From positions 352,001 to 416,000 of the forward strand of contig JBMNHS010000001.1 of assembly GCA_050950505.1 (NCBI GenBank): 64,000 nt of DNA, given 5' to 3'. Origin of the DNA: Candidatus Methanomethylophilaceae archaeon. Its GTDB lineage: Archaea > Thermoplasmatota > Thermoplasmata > Methanomassiliicoccales > Methanomethylophilaceae. Each line of letters opens with the position of its first letter. Position 1 is the stretch's first letter. Made by a program: the position numbers and the translations under genes. Shown here one piece after another: positions 1 to 64,000 of this stretch. The notes under the pieces were generated by a model. It ran no database searches, was not told the DNA's origin, and saw nothing but the letters and a program-made list of their open reading frames with translations.

Positions 1-1815
1 TTTGTACTTATCCATTCCGTCAGCGAGAATCATGCGGACTGTCATTGCGGACACCGCGCCTGCGGAACCTTCGGCGAGCAGTATGTTCGATACCGCCGTC
101 GCACCCTGCCCCGAATCACTGGTGACCGATGTGAAACCGCCCCGATCGACGGATTTGGAAGAGTATTCGAACCATGTCGCAAGGGCACCTTCCTTATCCA
201 CGTTATAGTAATCGTCCCAAAGCATGTTCATGGGATTGCCTTCGTCCGTATCCACGGTGTAACCGATTCCGCCGAGATATTTGCTGCCGACGTCCTGATT
301 GGAAGATGTGGTCGCGTCGGCCAACAGCATTGCGTTGGGCGCAATCACCAGGAACACCACGCTCACAAGAGTGACGAAGGGTTCCGGGCGCAGGAACTTT
401 TTGAGACTGGCCTTCCAGCCTCCGCCTTTGAGGGTTTTGAAGTATTCGGACATGCCCACATATCTGTAAAGCAAAACCAGCACGGAAGCGGCGGCGACGG
501 AGTACATCGCACCGGCCATGATGGCGTTTTCCCTGGACAGCCAGCTGAGCAGGAAAACCCCGGTGATCCAAAGTAACATCGTAAGGTGGGATTCAGAGGG
601 GCTGTTCTTGTCAAGTTTGTGAAACAGAAGAGCGATTATCACGAAGGGCATCCAAACGGTGGCCCATCCGTAGTATGAGGCCATCTTCGAAATTCCCACG
701 TTGGTGGGCGTCAACAGACTGGCGACAATGGAAGATTCGAAGATTGCGTTGCCGCTCACCACATCGTTGAACAGCTGAGGGGTTGCCAGATACAGTATTG
801 CAAATATCAGAACCGTCGCAAGAATAGGTATGACGAAAGATTGGAGTTTCGGTTTCTTCCTCATGGCGTAGAACAATCCCACCACTGCCACGGATATGAC
901 GGCAAGCAGGAGAGGTCCGGTGAATATCAGGCTGAACAGCCCTGCGGCGTAGTAGTAAGGCAGGGATATTCCCAACGTCATAAGGAGCATTATCGCATAA
1001 GCCGCGAAAACAGAACCGAAATCATGGCTGTTGAGACGGGATATCACCGCGTGACCGGCCATCATGAAAACCAGGAGCACGATAATCATGCTGAATGCGT
1101 TCCATGACAGTGCTATGAACGCAAATAAAGCGCCTGCACCGAGGACGTATTTCAGAACGTCTTTCGCCAGAACCGCTTTTATGGTCCGGTCTTCGGAGGC
1201 TTCCAACGCCTTCATCGCTCTCAGAACGAACAGCGAAGCCAGAACGAAAATCATTACCAGGATTCCCATTGTCGTGCCGTCGGAGAATACGGACATTACC
1301 ACGGACAGAGGAAGAACCGCAAAGAAGAACGCGGCGATGATGCCGATGTTCCTGTCGAACATTTCCTTTCCGAGGTAGTAAACCAGAAGTACGGTGAATG
1401 CCGCGGCGGTCGGCCCGGAGAGTGCCAACACGGCTGAGGCCGCGGTGGATGCGGATGCCCCCAGTGCCATGGGAATCCATGCGAAACCTGCCAGTATGAT
1501 GTCGACCAGCGGAGGTTGCATGAGTGTGCCTCCGAACGGGTAGTTAAGCGAAGGGTCGGACAGCCCGAAGGTTCCCGTAAGGATGCTGATGATTGCGTGC
1601 TTGTGTTCCGCCGCACTCTGGCCGGACAGCGCGAAGCCGTTGTCGGCGGATATGCCGACGGCCATAACCGTTCTTGCCAGAACCGCGATGATCACTATCA
1701 GACCGAAGGTCAACGCAAGCCAATTTTCTTTGATTGATGATTTGATATCCCGGTCTTTGTCGACGGGATTCTTCCCTTTCGAAGGGGAAGAGTCAGTTTT
1801 GCCGAATTTACGCAT
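1..1815 (-). CDS. AglB/STT3-like oligosaccharyltransferase-family membrane protein with degenerate motifs; truncated at the window's left edge
   Basis: Absent from the ORF track, apparently because no in-frame stop lies in the window. ATG at 1815 gives MRKFGKTD...FALSGQSAAEH...DPSLNYPFGG..QPPL, many hydrophobic segments, PNAMLLADA, and LATWFEYSS at 183-157 where WWDYG is expected. Confidence 0.75.
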   Translation of the reverse strand, partial: MRKFGKTDSSPSKGKNPVDKDRDIKSSIKENWLALTFGLIVIIAVLARTVMAVGISADNGFALSGQSAAEHKHAIISILTGTFGLSDPSLNYPFGGTLMQPPLVDIILAGFAWIPMALGASASTAASAVLALSGPTAAAFTVLLVYYLGKEMFDRNIGIIAAFFFAVLPLSVVMSVFSDGTTMGILVMIFVLASLFVLRAMKALEASEDRTIKAVLAKDVLKYVLGAGALFAFIALSWNAFSMIIVLLVFMMAGHAVISRLNSHDFGSVFAAYAIMLLMTLGISLPYYYAAGLFSLIFTGPLLLAVISVAVVGLFYAMRKKPKLQSFVIPILATVLIFAILYLATPQLFNDVVSGNAIFESSIVASLLTPTNVGISKMASYYGWATVWMPFVIIALLFHKLDKNSPSESHLTMLLWITGVFLLSWLSRENAIMAGAMYSVAAASVLVLLYRYVGMSEYFKTLKGGGWKASLKKFLRPEPFVTLVSVVFLVIAPNAMLLADATTSSNQDVGSKYLGGIGYTVDTDEGNPMNMLWDDYYNVDKEGALATWFEYSSKSVDRGGFTSVTSDSGQGATAVSNILLAEGSAGAVSAMTVRMILADGMDKYK

Positions 1816-1909
1816 TATAAAGGTCTCCGTCCTTAAATTGTCGATTGATGATTGAATGCCTATTTATATCTTTACGGGCGCGCGTACAGTAGGACCGCAA
1901 TAGCGGAAA

Positions 1910-2554
1910 TCACAGCACTTTGGCAATCCGGTCCCTGAAGGATTCCGCAGATTCTCTCGGATTGTCGGATCCGTATATGGCACGGCCCACTATGACGTAG
2001 TCCGCACCGGCCTCTATCGCGGATGCCGCGTCGCCTCCCTGGGCCCCGACTCCGGGAGAAAGAATCAGTCTGTCGCCTATCACGGACCGTATCGCGGCAA
2101 TTCTTTCGGGTCTAGTCGCAGGGGCAATGAATCCGGAAACGTCGCATTTCACGCCCAGTTCCGCCATCTCTTCCCCGTGTTTTGCCGTGAAGGTTTTTCC
2201 GCCGGGGTGGCTCATTTCGGTCACGGCGAATATTTTTGCCTTTCCGGCGGCTTCTTTGGCGGCCAAGAGCGAATCTTCGCCGGTAAAGGCATGGACTATT
2301 ACGGCGGACGCTCCCCGGGATACACAGTTTTCCACAATCAAACGCACGGTGTTCGGTATGTCGGCGACTTTGAAGTCGCAGATGACGTCTCCTTTTTTCG
2401 CCAGTTCGTTTATCATGTCCGGGCCGGCGGAAAGCACCAACGGCCAATTTATCTTGATGGCATCCACCGCTCCGCGGACGGAATCCGCGATTTCCAGAGC
2501 TTTCTCACCGTCGGTCTCGTCCAATGCGAGTACCAGACGCGTATCCTTCTTCAT
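1910..2554 (-). CDS. pyrF: orotidine-5'-phosphate decarboxylase
   Basis: LVLALD, DFKVADIPNT, SPGVGAQGG and VIVGRAIY motifs. Start placed at MKKDTRL (ATG 2554); the ORF-track upstream extension is antisense to the next gene. Confidence 0.95.
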   Translation of the reverse strand: MKKDTRLVLALDETDGEKALEIADSVRGAVDAIKINWPLVLSAGPDMINELAKKGDVICDFKVADIPNTVRLIVENCVSRGASAVIVHAFTGEDSLLAAKEAAGKAKIFAVTEMSHPGGKTFTAKHGEEMAELGVKCDVSGFIAPATRPERIAAIRSVIGDRLILSPGVGAQGGDAASAIEAGADYVIVGRAIYGSDNPRESAESFRDRIAKVL

Positions 2555-2608
2555 GAGGGCCGATATTTCTGCGAGAGTTAATAATACGTCGGAACGGTTG
2601 AAGCCTTC

Positions 2609-3682
2609 ATGGTTCGGAGACAGTTGGAATGCGGATCTGCCGTCAACGGCGGATTGGCCGTCGGATGCGAGCATTGCACGGAAGGTTCCAAACTCGTTCT
2701 GTTCGTCACCGGACGTTGCAGCACGGGATGTGCCTACTGCCCCGTGTCTTTGGAAAAGAAAGGAAAAGAAGTTACGTACGCCAACGAGTCCAGAACATTT
2801 TCCGACGAGGATGTGATTGCCGAAGCCGAGGCCATGGACGCCACGGGAACCGGATTGACCGGAGGGGATCCGATGCAGAACTTCGATCTTACCCTCCATT
2901 ATCTGAAACTTCTGAAGAACCGCTTCGGACCGGAACATCACGTCCATCTTTACACCTCCACCGTGGATTATGAGAAAACAAAAATTCTGAAAGAGGAAGG
3001 GTTGGACGAAATACGGTTTCATCCCCGGGAGGAAGAGTGGATGGACTTCGACACTTCCGAGTTGGAAAAGATTCTGAAAATCGAAGGTCTGGACGTGGGG
3101 TTGGAGGTTCCTGCCCTTCCCGGCCGGGAAAAGGATCTGAATTCTTTGATCTCCAAAGTTTTCGATGCCGGCGTTTCGTTCATGAATCTGAACGAACTTG
3201 AGTTCTCCGAAAGCAACTGGAACATGATGGAAAAAGAAGGGTATCTTCTCAAAGACGACATATCCTCGGCGATAAAAGGTTCGGAGGAACTCGCTCTCGG
3301 ACTTATTGACAATCATCCGGAAAAACGGATACATTACTGCTCCTCTTCCTTCAAGGACGGGGTGCAGCTGAGACGCCGCCTGATAAGACGGGGGGAAAAC
3401 ACCGCCGCGGAATACGAAATCGTCACCGAGGACGGAACGATTCTGAAAGGGTTGGTTTACTCCGAAGACGTACGCGAAGCGTCCGACTTCCTGAAAGAGG
3501 AATTCGGGGTCCCGGAGGTGCTGATTCTTGAAGATAAAGAAAGAGGGCGTGTCGAAACCGCCCCGTGGGTTCTTCGGGAGATAGCCGACGAACTGCCGTA
3601 CGACTGCTATATCGTCGAAGAGTACCCCACGGCAGACAGGCTTGAAGTCGAAAGGATGCCTCTCGGCCGCCTTACGAAATGA
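2609..3682 (+). CDS. archaeal radical SAM protein (COG2108-like, function unknown)
   Basis: GCxxCxxGxKLVLFVTGxCxxxCxYC, TGGDP, LDEIRFHP and LNELEFS motifs. Confidence 0.85.
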   Translation: MVRRQLECGSAVNGGLAVGCEHCTEGSKLVLFVTGRCSTGCAYCPVSLEKKGKEVTYANESRTFSDEDVIAEAEAMDATGTGLTGGDPMQNFDLTLHYLKLLKNRFGPEHHVHLYTSTVDYEKTKILKEEGLDEIRFHPREEEWMDFDTSELEKILKIEGLDVGLEVPALPGREKDLNSLISKVFDAGVSFMNLNELEFSESNWNMMEKEGYLLKDDISSAIKGSEELALGLIDNHPEKRIHYCSSSFKDGVQLRRRLIRRGENTAAEYEIVTEDGTILKGLVYSEDVREASDFLKEEFGVPEVLILEDKERGRVETAPWVLREIADELPYDCYIVEEYPTADRLEVERMPLGRLTK

Positions 3683-3684
3683 CT

Positions 3685-4122
3685 TCAGGCCACACTGAGA
3701 CTCTGTATCTCGTGATGTCTGTTGACGATGTCTCTTGCGATACGGAGATTCTTGCCTTCCTTCCCGATGGCTCTTCCCTTGAGTTCGGAGTCCACGGTCA
3801 CGGTGGCGTGGGTTATGTCCCCGCGTTGCTCGATTTCAACCTTTTCGGGTTTGTAAATATGGAAGACGTTCTTTACGAACTGCTCCGGATCGTCGGAATG
3901 TTCCACGACCTGGATGTTCTTTCCGGTCAGGTTCTTGAGCCTGATCATATGGTCTCCCTTCTTACCGACTGCCATGTTCCCCTGGCCGGCTTCGACCACG
4001 AAGACCAGCTTGTCCGGGGTTTCCATGCAGTCCACCGCGTTGGTCTTGGTGACTTCCTGGAACAACGCGATGTACCTTAGGGTATCGTCAGTAATTACGA
4101 TTTCTGCAATCATATCCTTCAC
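3685..4122 (-). CDS. nusA: archaeal NusA (KH-domain protein)
   Basis: AVGKKG and AIGKEGKN KH motifs; canonical position after rpl30e; alternative start ATG 4113. Confidence 0.93.
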   Translation of the reverse strand: MKDMIAEIVITDDTLRYIALFQEVTKTNAVDCMETPDKLVFVVEAGQGNMAVGKKGDHMIRLKNLTGKNIQVVEHSDDPEQFVKNVFHIYKPEKVEIEQRGDITHATVTVDSELKGRAIGKEGKNLRIARDIVNRHHEIQSLSVA

Positions 4123-4406
4123 AGCGTTAATATGTTAGAGGAACCCTTGTCGATGACGGCAAGCGCCGAAACGGAGAAGGGCTTACCGCAAAGAGCACCG
4201 AGCTCCATGTTGTTGCCTCTGTAGCGGTGGATTTTGACACCTTCCGCTTCAGCCAGCGTCTTGCTGGGGCAGTTTCGGGCCAGAATTATCATCTGGGCTT
4301 TGCCTGCCTTTATCGCTTTCTCCGTCTGATCAACGCCGAAATCGACCTTGCCCGTGGCTATGGCGGCTCTCAGCGCTCTGCTTATGTCGATTGTATTTTC
4401 ACTCAT
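4119..4406 (-). CDS. rpl30e: 50S ribosomal protein L30e
   Basis: TGKV.FG and [10 protein letters not shown] motifs; position in the RNA polymerase operon. Confidence 0.95.
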
Positions 4407-5851
4407 TCTTCATCCCCCTTTTTGTTTTTGGGTGTATAAATCAGGTTAACTGCGCCGGTACCCAATGTGACCGGCTGCCCGACTATGATGTTCTCCGTCA
4501 CTCCTTCGAGAGTGTCGACTTCGCCCACCATCGCCGCATGCATAAGATGGGTGGTGGTGATTTCGAAGGCCGCTCTCGCGAGGACCGAGGATTTCTTTCC
4601 GGAGACTCCGTGACGTCCGATGGCTTTCACCGATCCGTCATTGGTCATCTGATCGGCAACAAGCATGATATGCCTGATGTCGACGTTCAGACCGGCTTCT
4701 CCGAGAGTGTCTCCCGCTTCGTAAATGATGGAATTTCTGGCCGCTTCAACTCCCAGGACCTCAGCTATTTCCTGAATACTGTTGGTCATGACGTTGGGCG
4801 CGTCCACGCCTTCCACCTTCAGCACCTCTTTGAGGTTGCTGCCTTCGGTGACTATCTCATACTTTTCGTCTTTGTTTTTGCTTATGACCGCTCTCGTCAC
4901 GCCGTCGATGCCTTTGATTTTTGCATTCTTTATGGCATCGTGCATGGCCTGGATTTTCTTGAAAGACGGGGAATCCGACGTGATCGTCAGATTGAAGTCG
5001 TCTTTCTCGACCAGACCGCGGACGGCTCTTATTTTGCCGAGCTTGTCATGAATCTCGTCGATCGTCAATCCCTTTTTGTCCATCTTGTGGGCGTCGGGGG
5101 ATATGACGATGCGCATGTTGGTGACGTCTGTGTATATTTTGGCCACATCGGTCAGCAAAGTCATTTCTATGTTGGATGCGACATGGGTCGCGACACTTTC
5201 GTCCTCGGCGGCTATGCCGAGAAGAGGAATGGTCATCGACGGCGTGCTCGGAGCACGTCTGGCATCCACGATTTCAATCAATCTGGGAAGACCCTGGGTA
5301 ACGTTGATGTTCGCGACACCGGCGTAGTGGAAAGTACGCATGTTCATCTGGGTACCGGGCTCACCGATGGAGTGGGCCGCCATGACTCCGGCGGACTCGT
5401 TTTTGTCCATGAGGTGGGAATTGTACATCTCCCATGCCTTGTCCAGAAGTCTTTTGCAGGTATCGTCGTCAAACTCGTTGCCCGCCATGCGGGATGCGAT
5501 GTCGGACAGAATCTTCATAGGGAAGTCGTACCCGGATTCGTCGGCGAAATCCATCAATCTGATTTCCTCGGGGGTGTACACCCGTTCGCGGGTGATTTCC
5601 GTCGCCACGAAAAGAGGTGCGGCCTCTTCGGCTTTCTTCTTGACCTTCGAAGTGGCCTGCCGGGAAGGGCGTTTCGAGAGAGTCTCAATGATGGATGCCG
5701 CTTCTTCCGCGGATATTCCGAGATCTTCCATCTCTTCCTGGGTGGCCGCCTGGATGTCGGAAAGTATTCTGAACTTTGTCAGAAGCAGTGCCGCCGCCTC
5801 TTCACTTATTCCGCGCCTTATCAACGCGTTCATGGTGTCTTTTTTGGCCAT
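4403..5851 (-). CDS. rpoA2: RNA polymerase subunit A'' (Rpo1C) with N-terminal extra domain
   Basis: [29 protein letters not shown] and LARAAFE motifs. Confidence 0.96.
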
Positions 5852-5854
5852 TGC

Positions 5855-8644
5855 TCACTCACCCCCTTCGTAGGTGTTTTCGTAATCATCCGTTTCTTCC
5901 TCGTTGAATTCCATTTCGTCCTTTTCCTTGGAGCCGTAGTCTTCGCCCACGTCTCTCTCGTCGAGCCGGATCATGTCTTCGGCGGCCTCGTCTCCGAGAA
6001 CTTCCGCGAAGAGGTCGTCCAGATCGATTGCTTTTCCGCGCACGGATCTGGTCGGATCGACCCCGTCCTCTCCGTATCTGAACTGAATGACGGTTCCCAC
6101 GGTGTTCCTGACGGTTCCGTCGGAAGTGAGCTTCAGGTCTTCCAATGCGGAGATCAAACGTCTCTGCATGTATCCCGACCTGGATGTCCTGACCGCGGTA
6201 TCCACCAAACCTTCACGGCCTCCCATTGCGTGGAAGAAGAATTCCGTGGGGTTGAGTCCGGACTTGTAGGAGTTGGCGCAGAATCCTTTGGCATCGGCAC
6301 CCATGTCCTTCTTCTCAAAGTGGGACAGGGTCCGGTTCCAATATCCTCTGGAAAGCCTTTCACCGCGGACGGTCTGCTGTCCGATACAACCGGCCATCTG
6401 AGACAGGTTCAGCATCGAACCGCGGGCTCCGGCTCTTGCCATGATGACCGCGGGGTTGTCCATTCCCAGGTGTTTTTCGGCTATCTTACCGGCTTCGTCA
6501 CGGGCTTCTTCCAATTTTCCTCTGGCTTTGACTTCCAGAGTCTCCTTCAGAGAGCGTCCGGGGGTCTGTTCCAAAGTTCTTTCGTGATAGGATTCCACCA
6601 ACTGGGAGACTTCGTTCACCCGTTCCTGAATCAGGCTGTTGATCTGCAACGCAATTTCTTCGGGAATGTCTTCGTCGCTGATGCCGGTGCTGAACCCGTG
6701 GTTCATAAGGGCTCCGAGGGCCAGTCTTGTGACGTTATCGATGAATTTCGAGGCTTCGTCCGATCCGTAGTCCCTTGCGATGCGGTCAAGGATTTTTCCC
6801 TTGCTGTTGCCGATGGCCCTGACATCGATGGTTCCCATCAGGAGTTTGCCGTCGCGTATTTTCACGTAAGCGTCGTTCTTGCACTCTTCCTTCATGCAGA
6901 CTCTGCAGTTCTGACAGATGTTCGCTTTGAAGGTTGTGCGGAATCCTTTGGGAAGAACCGAAGAGAACAGCTGTTTTCCTTCCCAGTAGGGCTTGCCATT
7001 CTCATCGTACTTAGGTTCGGGCATGACCACTCCGGGAAGCTTTGACATTATGTTCGCCGCTTCCGCCCTGCCGAACACGGGGTTGTTGTGAGTCAGGTAA
7101 TACGTTCCCGTGATGTGGTCGTGAATGGCTCCGATGATCGGACCTCCGTACCTGGGCGAAAGAATGTTTTCCTGAACCTGCATGAGTATTCTCGCTTCCG
7201 CCCTCGCTTCCTCGGACTGAAGAACGTGAAGGTTCATTTCGTCCCCGTCGAAGTCCGCGTTGTAAGGCGGACATACGCAGAGGTTGAATCTGAAGGTCTT
7301 TCCGTCCATGACCCTGACCCTGTGGGCCATCATGGACATTCTGTGCAGAGAAGGCTGCCTGTTGAACAGGACGACGTCTCCGTCCACCATCTGTCTTTCC
7401 ACAACGTAGTCAAGTTCCAGAGCTTCCGCCACGTCTTCGGCGTTGCGGTCGGTGACGCGGATTCTCCTTCCGTCGGAACGGATGACGTAGTTCGCTCCGG
7501 GGACGTATTCTCCGAATTCGTCCACGGGTTCGGTTCCGCCGGCCACGAGATTCTTCATGTTTTCAAGGTTCTGTTCGTTCACGTAAACCGGAACGGTAAG
7601 TTCCCTTGCGGCCGCAATCGGAATTCCCACTTCGTTTATGGAGAGCAGGGGATCCGGGGAAATCACGGTACGCGCGGAGAAATTCACACGCTTACCGGAA
7701 AGGTTGGATCTGAATCTTCCTTCTTTTCCTTTGAGTCTCTGGGACAGAGTCTTCAGCGGACGTCCGGACCTGTGTCTTGCGGGGGGTATTCCCGAGGTCT
7801 GGTTGTCAAAGTATGTAGTAATGTGATACTGAAGGAGCTCCCAGAGATCTTCGACTATGAGCTGAGGGGCACCGGAATCGCGGTTTTCCCTGAGCCTTTG
7901 GTTGATTCTCAGGATATCCACCAGTTTGTGGGTCAGATCGTCTTCCGACCTGTCACCGGAGTCCAACGTGATCGAAGGCCTTACGGTGACCGGGGGGACG
8001 GCAAGTGCGGTGAGCACCATCCATTCCGGCCGGCAGGTCGAAGGATCGAATCCCAAAGTGGCCAAATCCTCGTCGGTGATGCGTTCCAACCTTTCGCGCA
8101 CTTCTTTCGGAGTGAGTTTGTGGTTGTCGTCCACCTCACGGAAGGTGGTGGGTTTGTCCAACTTGATTTTGATCTGTTCCGCGCTGCAGTGGGGGCAGAG
8201 TCCTTTCGAGGATGCTCCTTTCGCCATGACTTTGGCGAAGTTCTTCACGTCCATCGAGTCCCCTCCCAATTCCTCCATGCGTTCCATGTCGGTGGCGGCG
8301 ACGGAAATCTGCTCGGGAGTCAGCATCAGTCTTCCGCAGGTGCGGCAGGTGCTCTCCAGAAGCATTTTTATGTCTTTGATGAACCCGACGTGAATGACCG
8401 GCAATGCCAAATCTATGTGTCCGAAGTGTCCGGGACACTCGTCCACTCTGTTGGCGCAGGTCTTGCAGCGCAATCCCGGTTCGATAACTCCCATTCTGGG
8501 GTCCATCAGACCCATTTCTATGGGATAGCCTTCATCGTCGTAAGTATCGGCGGTGATGACCTTGGTGGCGGACATCTTCCTGATTTCGTCGGGCGAAATA
8601 CAGGAGAATTTGATCGAACCGATTCTCTTCGTGATTCCTTTCAT
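5855..8644 (-). CDS. rpoA1: RNA polymerase subunit A' (Rpo1N)
   Basis: Catalytic YNADFDGDEMN, CPGHFGHI and GKRVNFSAR. Start MKGITKRI at 8644 overlaps the rpoB stop (ATGA) and follows GGAGG. Confidence 0.97.
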   Translation of the reverse strand: MKGITKRIGSIKFSCISPDEIRKMSATKVITADTYDDEGYPIEMGLMDPRMGVIEPGLRCKTCANRVDECPGHFGHIDLALPVIHVGFIKDIKMLLESTCRTCGRLMLTPEQISVAATDMERMEELGGDSMDVKNFAKVMAKGASSKGLCPHCSAEQIKIKLDKPTTFREVDDNHKLTPKEVRERLERITDEDLATLGFDPSTCRPEWMVLTALAVPPVTVRPSITLDSGDRSEDDLTHKLVDILRINQRLRENRDSGAPQLIVEDLWELLQYHITTYFDNQTSGIPPARHRSGRPLKTLSQRLKGKEGRFRSNLSGKRVNFSARTVISPDPLLSINEVGIPIAAARELTVPVYVNEQNLENMKNLVAGGTEPVDEFGEYVPGANYVIRSDGRRIRVTDRNAEDVAEALELDYVVERQMVDGDVVLFNRQPSLHRMSMMAHRVRVMDGKTFRFNLCVCPPYNADFDGDEMNLHVLQSEEARAEARILMQVQENILSPRYGGPIIGAIHDHITGTYYLTHNNPVFGRAEAANIMSKLPGVVMPEPKYDENGKPYWEGKQLFSSVLPKGFRTTFKANICQNCRVCMKEECKNDAYVKIRDGKLLMGTIDVRAIGNSKGKILDRIARDYGSDEASKFIDNVTRLALGALMNHGFSTGISDEDIPEEIALQINSLIQERVNEVSQLVESYHERTLEQTPGRSLKETLEVKARGKLEEARDEAGKIAEKHLGMDNPAVIMARAGARGSMLNLSQMAGCIGQQTVRGERLSRGYWNRTLSHFEKKDMGADAKGFCANSYKSGLNPTEFFFHAMGGREGLVDTAVRTSRSGYMQRRLISALEDLKLTSDGTVRNTVGTVIQFRYGEDGVDPTRSVRGKAIDLDDLFAEVLGDEAAEDMIRLDERDVGEDYGSKEKDEMEFNEEETDDYENTYEGGE

Positions 8645-11600
8645 CTCAAGTCCTCCAGCTGAAGCCTCATGGCGACACCAAGCGACAGCAACTCGTCCAT
8701 CAGCAGTTTGAATGCGTAGGAAGTCTGCACGAGGTGGATGTTGGTGGTGTTCTTGCACACGGGGCAGTAGATATTGCCGAATCTGTTCATGATTGCCACG
8801 TGACCGCACTTGGGATTGCCGCAGATGTGCTGCTGGGTACCGTCGGACTGATCGAGCAGACGGTCTTTGATGACCATGGCGGCTCCGTGTCCGATAAGAC
8901 AGTCACGTTCCATCTCACCGAATCTGAGACCTCCCTGTCTGGAACGTCCTTCGGTGGGCTGACGGGTCAGAATCTGAACCGGTCCTCTGGAACGCACATG
9001 GAGCTTTCCGCTGACCATGTGGTGCAGTTTTTCGAAGTAAATGACTCCGGTGTAAATGTCCATCTGAATCATGCGGCCGGTGGTTCCGTCGTACATGACT
9101 TCCCTTCCGTCTTCCTTGAAGCCGTTCCTGATGAGTCCGTCGCGGATGGATTCCTCTTTCTCTCCCGAGAAAGCGGTACCGTCCACCGTGCGTCCTTCCA
9201 TGGATCCGACCTTTCCGGCAATCATCTCAAGAATGTGACCGACGGTCATACGGGAAGGAATACCGTGAGGGTTCACGACCATGTCGGGAACGATTCCTTC
9301 GCAGGTGAAGGGCATGTCGCACTGATCCACAAGTTTTCCGATGACTCCTTTCTGTCCGAATCTCGAACAGAACTTGTCGCCGACTTCCGGGATCCTCTGA
9401 TCCCTTACCTTGACTCTGACGAAACGGGAACCGTTTTCGGAATCCGTTATCATCACGGAGTCCACGTAACCGGTTTCGCCGGGTCTGACGGTGATTGAGG
9501 TTTCCCTTCTCTTCTGGGGGGTGAGGAAATCCGTTTCCTCCTCCAGGAATCTGGGCGGCGAGGTCTTTCCGACAAGCACGTCGCTTCCTTCCACTTTCGC
9601 TTCGGGGTGAATGAGACCGTCCTCGTCCAATGAGGCGTAAGACAAATCCATACGGGCGCCGATGATGTCGTCGGCAGGGGTTTCGAAACGGTCTTCCTGA
9701 CCTCCGGGGTACCTGCGCTCTTCGGCGCGGTAAGACCTGAGGAAGGTGGAGCGGCCCATGCCTCTCTGGACCGAACTGTTGTTCACGATCAGCGCATCTT
9801 CTATGTTGTATCCGTGGTAGGAGAACACCGCGATGCAGAAGTTCTGTCCCGCCGGCCTCTGGTTGTAACCTATGAACTTCATGGTCTCGGTCTGAACCAG
9901 GGGGGACTGGGGATAATGCATCAGGTGACCTCTGGTGTCGGGTCTGATACGGTAGTTGGCGGTGGGTATTCCCAACGCCTGTTTCGCCATTGCGGCACCC
10001 ATGGTGATACGGGGGGCGGAGTTGTATTCCGGATAGGGAATGACGCCTGCGGCGACACCGAGGATGACCATGGGATCTATCTCCATGTGGGTGTAATTGG
10101 ATTTGATCTTGGAGGGAACTTCGAATTCCCCGTCGCACCAACCGCACTTGATGATTTCTCCCTCGGAATCGGTTCCGGGGTTCATCCAATCGATTTCGGT
10201 GGCGGAAATGGCGTGTCCGCAGAGTTCGCATCTGTCGGGCGCTTCAAAAGCGTCGATGAGAACAAGGAGATCTTCCTCCTCTTCGGCGTCTATCCATTCG
10301 ATGACGCCTTCCATGAACAATTCGTTCCAGCTGATTTTTCCGTCACGCATTTTCTCGATGTGCTTTCTGTTGAGCACGGTCTTGCCGTCCTTGAGTACCA
10401 GCAACGGCCGTCTGAGACGTCCTTCGTCACAGTTGATGATGATTTCGTCCATTTCGTCATCGTGACGGATGTTGATTTCGTTGGAGAGCATTCCGCGTCT
10501 CCTGCGGTCCCTGATTTGGGATACGAGGTGGGCGGGGTCTTTGTGGGTTCCCACAAGATCCCCGTTTACGAAGACCCTGGTTCCCGCGTCCTTGACGGAT
10601 CCGAGTCCCATGTCCTTGTTGAGCACCCATTTGACGTCATTGTCCGGGAATCCCTCGGAAACGTCGATGATGAGCGCGGCGTTTTTCACCAGACCGCAGT
10701 TCTGACCTTCCGGGGTTTCCGACGGGCAGAGCCTTCCCCACTGAGTGGGGTGCAGGTCACGGGCCTCGAAGTGAGGCTGGCTTCTTGTCAGGGAAGAAGT
10801 GATTCTTCTGAGATGCGATATTGCGGAGAGGTTGGAAGTTCTGTCCAAAAGCTGGGACACTCCGGCACGTCCTCCGACCCAGTTTCCGGTGGCCAGCGCA
10901 TGCAGCAATTTGTGCGTGAGCAGGTCCGGACGGATGGTGGACGCTATGTTGAGTTCGTTCCTCTTCCTTCCCCAGTTTCTTTCCAACTGGTACTTCAAAT
11001 CCTTCATCAGGCTGTTGAAGCTGGTTCTGAAGAGATCTTCCATAAGATCTCCGGAAAGTTTGAGCCTTTTGTTCGCGTAGTGGTCCTTGTCGTCTTCCTT
11101 TCTCTTTCCGACGGAAAGTTCGAGAACCGAGCGTGCGATGCGGCCCAGATAAATCGCTTTCTTCATGCGGTCGTCCGCAGTGTCCCCCAGGTGGGGGAGC
11201 AGGGAGTGATCGAGAATGCTCTCGACTTTTCTGATTCTGTATTCTTTGGCCTGACCTGCCGCGAAATTCCTTTCCAAATAGAGAATCGCATCCTCGGTGG
11301 TGTGGAATCCGTTGGGGGCGTAGGCCTTTGTGTCAAGGGAAGCCTCAAGGTTCGAATATACCAGATTGGACATGTCTTCGTCGGAAACGATGGTGTCGTA
11401 AATTTCCTGATCCGATTCCATTCCCAGGGCTTTCATGAGAGCCACCAGGGGTATCGCGCTGGATGCGACGGGGACGCTCACGACGAGCATTCCGTCCTTC
11501 TTCCTTTCCACCAGGGTCAGCGCGCGGTATCCGTCCCTCTGGGAGAACACCTTGGCGGTTTCCAGGGCGGTGCCGTACCTTTCGTTGTATTCGACCATGA

Positions 11601-12246
11601 CCCGGTTGGGTGCAAGGTCTTCCAACGTGATGAGGGCTCTTTCGGTGCCTCCGATTATGAAGTATCCTCCGGGTTCTTCCGGGTCTTCCTTGCTGTTGAT
11701 GAGAGCCTGATGATATTCTTCGTCGGTGAATTTGCCGTCGTTGGCGAATTCCATGACTTCCCTGTTGAGATTGCAGCCTTTGGCTTTGATCATCATCGGA
11801 AGGTCTCCGACCCTGATCCATTTCTCATTCTCGGGTATGGGGATGAGTTCCCCGTCCTCATAAAGATCGAAGTGCACGAAAACCGGAGACATGTAGTTCA
11901 GGTTTCTGAGCCTGGCTTCCATGGGGGTGAGTTCGTGACTGTATCCGTTGGCCTCGGTCACTTTCGGGGAGTTTATGCGCACGGTGGGCGGAGATTTGGG
12001 ATCGATTTTACCGTCATCGAGTCTTGCGCGTCCGATGCGTATTTCGATGTTTCTGCCGCCGGTGCGTTCGGGATCCAATCTTATGCATCCCCTGTCCGTG
12101 TCTTCGGTGGGCACTCTTACGTCATCCACGATTTTCTGCATCCTGCTGTTGGGGTGATCCGCGGTCGCAAGGAAATCGTTGTAAGACGACAGGTGGTGAT
12201 TGACGATGTTGCGGTCGGTAAAGTAGAGTTCTACCAGATCTCTCAT
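8641..12246 (-). CDS. rpoB: RNA polymerase subunit B (Rpo2, unsplit)
   Basis: ETPEGQNCGLVKN, GDKFCSRFGQKG and RFGEMERD motifs. Confidence 0.97.
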   Translation of the reverse strand: MRDLVELYFTDRNIVNHHLSSYNDFLATADHPNSRMQKIVDDVRVPTEDTDRGCIRLDPERTGGRNIEIRIGRARLDDGKIDPKSPPTVRINSPKVTEANGYSHELTPMEARLRNLNYMSPVFVHFDLYEDGELIPIPENEKWIRVGDLPMMIKAKGCNLNREVMEFANDGKFTDEEYHQALINSKEDPEEPGGYFIIGGTERALITLEDLAPNRVMVEYNERYGTALETAKVFSQRDGYRALTLVERKKDGMLVVSVPVASSAIPLVALMKALGMESDQEIYDTIVSDEDMSNLVYSNLEASLDTKAYAPNGFHTTEDAILYLERNFAAGQAKEYRIRKVESILDHSLLPHLGDTADDRMKKAIYLGRIARSVLELSVGKRKEDDKDHYANKRLKLSGDLMEDLFRTSFNSLMKDLKYQLERNWGRKRNELNIASTIRPDLLTHKLLHALATGNWVGGRAGVSQLLDRTSNLSAISHLRRITSSLTRSQPHFEARDLHPTQWGRLCPSETPEGQNCGLVKNAALIIDVSEGFPDNDVKWVLNKDMGLGSVKDAGTRVFVNGDLVGTHKDPAHLVSQIRDRRRRGMLSNEINIRHDDEMDEIIINCDEGRLRRPLLVLKDGKTVLNRKHIEKMRDGKISWNELFMEGVIEWIDAEEEEDLLVLIDAFEAPDRCELCGHAISATEIDWMNPGTDSEGEIIKCGWCDGEFEVPSKIKSNYTHMEIDPMVILGVAAGVIPYPEYNSAPRITMGAAMAKQALGIPTANYRIRPDTRGHLMHYPQSPLVQTETMKFIGYNQRPAGQNFCIAVFSYHGYNIEDALIVNNSSVQRGMGRSTFLRSYRAEERRYPGGQEDRFETPADDIIGARMDLSYASLDEDGLIHPEAKVEGSDVLVGKTSPPRFLEEETDFLTPQKRRETSITVRPGETGYVDSVMITDSENGSRFVRVKVRDQRIPEVGDKFCSRFGQKGVIGKLVDQCDMPFTCEGIVPDMVVNPHGIPSRMTVGHILEMIAGKVGSMEGRTVDGTAFSGEKEESIRDGLIRNGFKEDGREVMYDGTTGRMIQMDIYTGVIYFEKLHHMVSGKLHVRSRGPVQILTRQPTEGRSRQGGLRFGEMERDCLIGHGAAMVIKDRLLDQSDGTQQHICGNPKCGHVAIMNRFGNIYCPVCKNTTNIHLVQTSYAFKLLMDELLSLGVAMRLQLEDLR

Positions 12247-12247
12247 G

Positions 12248-12517
12248 TCACTTGGCCCCCGTTACCAGTCTGTAGGCCACGAATTCTTCTGCTGTTTCGC
12301 TCTGCCTCACAATTTTTATTACACTGCCCTCTTCGATCGGGCCGTGCACTGACTCCAGAACCTTGATTCCGGCATCACTCTTTTTTATCTTCGGAAGTTG
12401 ATCGCGGGTCATACCCAATTCGTTGAGAATTTCGGTCGCGTCTTCTTCAGACAAAAGGTGATGTTCGGGTACGAGTTTGTGCTCGAGAACATTAAACGGG
12501 ATGTTATTTGTTGACAA
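12248..12517 (-). CDS. rpoH: RNA polymerase subunit H (Rpo5)
   Basis: HKLVPEH, LPKIKKSD and IVRQSETA motifs. TTG start at 12517 follows GAAGGTGA; the ORF track starts at 12544. Confidence 0.93.
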   Translation of the reverse strand: MSTNNIPFNVLEHKLVPEHHLLSEEDATEILNELGMTRDQLPKIKKSDAGIKVLESVHGPIEEGSVIKIVRQSETAEEFVAYRLVTGAK

Positions 12518-12633
12518 TGTTTCACCTTCTTGCTGCCCCGCCACGGGATGATTGCGGGTAATTCGTTTCAGAATCTTTGAATTTCACTTTCCTCATACTT
12601 GATCCGCCGTTGATCGCTCATGAAGTCCATCAG

Positions 12634-12707
12634 CGGGCCTGAAGGGATTCGAACCCTTGACCACCTGATTAAAAGTCAGATGCTCTTCCTAGCTGAGCTA
12701 CAGGCCC
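12634..12707 (-). tRNA. tRNA-Lys(UUU)
   Basis: GGGCCTG...CAGGCCCG acceptor stem, anticodon arm TCTGA-CTTTTAA-TCAGG, T-loop GTTCGAATC; no CCA encoded. Confidence 0.95.
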
Positions 12708-12745
12708 TTGATAGCTTAAGCTTGCAATCTGTGTTGAATTCATCC

Positions 12746-12755
12746 TTATATATAA
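12746..12755 (-). promoter_or_regulatory. TATA box for tRNA-Lys, possibly also for the downstream rpo operon
   Basis: TTATATATAA about 39 nt upstream of the mature tRNA 5' end. Confidence 0.5.
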
Positions 12756-12905
12756 CTCCTTGTTTTTAAAAGACGGAATTCTTCAGATTTGCTTTAGCTG
12801 AGCAGTGTAAGAAGGAGTCTACGTTAAATATCTTCTGCATTGGAAGACGAAAACCCCACGATTTCAGAATATCTATTATAACGGAATCGCAATCGGGATT
12901 TTGTT

Positions 12906-15098
12906 ATGGTTGACCATCTTGAACTTAAAGTAGGCATGGCTCGGAGACAATCCGAAACAGGTTACGGACGGGCAAGATTGGATGCGGCCTCCCGGGCCGC
13001 TTTGAATCTGGAAATAGGCGATGCCATAGAAATCAGCGGCCGGAAGACCGTGGTCGCCAAAGTTTTCAAAGGGGATTCCGAAGACGAAGGAAGAGGGGTG
13101 ATACGCATAGACGGTCTTACCAGAACAAGTGCCGGGATCGGTGTGGACGACACCGTCAGAATAAGAAAATGCGATCCCCGTCCGGCGGAAAAGGTCATTT
13201 TGGCCCCGGACATACCCGAGGGAAAGAAAGCGGTTTACCGTGAAGGCATCGAATCGGTTTTTGTCAAAGACCTCACCGGCAGACCGTTGATAGAGGGATT
13301 GGACATTCTCCTTCCCAACGTGGCGTTGCTCGGCAACCGTTCCACATTTTCAGTCATAAGCACGGTGCCGCAGGGCCCCGTTTACGTCACTTCCGAAACC
13401 GTCATCGATCTGAAAGAAACCTCTTCGGCCGAAGTTTCCGGAAAAAGAGTGAGAAACATAACCTACGATGACGTGGGCGGACTGGACGGCGAACTCAAGA
13501 GAATAAGGGAATTGGTGGAGTTGCCGTTGAAACATCCCGAGCTTTTCGACCGGTTGGGAATCGCACCCCCCAACGGCGTGCTGATGTACGGGCCTTCGGG
13601 AACCGGAAAGACTCTGATTGCCCAAGCCGTGGCGAACGAGTCCGGAGCGTCCTTCTTCACGGTGCAGGGGCCTGAAATCATGGGAAGTTATTTCGGTCAA
13701 AGCGAAGAAAGACTCCGGGATATTTTCAAGGAAGCCACCGAAAACGCCCCGAGTATAGTTTTTCTTGACGAAATCGATTCCATCGCACCGAACCGGGATT
13801 CCGTCGTCGGCGAAACCGAGAAAAGAATCGTTGCGCAGCTGTTGACTCTGATGGACGGAATGAACGATCGGGACGGAGTCATCGTGATAGGCGCCACCAA
13901 CAGGGAAGACTCCATCGATCCCGCCCTGAGAAGGCCGGGAAGATTCGACAGAGAGGTGGAAATCGGCATCCCGGGACGGGAGGCCAGAAAAGAAATACTT
14001 GACGTTCACACGAGAAACATGCCCGTGGCCGACGACGTGGACACGGATTATCTCGCTTCAATCACTCAGGGGTTTGTCGGGGCGGACCTTGCCGCTCTGT
14101 GCCGGGAAAGCGCCATGCAATGCCTGAGTTCCAAGATGGAAGAATTGGATCTGGACAAACCCATACCTTCCGAAAAACTTGCTGAAATGAAAGTCAGCCT
14201 GAGCGATTTCACCGAGGCTTTGGCCGACGTGGAACCCAGCGGAATGCGGGAGGTTCTGGTGGAGATACCCAAAATATCCTGGGCGGACGTGGGCGGTTTG
14301 GACGAAATCAAAGAAGAAATCAGAAACGGATTCCTTCCGGGCAAAAATTCCAAGGCTTTCGAAAAATTGGGAATAGTTCCGGGCAAGGGACTTTTGCTGT
14401 ACGGACCTCCGGGAACCGGAAAAACTCTGATCGCCAAAGCCGTGGCGAACGAATCCGGGGCAAATTTCATCTCGGTGGGCGGACCCGAATTCATCAGCAA
14501 ATGGATGGGGGAAACCGAACGGGCCATAAGACAGGTTTTCAAACGCGCCAAACAGATGGCCCCCTGCATCGTGTTCTTCGACGAATTGGATTCCGTGGCT
14601 CCCCGGAGAGGGGACGGGCGGGACGGCCTCGAGGGGGCGGTGGCTCAATTGCTTACCTCCATGGACGGAATCGAATCTTTGGGAAACGTCACCGTCATGG
14701 GCGCAACCAACCGCCCGGACATGATAGACCCGGCTTTGCTGAGACCGGGAAGATTCGACAAAATGGTTCTTGTGGGAAAGCCCGATCTGAAAAGCAGACT
14801 GAGAATATTGGAAATACATACCGAAAACATGCCGTTGATAGGAATCGATCTGATTGACGTCGCCGCGGAAACCGACGGTTACGTGGGAGCGGATCTCGCC
14901 GCTCTGTGCCGGGAAGCGGGAATGGCGGCGTACCGGGAAAATCCCGATGCCGAACTCATCGGAGAAAAACATTTCAAAGCCGCGATGGAAACCGTGAAAC
15001 CTTCGGTGGACCCGGAAACCTTCAAAAGTTACGAGAACATAGGCAAGGAAATGAGGAAACGGAAAGACGGATGGGACGGGGTCCCGTTCTACGGGTGA
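12906..15098 (+). CDS. cdc48: CDC48/VCP (VAT) family AAA+ ATPase
   Basis: N-domain plus two AAA modules (GPSGTGKT, GPPGTGKT, RRPGRFD); C-terminal FYG fits the HbYX proteasome-docking motif. Confidence 0.95.
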   Translation: MVDHLELKVGMARRQSETGYGRARLDAASRAALNLEIGDAIEISGRKTVVAKVFKGDSEDEGRGVIRIDGLTRTSAGIGVDDTVRIRKCDPRPAEKVILAPDIPEGKKAVYREGIESVFVKDLTGRPLIEGLDILLPNVALLGNRSTFSVISTVPQGPVYVTSETVIDLKETSSAEVSGKRVRNITYDDVGGLDGELKRIRELVELPLKHPELFDRLGIAPPNGVLMYGPSGTGKTLIAQAVANESGASFFTVQGPEIMGSYFGQSEERLRDIFKEATENAPSIVFLDEIDSIAPNRDSVVGETEKRIVAQLLTLMDGMNDRDGVIVIGATNREDSIDPALRRPGRFDREVEIGIPGREARKEILDVHTRNMPVADDVDTDYLASITQGFVGADLAALCRESAMQCLSSKMEELDLDKPIPSEKLAEMKVSLSDFTEALADVEPSGMREVLVEIPKISWADVGGLDEIKEEIRNGFLPGKNSKAFEKLGIVPGKGLLLYGPPGTGKTLIAKAVANESGANFISVGGPEFISKWMGETERAIRQVFKRAKQMAPCIVFFDELDSVAPRRGDGRDGLEGAVAQLLTSMDGIESLGNVTVMGATNRPDMIDPALLRPGRFDKMVLVGKPDLKSRLRILEIHTENMPLIGIDLIDVAAETDGYVGADLAALCREAGMAAYRENPDAELIGEKHFKAAMETVKPSVDPETFKSYENIGKEMRKRKDGWDGVPFYG

Positions 15099-15103
15099 TT
15101 GAC

Positions 15104-15343
15104 ATGAATGTGAAATTCTTTTCAAAGGAACTTATAGGAAAGACCGTGGAGAACATCTCCGGGAACACCGTGGGCATTTTGGACGAAATAGTTTTGGACA
15201 CCGTCGGAGGCCGGGTTAAGTATCTGCTTATCAGACCCACGGGTTCCATAATAAACAAGTCCGCCAAAGTCGACGAACACGGCCGTCTCGTGGTGGAAAC
15301 CGGGCGCATCCGTCTGGAAGGGGAACGGATAGTCATCAACTGA
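15104..15343 (+). CDS. PRC-barrel domain protein
   Basis: MNVKFFSKELIGKTV...G.VGILDEIVLD...GRVKYLLI, the PRC-barrel pattern. Confidence 0.8.
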   Translation: MNVKFFSKELIGKTVENISGNTVGILDEIVLDTVGGRVKYLLIRPTGSIINKSAKVDEHGRLVVETGRIRLEGERIVIN

Positions 15344-16868
15344 CTTTTTTCATCATGTACGGACGCCGGAGTTCAAATCCCAGCTTTCTGTAAAATCCTC
15401 TGTCCCCGGGACCGCAGGTCACTCTCAGCAACGATGCGTCGGATTCGGAAACTATCTTTTCGGCTTCTTTCATCATAAGCATATCGTATCCTTTGTCATG
15501 CCACGAATCCTCGTCGGAAGGGGAAGACATGGTTCCGGATACTTTCACCTCTCTGACCGAAGCGATGTCCCCGTCGATTCTCAGTCTGAGATAGCTTATC
15601 ACCGAATCTTCGTATTCGTAACTTATGAAAAATTCCTTTCCTTCGGACGCTTCGTATTCGAAAACTTTCAAAGCCGCTTCTTCGGGCTCCACGGGACGGA
15701 GGCCGGTGTGACCGACTTCCCTGCATCTCAGACAGTTGCAGGTCATTCCTTCGTCGCTCATGTGTTTTCTCACGATCTGCCGGAGATTGCTGTTCATTAT
15801 CCCCGCGGCGATTTCGGTGGTGGGAATGTCGCGTTGGATTCTTTGGATTCTGACGTATTCCGGAACCGTGGATTTCATCTCGGAAAGAAGAACCGCGGCG
15901 GTTTCCGTGTCGTAGGGTTCGTATTCCCCGTTGATCCACATATCATAAAGACGGGTTCCGGGTATCACCAGCGTGGTGTAGAATTTGAAAGAATCCGGAC
16001 GGAAATCCGAATCGGAGAATATCCGTTTGAAAGATGCTTTGTCTTTCATCGGATCCGAACCGGGAAGGCCGGGCATTATGTGGTATCCCACGGGAAGACC
16101 TGATGTTTTTCCCATCCGGGTGGCGTCGATTATGTCCTGTATGCCGTGACCGCGGTTGACGGCTTCCAAGATGCCGTCGTCCAGAATCTGAACGCCGAGT
16201 TCTATCCTGGTCGCTCCCAGTTTCATCACGTTTTCCGCTTCTTCCTCATCGAAAGAATCGGGACGGGTTTCAACGGCCAGGGCGACGCATCTGTGTTCGG
16301 CGTGTTCGTTAAGGTCTTGAGCGGCTTCGAGATTCGGGGAATCCTCCCCGTTCATGGCGTCGAAACATCTCCTTACGAACCATTCCTGATAGTCTCGATC
16401 CCTGCAAGTGAAGGTTCCGCCCATGACGATCAGATCTATTTTCGAAGTGTCATGGCCTATGGCGGTCAACTGCTCTATCCGGTCCGTTACCTGAAGGTAC
16501 GGATCGTATTCGTTTCTGCCCGCCCTCCTTGCCGCAGGTTCTTTCCCGGTGTAGGATTGGGGCGAGTTCTGTTCGACCCCTCCCGGACAGAAAGTGCATT
16601 TTCCGTGGGGGCAGGGGTGAGGGGAAGACATAACCGCCACGACGGCGGTGCCGCTGGCGGTTCTCATGGGTTTTTTGATCAATAACGGCAAAAGCAGATT
16701 CCTGTCCTCATCGGCGACTTCGGCCAGAATCTCGGAATTGGGAGGGACTCTTTTGAGTCCCAGTTCGCCGCAGAGCTTGATTTTTTTGTCCTGTATCCCT
16801 CCGCGGGTACGTATTTCACCGTCTTTCACGGCCGCGATCAGACGGGTTGCCAGCTCGGGTACTTTCAT
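15336..16868 (-). CDS. elp3: Elp3 tRNA U34 acetyltransferase (radical SAM + KAT domain), KAT motifs divergent
   Basis: CPHGKCTFCPGG, QSYTGKEPA, ETRPD, RIQRDIP and CLRCREVG motifs. Confidence 0.92.
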   Translation of the reverse strand: MKVPELATRLIAAVKDGEIRTRGGIQDKKIKLCGELGLKRVPPNSEILAEVADEDRNLLLPLLIKKPMRTASGTAVVAVMSSPHPCPHGKCTFCPGGVEQNSPQSYTGKEPAARRAGRNEYDPYLQVTDRIEQLTAIGHDTSKIDLIVMGGTFTCRDRDYQEWFVRRCFDAMNGEDSPNLEAAQDLNEHAEHRCVALAVETRPDSFDEEEAENVMKLGATRIELGVQILDDGILEAVNRGHGIQDIIDATRMGKTSGLPVGYHIMPGLPGSDPMKDKASFKRIFSDSDFRPDSFKFYTTLVIPGTRLYDMWINGEYEPYDTETAAVLLSEMKSTVPEYVRIQRIQRDIPTTEIAAGIMNSNLRQIVRKHMSDEGMTCNCLRCREVGHTGLRPVEPEEAALKVFEYEASEGKEFFISYEYEDSVISYLRLRIDGDIASVREVKVSGTMSSPSDEDSWHDKGYDMLMMKEAEKIVSESDASLLRVTCGPGDRGFYRKLGFELRRPYMMKKVS

Positions 16869-17104
16869 CCGTAATAAACGTCCTTGGGGGATTCGGGTCC
16901 TTCTTCCGGGGCCTGTTGCACAAGCCTCATGATGGTGATTGATGCGGACGGAACGTAGACTTTGCCTTCTTCGTCTTTCAGAACCAAAGCCGTTTCCGTG
17001 CCTATCATGACATAACCGAGAAAGGCCCCGGTTATTTCTTCGCCGTCGACGGTGACGGTGTAGACCGAACCGGTTTTCAGTTCGTTGTTCCTGCCCTCAT
17101 TCAC
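16865..17104 (-). CDS. small hypothetical protein (predicted beta-rich)
   Basis: 79-aa ORF overlapping both neighbours in the same orientation. Confidence 0.7.
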   Translation of the reverse strand: MNEGRNNELKTGSVYTVTVDGEEITGAFLGYVMIGTETALVLKDEEGKVYVPSASITIMRLVQQAPEEGPESPKDVYYG

Positions 17105-17561
17105 CGTTTTCCCTCCGTTTGACGGATAACTCCTGAAGGTGAACCGCGGTGCTTTTGTAATTTTCCATGGCCATTTTCACATTGGCTTCGGTGAAACTCC
17201 AGGCTTTTGACAGATCTCCGTATCTCAGACGGTATCCTTTTCTGGGCTGGTTTTCGAACTCCGTGTCCGCCCCTTCCATCAGATCAAGGGACTTCAGTTT
17301 GTTGATGTGCCTGTAAATTGTGGGTTTTGAGGTATCCAGCAAAATCGCCAGTTCGTCAACGGTCCAGAGCTTGTTTGGATTCGCCATAAAGAAATCCATG
17401 AACAGTCTGTACGGTACACTGTCTCGGACTCCCGTTGCGGAAGTTTTCGGATCGTATCCTTTCGGAATATACCCTATATCCGTCAAAAAAGTCTCCGCGA
17501 CAATTTCCAGATCCGGAACGGAATTCATGGGGGTGTTGCTGACAACCTGTAACGTGAACAT
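17097..17561 (-). CDS. winged-HTH transcriptional regulator-like protein
   Basis: TVDELAILLDTSKPTIYRHINKLKSLDL HTH. Confidence 0.8.
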   Translation of the reverse strand: MFTLQVVSNTPMNSVPDLEIVAETFLTDIGYIPKGYDPKTSATGVRDSVPYRLFMDFFMANPNKLWTVDELAILLDTSKPTIYRHINKLKSLDLMEGADTEFENQPRKGYRLRYGDLSKAWSFTEANVKMAMENYKSTAVHLQELSVKRRENGE

Positions 17562-17605
17562 ATTATCGCCTGAGCTTGATAAAGTAAAGGCGATATTTTA
17601 ATTTT

Positions 17606-18118
17606 TCAAATAATATCTTCCAAACGTTCAATGGCTTTGATTATGCTTACGGTGGGGATGACCCTTGAAACCGGAATGGTCAGAATTTTTTCCACCGTGG
17701 GGGCGACTATGGGTGCGCAGACGATTGCCAACGCTCCGTCCCTTTCGGCTCTCACCGCCGCTATTATGGCATCCTCCACGGTGTTCACGGGGTATTCCCT
17801 GAGAACCACGGTCCGCCCTCCGACTTCCGCAGCCTGGGGCATGACATCCATGGAAACGTTGGAAGCTATCACCGCAATGAAAGGTTCGTCCGCGGAACTT
17901 GTCAGTTCCCGCAGGGCTTTGATGACCCTCCTCACGGTACGTATGTTCGGTTCCCGTTGTTCTTCCAGTACTTTGTACATGGTGGACGGTGAAAGGCCTG
18001 ACAGTTCACAGAATTCGCTCAGGGACATTTCCAGCTCGTCATCGAGCATGGAACGGAGGGCTTTCTGAAACCCCCCTTCTTCCCTCAGCATTCCGGCTAT
18101 CAGGTCCTCCACTGTCAT
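17606..18118 (-). CDS. XRE-type HTH transcriptional regulator with C-terminal alpha/beta domain
   Basis: MSLSEFCELSGLSPSTMYKV HTH; start MTVEDL at 18118 overlaps the trxB stop. Confidence 0.8.
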   Translation of the reverse strand: MTVEDLIAGMLREEGGFQKALRSMLDDELEMSLSEFCELSGLSPSTMYKVLEEQREPNIRTVRRVIKALRELTSSADEPFIAVIASNVSMDVMPQAAEVGGRTVVLREYPVNTVEDAIIAAVRAERDGALAIVCAPIVAPTVEKILTIPVSRVIPTVSIIKAIERLEDII

Positions 18119-19005
18119 TTGACGCCCTTCAGGAAATCCGCCGCCGCCAATCCCGCAGTGCAGCCCTGACCGACCGCTCTCGCGACCTGCCAGGGTTTGC
18201 CGGTGACATCTCCGCAAGCGAAGAGGCCGGGTATCTTGGTGGCGCATTTCTCATCGACCTTCACGGTATCGTCGATTTCGGGCATGAGATCCATGTCCAT
18301 GACCAAATCCGCGGCGGACTTGGCGCCCAATTCTATGAACACCCCGTTGAGCGAGAGTTCGGTACCGTCTTTCAGGACAAGGGAAGTCACTCTGGTTTCG
18401 TCTCCGCGGATTTCCGCGGCAGGGGAACTTTTCATGACGACTCCTGCCAGCTTGGCCCGTTCCACAAGGGTCTTCACGGCTTTGGGTTTCTCGGTTATCC
18501 AGTACACATTGGATGCGTATTTGGACATGAGTTCCGCGGACAGGGCGGCTTCGGTTTCGTTGCCGATCACCGCCACGGTCATGCCTTTATAGAAACTGCA
18601 GTCGCAGACGGAACAGTAGCTTACGCCTTTGCCGATGAATTCCTTCTCGCCGGGAATTCCGAGTTTCACTCTGGAGATTCCTGTGGCGACAATGACCGCT
18701 TTTGCGGTGAATTCTTTCCCGCTTTCCGTGGTTATGAAGAATTTCTTGTCTTTCCTTTCGGCGGAAATGACGTTTTCTTCAACAAAGCCCGCCTCCGATT
18801 CCTTGACCTGCCCGATTCCCGCTTTCAGTATTTCGGAACCTTTGACAGGTCCGGAGATGCCGAAGTAGTTCACTATGTCGGCGTCGAACATCGCGGAATT
18901 TTCGGGTTTGCCTATCAGCACGGTCGAAACCTTCTTTCTGGCCGCATGGATTGCGGCCTGAATTCCGGCGGGTCCCGCACCGATGACCAGTACGTCCGTT
19001 TCCAT
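18115..19005 (-). CDS. trxB: thioredoxin reductase-like flavoprotein
   Basis: GAGPAG, GKGVSYCSVCD and GLFACGD motifs; adjacent to trxA. Confidence 0.88.
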   Translation of the reverse strand: METDVLVIGAGPAGIQAAIHAARKKVSTVLIGKPENSAMFDADIVNYFGISGPVKGSEILKAGIGQVKESEAGFVEENVISAERKDKKFFITTESGKEFTAKAVIVATGISRVKLGIPGEKEFIGKGVSYCSVCDCSFYKGMTVAVIGNETEAALSAELMSKYASNVYWITEKPKAVKTLVERAKLAGVVMKSSPAAEIRGDETRVTSLVLKDGTELSLNGVFIELGAKSAADLVMDMDLMPEIDDTVKVDEKCATKIPGLFACGDVTGKPWQVARAVGQGCTAGLAAADFLKGVK

Positions 19006-19006
19006 T

Positions 19007-19315
19007 TCAGGCACCGTTCACGGCCTCGACGATGTCGTTTTTGGGCCTGAGACCCACAAGGGTCTTGATGAGGTTGCCGTCCTTGAAAACCAGCATTGTG
19101 GGAATGGCGTTTATGTTGAATCTTACCGCTATGGCCTGATTGTCGCTGGTGTTGAGTTTCGCCACAGCGAAGTCGTGGCCCTCCGAAGCTATTTCTTCGA
19201 TTATCGGGCCCAGCATCCGGCAGGGTCCGCACCAAGGGGCCCAGCAGTCGATCAATACCTTCTTGTTGTTTTCGACAAATTCGTCGAAATTCGATTCATT
19301 GAGTTCGGTTACCAT
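19007..19315 (-). CDS. trxA: thioredoxin
   Basis: WAPWCGPC active site. Confidence 0.96.
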   Translation of the reverse strand: MVTELNESNFDEFVENNKKVLIDCWAPWCGPCRMLGPIIEEIASEGHDFAVAKLNTSDNQAIAVRFNINAIPTMLVFKDGNLIKTLVGLRPKNDIVEAVNGA

Positions 19316-19375
19316 ATTATGCCTCTCAATGTTATAGGCGGATTAAATAAATAACTTACACTATAACGAGGTCTG

Positions 19376-19648
19376 ATGTTGGAAACGATTTCGAACATAA
19401 AGGGACTCGAAATATACACTCCCGAAGGAATTTTCGTGGGAGTGGTGGACGAAGTCATCATCGATCTGTCCACAATGAAAGCTTCCGGGCTTTACGTGGA
19501 GAAGGCCAGCCCGGTGTTGGTTGACGACAATGTGTCGATATCCATTCCCTTTTCGTGGATAAGGGGAATCGGAGACGTGGTTGTTCTCAGAAACTTTCCC
19601 GATCGCGTCTCTGCCGGGGCGGCTCCCCAAGAGGACTGTCCCCTATGA
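19376..19648 (+). CDS. PRC-barrel domain protein
   Basis: GLEIYTPEGIFVGVVDEVIID...IPFSWIRGIGDVVVL. Confidence 0.85.
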   Translation: MLETISNIKGLEIYTPEGIFVGVVDEVIIDLSTMKASGLYVEKASPVLVDDNVSISIPFSWIRGIGDVVVLRNFPDRVSAGAAPQEDCPL

Positions 19649-20177
19649 TTTCAACGATGAGATCCAAATCGAATCCCACGGTTTCCGATAATTCCTTGTG
19701 AAGTTCGATTATGCGTTCCGCCCCGCCGAAGGCATCTTTCGCCATGAGTTTCTCAACGGGGACTCTGTGGGAAACCACCAGGGAATCGCTTACGAGATTG
19801 TCGGCATGAGCCACTATTTTCTGTTCGATGGTTCTGGGATAATAATCTCCGGGGGGCAGATCGAAAGCTTGTATGTCATCATCGTCCAATCCCGCACCGG
19901 TATGCCTTTTGATGATTTCCGTCACGTCTTCCGGAAGACCCAGTTCTTCGGCCATCCGCGCGCCGATCGCCGCATGTCTGATGGTGTGGTCCTTCACCCG
20001 TCCCAGATCGTGAAGCAACGCCCCGGCCACAACCAGTTCCTTGTTCACGCCGGGTATTCTCGCGGCGATTATGTCCGCCACGGCTTTCACCGTTCGGCTG
20101 TGATGGATGATTCTGGGGGAACATCCCGCTTCTTTGAGTATGGCTATGCATTCTTTTTCGTCAGGAATTGTCGACAA
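19587..20177 (-). CDS. HD/HDIG-domain metal-dependent phosphohydrolase (TIGR00295-like)
   Basis: GALLHDLG, HAAIGA, RHTGAG and IVAHADNL motifs; TTG start inside the trm56 3' end. Confidence 0.87.
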   Translation of the reverse strand: MSTIPDEKECIAILKEAGCSPRIIHHSRTVKAVADIIAARIPGVNKELVVAGALLHDLGRVKDHTIRHAAIGARMAEELGLPEDVTEIIKRHTGAGLDDDDIQAFDLPPGDYYPRTIEQKIVAHADNLVSDSLVVSHRVPVEKLMAKDAFGGAERIIELHKELSETVGFDLDLIVEIIGDSPLGEPPRQRRDRESF

Positions 20178-20676
20178 CCGTCTTCCCCCTTTCATTCGGC
20201 ACCACCGTCATTTTTCCCCCTCTGTCCGAATACAGAGAACCTCCTCCCGTGTACGCATACAGGAATATCGCCAGAGCGGATATCTCGGAGTGGGGCTGAT
20301 TCCCCACGGAAACGTTGAAATCCGCCCGTTGGTACACCTCCGCGGGAACTTTTTCTGCGCCCACCACGATCATCATGTCCCGGTCCTTGGGTATTTTGGG
20401 AAGCGCTTCGTCCATTCTCTGTCCGTACATGGTGAGATGAACCACGGTGCCGTCAAAATCTTTCAAAGCGTCTTTCCACTTCACGCCGGTTTTGATTTCA
20501 AACCCGCCGCCGAAACGTTCGGTCACTCCGTGAATTCCTTCCTCGAGCCCGGGATCCCGGGTGTCCACGTAAACAGCGGACGCTCCCAAAGCCCTTGAGG
20601 ACAATGCCACATGGGTGGTCACCCGTTTGTCCCTGTCAGGTCTGTGACCTATTCTCATTATCCGTATTTCGGACAT
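20161..20676 (-). CDS. trm56: tRNA (cytidine56-2'-O)-methyltransferase
   Basis: RIGHRPDRDKRVTTHV, HLTMYG, VGAEKVP and NQPHSE motifs. Confidence 0.95.
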   Translation of the reverse strand: MSEIRIMRIGHRPDRDKRVTTHVALSSRALGASAVYVDTRDPGLEEGIHGVTERFGGGFEIKTGVKWKDALKDFDGTVVHLTMYGQRMDEALPKIPKDRDMMIVVGAEKVPAEVYQRADFNVSVGNQPHSEISALAIFLYAYTGGGSLYSDRGGKMTVVPNERGKTVVDNS

Positions 20677-20679
20677 GGG

Positions 20680-21180
20680 TTACTCTTCTGGCAGGGGCTC
20701 TATTCTGTGACCGCGGTAATCCATCTTTACGGATCTTCTTACAAGACTCTTCAGCATGGTTGACGTGAGATTGAGCGTTTCCGCAACGTCTCCGGAAAAT
20801 CTGCCGGTTTTGCCGAGTTCTTTTAAAATTCTGTTTTCGGTTTCCGTAAATTCGTCATCGCTCATCATGGCGGCAGCCAAGACGTCGCTGATTTCGTATA
20901 CCGGCCACTGAGCGTTTATGCTGAAAGAAGTGTAATAGGAATGGTATGATTTTTCGGGATAATTCCCGTCCACGGATAGCCATCTGGTCTCTACCAGTTT
21001 CATTTTTTCGAAGAAAATTAATGCATCCCTGCCCTCGGCACCGAATTTCTCTTCAATCTGTCCGAGCGTTCTCCACTCCAAGGTCACTTCCTTTAACACC
21101 TCCCGTTTTACGGGGGTGTCGACGGATCTGAGCACGGGCACAAGCTCAGAGGGTTCGTTTATGACCTTGATTTTATTCAT
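20680..21180 (-). CDS. conserved archaeal ArsR-like winged-helix protein
   Basis: INEPSELVP, LVETRW and PEKSYHSYY motifs of a conserved euryarchaeal family. Confidence 0.75.
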   Translation of the reverse strand: MNKIKVINEPSELVPVLRSVDTPVKREVLKEVTLEWRTLGQIEEKFGAEGRDALIFFEKMKLVETRWLSVDGNYPEKSYHSYYTSFSINAQWPVYEISDVLAAAMMSDDEFTETENRILKELGKTGRFSGDVAETLNLTSTMLKSLVRRSVKMDYRGHRIEPLPEE

Positions 21181-21408
21181 GAAACTATAACGATACGTTA
21201 GAAATATAATACTATTCTCATTTAAACATGGATTTAGTAAGAAAACCCGTATGTTTTAGTTGTATTTTAATAAAGCGGGAAAAGATTTGCCCCGTTTATA
21301 TGTGCGGCATCGTCATATTTTTATGAGCTTTAGTTGTAAAAATACCTGCGGAATTTGACAAAAGACTTTACTAAACCTTTATTAAGCGGACATCGCTTCT
21401 CCGTATCA

Positions 21409-21579
21409 ATGGCAAAGAAAAGAGAGCCCGAACTGCAGTTCCAGTGCCTCAAATGCTACAAAACCTACCACGGAGAGAACGGGGAACAGAAAGCCCTGGA
21501 CTGTTGCGGTTCGTATGTACAGGCGTTCTGGAAATATTACTCCAGATGGGGCGAAAAACTCAAGTGGTACGGTCGCTGA
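21409..21579 (+). CDS. small Cys-rich protein (CxxC...CC), putative metal-binding
   Basis: 56-aa ORF MAKKREPELQFQCLKC...DCCG; TTTATTAA box about 24 nt upstream. Confidence 0.6.
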   Translation: MAKKREPELQFQCLKCYKTYHGENGEQKALDCCGSYVQAFWKYYSRWGEKLKWYGR

Positions 21580-21648
21580 TCGTCTCCGACGTACGTACGG
21601 TTTTTACTTTAACGCATAAATGCATATATTCAATCGCAGGTGGATCGA

Positions 21649-21963
21649 GTGAAAACTGAAACAGGCGTGACCAGCGGAGCGTACAAGGAAATCGAGTTGA
21701 TAGAACGGCATATCCGAATGCTGTATGCCACGAAAATGAATCAGCCCGTGGGGATCATCCGTCTTTCGGAAATTCTGAATCTCCCCCGCCACAAGGTACG
21801 TTATTCACTGAGAATGCTGGAGAAAGACGGAGTCATCATCGCCACCCCGGAAGGGGCCGTCGTATCGGATCGTTATGAGGCATTCATGGAAGAAACCCAT
21901 GAGTATCTTACCCATCTGATTGAACGCATAAAGGCTGTCAAAGACCTCGTACCAGATACATAA
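21649..21963 (+). CDS. winged-helix protein (COG3388-like)
   Basis: RH..ML....NQPVGIIRLS...HKVRYSLRMLE..G.I.ATPEGA; GTG start after AGGTGG. Confidence 0.8.
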   Translation: MKTETGVTSGAYKEIELIERHIRMLYATKMNQPVGIIRLSEILNLPRHKVRYSLRMLEKDGVIIATPEGAVVSDRYEAFMEETHEYLTHLIERIKAVKDLVPDT

Positions 21964-21999
21964 CTGTTTAATATAAGTCCAACTTTGCACAATTCACAG

Positions 22000-22075
22000 G
22001 CCGTCGTAGCTCAGTCGGTAGAGCGCGTGACTGTTAATCACGAGGTCCACGGTTCGAGCCCGTGCGACGGCGCCA
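22000..22075 (+). tRNA. tRNA-Asn(GUU)
   Basis: GCCGTCG/CGACGGC acceptor stem, CGTGA-CTGTTAA-TCACG anticodon arm, encoded CCA. Confidence 0.95.
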
Positions 22076-22124
22076 TTCTTTCACGATATCTTTTTAACTG
22101 ACTCCCATATATCCGTCATTACTG

Positions 22125-22198
22125 GGGCTCGTAGCTTAGGCTGGTAGAGCGCCCGGCTCATAACCGGGTGGTCGTCGGTTCAAATCCGGCCGGGCCCA
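22125..22198 (+). tRNA. tRNA with CAU anticodon, probably tRNA-Ile2 rather than Met
   Basis: GGGCTCG/CGGGCCC acceptor stem and CCCGG-CTCATAA-CCGGG arm. The GGGC 5' end is typical of archaeal Ile tRNAs. Confidence 0.88.
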
Positions 22199-22376
22199 CT
22201 TCTTAATCCATTTCACGCTTCCGACGCATTTTTGCCGTTGATGTGCCAATGGGTTTTTTTGACGGACTTTTCACCCATGAATGCAACAATAAATCGGAAA
22301 GGCTTAATTATAGGCAGACTTGTTCTGCCTCTTATAGATAAATGGTCGGTAAAGACCTGCTCCGGGGAAGACCTAT

Positions 22377-24314
22377 ATGATTGATATCAAATTTAAAGAA
22401 AGAAACAAAGTGCCCAGAATGCCGCGTATCGCAAAAGCCTTGACGCAGTGCGTGCAGTGCGGATATTGCATCGATGTCTGTGAAGCCCACGAAAGGACTC
22501 CGTGGGAATCCGTGACCGCCAGAGGCAAAATTTATTACCTTAACCAATTGGACAAGGTCGGATTCGGCCTTGTGGACAAAGCGCTCGGAAGGAAAATTTC
22601 CGTAAGCCCCGACTTCGTCGACGCGATGTACAAGTGCACGGGCTGCGGAAACTGCGAAGCCGTTTGCCACTCCAACATCCACCTCGTGGATCTCTGGGAA
22701 GACGTCAGGGCCTGGCTTGTCCAGTACGGATACGGACCCATGTCCGCCCACAAGGCCATGTACGAAAAAATCGAAACGGTCTACAATCCTTACGGCGAAG
22801 ATCCCCAGAAGAGGGACGCCTGGTGGCCCGAAGGGGTCGAAAAGACCGCGGTCCCCGATGTTCTTTTCTTTGCCGGATGCACCGGATCTTACAGAATGCA
22901 GGAACTCGCATCCGCGGGAGTCACGGTTCTTTCCAGAGCCGGAGTCACCGTGGGAACCATGGGCCCCGACGAGTGGTGCTGCACCTCTCCCATAATCAGG
23001 ACCGGAGCAAGAGGCCTGAGCCCCGAATTCTCCAGACACACCGTGGAAACCGCTGACGGCACCGGAGCCAAAGACATGGTCATGACCTGTTCCGGATGTT
23101 ACAAGACGATTCTGAACGACGCCGGCAAATATTACGCAAAGACCGGTCAGAACGTTTACCACTTCGCGCAGTACGTCGAGAAATTGATTTCCGACAGAAA
23201 ACTGCCCATGAACAACGAGTTCAACGTCAAAGCGACCTACCACGATCCCTGTCACCTCGGAAGGCACGCAGGGGTTTATGACGCCCCACGTAACGTCATC
23301 AAGAAAATCAAAGGTATCGATTTCGTCGAAATGTACCGCACCAGGGAATTGTCCAGATGCTGCGGCGCCGGCGGAGGATACAAAAGTCAGTACGGAGACA
23401 ACGCCGTCGCGATTGCCGGAGACAGAATCAGGGACGCCGAGGAAGTCGGTGCCGAACTTATCATCACGACCTGCCCCTTCTGTGTTCTGAACCTGAGGCA
23501 GGGCGCGAAGAAAATCGGATCTAAGATAAAGGTCATGGATTTGTCTGAAATTCTGCTTGCGGTCACCGGACCCAAGATTGAAAAGAAGCCCACGGCCGAG
23601 GAAGAAGCCGAAGACGTAAGAAAGATTCAGGCCGAAAAAGAGAAACTCCAGGCCGAACTGGAAGCCAAACTTGACGCGGTCAAACAGGCCGAACAGATCA
23701 AAGAAGAAAAGGTTGCCAAAATCAAAGCCGAAAGCGATATGGCAAAACTGAGAGCGGACAGACTCAAGGCTGAGGAAGAGGCCGCAAAACTGAGAGCGGA
23801 CAGACTCAAGGCTGAGGAAGAGGCCGTGAGAATCGATGCAGACATCCTCCCCCAAATCAGAGCGGAAGAGGAAGAGGCCGCAAGAATGGCTCTCGGAAAA
23901 GAAAAGGCTGAACCTGTCAAGGAAGAACCCAAGAAGGAAACTTCCGAAGACAAATCGGAACCGGACGATTGGACCGCAAATGAAACCGATGAGGTTTACA
24001 TAGACGACTACACCGATTACAGCCCCGAAGCCATGGTCAGAAGGGCCGCTTGGAACAAGGGTCTCAGATGCAGAAGGGACTACGGTCCGGACAAGATTCC
24101 GGTGGCTTTCGTCGGGGGAAAGGTCGCGGTGTTCGTGGAACCCGCAGATGCGGACAGGACTCTGGACAACAAGCTCATATCCAAAGGTTGGACCGTCCTC
24201 AGATACGATGAGAACGATGTCACCGACGGTTTGAAAGAAGGCGATGAAATCGATGAGGCCGTCAAGGAGAATCTCAAAACCAAGAAACGCGCCCGCAAGA
24301 GCCGCAAGAAGTAA
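22377..24314 (+). CDS. HdrD-like Fe-S oxidoreductase (2x[4Fe-4S] + two CCG domains) with coiled-coil linker and C-terminal Vsr/DUF559-like domain
   Basis: CVQCGYCIDVC, CTGCGNCEAVC, FAGC..WCC..TCSGC and YHDPC..CCGAGGG..TCPFC motifs; about 240-aa C-terminal extension. Confidence 0.85.
   Translation: MIDIKFKERNKVPRMPRIAKALTQCVQCGYCIDVCEAHERTPWESVTARGKIYYLNQLDKVGFGLVDKALGRKISVSPDFVDAMYKCTGCGNCEAVCHSNIHLVDLWEDVRAWLVQYGYGPMSAHKAMYEKIETVYNPYGEDPQKRDAWWPEGVEKTAVPDVLFFAGCTGSYRMQELASAGVTVLSRAGVTVGTMGPDEWCCTSPIIRTGARGLSPEFSRHTVETADGTGAKDMVMTCSGCYKTILNDAGKYYAKTGQNVYHFAQYVEKLISDRKLPMNNEFNVKATYHDPCHLGRHAGVYDAPRNVIKKIKGIDFVEMYRTRELSRCCGAGGGYKSQYGDNAVAIAGDRIRDAEEVGAELIITTCPFCVLNLRQGAKKIGSKIKVMDLSEILLAVTGPKIEKKPTAEEEAEDVRKIQAEKEKLQAELEAKLDAVKQAEQIKEEKVAKIKAESDMAKLRADRLKAEEEAAKLRADRLKAEEEAVRIDADILPQIRAEEEEAARMALGKEKAEPVKEEPKKETSEDKSEPDDWTANETDEVYIDDYTDYSPEAMVRRAAWNKGLRCRRDYGPDKIPVAFVGGKVAVFVEPADADRTLDNKLISKGWTVLRYDENDVTDGLKEGDEIDEAVKENLKTKKRARKSRKK
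23742..23825 (+). repeat. exact 2 x 42-bp tandem repeat encoding AKLRADRLKAEEEA
   Basis: gcaaaactgagagcggacagactcaaggctgaggaagaggcc at 23742 and 23784. Confidence 0.95.
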
Positions 24315-24331
24315 TCCGGATCCGGAAAAAG

Positions 24332-27067
24332 ATGTCCTTTGAAACGCTGAGCCCCTGGCTTACGGACATACTTCACAAAAGGGGCATCCATGAACCTACC
24401 GAACCTCAAGCAGACGCCATCCCGAAAATATCCGCCGGTCAGAACGTTCTGCTGATAGCCCCCACCGGCATAGGAAAAACCGAAGCCGCAATCCTGCCGA
24501 TATTGGACGAAATCCACAAAAGCGGCGGGGAAGGGTTTCAGTGCCTGTACATCACGCCCCTGAGGGCGCTGAACCGGGACATGCTGAAAAGAATCCAGGA
24601 ATACGGGGAAGAATCCGGAATTTCCGTCGGCGTGAGACACGGGGACACGTCTCAGAGCGAACGTACCGCCCAATCCAAGAAACCGCCGAAGATACTGATC
24701 ACCACCCCGGAGACGGTACAGGTTCTTTTCACCGGAAAGGTTCTGAGGGAACATCTCAAAAACATCCGCTGGGTCGTCGTGGACGAGATTCACGAACTTG
24801 CGGACAACGAACGCGGGGCACAACTGAGCGTCGCGTTGGAACGTCTGGCGGCTCACGGCGGAGAGTTTCAGAGAATCGGACTGTCCGCCACCGTCGGAAA
24901 CGCCGAGCATGTCAAAAATTTCCTGGCCGGGGTCGGACGAAAAGTTACCGTCTGCAGACACGACACCCATCGGGATTACGACATAACCGTGGAAAGTCCG
25001 TTGCCGGAAAACAACCCCGTGCTGTTGGACAGACTGCAGACGGATCCGGACATGATGGGGGTCATGGTGCACGGACGCCGTCTCATCGAAGAAGGAAAAT
25101 CCACGTTATTTTTCGTGAACACCCGAGAGACGGCGGAATGGCTGGCGGCGAGATACCGCCTTTGGGACGAGGATTTTTCCATTGACGTCCATCACGGATC
25201 CCTTTCCAAAGAAACAAGAATGGAAATGGAGGACCGTTTCAAAAACGGAAATCTCAAATCCCTTCTGTGCACCTCCTCGTTGGAATTGGGAATCGACGTG
25301 GGAAGCACGGATTTGGTGATACAGTTCAACTCCCCCCGTCAGGTTTCGAGAATGATTCAACGGGCGGGACGGGCGGGGCACCGCATCGGCGAACTCATCA
25401 AAGCAAGGATACTCGCGGTGGCCCCCGACGAAGTGGCGGAAGCCATGGTCATCGCCAGAAAATGCGAAGACCGGGAAACGGAAAGTCTTGAAGGACGGGC
25501 CTGTCCTCTCACCGTGGTCGCCAATCAGCTGATTGCGATGACCATGTCCGGCCGCGTCACCAGAGACGACGCTTTCGGGATTTTCAGAAAATCCCACTTT
25601 TTCAAAGACCTTGAAAGATCGGAAATGGACGAAGTGATCGAACAGCTGAAATCCATCAAGATTCTTTTCGAGGACGAAGAAGGGTTCAGACGCTCAAGGA
25701 GAGGAATGAATTATTTCTACGGAAACATTTCGATGATTCCCGACGAACGGTTCTATTGGATCCGCGATATCGGCACCCGTTCGGTAATAGGCACATTGGA
25801 CGAAAGTTTCGTGGCCACTTTTGCCGAAGAATATGCCATGTTCATCGCCAAAGGACGGACCTGGCGAATAATCGAGATGCGGGAAGAGGAAATTCTCGTT
25901 GAAGAAGCCCGGGAAATCGGTTCGGTTCCGTCGTGGACCGGTTCGGACATCCCGGTTCCCTATGAAGTCGCCATGGAAGTCGGCCGGATGCGCCGCATGA
26001 GAAACTACAACGACTATCCTTGTGATGCGCAAAGCAGGAAGGTCGTCGATGATTTCCTGAATTCCCAGGGGGATCAGGTTTTGCCCACTGACAAAATCAT
26101 AACCTTGGAAACGGGAGACCGTCTAGCAATCGTAAACTGCTGTTTCGGAACCAAGGTAAACGAGACCCTCAGCAAAATCATATCCGCGCTCCTCACCGCA
26201 AGATTCGGGGAAAGCGTGGGAGTCTCCACGGACCCGTACAGAATAATAATGGAACTTCCCAGAAACATCGGCAGGGAGGATCTGGAAAGCACTTTTGCGC
26301 TGATACGCCCGGGGACCGTCGAAGATCTCTGCAGAAAAACGATTCTGAATTCCACGTTTCTGAAATGGCGTTTTGTCTATGTCGCAAAAAAATTCGGCAT
26401 AATCGAAAAGGATGCGGACCACCGTTTCATGAATTTCAACAGACTGTTCGAAATGCACAAGGACACCCCCGCGTACAGAGAGGCGGTGAACAAAGTCCTT
26501 TGGGACGATCTGGACATACCCAACACGGAAAGGGTGCTTTCCAGGATTGCCGACGGAGAAATCGAAATCGTCTCGGGAAGAGTCGCCCCCGTGGGATTGG
26601 AGGGGGTCACCCGTTCCAAAGAACTGATGCAGCCGGTCAGAGCCAGTCATGCCATTCTCATGGCCATGAAAAAGAGGATAGACGACGAAGTCGTCTACGC
26701 CACCTGTATGAGTTGTGCCACCCAGAGAAGGCTCCGGGTGGGAGACGCCCCGAAAAAACTGAAATGCCCGAACTGCGGAAGCATCATGATTGCGGTGCTG
26801 AAAAGTTACGAAAGAGAGAACGCCAAACTTCTCGGAAAGGACAAGTTGACGCCCCATGAGAAAAAGGATCTTCAAAGAATGTCCAAGAATGCCAATCTTG
26901 TCATGGGCGACGGCAAACGCGCGGTGTTCGCCCTCGCGGGAAGAGGCATCGGACCGGACAGTGCCGCAAGACTGCTGAGAGGAATATTCGTGGACGAGGA
27001 TGATTTTCTCAGAGGAATCATGGCCGCCGAAGTTCAATATGCGAAAACCAAAAGGTTCTGGGACTGA
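24332..27067 (+). CDS. lhr: Lhr-family SF2 helicase with C-terminal Cys-rich zinc finger
   Basis: PTGIGKT, DEIHEL, SSLELGID and QRAGRAGH motifs; C-terminal CMSC...CPNC. Confidence 0.92.
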   Translation: MSFETLSPWLTDILHKRGIHEPTEPQADAIPKISAGQNVLLIAPTGIGKTEAAILPILDEIHKSGGEGFQCLYITPLRALNRDMLKRIQEYGEESGISVGVRHGDTSQSERTAQSKKPPKILITTPETVQVLFTGKVLREHLKNIRWVVVDEIHELADNERGAQLSVALERLAAHGGEFQRIGLSATVGNAEHVKNFLAGVGRKVTVCRHDTHRDYDITVESPLPENNPVLLDRLQTDPDMMGVMVHGRRLIEEGKSTLFFVNTRETAEWLAARYRLWDEDFSIDVHHGSLSKETRMEMEDRFKNGNLKSLLCTSSLELGIDVGSTDLVIQFNSPRQVSRMIQRAGRAGHRIGELIKARILAVAPDEVAEAMVIARKCEDRETESLEGRACPLTVVANQLIAMTMSGRVTRDDAFGIFRKSHFFKDLERSEMDEVIEQLKSIKILFEDEEGFRRSRRGMNYFYGNISMIPDERFYWIRDIGTRSVIGTLDESFVATFAEEYAMFIAKGRTWRIIEMREEEILVEEAREIGSVPSWTGSDIPVPYEVAMEVGRMRRMRNYNDYPCDAQSRKVVDDFLNSQGDQVLPTDKIITLETGDRLAIVNCCFGTKVNETLSKIISALLTARFGESVGVSTDPYRIIMELPRNIGREDLESTFALIRPGTVEDLCRKTILNSTFLKWRFVYVAKKFGIIEKDADHRFMNFNRLFEMHKDTPAYREAVNKVLWDDLDIPNTERVLSRIADGEIEIVSGRVAPVGLEGVTRSKELMQPVRASHAILMAMKKRIDDEVVYATCMSCATQRRLRVGDAPKKLKCPNCGSIMIAVLKSYERENAKLLGKDKLTPHEKKDLQRMSKNANLVMGDGKRAVFALAGRGIGPDSAARLLRGIFVDEDDFLRGIMAAEVQYAKTKRFWD

Positions 27068-27068
27068 A

Positions 27069-27635
27069 TCAGAGTTTTATCGGCATCATCGTATCTTCGT
27101 AAGATACGAGATTCTGCACTATGTTCGTGATGAGTTCGTCTCCGTTATCGGTGACGGTGACAATTTTGCGTTCAATTTTGTAAATTATGCCGTCTTCCTG
27201 ACCCACATACCGCGTTATGGTTTCGTTTCCGTCTTCCTGAATATATACGTTCACCGGAACAATACCGTAATTCGTAGTCAAGAAATCATCTATTTCATGA
27301 GACAGTTCCCCGATCTGAGGTTCTGAAAAAAACTTCCATTTCGCGGCAAGATCGTAATCTTTCTTCACGTCTCCGATTTTGTAATGGACGTCGCTGACCG
27401 TGGACACTCTTTCGATGCCGAATATGTACATGTGGGTGGTACTGACCGTTCCGGACAGGGGAACTATGTATTTCACGCCGTCCGAATCCTCATATGAGTA
27501 TTGGCCGGATACTTCGTAATCGTACACCGTGGCCTCGTAGTCGGTTGCGAGCACGAATCCCACGCCGACCAACAAAGCGAATATCACCAACACACTCAGC
27601 ATCATGAGCAATACGGTACTGGTCTTTCTCTCCAT
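27069..27635 (-). CDS. hypothetical membrane-anchored or secreted protein
   Basis: N-terminal hydrophobic segment followed by a beta-rich region; fills the gap between lhr and rlmE. Confidence 0.7.
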   Translation of the reverse strand: MERKTSTVLLMMLSVLVIFALLVGVGFVLATDYEATVYDYEVSGQYSYEDSDGVKYIVPLSGTVSTTHMYIFGIERVSTVSDVHYKIGDVKKDYDLAAKWKFFSEPQIGELSHEIDDFLTTNYGIVPVNVYIQEDGNETITRYVGQEDGIIYKIERKIVTVTDNGDELITNIVQNLVSYEDTMMPIKL

Positions 27636-27695
27636 GAGCGCTTCCCATGTGAGGATAGCGGATATGTGGGTATATATCTAACGTCTGACGGACAA

Positions 27696-28379
27696 TCAGA
27701 TGAAGTCGCCCTTAACCGTGAATTCCCCCTCCTCCGATTCCGGTTCGGGTTCCACCAGTTCCACTTTTTTGTTTGCGCGGAACCCTTTGCATATAACGTA
27801 CACTTCGGAAGAGGTGTCACGGGTGGCGGCGGGGGTGTGGACCCTGACCGAAGAGAATCTTTCCTCGGTTTCCCTGCGAACCGTGTCGAACATATCGCCC
27901 ATGAAAACTTTCATGACCAGCCGTCCGCCTTTCCTGAGAATGCGGTCGCATACGTTTATCGCGTACATGGAAAGATGTACCGAACGCGCATGGTCCGTGG
28001 AATAATGACCGGCTATGTTCGGAGCCATGTCGGACAGGACAACATCGACTTTTTCACCGACCAGTTCCAACAGCTCCAACATCGTCGCGTCTTCGGTGAT
28101 GTCCCCCCTGATGGTTTCCACACCTTCGAGGGGCTTGATGCTTCTCAGATCCAAACCTATGACTTTGCCGGATTCGCCCACTCTTTCCTTGGCGACCTGC
28201 AACCAGCCTCCCGGGAACGCTCCCAAATCCGCAACGCGGTCGCCTTCTTTGAAAATGTTGAATCTGTCGTCTATCTGCAATAGTTTGTACGAAGCTCTGG
28301 AACGGTAACCTTCTTTCTTTGCTAGCCGGTAATACCGTTCCTGCCTTCTCTCCTGTACCCATCTATCGCGCAACGTCAT
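27696..28379 (-). CDS. rlmE: 23S rRNA Um2552 methyltransferase (FtsJ/RrmJ)
   Basis: YRSRASYKL, DLGAFPGGW, VVLSDMAP and SSEVY motifs. Confidence 0.95.
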   Translation of the reverse strand: MTLRDRWVQERRQERYYRLAKKEGYRSRASYKLLQIDDRFNIFKEGDRVADLGAFPGGWLQVAKERVGESGKVIGLDLRSIKPLEGVETIRGDITEDATMLELLELVGEKVDVVLSDMAPNIAGHYSTDHARSVHLSMYAINVCDRILRKGGRLVMKVFMGDMFDTVRRETEERFSSVRVHTPAATRDTSSEVYVICKGFRANKKVELVEPEPESEEGEFTVKGDFI

Positions 28380-28459
28380 GGCCGACTCATTGTGTTAATC
28401 TTTAAACCCTTTTTCCTACGTGATAAATATAGGGATGGAGCTTTCAAGGAACGAGTGTC

Positions 28460-29476
28460 ATGAACGAATGGACTTACGAAAAAGCAGGAGTCAGCATCGA
28501 CCGCAAATCCGATGCCATCGAAGCTCTTGTGAGCGAATTGATATATCGCCGCGAAGGAAAAGGGCAAAATGTCAGAAAAACGGGATTGTTTGCCAGCCTC
28601 ATAGATTACGGCGATGAGTATCTTACATTGGCCACCGACGGAGTCGGCACCAAACTGATGGTCGCTCAGGCCATGGACAAGTGGGAAACCGTCGGCATCG
28701 ACTGTGTCGCCATGAACGTCAACGACACCATCTGCGTAAATTCGGAACCCATGTCCTTCGTGGATTACGTAGCGATCAAAGATCCCAACCCTAATGTTAC
28801 CCGGGCCATCGGAATCGGACTGAACAAAGGCGCCGAAATGTCCAACATGGACATCGTCGGAGGCGAAATTGCCGTACTTCCCGAAATCGTAAAAACCAAC
28901 GACCTGTCGGGAACCTGTCTCGGCCGCGTCAAGAAAGAAGATGTCATTACCGGTGAAAACTGTGAAGAAGGGGATTTGATCGTGGCTTTGAAATCTTCCG
29001 GGATACACTCCAACGGTCTGACCCTTGCCAGAAAAGTTTTCGAAAACGCGGGATTCGGACTCATGGACCGGGCTCCAGGACTCAAGGACACCGTGGGCGA
29101 GAGTCTGTTGGTTCCCACCGAGATATACGTGAAACAGGTTTTGGACATCACGTCCAAATTCAACGTTCACGGATTAATCAACATCACCGGGGGAGGTCTC
29201 CGAAATCTTCTCAGAATGAGAACGGGGCTTCATTACATCATTGACGATCCGATGCCCCCCTGCGACATATTCAACGTCATACAGAAACTCGGCAACGTAT
29301 CCATCGGTGAAATGTATCAAACCTTCAACATGGGAATGGGATTTCTGATCATCGCACCTTCCCTGGACGCCGAATCCATCGTAAGGGAATACGACAACGC
29401 CCAGGTCGTGGGAAGAGTCGAGAAGGGCACCGGGGTTCTGTACGAACCGGACAACATAGTCTACGAACGTTACTGA
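28460..29476 (+). CDS. purM: phosphoribosylformylglycinamidine cyclo-ligase (AIR synthetase)
   Basis: TDGVGTK, DCVAMNVND, SSGIHSNG and FNMGMG motifs. Confidence 0.96.
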   Translation: MNEWTYEKAGVSIDRKSDAIEALVSELIYRREGKGQNVRKTGLFASLIDYGDEYLTLATDGVGTKLMVAQAMDKWETVGIDCVAMNVNDTICVNSEPMSFVDYVAIKDPNPNVTRAIGIGLNKGAEMSNMDIVGGEIAVLPEIVKTNDLSGTCLGRVKKEDVITGENCEEGDLIVALKSSGIHSNGLTLARKVFENAGFGLMDRAPGLKDTVGESLLVPTEIYVKQVLDITSKFNVHGLINITGGGLRNLLRMRTGLHYIIDDPMPPCDIFNVIQKLGNVSIGEMYQTFNMGMGFLIIAPSLDAESIVREYDNAQVVGRVEKGTGVLYEPDNIVYERY

Positions 29477-30012
29477 TTCAGAAGCGCGTGGATTGCCCCC
29501 GACACCGCGCCTATCGCGGTGCAGGTTTCCAACGAATAGTTGCCGCCGGTCACGTCAAAAGTATGTTTGGGTATGGACGCCACGTTTTTGGGCACTCCGT
29601 GGGGTCCGATGCCGAACACCAGCAATATTCCCGAGCCGTTGTCGATTTCGTTTACAATCCAGGACAGATTCACACTTCTGGAACTGTCTTTGGAACTTGT
29701 GGTCAGTACGGGAACGCCCAATTGCGGAGGAAATCCTTTTGTGGGATACGGGAACGTGGAAAATCTTCCTTTCTCCGCCAAATCCACGAAATATTCCCCG
29801 CCTCCGCCTATGCTTGTGGTGGTTGCGATCCACTCGGCAATTTCCACCGGAGTTTTTATTTCCTCGGGAAGAGGGAATCCGAAAAGCGCAAGGTTCATGT
29901 CGAAAGCCATGGCAATTCCGCCGGTGCGGGCAATGACCCTTCTGTGAGGTTCCCTGAATTTTTTAGGGTCGTAAGAATTGTAGAGTCCTATCGTAATCCG
30001 TCCTTTTCCCAT
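29470..30012 (-). CDS. DUF531-family putative SPOUT RNA methyltransferase
   Basis: TIGLYNSYDP, GFPPQLG, FGIGPHG and SLETCTAIG motifs. Confidence 0.8.
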   Translation of the reverse strand: MGKGRITIGLYNSYDPKKFREPHRRVIARTGGIAMAFDMNLALFGFPLPEEIKTPVEIAEWIATTTSIGGGGEYFVDLAEKGRFSTFPYPTKGFPPQLGVPVLTTSSKDSSRSVNLSWIVNEIDNGSGILLVFGIGPHGVPKNVASIPKHTFDVTGGNYSLETCTAIGAVSGAIHALLNQ

Positions 30013-30093
30013 TCAGATGCCCCCGGGATTATTTTGAAATCCGGGAATTTGATGACATTGACGTATTCCGTCAGTCATGAAATATTGATAATG

Positions 30094-30169
30094 TGGTGCC
30101 ACGAGCCGGACTTGAACCAGCGACCTCATGATCTTCAGTCATGCACTCTCCCAACTGAGTTACCGTGGC
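30094..30169 (-). tRNA. tRNA-Phe(GAA)
   Basis: GCCACGG 5' end, CATGA-CTGAAGA-TCATG anticodon arm, encoded CCA. Confidence 0.95.
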
Positions 30170-30271
30170 TTAGGCCCCCTTATGCGAGGAGGTCTTATAA
30201 AGTTTACTGGGTGCGCGGAGCCGTTCCTTCTTCCGAATTTCCTTAAAAATCGGTGATGAAAATATATCGGA

Positions 30272-30338
30272 GCGACGGCCGCAGCACATGCGGCCGTCGC
30301 GGAAACGGGGCAACCGAGGTTAAAGCTGTCCCGTTTCC
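30272..30338 (-). terminator. two back-to-back GC-rich hairpins just downstream of gyrA
   Basis: GCGACGGCCGCA-5nt-TGCGGCCGTCGC (12/12) at 30272-30300 and GGAAACGGGGCA...TGTCCCGTTTCC (11/12) at 30301-30338. Confidence 0.55.
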
Positions 30339-30350
30339 GACTCAAGGGGT

Positions 30351-32918
30351 TTAATCTTCTTCCTGTTCCTCTTCCCACTGATGGGGAACGTCCTCATCCT
30401 CTTCCGGGACGGGGATTTCCGGAACCGGAACTTTCTCGGTTTCGGGAATGTGTTCGACGACGTCCATGATGTCGTCGTCTTCGACCACGGATTCCACGGC
30501 GGTGACTTTGTCCCCGTCATGAAGTTCCATGATTTTCACTCCCTGGGTATTGCGGCTGGTCTGACGTATGCTTTCCACCGCGATTCTGAGAATTTTCCCT
30601 TCGACGCTGTTGAGCATCAGTTCTTCGCCCACGGCAACCTTTCTCACGGAAACCACACCGCCGTTCCTTTCGGTGGTGCGGATGGTTATGACTCCTTTTC
30701 CGCCTCTCTTGGTGAGACGGTATTCGTCCACCGACGTCACTTTTCCGAATCCGTTTTCAGTCACGGTCAGAAGAGTGTCTTCGGGTTTCACCACGGCCAT
30801 GGACACGGCGACGTCGCCTTTGTTGAGGGTGATTCCCTTCACGCCCATGGTATCCCTTCCGGAAGGACGCACGTCATCCTGGTTGAATCTGACCGCCAGA
30901 CCGTTGCGGGAGGCGATGATTATTTCGTCGCCTTCGGTGCATATGTCGGTCTCGATCAATTTTCTTCCGGGCAGAAGTTTGATGGCTTTTATGCCCACTC
31001 TGCGCACGTTTCCGTAAGCGCTCAGCCTTGTTTTCTTGACTATGCCGTCATCGGTGCAGAACACCAGGTACTTGTCGTCGGAGAATTCGGACACGCAGAT
31101 GGTGTTGACTATCGTTTCCCCCTCGTCCAAATCCTCAATCAGGTTCACGATGGGTTTGCCTCTGGAATGTCTGCTTCCCTCGGGAATTCTGTATCCCTTG
31201 AGCCAGTGGAGACGTCCCTGATCCGAAATGAACATGACGTAATCGTGGGAAGAGGAGATGAACATGTTGGAAACATGATCTTCGTCCTTGGTCTGCATTC
31301 CCATGAGACCCACGCCTCCGCGTCCCTGCTGTCTGTACGTGGACAGGGGTATGCGTTTGATGTAGTTGTCTTTGGTGATGGTTATCACAACATCCTCTTT
31401 GGGAATCAAATCCTCTTCATCGGTATCGATGTCGAAAGGACTTATTTCCGTGCGGCGCTCATCCCCGAACTCGTCGCGCAGCTGGGTCAGTTCATCCTTG
31501 ATGATTTGGAGAATGCGGGGTTCGTGGGCAAGAATGTCTTTCAGATCCGTCATGGTTTTGATCAGTTCGTCGTACTCCTCGCGGAGCGTCTCGATTTCCA
31601 GGCCGGTAAGCCTCTGAAGACGCATGTCCAGAATCGCCTTTGCCTGTTCCTGATCGATTTCCAGCAGTTCCTGAAGCCCTTCGTTGGCTTCCTCGCCGCT
31701 GGCGGAGGCGCGGATGAGCGCCAGGGTCTCGTCCAATCTTCCCAAAGCTTTGATCAGACCGTTCACGATGTGGAATCTCTTCTCGGCCACCCTGAGATCG
31801 TATTCGGTTCTGCGCCTTACCACTTCGTTCCGGTGTTCGGTGTAGTGGAAAATCATGTCCCGAAGGGTCAGGAGGGTGGGTTTATTGTTCACCAGAGCCA
31901 GATTGATTATCCCGAAGGTGGTCTGCAAATCCGTCCTCTTGAACAGATTTTCGAGAACCACGTTAACTATGGCGTCCCGGTGAAGTTCGATGACTATGCG
32001 CATGCCGTCCCGGTCCGACTCGTCGCGCAGATCCGTGATGCCTTCGATATCTTTGTTTCTGACACGGTCGGCGATGCGTTCGATAAGAACGGCTTTGTTG
32101 ACCTGATACGGCAACTCGTCGACGACGATGCGGGATTTCCCGTTTTCCATCTCTTCTATGTGAGTTTTGGCCCTGACTCTGAGCCGTCCCCTTCCGGTTC
32201 TGTAGGCTTCCCTTATTCCGGACAGGCCGTGAATCACACCGCCGGTGGGGAAGTCGGGGCCGGTGACGATTTCGTTGAGATCGTCGTTGGTGGCTTCCGG
32301 GTTGTCTATGAAGTAAATGATTGCGTTACATACTTCCGTGAGATTGTGGGGGGCCATCTTTGTGGCCATTCCCACTGCGATTCCGTCGGAACCGTTGACC
32401 AGAAGGTTGGGGAACTTCGACGGCAGAACCGAGGGCTCTTTCAAAGAACCGTCATAGTTGTCGACGAAATCCACGGTTTCCTTATCGATGTCCGCAAGCA
32501 TGTCCGCGGAGAGTTTGGCGAGTTTCGCTTCGGTGTAACGCATCGCGGCGGCGGGATCCCCGTCCATGGAACCGAAGTTTCCCTGACCGTCCACCAAAGG
32601 ATATCTCAGTGAGAAGTCCTGTGCCATCCTTACCATCGAATCATAAGCGGAGGTGTCTCCGTGAGGATGGTATTTGGCCAACACTTCACCCACCACTTTG
32701 GCGGATTTGCTGTATGAACGGTTGTGGTGCATGCCCATGTCGTGCATGGCGTAGAGTATCTTGCGGTGAACGGGTTTGAATCCGTCACGGGCGTCGGGAA
32801 GGGCACGTCCGACGATGACGCTCATCGAATAATCGATGTAGGAGCGTTTCATCTCTTTTTCAATCGTCTGGTTCAATATTTTTCCGTCTGCCGTTTCTTC
32901 AATGTAATTCTCAGTCAT
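30351..32918 (-). CDS. gyrA: DNA gyrase subunit A
   Basis: YHPHGD, catalytic AAAMRYTE, GyrA-box QGRGGVG, pinwheel repeats and an acidic tail; start MTENY at 32918. Confidence 0.97.
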
Positions 32919-32922
32919 GTTA

Positions 32923-34839
<1,917 letters not shown>

Positions 34840-34883
34840 TCATCTGATTCCGATGCTCACTATGCTTCCCTATGCATCACCCC

Positions 34884-34918
34884 TATATATACACGCGTGT
34901 AGCGCGCACGCGCGCGCG
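34884..34918. promoter_or_regulatory. TATA box contiguous with an alternating purine-pyrimidine tract in the gyrB/thiC divergent intergenic region
   Basis: TATATATACACGCGTGTA-GCGCGCACGCGCGCGCG read directly from the sequence. Confidence 0.6.
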
Positions 34919-34987
34919 AGAAAACCCATTTTTCCGGCGTCGGGAACAGTAAAATAAAGATAGACGGATTTGCGGGACGGGTATTCT

Positions 34988-36280
34988 ATGAGCACCATAA
35001 TGGAACAGGCGCGCAGAGGCGGTTGCAAAGAGCTCGTGCGCAAAATTGCCGAAAAGGAAAGGGTCAGTGAAGAGTTCGTCCGAAACGGGATAGCATCGGG
35101 ACGCATCGTCGTTCCCCTCAATCCCGTGCACAATCCGGAACCCTGCGCCATCGGAGAAGGCCTCAGCGTCAAGGTCAACGTGAATCTGGGCACTTCGAGG
35201 GACATCGCCGACATCGATGCAGAATTGGAAAAGTTGGAAGTTTCCCTGAAATACGGTGCCGATTCCGTTATGGATCTCAGCACCGGCGGGGACATAGACA
35301 CCATCAGAACCCGTTTGCTGAAAGAATGCCCCGTGATCATGGGTTCCGTGCCCATCTATCAGACCGGTCTCACGGCGGCGAGAAACAACGCCGTCGTGGA
35401 CATGAGCGAGGACGATATTTTCAACGGAATCGAAAAACACGCGAAAGACGGAATGGACTTCATGACCGTTCACTGCGGCATTACCAAAGAGTCCGTGAAA
35501 TGGCTTAAACGGGCCGACAGACTGATGGACGTGGTTTCCAGAGGCGGTTCCTTCCTTACCGCTTGGATTCTCCACAACGAAGAAGAGAACCCGCTTTACA
35601 GGAATTACGATTATCTTTTGGAAATGGCCCGGAAGCATGAATTCACCCTTTCCCTGGGCGACGGGTTCAGACCCGGCTGCATTTCGGATGCCACCGACCA
35701 GGCTCAGATATCAGAACTTATGACACTGGGTCATCTTGTAAAAAGGGCAAGGGAAGCCGGCGTTCAATCCATGGTGGAGGGACCGGGACACGTTCCCCTC
35801 GGACAGGTTCCCATGAACGTCGAACTTGAAAAACGACTGTGCGACGGCGCTCCGTTTTATGTCCTGGGGCCTTTGGTCACGGACATTGCGCCGGGATACG
35901 ACCATCTGGTGGGAGCGATCGGCGGAGCCGTCGCCGCCCAGGCGGGAGCAGATTTCCTTTGTTATCTTACCCCGGCGGAACATCTGTCCCTTCCCGACGC
36001 CGATGACGTGCGGGAAGGAGTGATCGCGTCAAAGATTGCGGCGCATATCGGAGATCTCGCAAGAGGAAAAGACCGTGAAATGGACGATGCCATGGCAAAG
36101 GCCCGCAAGAGATTGGATTGGGACACCATGTTCGAAGTCTGCTTGGATCCCGACAAGGCCCGGGAATATCGGGCAAGAGGGTGCACAGAGCACGAAGACG
36201 GCTGTTCGATGTGCGGGGATGTCTGCGCGGTCAAGATTGTCAACAAATATCTGACCAAAAACACCGACCTAATCAAATGA
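34988..36280 (+). CDS. thiC: ThiC-family radical SAM enzyme (phosphomethylpyrimidine synthase; BzaF-type paralog not excluded)
   Basis: KVNVNLGTS, MDLSTGG, VSRGGS, EGPGH, PAEHL and CSMCG..C motifs. Confidence 0.85.
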   Translation: MSTIMEQARRGGCKELVRKIAEKERVSEEFVRNGIASGRIVVPLNPVHNPEPCAIGEGLSVKVNVNLGTSRDIADIDAELEKLEVSLKYGADSVMDLSTGGDIDTIRTRLLKECPVIMGSVPIYQTGLTAARNNAVVDMSEDDIFNGIEKHAKDGMDFMTVHCGITKESVKWLKRADRLMDVVSRGGSFLTAWILHNEEENPLYRNYDYLLEMARKHEFTLSLGDGFRPGCISDATDQAQISELMTLGHLVKRAREAGVQSMVEGPGHVPLGQVPMNVELEKRLCDGAPFYVLGPLVTDIAPGYDHLVGAIGGAVAAQAGADFLCYLTPAEHLSLPDADDVREGVIASKIAAHIGDLARGKDREMDDAMAKARKRLDWDTMFEVCLDPDKAREYRARGCTEHEDGCSMCGDVCAVKIVNKYLTKNTDLIK

Positions 36281-37053
36281 AAATCCATCCGCTGAACGGA
36301 ACCCAGACTGACGGCAAGAAGACCGGATTCTGGGATGTTTTCGCTGAAACGTATACCTCCGAACCCCAGGGGAACATGCCTGAAAAAATCGTGGAATGGT
36401 TGTGCGAAACAGACATTCTGGGTTATGACACCGAAGTGTTGGAGATAGGCAGCGGTCCCGGAACCTATTCGTTCCCATTGGCCGCCGTTTCGAAAAAGGT
36501 CACCTGTCTTGATTCCTCGGCCGGAATGCTGAAAAGACTGAAAGACAGAATGGATTCCGAAGGGGTGACCAACCTGGAAACCGTGAACGGGGATTGGGAT
36601 TCTTTCGATTCCGGCAGGAAATGGGACGTGGTTGCGGCAACTCTGTGTTCCTTTCTCGGCACCCCGGATTCCTTGGATAAAATGGATTCCCTGGCCGTGA
36701 AACATTGCGTAATGGTCTCCTGGATAAGAAATCACAATGACGATCTTCAGGACGAAATATGGGCCGAATTGGGCAAAGAATACAGTTTTTCCGAAAGAAC
36801 CACAGACCGAATTACAGAGATTCTGGAATCCACGGGAAGAACTTTCGAAAACAGGGAGTTTGAAGACCGTATCCGCACGAGAATCCCGGTGGCGGAAGCC
36901 GTGAAGAGGAACGCGTCAACGTTTTCCGTGTTCGGACTTGAAGACAAAGCCGGAAAGATTGCGGAACGAATCATAAAGGAACGGTCAACGGACGGCATTT
37001 ACGCCCTTGACGTGACGAACGCGTTGCGTGTGACCGTTTGGAATCCCGTTTAA
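36277..37053 (+). CDS. class I SAM-dependent methyltransferase
   Basis: VLEIGSGPG and LDSSAGML motifs; ATG overlaps the thiC stop (ATGA). Confidence 0.85.
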   Translation: MKIHPLNGTQTDGKKTGFWDVFAETYTSEPQGNMPEKIVEWLCETDILGYDTEVLEIGSGPGTYSFPLAAVSKKVTCLDSSAGMLKRLKDRMDSEGVTNLETVNGDWDSFDSGRKWDVVAATLCSFLGTPDSLDKMDSLAVKHCVMVSWIRNHNDDLQDEIWAELGKEYSFSERTTDRITEILESTGRTFENREFEDRIRTRIPVAEAVKRNASTFSVFGLEDKAGKIAERIIKERSTDGIYALDVTNALRVTVWNPV

Positions 37054-37060
37054 AAGTGAA

Positions 37061-37135
37061 TGGAGCCACTGGAGGGAATCGAACCCCCGACCAACGGTTT
37101 ACGAAACCGTCGCTCTACCGCTGAGCCACAGTGGC
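37061..37135 (-). tRNA. tRNA-Thr(CGU)
   Basis: GCCACTG/CAGTGGC acceptor stem, ACGGT-TTCGTAA-ACCGT arm, encoded CCA. Confidence 0.93.
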
Positions 37136-37186
37136 ATATGGAGCACGAATAGACTACAGCTTTTAAATGTTTACACGGATTTCGCG

Positions 37187-37993
37187 TCACCGGAATCTCG
37201 GGAACATGCTCTTGAAATACAACGCGTCCTTGGTGGTTTCCGGGGATTCGCATATGAATGTGCAGTCTCCGCCGTAACCGTTCATGATGTCGGCGAGCAG
37301 CTGCATGTCAGGTTCTTTGTGATTCAACGTCAAATGCTTCTTTTCGCCTTTGTCGCCGTAGTCAATGCCGCTTATGTGAAAGTGCGCTATGTCACCGCAC
37401 AGGGAAAGAAACTGATTCGTAAGATTTTTCATGTCTTCCTCGGTTTTCAACGCACCCACGCCCCTGGCGTGCACGTGTGCCACGTCGAGGACCGGACGGA
37501 CTCCGTCGACTTCTTCCATAATTTCGCTTATTTCGTCCAACGTCCCGAACTGACCCTGTTTTCCCATGGTTTCCACGCCGAGGATAACGTCGTCAATCCC
37601 TTCGTTGTCCATGTTGTCCCTGCAGATTGTGAGTCCTTCGATGACGGAATCCAACGCCTCTTTGGGTTTTTTGCCGTAAGTGGCGGCATGAATGACGATT
37701 ATGTAAGCTCCCATGAGATGGGCGGTCCGGGCCGTGTCCATGACCCATTCCACACTTCTTTTCCGGGTTTCCGGCTTGTCGGAATTGAAACTGATGTAAT
37801 ACGGGGCGTGACAAGAAAGTCTGATATCGAGTTCTTTCGCTTTTTCACCTATCTTCAAGGCGCGTTCCTCCGCCATCTTCGCTCCCCTTACCAAACCCAC
37901 TTCCAACGCGTCAAGGCCGATGGATCTGGTATATTCCAAAGCGCCGAAGGCATCCTTGCCTTCGGAAGGATATCCCGCCGGTCCGAATCTCAT
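37187..37993 (-). CDS. nfo: endonuclease IV (AP endonuclease family 2)
   Basis: HAPYYI, ETMGK...FG, DVAHVHAR and HFHISG motifs. Confidence 0.9.
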   Translation of the reverse strand: MRFGPAGYPSEGKDAFGALEYTRSIGLDALEVGLVRGAKMAEERALKIGEKAKELDIRLSCHAPYYISFNSDKPETRKRSVEWVMDTARTAHLMGAYIIVIHAATYGKKPKEALDSVIEGLTICRDNMDNEGIDDVILGVETMGKQGQFGTLDEISEIMEEVDGVRPVLDVAHVHARGVGALKTEEDMKNLTNQFLSLCGDIAHFHISGIDYGDKGEKKHLTLNHKEPDMQLLADIMNGYGGDCTFICESPETTKDALYFKSMFPRFR

Positions 37994-38109
37994 GAGACCT
38001 GGACGGAAGTATTGCTATTTCAGTATTGTCAAACCTTCCGTCGATATCTGGCTCTTAACAATGCTTCATCACGGCAAAGGATTACTATCCGTAAAGCATC
38101 GGAACTTGC

Positions 38110-38907
38110 GTGCAAATTGAATTGGATGTGGCGCTGGATCCCACATTGGGATGCGGACAGGCCCACCGGTGGAAAAAAGAAGACGGCGTCTGGAAAGGCG
38201 TCATCGGCAATAACGTGATAACATTGACCCAGACCGAAAACGGTTTCGAGTTTGAAGGTTGTGACAGGAACCTTCTTCTCGATTATTTCAGACACGGAGA
38301 CGATTTGTCTTCAATAATAAATGAAATTTCCGGAAAGGATGATTTCGTCGCAGATCTGGCTCTTAAATGCCCCGGTCTCAGGATACTGAAACAGGACCCC
38401 TGGGAATGCACCGCCACGTATATTCTTGCCACCAACGCAAACGTGAAGAGAATCGGGAAGATGGTGGAATCGGTCTGCAGCACTTTCGGCACGGATCTCG
38501 GAGAAGCTTATTCCTTCCCTTCGCCGGGTCAGATTCTAGACAAATCCGATTGCATCGAAGACTGCAGGTTGGGATACAGGACGGAAAGATTCCTGGGATT
38601 CGCAAGAATGGTGGACGAAGGGGAATTCAATCTGAAAGAACTCATGAAGGCCGATTACGGGGAATGCGTGACCGAATTGAAGAAGGTGCCCGGCGTCGGT
38701 CCGAAAGTCGCCGATTGCACCGCATTGTTTGCTTTCGGGCATCTTGAGTCGTTTCCGGTGGACGTCCGGATTTCAAAAATAATGAAGGAAGTTTACGGTG
38801 TCGAAGGCAACAACGAAAAGATTGCCGAAGCCGGACGGAGAATGTTCGGAAGGTACGCCGGATACGCTCAGGAACTTCTCTATCATTCCGGCGAGATTCC
38901 CTCTTGA
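38110..38907 (+). CDS. ogg: 8-oxoguanine DNA glycosylase (HhH-GPD, Ogg1-like)
   Basis: TLGCGQAHRW, GLRILKQDPWE, PGVGPKVADC, FPVDV and YAGYAQ motifs. Confidence 0.9.
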   Translation: MQIELDVALDPTLGCGQAHRWKKEDGVWKGVIGNNVITLTQTENGFEFEGCDRNLLLDYFRHGDDLSSIINEISGKDDFVADLALKCPGLRILKQDPWECTATYILATNANVKRIGKMVESVCSTFGTDLGEAYSFPSPGQILDKSDCIEDCRLGYRTERFLGFARMVDEGEFNLKELMKADYGECVTELKKVPGVGPKVADCTALFAFGHLESFPVDVRISKIMKEVYGVEGNNEKIAEAGRRMFGRYAGYAQELLYHSGEIPS

Positions 38908-39284
38908 ACGGCAATGTCGGGCAGAGCGCATCTCGGAGGATTGTATCCCGTGTATTCCTTGTAAATTTCGGCAAGCATGCCGCTGTTTTTGACGACAGCA
39001 CACAGTCTGCAGACTTCGGTTGCGAAATCCGCGTCCTCCAACGCCAACCGTCCGGAAGAAATTTTAATCTCGTCGGTGAAAACTTCGTAAAATTCACTGT
39101 TCTGAATTATTTCGTTCTCTCCTCTCTTCTTTTTGAGATACTGTGAAATCGCGGCATCGGTCACTTCAAATTTCCTTGCGACGTCTGCCTGTTTCATACC
39201 GTATGTCGTCACAAGTTCTTTTGCGATCTCCCTCCGTATCGCGGGAAGAACGTACCAAACCACAATCTCACAGGGAACTTTCAT
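38883..39284 (-). CDS. HTH transcriptional regulator (COG2522-like)
   Basis: PCEIVVWYVLPAIRR...QADVA...TDAAISQY...C..C. Confidence 0.83.
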   Translation of the reverse strand: MKVPCEIVVWYVLPAIRREIAKELVTTYGMKQADVARKFEVTDAAISQYLKKKRGENEIIQNSEFYEVFTDEIKISSGRLALEDADFATEVCRLCAVVKNSGMLAEIYKEYTGYNPPRCALPDIAVQEGISPE

Positions 39285-39312
39285 AGAAATTAACAATAGT
39301 TCATTCTATATA

Positions 39313-42300
39313 TCATTTACGAGAAATAGCGCCGGGATTCGACTTCAGATAAAACTCAACGGCGTCCCAATCCTCCTCGGGTTCGGAAGAAGAGTCTTTT
39401 CCTATCTGGACTCCCAGAGACCGTGCGACTGTATTAAGATATCTGAACGCCCTGTCGGAACCTTCGAAGTCTTCGATTTTGGAACCGGCGTAGGACAGTC
39501 TGCCTTTGAAGTGCCCGATTATCTCGGTTCCTTTTATGATTACCGGGCCGCTCTGTCCGGATTCTTTTCTTATCCACGGTCGGATGAACACGTGAAGGTT
39601 GTCCTGTGAATTCAATATGAAGGTATTGCCGTGAATTCTCGGTTTGTTTCCCACATCCTCGGCAAGCATCCACATTACCGTCGGATCGTCCTTCAGGAAA
39701 AATCCTTTCTTGAGGAATCCTTCCTTCTCCAGCATGGCCAAAACCGAACGTATTTCGGACATTCTTACCGGCATGAATCTGGAAAGGTCTTCCGCCGACG
39801 ATATTCCGAAATCCCGGAAATGGTACCTGAAGACTTCCTTCAGCGCCTCTTCCTTCGATATGTTCGGCAACGGAACCTCAACATAATAAGAATCCTGATC
39901 CTGGCACACCACGGTTAAATCCGACAGTTCGTTGAGAATCTCATTCGTTCGGAGTTCCGAAAACGGTGACATGGAGATAATTTCTTTCTTTGACACAGGG
40001 GCAAAATCCCTGATGAGAGCAAGTAAAAGACAGTCGTCTTCGCTCAGAGGTTCGGCTTTGGCGGCTCTGTATATCTGTGCGAACTCCCTTGTGGTGTATC
40101 CCACGTACGAAGGGAAAAGTTTGGCCTTTACGAGGTAACCTCTTTCTTCCTGTTTCCTCACGGTGGTTTTGTCCAGCACGCGTGAGTATATTTCCTGGTC
40201 CCCGCGGATGTATCCTCTGGATTCCACGGCGTTCATGACGGTGGGATACCTGTCGTTTCCGCCCACCCGCTGCTTGGAGAACATGTAACTGAGATATTCC
40301 CTGTCGTCCATGAGATATTCCGCAAAATCCCCTTTTGCGTAGAATCCGTTGACGAATCTGTATCCCGCCTCTTCCAGCGCCGTGACGTGTTCCTCGGGCA
40401 GATCCGCCGCGTCCTTTTCCATCACTTCGCGGATGCGCACGATGTCCGTGTCTTTCATCCTGTAATACCCCATGACGCCGTCTATGGCTTTCAGGGCGGC
40501 CGGAAGAAGATCCGGAGAATTGAGATCGAAGGCGCGGATTTCGATGCATCCGGACATTTCCCACATTTCCAGAGCGCCCATGAGGACGGAGCCTCTGATC
40601 AGAGGGTACATCCACCTTTCCCCGTATCTTGCCGACAGTTCCGCCCATTTGGAGGATATGTCGGGGTCCCAGGGTGTGCAAAGACGTATTTCGGCTTCGT
40701 GTCCCTTTATATCTTCCAAATCGGGTATTTCGTCTTCGAAAACATACATGGGAGTCTGAGAATCGCCGACGATTATTTCTGCGGCGTTTATTTCTTCCAT
40801 GAGTCTTTTGGCGTCTTCGGGGGCGACGCCCAACATGAATCTCAATGCCTGTATCGGAACCGGACCGTAAGCCCTCACGGTCTTTTCCGCGAATCCCAGC
40901 AACGGATCCGGTCCCGGGTCTTCCGGACGGTATGCTTCGTACACGTTTTCGGAAACCCAGTTTTCCCGGTCGCTGAAAGAACGCACGACTTTCAGAGAAC
41001 GGTCCAATCTGTACAACGAGGCTTTCATGGCATCTTTGTCCGCTTCCATGACGTTCACAAGTTGGCGGAGAGTCGCATTGCCCATGTTTTCGATTGTTCT
41101 CAGCACGGCTTCGTCGTAGGGTTCGGTTTCGTCGAATCGCATGGCGGCGAAACCCGCGGCATCCTTCGCCAAAGCGAATCTTACCCTTCCCCGCATGAAT
41201 CTTCCGAGCAACAGTCTTCCGTCAAGACGCATCTCATCCCATTCTCTGATGTCGAAGTTCCCGACCCTGCTGTATACATCGATGGGGCTTCCCGCCGAAC
41301 CGTAGAATTCAAAAAATTCCTCTATGGTCCGGAATCTGCGGCCTTTGGTGGCACGGTAGTCTTCCACGGTTTCGAAACTGTACACGTTCTCTTTGCCGGC
41401 ACGGAGTCTCATCCTGTCGTCTTTGAGCATGTACTGATCGTCTTCGGCAATCAGGAACCGTCCTTTGACCACGTCGCCGCAGCCCACCAAAGACTCAAGA
41501 GAAGCTTTGGCTTCCTCTTCCGTCAGGGACAGGGCGAAGGCAACTTCCCTAAGGGTCGCGGGGGCGTAACATTCCAGATGGCGCAGGATTATTCTGTCCA
41601 TGGCCGTATTTTTGTCTGCTTCGGGAATGTCCGCCACGGAGTACAGCCATCTTCCTTTGCCGGCGACGGCGGTCCGGGAAACCAGGTACATGGATTCCAT
41701 TTTCCGCATCGAACGGTAAACCATGTCTTCGCTGAGTTCCAGCCTGTTGGATATGTCTTTGATCGGTGTGTTCGCGCCGATTTCGTCAAACACTTTGGCA
41801 TCCGCTTCGTTCAGTTCCCTTTCCTTGGCGGTGGCCGCGGCATAGTAAAGGATTTCCTCCGTCGCCATCACGTAGGGGTCGTCCATGAACACGGAACCCA
41901 GTTTTCCTTCCTCGAAAAGTTCCTTGATCCAACCGTCCACGGTTTTCCTGTCTTCGTCGGAATAAGCGTAAATGTTTCTGCCTCTCTCGCGGAGGGCCTG
42001 AAGGGGGCCGGTCCTCAGAAGCATGGGCACTATATCGTTTTTGGACTGCACCCGTCCGATTTTTTCCCTGAAATAAGGTATGACGCTGTCCTCTTCGAAC
42101 TCAAAATCCTTAACCGCGTCCCCCAAGGCGCGGTACAGGACTTTGCGGTGAAGTTCCCGCAGCAGGGCCGAGCGGTCTTCCATGAGGACGATGTCCGAGA
42201 ATGAGGATATGATTGCGCTGTGGGCGAAAGGCGACGGGGTTCCGGTGTACGGGATGACTTTGACGTTCATCTTCCCTTCTTCGATAAGATTCAGAACGTA

Positions 42301-44691
42301 TTCCGCGTTGCGGATGTCCATGTCGTCTTCCATGATTTCCCTGTACGTTTCTTCGATCACGGGCATGTTTTCCATATTACCCAGTTCTTCCAGGAGATAA
42401 GAGGATCTTATCTGCTGTCTGTTGACCGAAATGGGGCGTCCCATGTAATTTCTCAGAATCATGAAACTGCGGGATGCGGTGTGCCTGAACCTGAGTTTGA
42501 ATATTTCCGAGTCCTTGATGGCTTTCCTCAGAATCTGTTCCAACTCTCTGGATTTCAGCATTCCCTTGATTTTGGACAAATCTGTTTTCCGGGACGTCCC
42601 GATCATAAAATTGTCATCGGAAACGGTGACCGAGACGTTGGTTCCGAGTATGTTCGTAAGTCTGTAAGCGTAACCTCTCGACAGGGCGTCGTTCACCCTT
42701 CTGCCGAAGGGATAATGAAACACCAGTCTCTGGTTGCCGGTGGGGTCGATGTACTCTTCGATAGCAAGATTGTCCGAATCCGGTATGAATCCCGTGACGG
42801 CAATCTGTTCCCTGAAATAGGATACGATGCTTCTTGCGGATCCCTCGTCGATGTCAAGATCCACAATCATGTCTTCGATGAGCTCTCCCGTCTTCCGGTT
42901 CATGTTTTCAGACATTTCTTTCCGGAACGACGCTATGTCCATGGACAGGTCGAAAGAACGGGGGAGCATCTCTCCCGCCCAGGACGGAACCGTGGGTTTC
43001 CTTCCGGTGGCTTCCTTCACGTAAGCGGTCATTCCTTTGGATCTCACGAATTCGTAGGAACGGCCGCCGAGAACGAATACGTCCCTCGGAGACAACCGTT
43101 CCACGAATTTCTCGGAGAGTTCGCCCGCCATGGTTCCGTGGCCGGTTATGACACGGTAATTGGCTTCTTCGGGAATGGTGCCCAGATTCATGTAGTAAAT
43201 CATTCTGGCGCCTTTTCTTCTGCCGAACTGGTTTTCTTCCTCGTCATACCATATTCTGGAATAGACGCCTTCGAACTCGTCCCTGCTTCCCAGATATTTG
43301 ATGACGCCCATGAATTCCTCTTTCGGGAGGTTTCTGTAACAGTAGGAACCTTTCACGAGATCGTAGGCTTTGTCCGCCTCCCATCGGTTGTCTAGACTCA
43401 TTCCCACGATTGTCTGAGAAAGTACGTCGAGACTGTTTTCCGGTATTCCCACCCGGTCGATGTCCCCGCGGTGCGCCGCGCGGCACATCACCGCACATTC
43501 CACCAGATCGTCGGGATCGAACACCAACAGACGTCCCTTTGCGACCTGTCCGAAACTGTGACCGCTTCTGCCTATCCTCTGAAGGCCTTTGGCAACAGAC
43601 TTCGGAGATCCTATCTGGCACACCAGATCCACGGAGCCTATGTCGATGCCCAATTCCAGGGACGTCGATGAGACCACGCATTTTATTTCTCCTCTTTTCA
43701 GACGTTCTTCCACGTCCAGACGGGTTTCCCTGCCCAGGGAGCTGTGATGTACCTCGATGTTCTCCAAACCCCGTTCTTTCAGTTTGTAAACGACGCTTTC
43801 CGCACCGGAACGGGTGTTGGTGAAAACCAAAGTCGTCTCATGTTCGTCGATCATCCCCTTCAGTTGATCGTACATCATCGAATTGACCATGTCCGACGAC
43901 AGCGCCGTCATGTCCGTTGCGGGACATATTACTTTCAGATCCAGTTCTTTCTTGGAATCCGACTCCACTATCGTCACGTCCCGCACGGATCCGTCGGGAT
44001 TGTTTCCGACGAGATAGCCTGCGATGGCGTCCATGGGTGCGAGGGTTGCCGACAGACCGATGCGGGTGAAGTCGGTCTCGCACCAATCCCTGAGACGCTC
44101 CAGCGTCAGGGAAAGGAAGGCCCCTCTCTTGGAATCGCATATATCGTGAATTTCGTCCAGAATCACCCATTCCACCTGTTGGAATTTCTCCTTGAATTTA
44201 GGGGAAGACATTATCAGAGCCAGGGATTCGGGGGTGGTGATCAGAATATGGGGAGGGCGTCTTGCCATCCTCTGTCTTTCGTTCTGGGGGGTGTCCCCGG
44301 ATCTCACCGCCACCCTTATTCCGGGAACCTCCATTCCCGTTTTTTCGGCAACTTCCTCCATTTCTATGAGAGGTTCGGTGAGGTTTCTGTTGACATCGTT
44401 GGCCAAAGCCTTGAGCGGGGAGATGTAAACGCAATATATTCTCTCTTCGAGTTTGCCTTCGGAAGCATATTTCGTAAGTTCGTTGATGATGCTGGTGAAA
44501 GCCGTGAGAGTCTTTCCCGAACCGGTGGGGGAAGACACCAAAACGTTTTTTCTGTCGTGAATTAAAGGTATGGCTTTTGCCTGAGGTTCGGTAAGACCGT
44601 CGAACCTTTCCCCGAACCATTTCGAAATCAGGGGTTCCATAACTCCCAGGACTTCTTCCTTGGTATATTCTCTGTCAGACCTCTCTATCAT
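39313..44691 (-). CDS. large Lhr-family helicase (1792 aa) with long C-terminal region
   Basis: PTGSGKT, DEIHD, TSLELGID and QRIGRSGH in the N-terminal part; about 900 extra residues with winged-helix-like segments. Confidence 0.9.
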   Translation of the reverse strand: MIERSDREYTKEEVLGVMEPLISKWFGERFDGLTEPQAKAIPLIHDRKNVLVSSPTGSGKTLTAFTSIINELTKYASEGKLEERIYCVYISPLKALANDVNRNLTEPLIEMEEVAEKTGMEVPGIRVAVRSGDTPQNERQRMARRPPHILITTPESLALIMSSPKFKEKFQQVEWVILDEIHDICDSKRGAFLSLTLERLRDWCETDFTRIGLSATLAPMDAIAGYLVGNNPDGSVRDVTIVESDSKKELDLKVICPATDMTALSSDMVNSMMYDQLKGMIDEHETTLVFTNTRSGAESVVYKLKERGLENIEVHHSSLGRETRLDVEERLKRGEIKCVVSSTSLELGIDIGSVDLVCQIGSPKSVAKGLQRIGRSGHSFGQVAKGRLLVFDPDDLVECAVMCRAAHRGDIDRVGIPENSLDVLSQTIVGMSLDNRWEADKAYDLVKGSYCYRNLPKEEFMGVIKYLGSRDEFEGVYSRIWYDEEENQFGRRKGARMIYYMNLGTIPEEANYRVITGHGTMAGELSEKFVERLSPRDVFVLGGRSYEFVRSKGMTAYVKEATGRKPTVPSWAGEMLPRSFDLSMDIASFRKEMSENMNRKTGELIEDMIVDLDIDEGSARSIVSYFREQIAVTGFIPDSDNLAIEEYIDPTGNQRLVFHYPFGRRVNDALSRGYAYRLTNILGTNVSVTVSDDNFMIGTSRKTDLSKIKGMLKSRELEQILRKAIKDSEIFKLRFRHTASRSFMILRNYMGRPISVNRQQIRSSYLLEELGNMENMPVIEETYREIMEDDMDIRNAEYVLNLIEEGKMNVKVIPYTGTPSPFAHSAIISSFSDIVLMEDRSALLRELHRKVLYRALGDAVKDFEFEEDSVIPYFREKIGRVQSKNDIVPMLLRTGPLQALRERGRNIYAYSDEDRKTVDGWIKELFEEGKLGSVFMDDPYVMATEEILYYAAATAKERELNEADAKVFDEIGANTPIKDISNRLELSEDMVYRSMRKMESMYLVSRTAVAGKGRWLYSVADIPEADKNTAMDRIILRHLECYAPATLREVAFALSLTEEEAKASLESLVGCGDVVKGRFLIAEDDQYMLKDDRMRLRAGKENVYSFETVEDYRATKGRRFRTIEEFFEFYGSAGSPIDVYSRVGNFDIREWDEMRLDGRLLLGRFMRGRVRFALAKDAAGFAAMRFDETEPYDEAVLRTIENMGNATLRQLVNVMEADKDAMKASLYRLDRSLKVVRSFSDRENWVSENVYEAYRPEDPGPDPLLGFAEKTVRAYGPVPIQALRFMLGVAPEDAKRLMEEINAAEIIVGDSQTPMYVFEDEIPDLEDIKGHEAEIRLCTPWDPDISSKWAELSARYGERWMYPLIRGSVLMGALEMWEMSGCIEIRAFDLNSPDLLPAALKAIDGVMGYYRMKDTDIVRIREVMEKDAADLPEEHVTALEEAGYRFVNGFYAKGDFAEYLMDDREYLSYMFSKQRVGGNDRYPTVMNAVESRGYIRGDQEIYSRVLDKTTVRKQEERGYLVKAKLFPSYVGYTTREFAQIYRAAKAEPLSEDDCLLLALIRDFAPVSKKEIISMSPFSELRTNEILNELSDLTVVCQDQDSYYVEVPLPNISKEEALKEVFRYHFRDFGISSAEDLSRFMPVRMSEIRSVLAMLEKEGFLKKGFFLKDDPTVMWMLAEDVGNKPRIHGNTFILNSQDNLHVFIRPWIRKESGQSGPVIIKGTEIIGHFKGRLSYAGSKIEDFEGSDRAFRYLNTVARSLGVQIGKDSSSEPEEDWDAVEFYLKSNPGAISRK

Positions 44692-44899
44692 CGGAATCCT
44701 ATCCCGAACACTTAGTGTTACAGGTATTTATTATTCGTCATTCAACGTCCCGTGCGCAAGGAGGGATATTTCCCTCCGCTGCAAACGGAAATGTATGGAA
44801 TTTAGCTTGAGAGACCGTATATATTTTCGGGTCTGCGGGGTATTGCGCCGCGATGTCCTAAAAAGAAAGATTATAACTGCGACGGTTGATTGCATCCGC

Positions 44900-45772
44900 A
44901 TGAAAAACCGTACCGCCGTAATGTTCATCGCGGCTTTTTTCATTATTTCCGGGGGATTGGCCTATGTCGTGGATGAAGCGGAGGCTGCACCAGGCACGGT
45001 TGTCATCACCGGTGAACTTTATGACGGGGATACTCCCATCAAAAATGCCGAAGTTTTCATAAAATGGAATATCAACGATGAACTTAAGGATACATGGTAC
45101 GGATCCGGAGTCAAGACGAATTCCGCGGGAAAATTTACGGTAACGCTGTCTTTGGACACCGCCTTGTCCGAAATCCAGGGAAGTCCTCTGCAGGTGATGT
45201 GCATAACAAAAAACTTCGTGAGAATCTCTCAGGTTATCAATGATAAAAACATCGAAGGAGAGATTGAGGATTTCAATGTAGATTTGGGCAGAGTCGATGA
45301 ATTTCCGGTGAAATATATGGAAACCGAATCCATCACCGTGGATGTTTTTGTGATGCACGGCAACGTAGGAATCAGTGATGCCAGAGTTTCCGTAAAGAGC
45401 GTTGGCGAAACCGGAACGGGCAGCGTGAAGGTTGAAACCACCGATGAAAACGGCCGTTGTAAATTTGAATTGAAAGTCGGGGAATACTCAATAACGGTGG
45501 AAAGAGGAGGTTTCGAGGATTGGGTGTCCGCGGAACCGCTTGTACTTGGGAAGGAAGCCCAAGTACCTAAGAACATCGAGTTGGTGATTTCCCCCGTGAA
45601 AACTTATTGGGGATTCGATTTGCCCCACCTGTTCACCGTAATGGGAGTGTTCACAGCGCTGGTTATGACTTCCCTTGTGTTCCTCTACATGCTGTGGATT
45701 AACAAACACCCCGGTCCCACCAGAGTCATCGACGACAGCCAGGATTTTGACTACGAGGACGACGAAGACTGA
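44900..45772 (+). CDS. secreted or membrane-anchored beta-sandwich (carboxypeptidase-regulatory-like) protein
   Basis: Signal-like N-terminus MKNRTAV, G..TD.NG-type motifs (TNSAGKF, TDENGRC), C-terminal TM and acidic tail. Confidence 0.75.
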   Translation: MKNRTAVMFIAAFFIISGGLAYVVDEAEAAPGTVVITGELYDGDTPIKNAEVFIKWNINDELKDTWYGSGVKTNSAGKFTVTLSLDTALSEIQGSPLQVMCITKNFVRISQVINDKNIEGEIEDFNVDLGRVDEFPVKYMETESITVDVFVMHGNVGISDARVSVKSVGETGTGSVKVETTDENGRCKFELKVGEYSITVERGGFEDWVSAEPLVLGKEAQVPKNIELVISPVKTYWGFDLPHLFTVMGVFTALVMTSLVFLYMLWINKHPGPTRVIDDSQDFDYEDDED

Positions 45773-45774
45773 AC

Positions 45775-46332
45775 TTACCGTTTGATGTTCCGACGCACTT
45801 CTTCGTAAAGGTTTCCGCCTTTGGTGTCTATTGCCACGGTGAGAGGTCCGAAGTTGTTCGCATTGAACTTCCATATGGCTTCGGCCATTCCCAGATCCTT
45901 CCAGTAAGCGCCGGTGCTTTCCCCCAGCCCTTCGGCCAGAGACACCGCGGTGCCGCCCACGGCCGCAAGGTAAACGCAACCGTGTTTCTTCATGGCTTCA
46001 GCGACTTCGGAAGACATCCCGCCTTTGCCGATGATTGCTTTTATGCGGAATTTTTCAATCATTTCCGGCGTCAGGGAGTCCATTCTCGCGCTGGTGGTGG
46101 GTCCCGCGGCGACGGGAATCCATTTCCCGTTGGATTCGATCATGATGGGTCCGCAGTGATAAAGAACGGAATCGTAAATTTCTTCGGGAACTTCCTCGCC
46201 GGCACGGATCATTTTGAGAGCCCTTACGTGCATCTCGTCCCGTCCGGTGATTACCGGACCGTCAATGTGAACGGTGTCGCCTATCGTCAGAGAACGTACG
46301 GTGGCTTCGTCAAGAGGCGATTTGAGTTTCAG
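45775..46332 (-). CDS. Fe-S fumarate/tartrate hydratase beta subunit
   Basis: GPTTSARM and IGKGGM motifs. The family N-terminus (LKSPL..L.IGD.V.IDG.VITGRD.MH) lies upstream of the first ATG, implying a CTG start at 46332. Confidence 0.88.
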   Translation of the reverse strand: MKLKSPLDEATVRSLTIGDTVHIDGPVITGRDEMHVRALKMIRAGEEVPEEIYDSVLYHCGPIMIESNGKWIPVAAGPTTSARMDSLTPEMIEKFRIKAIIGKGGMSSEVAEAMKKHGCVYLAAVGGTAVSLAEGLGESTGAYWKDLGMAEAIWKFNANNFGPLTVAIDTKGGNLYEEVRRNIKR

Positions 46333-47198
46333 AAAAATCCCCCCTGGGAATACTTCACTTCATGACCGTATATTCTTGCGGAGGCCCTGCGGACCGCCCA
46401 GCATCCTATGTTGACCGCGACCGGCAGGCTTGCGGTATGACAGGCGGCTTTCTTCGCCCTGACTCCCAACACCGTGGTTTTTCCCCCGAGTCCCATGGGC
46501 CCGAGGCCGCTGGAATTCAGTTTCACGAAGATTTCCTCTTCCAGTTCGTTGAGAACGGAATCCGGGTTTTCCTCGCCGATTGGCATGAGCAAAGCCTCTT
46601 TCGCCAAAAGAATGGATTTGTCGGCGGTTCCTCCGATTCCCACACCGACGACGCCGGGGGGACAGGGTTTTCCTTCCGCGTCAAGAACGGCGTCGATCAC
46701 GGCTTTGATTATTCCTTCTTTTCCGTCCGAAGGGTTCAGCATGATCAGTTTGGTCATGTTTTCGGAACCGGCGCCTTTCGGCATCACCGTGATTTCCGTG
46801 AATTCGTCATCGGTGGGGCAGAAATGCACCACGGGCATGCCTTCGCCGAGATTGTCTCCGTAGTTCTCGCGGGTGATGGGATCCACGGTGTTCGGTCTCA
46901 AAGGAATTTCTTTCGTCGCCCTTGCCACGCCTTTTTTTATGTCATCGATTATCGTGGAATCGAATTTTCCCCTAACGTGAAACACGGGGATGCCCGTGTC
47001 CTGACACATGGGTCTGGACAAAAACTCGGATTTGCGGACGTTGTCCATTATTGCCCCGAGCTGCGAATAAGCGGTGGGATCGGATTCCCATGCCGCTGCG
47101 GCCTCCAACGCCCAGCCCACGTCCGTGGGCAGTTTGGTGTTGGACGCCCTGAGTAAATTGAAAACCACATCCTCAACGGGTTCCGGCAGTTTTATCAT
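46329..47198 (-). CDS. Fe-S fumarate/tartrate hydratase alpha subunit
   Basis: PMCQDTG, KGAGSEN, CPP..VGVGIGG and CHTASLPVAVN..CW motifs. Confidence 0.92.
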   Translation of the reverse strand: MIKLPEPVEDVVFNLLRASNTKLPTDVGWALEAAAAWESDPTAYSQLGAIMDNVRKSEFLSRPMCQDTGIPVFHVRGKFDSTIIDDIKKGVARATKEIPLRPNTVDPITRENYGDNLGEGMPVVHFCPTDDEFTEITVMPKGAGSENMTKLIMLNPSDGKEGIIKAVIDAVLDAEGKPCPPGVVGVGIGGTADKSILLAKEALLMPIGEENPDSVLNELEEEIFVKLNSSGLGPMGLGGKTTVLGVRAKKAACHTASLPVAVNIGCWAVRRASARIYGHEVKYSQGGFF

Positions 47199-47231
47199 GA
47201 AACCTGCATTGCCGAAGTACTGAATAAAGGT

Positions 47232-48260
47232 TTACGGCACGTAATGAAGGATGCCGTCTATATCCACAACCTTTATCTGGCTTCCCACTTCCACGTCTTT
47301 CGGGACCCGCATGTCCAATGTTTCGTAATTCAGGGGATTGAGAACCTGCACTTCCGGCGGATCCCCGCTTATCACCGTGGCATCCATGAGTTCGTCCTCG
47401 GTACGGTAGACTTTGAGTTGGGGCATGTCCGGACGGGGGACGTATTTGTCCCTGAAACTTTTCAAAGATATCAGACGCCCTCCCCCGGGAAGGATTCTTT
47501 TCAGTCTGTAATACCCGTTTTTGTATTCCACCACGTCCCCTTCCTTGAATTTGGGGAGACGCACCAGATACGTCACGCGGTACATGTTCTGTCCGTCGGG
47601 TTTTCTCCCCACCAGTTTGAAAGACTCCTTGGTGTCCCCACAGTACTGGTCGGAAATCATTTTTGCCAATATTTTTCCGAGAGCCAGGGTGGATATGTAG
47701 AAATCCACTCCGCCGTGTATGTCCACGGTTTTTGAAATGAAACACTGGCGGTTGGATTTGGCGTGGAAATCAATGTATTTGTTCACTCTCCGTTTCACGT
47801 TTTTCAAAACGTCGTCGTCCAGCGTCCGTTCCTCCGAACGGATTTGCAGTATGGATTCATAATAACTGCCCTGAACCCTGGAACATCTTTTGCAAACGGT
47901 GTTCTTGATTCTTACGACGGTGTCGCATTCCGATATCACGGGAGTGCCTCTCACGGAGAGTTCCGTTCTGACATGGACTTTGTGGGTTTTCTCGTCCTGG
48001 GGTTTGGATTGGGTGGCGATCGACAATACTCTGCAGTCGTTGAGAACGTACATCTGATCCACGGCGGCGTCCTCTATGGTTCTCCGTTTCTCGTCGGGAA
48101 CCCATCTTCCGCCCACGTAGAATTCCTTGCAGACGGCGCAGACTTCCAAATCCACGTGATCCGGCAACGAGGTGAATTCACGGCCGTCGAGGTAACATTC
48201 GACACAGAGACCGTCCACGGGATTTTCCACGTCGGTGCCGCATCTTACGCAGAATCTCAT
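47232..48260 (-). CDS. nmd3: NMD3-family ribosome biogenesis protein
   Basis: Four CxxC pairs, YYESILQIR and YRVTYLVRLP; start MRFCVRC at 48260. Confidence 0.9.
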   Translation of the reverse strand: MRFCVRCGTDVENPVDGLCVECYLDGREFTSLPDHVDLEVCAVCKEFYVGGRWVPDEKRRTIEDAAVDQMYVLNDCRVLSIATQSKPQDEKTHKVHVRTELSVRGTPVISECDTVVRIKNTVCKRCSRVQGSYYESILQIRSEERTLDDDVLKNVKRRVNKYIDFHAKSNRQCFISKTVDIHGGVDFYISTLALGKILAKMISDQYCGDTKESFKLVGRKPDGQNMYRVTYLVRLPKFKEGDVVEYKNGYYRLKRILPGGGRLISLKSFRDKYVPRPDMPQLKVYRTEDELMDATVISGDPPEVQVLNPLNYETLDMRVPKDVEVGSQIKVVDIDGILHYVP

Positions 48261-48550
48261 ATCAGAATCACCTGTGCGTGTTTGACGCCGGCCACAACGA
48301 TTACGTTTTCCGGCGATACGAATCCTTCCTCGATGCCGACGGCGACGGCTTTCTCGCCGAAAAGGTTCATCATGGTCACCGAACCCATCCGAATGGCCAG
48401 GGTTTCCTCGGTCATGGGTTCGGTGCCGTAGAAGTTTTCGGAGAATGTTATTTTTACGTCTCCTTCCGAGAGGATTTCTCCCGCCAATTCCTCGTCGCAG
48501 GCCGCAAGCAGCCAATCGTCACCGCGTCTGTGCAATCTGGCTCTTATCAT
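48257..48550 (-). CDS. DUF424 family protein
   Basis: LLAACDEEL, FYG, NLFG..AV and V.HAQ motifs. Confidence 0.87.
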   Translation of the reverse strand: MIRARLHRRGDDWLLAACDEELAGEILSEGDVKITFSENFYGTEPMTEETLAIRMGSVTMMNLFGEKAVAVGIEEGFVSPENVIVVAGVKHAQVILI

Positions 48551-48551
48551 T

Positions 48552-50651
48552 TCAGGTCCTCTTGTAAACGCCGAAGGAGTGTTCGTAAATATCCCCGGCT
48601 TTGTAAATCTGCTTGATGACTTTCTTCACTTCGTCTTCCGGGATGCCTTCTTCGGCGGCGTGTTTGATTATTTCTTCGACGGAGATGCCTTCACTGGACT
48701 GGAACAGGGTTATGATTTCCTTGATCACTTTGACGCTGTCACGGTCTTTCTTGGTGATTCCCGTTGCCATTATGTCTATGTCCCACTGCCCTCCGTCGGG
48801 GGCGGCGATTCTGCCCAGGTAGTATTCGACCATGTCCACCGCGCGGTTGGCGTCGGCGTCGGTGACCACGTTGCTCAGTCTCATTCTCGCGGAGGCTTCG
48901 GACAGTCTGACGTACCCTTCCAACTGCCTTGCGGTGATGGGGACGGAGGCGTTCTCGCCCTCTCCCATTTTCCTTATGTCGAGATAACTGTTCTCGATGA
49001 TGTTCGCGGCATCCTCGGTCATTACGGGAACTATCCGTTTGGAATATGCGACGTATTTTCTCAACGTTTCTATGTCATAGTAAGGTTTGATGTTGTCCGT
49101 GTCTTCCAGAATTTTGGAAACGTCGACTCCTTCTATTTTTTCGTCGGTTTTCACCGCACGGACCTGTCCGCGGCGGTGGGCCTTCAGAATATGGCTGGTG
49201 ATGTCCTTGTCCCGGTTCCTGTTGGGTTTGTCCGTCAGTACGAAAATCATGTCGAAACGGGACATCAGCGCCGGGGGAAGATCGATTTGATTGGTTATGG
49301 TGTCCGTATCCTCGAATCTCCCGTATTTCGGGTTTGCCGCCGCAAGCATGGAGCATCTGCACTGCAGCGTGGCGGTTATTCCCGCCTTGGCGACGGATAT
49401 CTTCTGAGATTCCATGGCTTCATGAAGGGACGACCGGTCCTGATTCGTCATCTTGTCCAATTCGTCTATGCAGGCCAATCCCTTGTCCGCCAGAACCAAA
49501 GCTCCGGCTTCCAGCGTCCATCTTCCGTCCCCGAAGTCGTCTTTGACCGCGGCGGCGGTGAGTCCGGCCGCACTGGCGGATTTTCCCGATGTGTATATCC
49601 CTCTGGGCGCCAGGCTTCCCATGTATCTCAAAAGCTGTGATTTGGCCACACCCGGGTCTCCGATCAACAGAATGTGCATGTCCCCTCTTATCGAAGTGCC
49701 GTCGTCCATTTCCTTGTGGCTTCCGCCGAACAGTTGCAGGGCCAAGGCCTGTTTCACTTCCTCCATGCCGTAAATCGTCGGGGATATGGAAGCGGTTATC
49801 TTTTGGTAAAGCTCCGGGTCCCTGGACATTTCGAGAATCTTTTTCTCGTCCTCTTCGGTTATCTGAATGTCATCGTACTCATGCTGTTCGAACTCTATGG
49901 ACATCACGTCCATGTAAATGTCGAAAACCGTGGATTTGTCCCGTTCCTGTTTTTCCGCCGAACGGATGATACCGTTCATGGTCACCCTGTTTCCCGCGGT
50001 GACCGCTCCCGAAATGTCGTCTTCCAGGAATCCCGACAGTCTTTCCGGCTGAGCCCCTCCCCTGAGGCCTTCGGGACTTTCCTGAACCTCTATCTTCTGG
50101 GTGTCGATGTACATCGAGCTTTTGTCATCGAGAATGAATCTGGTGGATTGTTTGTTGCAGCTTCCGTCCGGATTGCTGCACATGATGGGTTCGTTTAGAA
50201 TCATCCCCTTTTGGGGAACCCACTGTTCCGCACCGCATCTGGCGCAGGTGAACAGGGCGTAAACCATCCTCGGCCTCACGGTGGTCACTTTCCTTACCAA
50301 TCCGTCCACGGCTATGAGGGTGCCCAGATGTTTCGATCTTATCCTTCTTATGTCCACGTTGGCGTCCCTGGGCAGTTTGATTAATCTCAGATTGATCTGT
50401 TCCTTTCCGTCCCAGGCGGGAGGCATGAGCGCACGCACCCTGTCCTTTCCCAGTCTTATGCATCTGTCCGGGTTGTTAAGCACGAACAACGCAAAATCCG
50501 GATCGTAAGCGTCGATGTCGGAATACTTCACGTTCATCGATTTCACGTCGGGATATCCCGCCGCTATGCCGGAAATCATGTTTCTGTAATATTCCGATGC
50601 TAAGATTTCATCCCATGCGGTCTGTATGTCCCCGTCCTGATAGTTTGCCAT
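48552..50651 (-). CDS. mcm: replicative helicase MCM (no intein)
   Basis: GDPGVAKSQ, IDELDKM, SRFD and TARQLE motifs, zinc finger, C-terminal winged helix. Confidence 0.97.
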   Translation of the reverse strand: MANYQDGDIQTAWDEILASEYYRNMISGIAAGYPDVKSMNVKYSDIDAYDPDFALFVLNNPDRCIRLGKDRVRALMPPAWDGKEQINLRLIKLPRDANVDIRRIRSKHLGTLIAVDGLVRKVTTVRPRMVYALFTCARCGAEQWVPQKGMILNEPIMCSNPDGSCNKQSTRFILDDKSSMYIDTQKIEVQESPEGLRGGAQPERLSGFLEDDISGAVTAGNRVTMNGIIRSAEKQERDKSTVFDIYMDVMSIEFEQHEYDDIQITEEDEKKILEMSRDPELYQKITASISPTIYGMEEVKQALALQLFGGSHKEMDDGTSIRGDMHILLIGDPGVAKSQLLRYMGSLAPRGIYTSGKSASAAGLTAAAVKDDFGDGRWTLEAGALVLADKGLACIDELDKMTNQDRSSLHEAMESQKISVAKAGITATLQCRCSMLAAANPKYGRFEDTDTITNQIDLPPALMSRFDMIFVLTDKPNRNRDKDITSHILKAHRRGQVRAVKTDEKIEGVDVSKILEDTDNIKPYYDIETLRKYVAYSKRIVPVMTEDAANIIENSYLDIRKMGEGENASVPITARQLEGYVRLSEASARMRLSNVVTDADANRAVDMVEYYLGRIAAPDGGQWDIDIMATGITKKDRDSVKVIKEIITLFQSSEGISVEEIIKHAAEEGIPEDEVKKVIKQIYKAGDIYEHSFGVYKRT

Positions 50652-50652
50652 T

Positions 50653-50892
50653 TCATGCCCCCGTGATGTCCGATGAACGGCAGTCTTCGTCCGCCCACCA
50701 AATCCAACCGCCTCTTTCCGGCGATACTTTGCCTTTGATCAATCCTCTTTTCCTCAGTTTTGTGAATGTTTTTGCCAGTTCGTCCGGACAGTTCTCATGA
50801 AACACTTCCTCCAATCTGTCCGCGGCCTCCGAAGTCGTTACCGTATCGTCCTTCAGGGCCTTCCATACCGCACGCACAGTCTCCTCGTTCAC
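50653..50892 (-). CDS. small hypothetical winged-helix-like protein directly upstream of mcm
   Basis: 79-aa ORF with LRKRGLIKG; stop 1 nt before the mcm ATG. Confidence 0.65.
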   Translation of the reverse strand: MNEETVRAVWKALKDDTVTTSEAADRLEEVFHENCPDELAKTFTKLRKRGLIKGKVSPERGGWIWWADEDCRSSDITGA

Positions 50893-50972
50893 GTTACTCT
50901 ATAAATGTAGGTTGCATAAAATCTCTGCCGTGACCTTTGTGCCGTAATGTGCATGGGATTCGGAATTGTGTT

Positions 50973-51482
50973 TCAGGCCGTGACGAGATTCTTGAGATTC
51001 TCCGGATTTTCGAGGGTTTCTTTGACCCAATCGCGTATCCTGAGGCTCATCGCCCACATTTCTTCGGCCAGTTCCCTGTCGTCGGTGGCGGTGAAATCCT
51101 CCGGGGTTCCCATGTCGGCCAAGATTTGTTTTCCTTTCCATATGGTTTTTGACGCGTATTCGTCAAAAACGGATTTATGGAGATATATCACGTAATCGTA
51201 ATCGTAATCTTCCAGGAGATATTCGCTTTCGAACCCTTTCGATCTGTGGCGTCTGATGTCTTCCCCCCGTTCATACATCGTGATGATGAGATCGCAGTCC
51301 ACGGTATCCGGTTCGGGACCTCCGCTGAACGCCTGATATATTTTCGGATAAAACTTGTTCACGTAGTATTCGGCCACCTGCGACTGCAGATTGTTTTTTT
51401 CATCCACGAACATCAACGAGATTCTGTTTTTGTCCCGGAGGGGTCTGCCTTCTTTGACAATTTTTCTTTTTCCGAGCGCCAT
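50973..51482 (-). CDS. LMW-PTP/ArsC-fold protein lacking the catalytic CX5R motif
   Basis: LMFVDEKNNLQSQVAE aligns with LFVCxxNxCRSQMAE; also SGG..P, EDI..HRSK and DYVI. Confidence 0.72.
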   Translation of the reverse strand: MALGKRKIVKEGRPLRDKNRISLMFVDEKNNLQSQVAEYYVNKFYPKIYQAFSGGPEPDTVDCDLIITMYERGEDIRRHRSKGFESEYLLEDYDYDYVIYLHKSVFDEYASKTIWKGKQILADMGTPEDFTATDDRELAEEMWAMSLRIRDWVKETLENPENLKNLVTA

Positions 51483-51659
51483 GTCCCTACCTTAAGTGGA
51501 ATTGAGATAAATCCTTTCGGTAATCGGAAAGGATGTTAAACGGTACCATGTATAACGTACCGCCACGGTGATGAACGTTTTCGGGCTGTTTCTTGATGAT
51601 AGACGGGCGAGCTGAGTGGCATCCTTATCAATAGATGTAAATAAGCTTCCAGGGATTCC

Positions 51660-52958
51660 GTGATTATGTGCGCAGTTCTCCAGGTGGCTCTCGACATTAT
51701 GCAAATCAGCCGCATGCTGCCGATAGCCAGAGATGCCGTGGAAGGCGGAGCCGACTGGATAGAAGCAGGTACGCCTCTGATCAAAAGCGGAGGCGCGGAT
51801 GCCATAAGATTGCTCAGAAAGGAGTTTCCCGACAGGAAAATCGTCGCGGACATGAAAACCATGGACGTGGGTGCGTTCGAAGTTGAAATCGCGTCCAAAG
51901 CCGGCGCCGACATAGTCACCGTGATGGGATTGGCGGATGATTCCACAATTTCCGAAGCCGTGGCCGCCGGAAGAAAGTACGGCACGGAAATCATGATTGA
52001 CATGATCAACGTCCCCGACAAAGTAAAACGATCCGAAGAAGTTTCCGAACTGGGGGTTTCATACATTTGTCTTCACATGGGAATCGATACCCAGATGAGG
52101 GGGGAGGCCCCTCCTCTGAAGATTCTTGAAGAAGTCGTCAAGAACGTGGAGATACCCGTGGCGGTCGCGGGAGGCATAACCGCGGAAACCGCCGGCGATT
52201 ACGTCAAATCCGGAGCTTCCGTCATAATAGTCGGCGGAGGAATCCTGAAGTCCAAGGATATCGTGTCCTCGGCGGCGGCCGTGAAGAAATCCATGGAAGG
52301 CATCGAAGTGGAAACGGCGTTGGCCAAGAAATACACCGAGGACGAACTGTTCGAAGCTTTCTCAAGGGTCTCCACCTGCAACATTTCCGACGCATATCAC
52401 AAAAAAGGAATAATTCTGGGTCTGACCCCGTACATCAAAGACGGCGAAAAAATGGTGGGACGGGCTCTGACCGTTCAGACCGCCAACGGAGATTGGGCCA
52501 AACCCGTGGAAGCCATCGACAGAGCGTCTCCCGGCGACGTAATAGTCATCGACGTCGGAGGGGGATGGATGGCGGTCTGGGGAGAATTGGCCGCAACGTC
52601 GGCCATGGTCGCGGGATGCGCCGGAGTGGTCATCGACGGGAACATACGGGATATAGACGACATCAGGAAGATGGGATTCCCCGCCTTCGCGAGGAACGCC
52701 GTTCCCTGCGCGGGAGAACCGAAAGGGTACGGAGGAATCGGAATCGAAATCAGCGTTGGCGGACAATGGGTCCGCACCGGGGACTGGATTATCGGCGACG
52801 AAAGCGGTCTCATTGTGGTTCCCAAGGAGGACGCGGTGGAAATCGCAAACCGTGCCTTGGACATCCACGAGAACGAAAACCGCACAAGGGAAGAAATCCA
52901 GAAGGGTTCCTCTCTTTCGAAGGTCAACGAGATTTCCAAATGGGAACCCGTTAAGTGA
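51660..52958 (+). CDS. 3-hexulose-6-phosphate synthase fused to an RraA/MenG-like domain
   Basis: LQVALD, EAGTPLIK and ADMKTMD; C-terminal STCNISDA, AVWGEL, DGNIRD and GDESG. Confidence 0.9.
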   Translation: MIMCAVLQVALDIMQISRMLPIARDAVEGGADWIEAGTPLIKSGGADAIRLLRKEFPDRKIVADMKTMDVGAFEVEIASKAGADIVTVMGLADDSTISEAVAAGRKYGTEIMIDMINVPDKVKRSEEVSELGVSYICLHMGIDTQMRGEAPPLKILEEVVKNVEIPVAVAGGITAETAGDYVKSGASVIIVGGGILKSKDIVSSAAAVKKSMEGIEVETALAKKYTEDELFEAFSRVSTCNISDAYHKKGIILGLTPYIKDGEKMVGRALTVQTANGDWAKPVEAIDRASPGDVIVIDVGGGWMAVWGELAATSAMVAGCAGVVIDGNIRDIDDIRKMGFPAFARNAVPCAGEPKGYGGIGIEISVGGQWVRTGDWIIGDESGLIVVPKEDAVEIANRALDIHENENRTREEIQKGSSLSKVNEISKWEPVK

Positions 52959-52959
52959 T

Positions 52960-53868
52960 TCAGTACCTGTAATCGTAATTCTTCACGTATCTTCCGTATT
53001 CGGCCGCCATGTCCGAAAGGCGCTTGATTCTGTCCTTGGTGTCGGGGTGGGTGCTGAACAGAGTTTTGGTCAGAGACTTCTTCCTTCCTTCGGGATTGGA
53101 AATCCATACCGGGCCGTAAGCGGGATTGTTGTAATTGTTTCTCGGACTGCTGCAGCCCTGTTCGATTTTGATCAACGCGTTCGCCAGCGCATCGGGTTTC
53201 CTGGTAAGTCTTGCGGCAGACTCGTCCGCGAGATATTCCCGGTTGCGGGATATTCCCAGTTGTACCAGCAACGCGGCGAAAGGCAAAATCATGTAACCGA
53301 CCACGGCGACGAGGCTCACCAGAGGATTTCGGTTATCATCGTTGCTGAACATCGTCGCGTACATCGCGAACCGTGCCAGATAGGCGATGATGGCGGATAC
53401 CGAAGCGGCGACGGACATGACAAATATGTCCCTGTTTTTGACATGGGATATTTCGTGGGCGATGACGCCTTCCAATTCCTCGTCGTTGAGCATGTCCAAC
53501 AATCCTCTCGTCGCCACCACGGCGGCATCGCTGGGGCCTCTTCCCGTGGCGAAGGCGTTTGGCATGTAATCATTGGTGATGCCGACTTCCGGCATCGGGA
53601 TGTTGGCCATCATGGATACGTTGCGGACGATTCTGTACAGACGGGGTTCTTCGGCTTCGGTAACCAGTTTTACCCGGTTGGACCTCAGCGCCTGCTTCTT
53701 TGAAAACAGGGTTGAGGATATTATCATCATGACGGCAAGTACAGTCATGAATGCCAGTCCCAAAACCGGACTGTTGAAAGAGTAACCTATGATCCATCCC
53801 ACCGCCGCAAGCAACGTGGTGAGAACCGTGAACATCAAAACCGTTCTGAGACGCCATTTCCAATTCAT
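52960..53868 (-). CDS. htpX: zinc metalloprotease HtpX (M48)
   Basis: PNAFATG, HEISH, SRNREYLAD and FSTHP motifs. Confidence 0.95.
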   Translation of the reverse strand: MNWKWRLRTVLMFTVLTTLLAAVGWIIGYSFNSPVLGLAFMTVLAVMMIISSTLFSKKQALRSNRVKLVTEAEEPRLYRIVRNVSMMANIPMPEVGITNDYMPNAFATGRGPSDAAVVATRGLLDMLNDEELEGVIAHEISHVKNRDIFVMSVAASVSAIIAYLARFAMYATMFSNDDNRNPLVSLVAVVGYMILPFAALLVQLGISRNREYLADESAARLTRKPDALANALIKIEQGCSSPRNNYNNPAYGPVWISNPEGRKKSLTKTLFSTHPDTKDRIKRLSDMAAEYGRYVKNYDYRY

Positions 53869-54644
53869 TCCGCGTCCGCCTCCCTGAGTCCCAATCTGAA
53901 ATCCAATTTATCACCGACAACGAATTCTTTGACGCCTTCCAGAGACAGAATCTCCCTTAGTCTCAGCGCACCTTTCGGTCCGGTGCAGTGATTTAGGTAC
54001 AGATCCTGACATTCGGCGTCCCTTAGAACTTCCGCGGTCATGTATGATATATCTTTCGGAACTTTCTCCAGGTGAAGGCCTCCTATCAGAGTCCTTGGAT
54101 ATTCTCCGAATTTTTCTTTAACCGATTCGATAACCGCTTCCGCGCCGCAGTGACAGCATCCGCACAGCAGAATCGGGCGTTTCCCGCCCGCCAACACCAT
54201 AAAAATCTCCGAACCGCCGTCAGCGTCAAAGGGAGGGGTGAGAAACAGATGTTTGCTCAGTTGCGTCCAACCCCCGACGTCATGTCTCTCGCATTTCGAT
54301 TCGGTGTTTTTGCTCAGGACGATTCCGTCTTTGGAAAATCTTCCTTTCTTTCCCCAGGCCTCGGCCGGGGCGTAAACCGGAATGGATTCCTCGCGTTCGG
54401 ACAACAGGTATCCCAAAGCTCCGGCGTGAGATCTGTGACCGTGGGATATCACGGCGCGGGTGACGGAATTCACGTCTATCTCAAGATGTTCCGTATTGTG
54501 CTTGAGATAACGTCCCCTCATCCCGGTTCCGAACAACGTGCGTTCCCCGTCGACTTCCACCAACAGGGAAAGTCCTTTGGCTCCTATGTAAGGGGTGCCG
54601 GGCTGGGAACCTTCGTTGTAGACACAGAGCACACTTGCCTTCAT
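53865..54644 (-). CDS. MBL-fold metallohydrolase (COG1237-like)
   Basis: GLSLLVE, ISHGHRSH, GCCHCG, IGGLHL and HCTG motifs. Confidence 0.82.
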   Translation of the reverse strand: MKASVLCVYNEGSQPGTPYIGAKGLSLLVEVDGERTLFGTGMRGRYLKHNTEHLEIDVNSVTRAVISHGHRSHAGALGYLLSEREESIPVYAPAEAWGKKGRFSKDGIVLSKNTESKCERHDVGGWTQLSKHLFLTPPFDADGGSEIFMVLAGGKRPILLCGCCHCGAEAVIESVKEKFGEYPRTLIGGLHLEKVPKDISYMTAEVLRDAECQDLYLNHCTGPKGALRLREILSLEGVKEFVVGDKLDFRLGLREADAE

Positions 54645-54805
54645 GTCCGAGGGTAATCCTCTGCTGTTCAAATAACTTATCAGGAACATAAACGGAGGGA
54701 ACGATTCGTTACAACCGTTGTACGTTCTTCAAACGGTATTCGAGCGCACCGAATTCTTTTTGAGATTTTCATGAGGCGGTTTATTCGATCGAATTCGTTC
54801 TTTAA

Positions 54806-55645
54806 TCAGGAACGGTACATTTCATTCGGAATGTCTTCGCAGATTCTGTAAACGTTTTCAATCGTCATTTCACCGTTGACCAGCATCGCTTTGATTCTCT
54901 TGGGAACCGTGTTCACGGACATTCTTGCGCCGGGTTTTTCCGGATCGTCGTAATAATCGGTTTCCAGCATGAACCTGTCGGAACCCTTTCCGATCGCTTC
55001 ACGGATGTAGTTTCTGGATGCGGGAATCGACGGCATCACTCCGTAATTCTCCTCTTCGGTGACGAAGGGCGGGGAGGAATGTTTGATTACCTTGTTTACG
55101 TCCAATCCCGCTTTCTTGGCTATTTCGGACAGAGACAGATTGGTTTCCGTGGTTCCGGCCTCACTGTGTATGATGACCGGACAGTCATTCTCTTTTGCTA
55201 CGGACATTCCGGCTTCCAAAATATCGTTTGACGCGTCCCAGATTTCTTCCGGCACGGGAAAATGGGGTCTTCCGATTTCTCCCATGGCCTGCGCTTTTCC
55301 TTCGGCGACGGCGTTTCCGGCGATTTCCATGCCTTCGATCATTATTTCAACGGCATCGTTCAAACCGTATTTTTCGGCTAAACCCAACAGCAGAATCGGA
55401 TACGGTCCGACGGCAACGTTGATTTTCATATCCGTATGTTCTTTCACAAGGGAAGCCATTCTGTAAGTGATTTCAAAAGAATCGAGAAAATCTTTGGAAG
55501 AATCGATCTGAACCTCTTTGTACGGAAGCGTCACAAGAGTGAATCCGGTGCCTCCGGCGGCCCGGAACTCACGGATGGCGTCGATGTTCCGTCCCGAGGG
55601 TGCCATATGGATATGATTGTCGTATATCGGAATGTTTTCCGCCAT
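54806..55645 (-). CDS. TatD-family hydrolase
   Basis: DNHIH, GEIGRPH, IIHSE and FMLETDY motifs. Confidence 0.88.
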   Translation of the reverse strand: MAENIPIYDNHIHMAPSGRNIDAIREFRAAGGTGFTLVTLPYKEVQIDSSKDFLDSFEITYRMASLVKEHTDMKINVAVGPYPILLLGLAEKYGLNDAVEIMIEGMEIAGNAVAEGKAQAMGEIGRPHFPVPEEIWDASNDILEAGMSVAKENDCPVIIHSEAGTTETNLSLSEIAKKAGLDVNKVIKHSSPPFVTEEENYGVMPSIPASRNYIREAIGKGSDRFMLETDYYDDPEKPGARMSVNTVPKRIKAMLVNGEMTIENVYRICEDIPNEMYRS

Positions 55646-55699
55646 AGGTCTCCTTAGCCGCGGACAAATAATTATACATTCCCCGCACTAAGACGGTGT

Positions 55700-56923
55700 A
55701 TGGACAGGGACTCCCGGTTTCTCCTGAAATGCGTCAGGAAATATTACATGGAAAACTCTCCGACGTTGCCGGACCGTTTTACCCGCAGGGAGTTCGGATT
55801 CATGCATTTCGGGAAGAATATGATGCAGAGGCACATGTCCTTCCCCAACAACAACGAACTGTGGAGATTCCTGGCCTCGAACGTTCCCGCCCATTGTTAT
55901 TATTCGACGGCATACTACAGGCATCCTGACGCCCCCACCATGGAAGAGAAGGAATGGCTGGGAGCGGAGCTTATTTTCGATTTGGACGCCGATCATCTCG
56001 AGGGTGCGGAGAAAATGACCTATCCCGAGATGCTGCGGCACATCAGGACGGAAATGATCAAGTTGTGCGATTCCTATCTTTTCGGGGATTTGGGATTCGA
56101 TTATGACGATGTGCACATAACCTTCTCCGGAGGACGGGGGTATCACGCCCACGTGATGATGGATGACGTTCTTACGTTGGGTTCCCACGAGAGAAGGGAA
56201 ATCGTGGATTATGTGATGGGTTCGGGTTTGGACACAGATTGGGTTTTCCCATTCAGACGGGTACCCATTTCGACTTTCGGCACCGGTGCCGGCAAAAGGG
56301 CGAACATCGCGAAGGATCGGGAGATTCCCTCCGAGAATTCCGGAGGATGGAAGAAGAGGATGAGGGACGGATTGAAAACCGTGGTTGACGATTTCTGCGA
56401 AATGGATTCAAAAACCCTCCGTCTGGCATATCCTTCTCTGAAGACCAGTCAATACAAAACCGTGGAGAACGTTCAGAACGACGTCAGAAAATCCCGAAAA
56501 ATACTTTTCGAGAAAAACAACATGGCCACCATGGGACGGACTTCCCAGGAAATGCTGATTCGGGTGATGGACAAGGATGTGCGTCCCCGGATAAGCGGGG
56601 ACGTGGATGCCCCCGTTACCGCGGACATCAAGAGACTGATACGTTTGCCTCATTCCATTCACGGAAAAGGCGGTCTCAAAGTCATTCCTCTTTCAAGGGA
56701 CGAACTGACGGATTTCGAACCTTTGGAGATGGCCGTGCCCAAAGAATATTCCGACGATCCGGTGGAAATCACTTTGAGAGAACCGGTGAATTTGAAAATA
56801 AAAGACGAACGTTTCGTTCTCGAAGGGGAAACGGAAGTACCGGAATACGCCGCGGTGTTTCTCATCGGACGGAGATACGCGTCTCTGGGACACAGTTCCG
56901 AAATGAAGGACAGGTTATTCTGA
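55700..56923 (+). CDS. priS: DNA primase small (catalytic) subunit
   Basis: REFGF, ELIFDLDAD, FSGGRGYH and VTADIKRLIRLP motifs. Confidence 0.95.
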   Translation: MDRDSRFLLKCVRKYYMENSPTLPDRFTRREFGFMHFGKNMMQRHMSFPNNNELWRFLASNVPAHCYYSTAYYRHPDAPTMEEKEWLGAELIFDLDADHLEGAEKMTYPEMLRHIRTEMIKLCDSYLFGDLGFDYDDVHITFSGGRGYHAHVMMDDVLTLGSHERREIVDYVMGSGLDTDWVFPFRRVPISTFGTGAGKRANIAKDREIPSENSGGWKKRMRDGLKTVVDDFCEMDSKTLRLAYPSLKTSQYKTVENVQNDVRKSRKILFEKNNMATMGRTSQEMLIRVMDKDVRPRISGDVDAPVTADIKRLIRLPHSIHGKGGLKVIPLSRDELTDFEPLEMAVPKEYSDDPVEITLREPVNLKIKDERFVLEGETEVPEYAAVFLIGRRYASLGHSSEMKDRLF

Positions 56924-57742
56924 AAAGCAGCAGCACATTTCTTCACGGAATATTTCGTATCCTTCGGACTTTGCCCAAAGTTCGGTTTCCAAGGACATGT
57001 TGGCAATCTTTCTCACTCCTTCTTTTATTGCCCGTTTCTCAAGAGTCCTCATTCTCCGGTCGCGCATGCATCCCAACGTAACCGTGAATCCCATGTCAAT
57101 CAGAAACCTTACCGCGTCCACGACTCCGTCTTCGGTCAAATCGTTGTTTTCATAAGGGGTTCCTTCCGTGGGAACCAGAGCCAGCAAAACGATGTTTTTG
57201 ATTCCTTTCTCTTTGACCAAACCTGCGCTTTCTTTCAGATCTGCGTCTGAAAGTCCCACGGTCAGATGGGGCATTACGTCGCATCCCGCGGACAACGCCG
57301 CGTTCAACGTATCCCTATAGACTTCCGGACCTTTCAGTTTGAAAACATCTTTTATGATTTTCGGATCCTGATGAACATCGACGGACAGACAGACTCCGTT
57401 CATTCCGGAAAACAGAACAATATCATCCTCTGTCATGATTCCGGGGTGAAGGTTGACTTTCAGGCCTGAATCGGATATCTTGCGGATTGTCGGCAAATAA
57501 CCGCGCAACGGAACCTTGCCGTCTTTGTCGCAGCCTCCGCTTATCAGAATGCCGTTCCCGGAGGGACGGAGATCTGCCGCGATATTCAGTAAATCGTCCG
57601 GACTGCGGACAGACAACATCCCCTCAAGATATTTGCCTTGACAATGAGAACAGTTCAACCGGCATTTCCCGCCGGTGACGGAAATACTGAGAAACTTTTT
57701 TCCGAGAGAACATGAAGTCAGTTTATCCTTGGGAATACCCAT
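56915..57742 (-). CDS. radical SAM protein (COG1856-like)
   Basis: SISVTG..C.LNCSHC, LISGG and LGCMR motifs. Confidence 0.85.
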   Translation of the reverse strand: MGIPKDKLTSCSLGKKFLSISVTGGKCRLNCSHCQGKYLEGMLSVRSPDDLLNIAADLRPSGNGILISGGCDKDGKVPLRGYLPTIRKISDSGLKVNLHPGIMTEDDIVLFSGMNGVCLSVDVHQDPKIIKDVFKLKGPEVYRDTLNAALSAGCDVMPHLTVGLSDADLKESAGLVKEKGIKNIVLLALVPTEGTPYENNDLTEDGVVDAVRFLIDMGFTVTLGCMRDRRMRTLEKRAIKEGVRKIANMSLETELWAKSEGYEIFREEMCCCFSE

Positions 57743-57795
57743 ATATTACCTAAAGCTTTATTAGTTAAATATAATTCACGAGATTGGTAATCATT

Positions 57796-58023
57796 ATGAA
57801 AGCATTCCTTATAAAAGGCGATTACGCTGACAGGAGACAGGGAAGACAGCCTTTTTCAGTTGAGATGGCCGCCGCCGATAAAGCCGCCGTTGAAGAAAAA
57901 GCCCTTTCCACCCTGGGAAGCCAGCACAAACTCAAAAGATGGGAAATCAACATCTCCGAAATCACGGAGATGAAACCCGAAGACGTGACCGACCCTGTTG
58001 TAAAATACCAGATCGGTGAGTGA
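57796..58023 (+). CDS. rplX: 50S ribosomal protein LX (eL20/L18a)
   Basis: EKALSTLGSQHKLKR..I.I motif; precedes pfdA-ftsY as in other archaea. Confidence 0.9.
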   Translation: MKAFLIKGDYADRRQGRQPFSVEMAAADKAAVEEKALSTLGSQHKLKRWEINISEITEMKPEDVTDPVVKYQIGE

Positions 58024-58444
58024 GATGGAAGAGAGGGACCTACGTCAGGCAATGCTTGTCCTTGAGTCCTACAAGGAACAGATGGATGCGTTGGGTCAGC
58101 AGATGGCAATGCTGCAGACCTCTTTGGAAGAATCCGTCAGGGCAAGAGAAACCCTCAAAGCGTTCAAGGACGCCGAAGAGGGTGATGAGATCCTTGTACC
58201 CGTAGGTGCTTCGGTATTCGTCACCGCCAAGGTTACCGACAAGAGAGAAGCCCTTGTCGGCATAGGCAACAAGATTTCCGTGGGCAAGGAACTTCCGGAG
58301 GCGGAAGAATTCATGAGCACGGTGGTCATCGAACTTCAGGAATCCCTGAAGAGAATCAGCAATACGTATTCGGAAATACAGACTGCGGCGAACAACCTCG
58401 CGGCGGCCGTGAATGCCGAATACGAATCAAGGCAGAATATCTGA
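58016..58444 (+). CDS. pfdA: prefoldin alpha subunit
   Basis: Coiled coils flanking EILVPVGA..V...LVGIG. Confidence 0.92.
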   Translation: MSEMEERDLRQAMLVLESYKEQMDALGQQMAMLQTSLEESVRARETLKAFKDAEEGDEILVPVGASVFVTAKVTDKREALVGIGNKISVGKELPEAEEFMSTVVIELQESLKRISNTYSEIQTAANNLAAAVNAEYESRQNI

Positions 58445-58448
58445 ATCC

Positions 58449-59522
58449 ATGTTCAACGGTCTCAAAGGCAAACTGAAGGGATTTTTCAAAAGGACTCCCA
58501 AAGACCTAGAAGAAACGGTCTACGGGGACGAAGAGAAACCTGAAGAGACCGATGCCGTAGAGGATGTTGAAATTTCGGAACCCGAACCTGAGAAGAAGCC
58601 CAAACTCTCACGTCGTGAAAGGATAAAGGCGGAAAAGGCTCAGAAGAAAGAAACCGAAGATCTTTTGGACGGGGACTTCGGAAAAAGAATCAAGGACAAG
58701 GATTTGGAATCCGTCCTCGACGAATTGGAAATCATACTTTTGGAAGCGGATGTTGCTTTATCCGTTGCCGATGAAATAAAAGAAGGGGTTTGGAAAAACC
58801 TTACCGGTAGAAAATACAGCAGAAAATACCGTTTGGACGAAATCGTCGAAATGGCCGTACGGGATGCCGTTCACGAAGTTCTTAAAATCAATTCCTTCGA
58901 TTTTGATGAATGGATACAGGATATCGAGAAACCTGTCGTGGTTATGTTCGTCGGCATAAACGGAACCGGCAAAACAACGGCCATAGCCAAAATGGCCAAC
59001 CGTCTGCAGAATGACGGCAAGACGGTTGTGATGGCGGCCTGTGACACGTTCAGAGCCGGCGCAATCGAACAACTGTCCGTGCATGCCGAACGTCTGGGCA
59101 CCAAAATCGTTAAACACGGTCAGGACGCGGATCCTGCGGCCGTTGCGTATGACGCGATAGAACATGCCAAGTCAAGAAGAAGAGATGTGGTTCTCATCGA
59201 TACCGCGGGTCGGATGCAGACGAACAACAACTTAATCGAAGAAATGAAAAAGATATCGAGAATCGCCAAACCCGATCTGAAGATATTCGTCGGTGATTCT
59301 CTCGCGGGCAACGATGCCGTGGAACAGGCGAAGGTGTTCGATGCCGCCATAGGCGTGGATGCCATCATTCTGACCAAAATAGACACCGACGCCAAAGGCG
59401 GTGCTGCGTTGTCCATCGCACATACCATCGGCAAACCGATTGCCTTCGTGTGTGACGGTCAGGAATACAAAGACATCCAGAAATTCAACGCACAATGGAT
59501 GTTGGACCGTCTGTTTGATTGA
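58449..59522 (+). CDS. ftsY: signal recognition particle receptor
   Basis: GINGTGKTT, DTFRAGA, DTAGR and TKIDTDAKGG motifs. Confidence 0.96.
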   Translation: MFNGLKGKLKGFFKRTPKDLEETVYGDEEKPEETDAVEDVEISEPEPEKKPKLSRRERIKAEKAQKKETEDLLDGDFGKRIKDKDLESVLDELEIILLEADVALSVADEIKEGVWKNLTGRKYSRKYRLDEIVEMAVRDAVHEVLKINSFDFDEWIQDIEKPVVVMFVGINGTGKTTAIAKMANRLQNDGKTVVMAACDTFRAGAIEQLSVHAERLGTKIVKHGQDADPAAVAYDAIEHAKSRRRDVVLIDTAGRMQTNNNLIEEMKKISRIAKPDLKIFVGDSLAGNDAVEQAKVFDAAIGVDAIILTKIDTDAKGGAALSIAHTIGKPIAFVCDGQEYKDIQKFNAQWMLDRLFD

Positions 59523-59907
59523 ATGTGCTTCAATGACAGATTTTTACTTCATAGCCACCGGCTCACGTACAGATGTGAATTCTGAACGTTTGAAACTTTG
59601 TCGTATCTTTGATTGACGTTTAGATTGAAGAGGATCTTCCGCATTTGACATTGATTCGTTAAACGCGTTCCTTGCATAAAACATTAAAATGACACGGAAG
59701 CTCTTCCTATGGTCAAAATCATACAGTCTACCATCAAGATAACTGGACGTTTGAAGATTATGAATTGTAAAACTACAGATTAATTTCTGACTATCGGCGT
59801 CAACTCAGGTGCCGCATATTCGATTATTTGTAATAAAACGAATGACAATTATCAGAATTAACTCTCAATAATTTTTAAGAATAAAATGGGAATGAAAAGA
59901 GTTTGTT

Positions 59908-59945
59908 GTCACGGACACAGTCGCAAAAGCGATTATGCCCGTGAC
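59908..59945 (-). terminator. hairpin plus T-rich tail terminating the surface-protein gene
   Basis: GTCACGGACACAGTCGC-AAAA-GCGATTATGCCCGTGAC. Two A-C mismatches become G.U pairs on the minus strand, which continues into T-rich tracts. Confidence 0.6.
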
Positions 59946-59977
59946 TTAAGCTAACACTGAAGCTTCGTTTCGAAACT

Positions 59978-62900
59978 TCAGTTCCTCCTGTTCAGGATTA
60001 CGAACATGGCGACTACGATTACAATAATCGAAGCCAGCGCTATGCCGATTAGCGGCATGTAGTTAGGGCTTCCCTCACCGGATTCGGCAGATTCTCCCAG
60101 GATGTAGTAGGAACAGTGAGTCAAGGTGAAGACAGCATATCCGTCATCGTCAACAACGATTTCCTGTCCCTGATCCTCCAGCTCGTTCGATTCTTCGTTG
60201 AAGAAGAACAGCGAGATTACTGTGCCGCTTGCGAACTTGTCTCCGACGTAATATTTTACGGAAGCTTCCATCGGCAGGGTTCCGCTTGCGCTGAAATCAA
60301 GCACCAGGGGATTCTCAATCTTGGATGCCTTCAGTGCCTCTGTCATTTCTTCGACGTCTTCCTTCACAGATACCTTGGGCTTGAAGGTTCCCGCGTCCGC
60401 TTTGTAATCGCCGCTGAACGACCAGGAGTACAATACCTTGTCGTCATCGTCAACCACGTCGATGACCAGAACCTTCTCTCCAATATTTTCAAAGACTGTG
60501 TTTCCGATTACGAAGTCATCGATTTCATCATCGAGCCTGATTACAGGGTTCTCGTTGGTTTCGATTATATCTTCGATATCATCGTCGGTCGGGGGTTCTT
60601 CAAATACCTTCAGCTTCCAAACGGCCGTGATTGTCAGGTCGTTCGCGGGCATCTTGACAGGAATCGCCGTATCCCATCTGACAAAATCGTAACCGGCTCT
60701 GGTCGGATTGGCAGGTGCCGTTATTTCCGTGTCATAATCCGCGATTATGGGATTGACAGTGGAACCGTCACCAGTATCGAAGGTTATGGTGTATTCCTCA
60801 ATTTCCCATATGGCGTACAGAGTGAAATCTTCGTTGAAAACTGTGTCTTCATCAAATACGAACTTCACAACAGGTTCTCCGGCGAGGTTCTTGGTCCACC
60901 CCATGAAGGCGTATCCCGTCAAGACGGGATCAGTAGGAGCTTCCGCCGGGGTGTTGTAATCTCCCGAAATCGAATCGATTTCAGAACCGTCACCGGTATC
61001 GAAGGTTATGGTGTATTTGATTGCGGTGTAAGTCACCGAGAACGTCACTTCGCCCTCGACGGTATATTTTCCGTCGGTGTCGATGGTTCCCGCAGTGGCC
61101 GAAAGTTTGGAAGTGTGTCCGGTCTTCGGATCTGCGGTTACCGTGAGGACGGTGCCGTATGCAATCTGGTCACCGGTGTCAATGGGGGTTTCTCCCTTCT
61201 TCACCGTTATTCCTTCACCGAAGTTTATGGTGTATTCGATTGGGTCCATCTTGGCGAAATAGGAAGTACCGGCCGTCGGTTCTGTGTCCGTGGTCACCGG
61301 TACGGTGAACTCGATGGATGCGAACCAACCTTTGAAGGTGTATCCGTCCTCAGAAGGATCCGTCGGTAATACAACCTTGTCCCCGGAATCCACCGTAGTC
61401 ACAATGTATGTTTGACCGTTGACAATCCAAGTAATGGTGTATGAAGACACCTTAAAACTCAGACCGCCTCCGAAGTCGATTTCAGCATTCTTGTAGAAAA
61501 CCTTCGCGGTATATCCGGCAGTGACGGTTTCCCCGTTCTGCAGGAATGCCTCAGGGGATTCGATTTCACCAAGAAGTACTACGACCAGGGCCGACAACAG
61601 TTTATCATCATTGAGTTTGAAAGGACCGTTTTCATCAATGTTCAATGTGCTGTCAAGACTCACGATTTCAGTCAGTGCGTTGACCAAACCAGATGCCGCA
61701 TTAAAGACATCAAGGGGATCTACGGTATCGGCGAACTCCACCGCTATGTTAACTTTGCCGTCATCGTCAATCTTCAGAGTAACGACAATGCCCTCATAGT
61801 TGGTGTTCAACGCGTCTATCTCGGTTTTCAGTGCATCAATCAGTGTTTCCATGGTTCCGATTGCAGTGAAACTCAGACCGCCTCCGAAGTCGATTTCAGC
61901 ATTCTTGTAGAAAACCTTCGCGGTATATCCGGCAGTGACGGTTTCCCCGTTCTGCAGGAATGCCTCAGGGGATTCGATTTCACCAAGAAGTACTACGACC
62001 AGGGCCGACAACAGTTTATCATCATTGAGTTTGAAAGGACCGTTTTCATCAATGTTCAATGTGCTGTCAAGACTCACGATTTCAGTCAGTGCGTTGACCA
62101 AACCAGATGCCGCATTAAAGACAGGGATTCGATTTCACCAAGAAGTACTACGACCAGGGCCGACAACAGTTTATCATCATTGAGTTTGAAAGGACCGTTT
62201 TCATCAATGTTCAATGTGCTGTCAAGACTCACGATTTCAGTCAGTGCGTCGACCAAACCAGATGCCGCATTAAAGACATCAAGGGGATCTACGGTATCGG
62301 CGAACTCCACCGCTATGTTAACTTTGCCGTCATCGTCAATCTTCAGAGTAACGACAATGCCCTCATAGTTGGTGTTCAACGCGTCTATCTCGGTTTTCAG
62401 TGCATCAATCAGTGTTTCCATGGTTCCGATTGCAGTGAAACTCAGACCGCCTCCGAAGTCGATTTCAGCATTCTTGTAGAAAACCTTCGCGGTATATCCG
62501 GCAGTGACGGTTTCCCCGTTCTGCAGGAATGCCTCAGGGGATTCGATTTCACCAAGAAGTACTACGACCAGGGCCGACAACAGTTTATCATCATTGAGTT
62601 TGAAAGGACCGTTTTCATCAATGTTCAATGTGCTGTCAAGACTCACGATTTCAGTCAGTGCGTTGACCAAACCAGATGCCGCATTAAAGACATCAAGGGG
62701 ATCTACGGTATCGGCGAACTCCACCGCTATGTTAACTTTGCCGTCATCGTCAATCTTCAGAGTAACGACAATGCCCTCATAGCCGGTGTTCAACGCGTCT
62801 ATCTCGGTTTTCAGTGCATCAATCAGTGTTTCCATGGTTCCGATTGCAGTGAAACTCAGACCGCCTCCGAAGTCGATTTCAGCATTCTTGTAGAAAACCT

Positions 62901-63366
62901 TCGCGGTATATCCGGCAGTGACGGTTTCCCCGTTCTGCAGGAATGCCTCAGGGGATTCGATTTCACCAAGAAGTACTACGACCAGGGCCGACAACAGTTT
63001 ATCATCATTGAGTTTGAAAGGACCGTTTTCATCAATGTTCAATGTGCTGTCAAGACTCACGATTTCAGTCAGTGCGTTGACCAAACCAGATGCCGCATTA
63101 AAGACATCAAGGGGATCTACGGTATCGGCGAACTCCACCGCTATGTTAACTTTGCCGTCATCGTCAATCTTCAGAGTAACGACAATGCCCTCATAGTTGG
63201 TGTTCAACGCGTCTATCCCTGTCTGGAAATCTGTTATGAAACCCTCTATTGTGCCTGTCTCGGGATCATCCGCATAGGCCGTGTCCGTACTTACGGCCAC
63301 GGCTCCTAATGCGAATACCGAGACTATTATGAAAGTCAGAAATTTCATCTGAGATTTGATATTCAT
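59978..63366 (-). pseudogene. adhesin-like surface protein (signal peptide, 138-aa repeats, InlB B-repeat/Flg_new domains, C-terminal TM), frameshifted at about 62123 in this assembly
   Basis: ORF pieces 62086..63366 and 59978..62101 carry the same repeat. YTITF...PTDP...GY.F.GW domains, THCSYY and a terminal TM followed by RRN are present. Removing the 155-bp duplication restores one 1077-aa ORF. Confidence 0.75.
61455..63217. repeat. near-identical 414-bp tandem repeats (about 4 copies plus a 155-bp internal duplication)
   Basis: Anchor aaactcagaccgcctccg at 61455, 61869, 62438 and 62852, giving spacings 414, 569 and 414. Confidence 0.95.
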
Positions 63367-64000
63367 AGAATGAAGACCATCATATCTTATTATAAAACTT
63401 GTCAAATTTGTATAAATACACAATATGCAATTGTGAGACAGCGTTATACAATTTCAATTTTCTGTGACTTGTTATAAAAATAAGCAAAGTATATAATCAA
63501 CTTTAGCAGTCCGATTCGATTTTTTACCCCGTCATTTCTTATATTATAGTATCTCCGACAGCTTTCAAATCCTTTAATTTTACGAAACACTCACATTTTC
63601 ATAAATTAAGGCAATAATTGTATTTTATTACGATTTTTATATGAATTATGTAATGAAATCGTACATAATATTCAAATTATCGATTCGCACGTTTTCTTAC
63701 CTGATAGATTAACACAAAATCCTGACAATAATAAAGAATAAACGTTCTTCCGCCAAGTGTATTTTTAACGGTTTTGTAAAAATAATATTTGTTTGTCTCT
63801 ACACAATACTGATTTTCGTTTCATATTTTGATTTTCTGCAACCGAGACAGAATCCCGTTCATGTCTCCGTTGCACACAAACACAGAACGCATCATCGACT
63901 GAACCTTTTCTTCCGGTCAATCTTCCCAATATCTCTGACAATGATATCCGTAAGTCCGGTCGTCGGTTAATCGTGAATCCTGTTTCGCTTATACGCAGAG

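What the first reader, a model, noticed from the sequence alone, without database searches (positions are those of the whole stretch)
34884..34918. Z-DNA-prone alternating purine-pyrimidine tract fused to the gyrase (gyrBA) TATA box: candidate supercoiling-sensing promoter
Seen: TATATATACACGCGTGTA (18 nt alternating) then GCGCGCACGCGCGCGCG (17 nt alternating) with one AG break. The TATA box lies about 57 nt upstream of the gyrB ATG, and the CG-rich part sits just 5' of it on the gyrB strand, where TFB binds the BRE. I noticed no comparable tract elsewhere in the window. Established: (CG)n and (CA/TG)n tracts flip to Z-DNA under negative supercoiling; bacterial gyrase genes are induced by DNA relaxation; divergent transcription (here thiC) generates local negative supercoils. 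Inference: gyrase-generated supercoiling could flip this tract and block TBP/TFB assembly, giving a DNA-structure feedback loop on a horizontally acquired gyrase in an archaeon.
Basis: partly seen in the sequence, partly recalled or inferred. Interest (0 to 1): 0.8.

Follow-up and report, generated by a model that had tools for sequence, protein, structure and literature searches.

The report
Conserved Z-DNA-prone tract at gyrase promoter
A 35-base stretch of alternating purines and pyrimidines, the kind of DNA that flips to left-handed Z-DNA when underwound, sits against the TATA box of the gyrase genes in this gut-type methanogen and in most of its family, so it is a strong but untested candidate for a DNA-shape sensor that lets gyrase control its own production.

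Summary
Window 34884-34918 holds an 18-nt and a 17-nt alternating purine-pyrimidine (RY) block with one A-G break. It abuts the TATA box 57 nt upstream of gyrB, which is divergent from thiC. It is the only 35-nt window of the 1.33-Mb genome with at least 33 of 34 alternating steps (about 2e-4 expected). It ranks first in my Z-Hunt-style scan.

The decisive result is conservation. Of 89 gyrB upstream regions from the order, 70 carry a CG-rich RY tract of 10-48 nt at or within a few bases of the TATA box. These 70 are every sampled genome of 13 Methanomethylophilaceae genera. The letters, length and spacing drift, but the alternation stays. The other 19 genomes have a different conserved promoter. 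Carriers form one 100/100-supported side of a GyrB tree.

Transitions are favoured over transversions inside the tract relative to the flanks (p=7e-5). Dyad symmetry is not generally kept. The topA and topo VI promoters lack such tracts.

My best reading (about 0.45) is a supercoil-driven B-Z switch at the BRE/upstream promoter that feeds back on gyrase expression. No transcript, topology or binding data exist. This scan has noted similar tracts at bacterial topoisomerase promoters before.

The parts
34884..34891 (-). TATATATA, the inferred TATA box of the gyrBA promoter. It is a palindromic octamer and is in phase with the first alternating block.
   Evidence: Sequence. It lies 57 nt upstream of the gyrB ATG. 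An equivalent A/T octamer sits at or within a few bases of the tract in the carrier relatives, 28-75 nt from their gyrB start. No transcription start data exist.
34884..34901 (.). First alternating purine-pyrimidine block, 18 nt. It comprises the TATA box plus CACGCGTGTA and covers the position where a BRE would lie (34892-34898).
   Evidence: it is the only 18-nt RY run of the genome. Typical promoters of this genome are A-rich at the BRE position, whereas here 6 of 8 bases are G/C.
34902..34918 (.). Second alternating block, 17 nt and CG-rich (GCGCGCACGCGCGCGCG). It is out of phase with the first block by one A-G step.
   Evidence: Its 16-bp core is rank 1 of 18,767 scored segments of the genome, with a critical superhelical density of about -0.034.
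34868..34874 (-). CATAGGG on the gyrB strand, 9 nt downstream of the TATA box. It is a conserved proximal promoter element of unknown role.
   Evidence: CATAGGG or near variants (CATAGCC, CATACC, CTTAGTG) stand at the same distance in many carrier genera. CATTAGG stands there in L025 of another family. Judged by eye, not counted.
34836..34856 (-). Putative 5' leader. It holds a short hairpin or palindrome (34841-34856) directly followed by a GAGGAG Shine-Dalgarno-like motif (34836-34841).
   Evidence: In 13 sequences of two genera, 4 pairs are predicted and 2 of them show double changes. This is weak.
32923..34827 (-). gyrB coding sequence (634 aa)
   Evidence: Pfam DNA_gyraseB 1e-53, DNA_gyraseB_C, Toprim, HATPase_c
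30351..32987 (-). gyrA coding sequence (878 aa). It overlaps the end of gyrB, so it is probably in the same operon.
   Evidence: Pfam DNA_topoisoIV 8.6e-164, DNA_gyraseA_C; ORF list
34950..34963 (+). TAAAATAAAGATAG, the inferred TATA region of the divergent thiC promoter. It lies about 25 nt before the thiC ATG, which implies a leaderless or near-leaderless mRNA.
   Evidence: The block GAAC(A/G)(G/C)T(A/G)AAATAA(A/C)G(A/T)A is kept at the same distance from thiC in the genus.
34988..36280 (+). thiC coding sequence (430 aa), divergent from gyrB
   Evidence: Pfam ThiC_Rad_SAM 1.2e-191. No TPP riboswitch or other Rfam family was found in 34600-35200 at E up to 10.

Best explanation
The tract is a selected, supercoil-responsive non-B-DNA element, most likely a B-to-Z switch, built into the gyrBA promoter.

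Shown:
- A CG-rich alternating tract starts at the TATA box and runs upstream over the BRE position.
- It is the most Z-prone DNA of the genome.
- Alternation, not sequence, has been kept at this promoter throughout a large clade of Methanomethylophilaceae.

Inferred:
- When gyrase, possibly helped by divergent thiC transcription, drives local negative superhelicity beyond about -0.034 to -0.04, the tract flips to left-handed Z-DNA.
- The flip puts a B-Z junction at or next to the BRE/TATA, so TFB/TBP cannot assemble. It also absorbs several superhelical turns that would otherwise help promoter opening.
- gyrBA transcription then falls.
- When the DNA relaxes, the tract returns to B-form and the promoter fires.

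This would give relaxation-stimulated, protein-independent homeostatic control of gyrase.
For: 1. Uniqueness. This is the only 35-nt window with at least 33/34 alternating steps in 1.33 Mb, with 2e-4 expected. It ranks 1 in a Z-Hunt-style energy scan.

2. Conservation of the property.
- I examined 89 gyrB upstream regions: 29 loci and 60 regions I chose to cover every genus.
- 70 have a predicted critical sigma of 0.032-0.045 (median 0.036; 63 of 70 at or below 0.040). The other 19 have 0.050 or more.
- In the whole G000 genome only 4 segments reach 0.040 or below.
- The longest perfect RY run is at least 14 nt in 65 of the 70 and at least 20 nt in 41 of them. It reaches 48 nt in L044, where it is a mix of TG, CA, CG and TA steps. 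In the other 19 it is 5-12 nt.

3. Grouping that does not rest on the feature. The 70 are all sampled genomes of 13 GTDB genera. On a GyrB tree of 29 loci the carriers form one side of a 100/100 branch.

4. Substitution pattern in 25 disjoint within-genus pairs.
- The tract changes about as fast as the flanks (19% versus 20.6% of columns).
- It has transitions:transversions of 89:54 against 431:541 in the flanks (Fisher p=7e-5). Transversions are what break alternation.

5. Length (14-60 nt), distance to the TATA box and the CG/CA/TA mix all vary. This does not fit a fixed protein site.

6. The tract follows gyrB, not thiC. In genus g6 thiC is not found next to gyrB in 4 of 5 regions, yet the tract stays.

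7. In 20 of 21 relatives' 4.9-kb loci the tract is the top Z site.

8. Seventy-eight gyrB upstream regions of bacteria and other archaea rarely have such runs: 2 reach 14 nt or more. The topA and topo VI promoters of this genome have none, judged by eye from the printed sequences.

9. Established background.
- B-Z energies are 0.7 (CG) and 1.3 (CA) kcal/mol per dimer, with 10 kcal/mol nucleation.
- Genomic Z-susceptible sites rarely exceed 6-7 dimers.
- The source for both is passages of PMC10783518.
- Novobiocin induces gyrase in haloarchaea (passages of PMC3184054, PMC9348778 and PMC8643681).

10. No histone-fold gene was found in this 99.6%-complete genome. By inference, fewer supercoils may therefore be constrained.
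Against: - Nothing about DNA conformation, transcription start, expression or response to relaxation is measured. The RNA runs available gave no cover of the promoter.
- The energy table in my scan is recalled from Z-Hunt. Only the CG, CA and nucleation values were confirmed in a paper. The thresholds assume a simple two-state model.
- The unconstrained superhelical density in these archaea is unknown.
- In this genome the tract has a phase break, so the best single block is only 16-17 bp.
- A subset of relatives (20 of 70) shows more dyad symmetry than alternation-preserving shuffles.
- The distal end is often G followed by AG (27 of 70) or AA (14 of 70). Both points could mean a protein contact.
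- Among the closest pairs the transition excess is small. Alignment of such simple sequence is uncertain, and relatives are not independent.
- Shorter CG-rich RY runs are enriched in intergenic DNA of this genome (16 of 48, against 9% of the genome), beside unrelated genes. A milder, general promoter-context effect therefore cannot be excluded.
- Published surveys report depletion, not enrichment, of Z-prone motifs in prokaryotic 5' flanks (PMC10783518 passage).
Confidence: 0.45

Rival explanations
1. The tract is the binding site of a protein that reads CG-rich alternating DNA in B-form. Candidates are a repressor or activator, or a specialised TFB with an unusual BRE. Regulation would be protein-mediated, not structural.
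For: - The position over the BRE and directly upstream of the TATA box is where archaeal regulators and TFB bind.
- 20 of 70 tracts have more dyad symmetry than RY-preserving shuffles. Examples are a 9-nt inverted repeat with a 3-nt spacer in L004 and 8-nt arms in L005 (read).
- The distal boundary is often G|AG(A/G).
- The core C(G/A)CGCG follows the TATA box in many genus-g1 genomes.
- Genomes without the tract have a sequence-conserved block at the same place, which looks like a protein site.
Against: - Length ranges from 14 to 60 nt, and register and composition vary widely.
- Some tracts have no CGCGCG at all (L016, L019, L079). L044 is a 48-nt mixed run.
- The own site (z=-0.29) and most of genus g24 show no excess symmetry. 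That test is also biased towards symmetry because the TATA part was shuffled in.
- Sequence turnover equals that of the flanks.
- No other promoter of the genome carries a comparable site, so it would be a one-gene regulon.
Confidence: 0.2
2. The tract is a passive torsional or physical element between two divergent promoters. It could be a stiff, hard-to-melt G+C block or a supercoil buffer that insulates gyrB from thiC. It could also keep nucleoid proteins off. In this reading it is not a feedback sensor.
For: - It lies between the gyrB TATA (34884-34891) and the thiC TATA-like box (34950-34963).
- gyrB has a divergent neighbour in 28 of 30 loci. It also has one in L022, where thiC is replaced by another gene.
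Against: - A melting barrier needs G+C, not strict alternation, yet alternation is what is kept.
- Other divergent gene pairs of the genome have no such tract.
- The tract always hugs the gyrB TATA, while its distance to the neighbour's promoter varies.
Confidence: 0.12
3. The tract is a preferred binding or cleavage site for gyrase itself or another type II topoisomerase. The enzyme would sit on, or act at, its own promoter and so autoregulate directly.
For: Type II topoisomerases are reported to prefer alternating purine-pyrimidine repeats. This is recalled and was not checked in any paper here. The tract is specific to the gyrase promoter among the three topoisomerase loci examined.
Against: Gyrase sites span about 130 bp of wrapped DNA, but only 14-60 bp are conserved in character. 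No known gyrase site motif was compared.
Confidence: 0.1
4. The tract is a neutral, slippage-prone simple sequence (a compound dinucleotide microsatellite). It arose once and persists by mutational bias.
For: - Internal repeats suggest slippage or duplication, for example three units of ACACGCG(CG)T in L045.
- Length is highly variable.
- One origin suffices on the GyrB tree.
Against: - It is present in all 70 sampled genomes of 13 genera, across GyrB divergence down to about 65% identity, with none having lost it.
- It is always anchored at the TATA box.
- Transversions are under-represented relative to the flanks.
- The genomes are otherwise poor in such runs.
Confidence: 0.05
5. The tract extrudes a cruciform rather than Z-DNA under negative supercoiling.
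For: (CG)n blocks are self-complementary. TACACGCGTGTA (34890-34901) is a perfect 12-nt palindrome. Several relatives have two CG blocks separated by a 2-4 nt spacer.
Against: - Excess dyad symmetry is absent at the own site (z=-0.29) and in 50 of 70 relatives.
- The longest tracts (L044, L045, L056, L069) are not better hairpins than RY-preserving shuffles.
- Z-DNA gives more relaxation per base pair and occurs at lower stress than competing transitions (PMC10783518 passage).
Confidence: 0.05

Closest known systems
bop (bacterio-opsin) promoter of Halobacterium, reported as affected by DNA supercoiling and a non-B-DNA structure (Yang, Kim, Molinari and DasSarma 1996, J Bacteriol 178:840). I saw only the title, in reference lists. 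The detail that an alternating purine-pyrimidine 'RY box' lies at the TATA box is recalled, and the paper was not held.
   Same: It is an archaeal promoter in a gyrase-bearing lineage. Alternating purine-pyrimidine DNA sits at the TATA region, and the proposed sensitivity to superhelicity works through non-B DNA.
   Different: As recalled, the bop tract is short (about 11 bp). bop is not a topology gene. The title says the promoter is stimulated by supercoiling, while later papers report induction by novobiocin. No feedback loop is implied. Here the tract is 35 bp (up to 48 or more in relatives), sits at the gyrase promoter itself, and is conserved across 13 genera.
Relaxation-stimulated transcription of bacterial gyrA/gyrB (Menzel and Gellert 1983, Cell 34:105; seen only in a reference list) and novobiocin induction of gyrase in haloarchaea (PMC3184054 passage; PMC9348778 and PMC8643681 passages)
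   Same: The proposed outcome is the same: more gyrase when DNA is relaxed, giving homeostasis of supercoiling.
   Different: In E. coli the determinants are reported to lie in the -10/start region of a sigma-70 promoter (recalled), and no Z-DNA is involved. For archaea the papers read here give no mechanism. Whether this lineage shows the response at all is untested.
Supercoil-driven B-Z transition of (CG)n and (CA/TG)n inserts in plasmids, including detection in living E. coli (PMC10783518, section on Z-DNA and in vivo transitions, passages)
   Same: The sequence class and energetics are the same. The predicted transition lies near sigma -0.03 to -0.04 for 16-46 bp tracts.
   Different: Those are engineered probes. 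This is a natural chromosomal element under apparent selection at a defined promoter position.
Alternating tracts at bacterial topoisomerase promoters noted earlier in this scan: the Akkermansia gyrase promoter spacer, a tract upstream of topA in soil bacteria, and a tract at a topoisomerase III promoter. These are unchecked AI notes.
   Same: A conserved alternating tract whose letters drift lies next to a gene that sets DNA topology.
   Different: Those are in the bacterial domain and have a different promoter architecture (the spacer of a sigma-70 promoter, or inside a neighbouring gene). I did not test them.

Membership tests
Z-DNA-forming sequence (supercoil-driven B-Z transition) | Alternating purine-pyrimidine run of several dimers, rich in CG (next best CA/TG) | tested here: met
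   There are 18-nt and 17-nt alternating blocks, and the second has 7 CpG steps. The longest runs in carrier relatives are 10-48 nt.
Z-DNA-forming sequence (supercoil-driven B-Z transition) | The transition is energetically favoured at physiological negative superhelicity | tested here: inconclusive
   My two-state model gives a critical sigma of about -0.034 (rank 1 of the genome) and 0.032-0.045 in 70 relatives. The energy table is largely recalled. The in vivo unconstrained sigma of this organism is unknown.
Z-DNA-forming sequence (supercoil-driven B-Z transition) | Left-handed conformation demonstrated by 2D gels, chemical probing or Z-specific antibody/Z-alpha binding | not testable with these tools
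   No experimental data exist.
Archaeal BRE-TATA core promoter | A/T-rich TATA box about 25-30 bp upstream of the transcription start | tested here: inconclusive
   TATATATA lies 57 nt before the ATG, with a GAGGAG motif 8-9 nt before the ATG. In genus g24 the box is about 28 nt before the ATG. No start site data are available, because the RNA contigs do not cover 34833-35037.
Archaeal BRE-TATA core promoter | Purine/A-rich BRE immediately upstream of the TATA box, as in other promoters of this genome | tested here: not met
   In 81 TATA-anchored upstream regions, positions -8 to -3 have about 40% A. In gyrB they read CACGCGTG on the + strand, which is G/C-rich and alternating.
Relaxation-stimulated gyrase promoter | gyrase mRNA rises when DNA is relaxed (novobiocin, template topology) | not testable with these tools
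   No expression data exist for this lineage. It is known only for bacteria and haloarchaea.
Dyad-symmetric operator / cruciform-forming inverted repeat | Inverted-repeat symmetry beyond what alternation alone produces, kept among relatives | tested here: not met
   Hairpin energy was compared with 200 alternation-preserving shuffles. The own site gives z=-0.29. The mean z is -1.0, and 20 of 70 are below -1.64, so 50 of 70 show no excess.
Z-alpha (PF02295) Z-DNA-binding protein as a partner | A Z-alpha domain protein is encoded and co-distributed with the tract | tested here: not met
   A 58-aa winged-helix ORF scores 23.4 bits against a cut-off of 21. In the ZBP1 alignment its helix has D and K where ZBP1 has N and Y. 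That those are the contact residues is recalled. Its best solved relative is PscE (7ueb_E, 4.4e-13). It occurs in only 8 of 41 relatives, including a family without the tract.

The most novel reading that the evidence does not exclude
A whole clade of gyrase-bearing archaea uses a protein-free DNA-shape switch to set its supercoiling level. The switch is a B-Z flip of an alternating tract fused to the gyrase TATA/BRE. It replaced an older sequence-specific promoter module once, at the base of the clade. If the earlier notes of this scan on bacterial gyrase, topA and topoisomerase III promoters hold, Z-prone tracts at topoisomerase promoters would be a recurrent, convergently evolved way for cells to sense their own DNA topology.
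Probability: 0.35. Interest if true: 0.85.

Novelty: new variant of a known kind. Interest (0 to 1): 0.72.

Why it matters
How gyrase-bearing archaea control supercoiling is an open question. The papers read here say the function and regulation of archaeal gyrase are poorly understood (PMC9348778 and PMC8643681, abstracts and passages).

Natural, functional Z-DNA in prokaryotes is also nearly undocumented. Surveys report Z-prone motifs as depleted in 5' gene flanks, and genomic sites rarely exceed 6-7 dimers (PMC10783518 passage).

Here a tract of 17 or more dimers is kept by selection on alternation at one specific promoter. That promoter drives the only enzyme that makes negative supercoils, and the tract is kept across 13 genera.

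This turns a long-standing idea, DNA structure as the sensor in supercoiling homeostasis, into a directly testable case with built-in natural controls:
- relatives with tracts of 14 to 48 nt;
- sister genera with none;
- cultured members of the family.

My searches found no paper linking Z-DNA with relaxation-stimulated transcription, or Methanomassiliicoccales with a gyrase promoter. Searches on Z-DNA with gyrB, archaea or the TATA box listed nothing relevant among the papers shown.

Tried and rejected
1. RNA evidence for transcription starts. The only RNA-labelled runs holding part of the stretch are assembled contigs. Laid on 34300-35500, none covers 34833-35037. This gives no information on transcription.

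2. Rfam. There is no family match in 34600-35200 at E up to 10, so no TPP riboswitch or known RNA explains the tract. There is also none in the eight extra loci.

3. De novo promoter motif by a home-made EM. It drifted to a weak motif and was discarded. It was replaced by TATA-anchored counts.

4. A regulon. Shorter RY-CG runs beside TATA-like boxes lie near rpl44e, an Rpb7-like gene, an FAD oxidase, znuA and proC. They share no common theme.

5. Tracts at the other topoisomerase genes. The 150 nt upstream of topA and of the gene I took to be top6B (directly upstream of the TP6A_N match; not annotated) show none.

6. A Z-alpha-like partner protein. Rejected.

7. Cruciform or operator symmetry. 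It is not general.

8. The 5' leader hairpin. RNAalifold on 20 mixed sequences found nothing. On 13 sequences it found 4 weak pairs.

9. Papers on the bop promoter (PMC177733, PMC93679) are not held, so details of that system are recalled.

10. Supplementary files were not consulted.

11. No structure prediction or complex prediction was relevant.
Full report
WHAT IS THERE

Window 34884-34918 reads TATATATACACGCGTGTA followed by GCGCGCACGCGCGCGCG. These are blocks of 18 and 17 nt in which purines and pyrimidines strictly alternate, joined by one A-G step.

By Pfam, gyrB is 32923-34827 (-), followed by gyrA at 30351-32987 (-). thiC is 34988-36280 (+) and is divergent from gyrB.

The intergenic region is 160 nt. 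On the gyrB strand the order of elements is:
- the CG block;
- the mixed block;
- TATATATA;
- 9 nt of spacer;
- CATAGGG;
- a short palindrome;
- GAGGAG;
- 8-9 nt of spacer;
- the ATG.

A second A/T box, TAAAATAAAGATAG at 34950-34963, lies about 25 nt before the thiC ATG. It is conserved with thiC, so thiC probably has its own leaderless promoter. The tract therefore fills the BRE position and the 27 bp upstream of the gyrB TATA box, between two divergent promoters. No Rfam family matches the region.

IS IT MORE THAN CHANCE?

- Single RY runs of 17-18 nt are expected a few times per genome (5.5 and 2.5 expected). Ten runs of 17 nt or more are observed, and two of them lie side by side here.
- This is the only 35-nt window in 1.33 Mb with at least 33 of 34 alternating steps, against 2e-4 expected.
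- In the window, a YR x8 pattern hits only here. One hundred dinucleotide-preserving shuffles give a mean of 0.17.
- I wrote a Z-Hunt-style scan. It uses dinucleotide B-Z energies, 10 kcal/mol for the two junctions, a Z-Z junction term, and twist release converted to a critical superhelical density.
- The 16-bp core of the CG block ranks 1 of 18,767 scored segments, with a critical sigma of about -0.034. My own arithmetic for a 5-kb domain, not run in a call, gives about -0.038.
- The energy table is recalled. The CG value (0.7), the CA value (1.3) and the nucleation value (10.0 kcal/mol) agree with passages of PMC10783518.

RELATIVES

The genome belongs to Candidatus Methanomethylophilaceae, judged from the titles of records that match two of the anonymous relatives.

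The gyrB-thiC divergent pair is kept in 28 of 30 loci across the order.

I examined 89 gyrB upstream regions.
- 29 are usable loci. One further locus was cut by a contig end.
- 60 are regions that I picked from the hits so that every genus was covered.
- This is a chosen sample, not a random one. About 55 further family genomes with a hit were not fetched.

Seventy of the 89 regions carry a CG-rich alternating tract that starts at, or within a few bases of, an A/T octamer. That octamer lies 28-75 nt before gyrB.

Comparison of the 70 carriers with the other 19 regions:

| Measure | 70 carriers | Other 19 |
|---|---|---|
| Predicted critical sigma | 0.032-0.045, median 0.036 | 0.050 or more |
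| Critical sigma at or below 0.040 | 63 of 70 | none |
| Longest perfect RY run | at least 14 nt in 65, at least 20 nt in 41, up to 48 nt | 5-12 nt |

The grouping does not rest on the feature.
- The 70 are all sampled genomes of 13 GTDB genera.
- The 19 are all sampled genomes of four other genera of the family and of six other families.
- In a GyrB tree of 29 loci the carriers are one side of a 100/100 branch, so one origin suffices.

The non-carriers share a different, sequence-conserved promoter block. It has two A/T boxes around a CATCTGG motif. The tract apparently replaced an older module.

Three genomes (L007-L009) are identical in this region, and relatives in general are not independent.

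WHAT IS CONSERVED: ALTERNATION, NOT LETTERS

Tracts differ freely in length (14-60 nt including breaks), in the CG/CA/TG/TA mix, and in distance to the TATA box.
- L002 has GyrB 97% identical to this genome's and a perfect 34-nt run where this genome has the break.
- L044 has a 48-nt run made of TG, CA, CG and TA steps.
- Some tracts contain no CGCGCG at all.

In 25 disjoint within-genus pairs:
- The tract changes as often as the flanks, 19% versus 20.6% of aligned columns.
- Transitions:transversions are 89:54 in the tract against 431:541 in the flanks (odds ratio 2.07, Fisher p=7e-5).
- The contrast is weak among the closest pairs, and alignments of simple sequence are fragile.

Dyad symmetry, tested against shuffles that keep the alternation, is not general.
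- The own site gives z=-0.29.
- The mean z is -1.0, and 20 of 70 are below -1.64.
- The test is biased towards symmetry because the TATA part was included in the shuffles.

In 20 of 21 relatives' 4.9-kb loci the tract is the best Z site.

The tract stays with gyrB in genus g6. There thiC is not found next to gyrB in 4 of 5 regions, and in L022 another divergent gene takes its place.

SPECIFICITY

- Seventy-eight gyrB upstream regions from bacteria and other archaea reach an RY run of 14 nt or more in only 2 cases.
- In this genome the 150 nt upstream of topA and of the gene I took to be top6B show no tract, judged by eye.
- Shorter CG-rich RY runs (at least 10 nt with at least 3 CpG) are enriched in intergenic DNA: 16 of 48 fall there, against 9% of the genome.
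- Some of these sit beside TATA-like boxes of unrelated genes such as rpl44e, an Rpb7-like gene, znuA and proC. A mild general effect of such DNA at promoters cannot be excluded, but nothing approaches the gyrB tract.
- Typical promoters here are A-rich at the BRE position, while gyrB is G/C-rich and alternating there.
- Elsewhere in the order long RY tracts exist at other places. One is a 27-nt tract inside a roughly 190-nt block repeated at six or more loci of G030. Another is a 71-nt tract in G033.

HOW IT MOST LIKELY WORKS

Shown:
- the position of the tract;
- its uniqueness in the genome;
- its predicted Z propensity;
- conservation of the alternation.

Established:
- Alternating CG and CA/TG DNA flips to Z-form under negative superhelical stress. 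It does so earlier than melting or cruciform extrusion, and it relaxes more than a third of a turn per dimer (PMC10783518 passages).
- Gyrase is the source of negative supercoils.
- Gyrase genes are induced by relaxation in bacteria, and by novobiocin in haloarchaea.

Inferred:
- Above a threshold of negative superhelicity the tract flips.
- A B-Z junction then lies at the BRE/TATA, and several turns are absorbed.
- Pre-initiation complex assembly and promoter opening fail, and gyrBA transcription drops.
- Relaxation restores B-form and transcription.

No histone-fold gene was found in this 99.6%-complete genome. That may leave more supercoils unconstrained, but this is an inference.

I put this reading at about 0.45. 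The rivals are:
- a protein reading B-form alternating DNA (0.2);
- a passive insulator or buffer between the divergent promoters (0.12);
- a gyrase or other type II topoisomerase site (0.1);
- neutral slippage-prone sequence (0.05);
- a cruciform (0.05).

COMPARISON WITH WHAT IS KNOWN

The nearest precedent is the Halobacterium bop promoter. A 1996 paper reports effects of supercoiling and a non-B-DNA structure there. I saw only its title, and the RY-box detail is recalled.

The proposed outcome matches relaxation-stimulated transcription of bacterial gyrase genes. As recalled, the determinants of that response are not Z-DNA.

My literature searches found:
- no paper linking Z-DNA with relaxation-stimulated transcription;
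- no paper linking Methanomassiliicoccales with a gyrase promoter;
- nothing relevant among the papers listed for Z-DNA with gyrase, archaea, gyrB or the TATA box.

This scan has itself noted alternating tracts at bacterial gyrase, topA and topoisomerase III promoters in other genomes. Those are unchecked AI notes, I did not test them, and they are not independent support. They do raise the possibility of a convergent theme.

VERDICT

The feature is real, selected and unusual. I class it as a new variant of a known kind, namely supercoiling-sensitive promoters with non-B DNA. Interest is 0.72.

Noticed in passing
window 34828-34987 and loci L001-L030: The divergent gyrB-thiC gene pair is kept in 28 of 30 loci across seven families of the order, although the intergenic sequence is rebuilt between clades.
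   Followed up: partly
window 34868-34874 (-): CATAGGG, 9 nt downstream of the gyrB TATA box, recurs at the same distance in many carrier genera in near variants. CATTAGG stands there in L025 of another family. It lies between the TATA box and the expected start site and may matter for promoter opening or bind a factor.
   Followed up: partly
window 34836-34856 (-): A short hairpin or palindrome directly precedes the GGAG ribosome-binding motif of gyrB in genera g1 and g7. Of 4 predicted pairs, 2 show double changes, for example CG 5 versus UA 5. It could be an mRNA 5' hairpin or an operator near the start site.
   Followed up: partly
L024-L030, L033, L057-L060, L084-L090: Most genomes without the tract share another conserved gyrB upstream block. 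It has an A/T box of the type TAGTAT(T/A)AATA, then a C(A/T)TCTGG motif, then in many a second A/T box. In several of them a CCCATCC motif lies about 100 nt before the aligned gyrB start, which may mark a short upstream reading frame. L085-L087 and L089 fit less well. This looks like the older promoter module that the tract replaced.
   Followed up: no
G000 C1:966486-966659 (-), locus L181:1465-1641: A 58-aa winged-helix ORF scores just above the Pfam cut-off for the Z-alpha domain (23.4 versus 21 bits). Its best solved relative is PscE of a green-sulfur-bacterial reaction centre entry (7ueb_E, 4.4e-13). It is patchy in relatives (8 of 41) and unrelated to the tract's distribution.
   Followed up: yes
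L182-L187 (G030, another family of the order): A 27-nt alternating tract lies inside a roughly 190-nt block repeated at six or more dispersed loci. It sits about 70 nt upstream of an A/T box and is followed by A/T-rich DNA without long ORFs. There is no Rfam match, and no CRISPR-like repeats in the one locus checked (L183).
   Followed up: partly
L189 (G033 C1:278716-278786 and the contig end): A 71-nt perfect alternating CG/TG tract and a further 28-nt one lie at the end of a contig in a genome of another family. The gene context is unclear.
   Followed up: no
G000 whole genome: No histone-fold (PF00808) match was found in this 99.6%-complete genome, while the control archaea do match. Chromatin here is presumably not histone-based.
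   Followed up: no
G000 C1:480539-480563 and C1:60643-60667: The two longest perfect RY runs of the genome (25 nt each) are an AT-rich run and a CA-rich run. The CA run is intergenic, 64 nt before a gene.
   Followed up: no
L131 (Haloarculaceae record): A 12-nt CG-rich alternating run (CGCGCGCGTGCG) lies 60 nt upstream of the gyrB match. In a G+C-rich haloarchaeon this may be chance.
   Followed up: no
G000 C1:663421, 816066, 797904, 801004, 353878 (the last is window 1878): Short (10-12 nt) CG-rich alternating runs lie next to or near TATA-like boxes of unrelated genes (rpl44e, an Rpb7-like gene, an FAD oxidase, znuA, and a large ORF that was not annotated here). Such runs are 3-4 times enriched in intergenic DNA.
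   Followed up: partly
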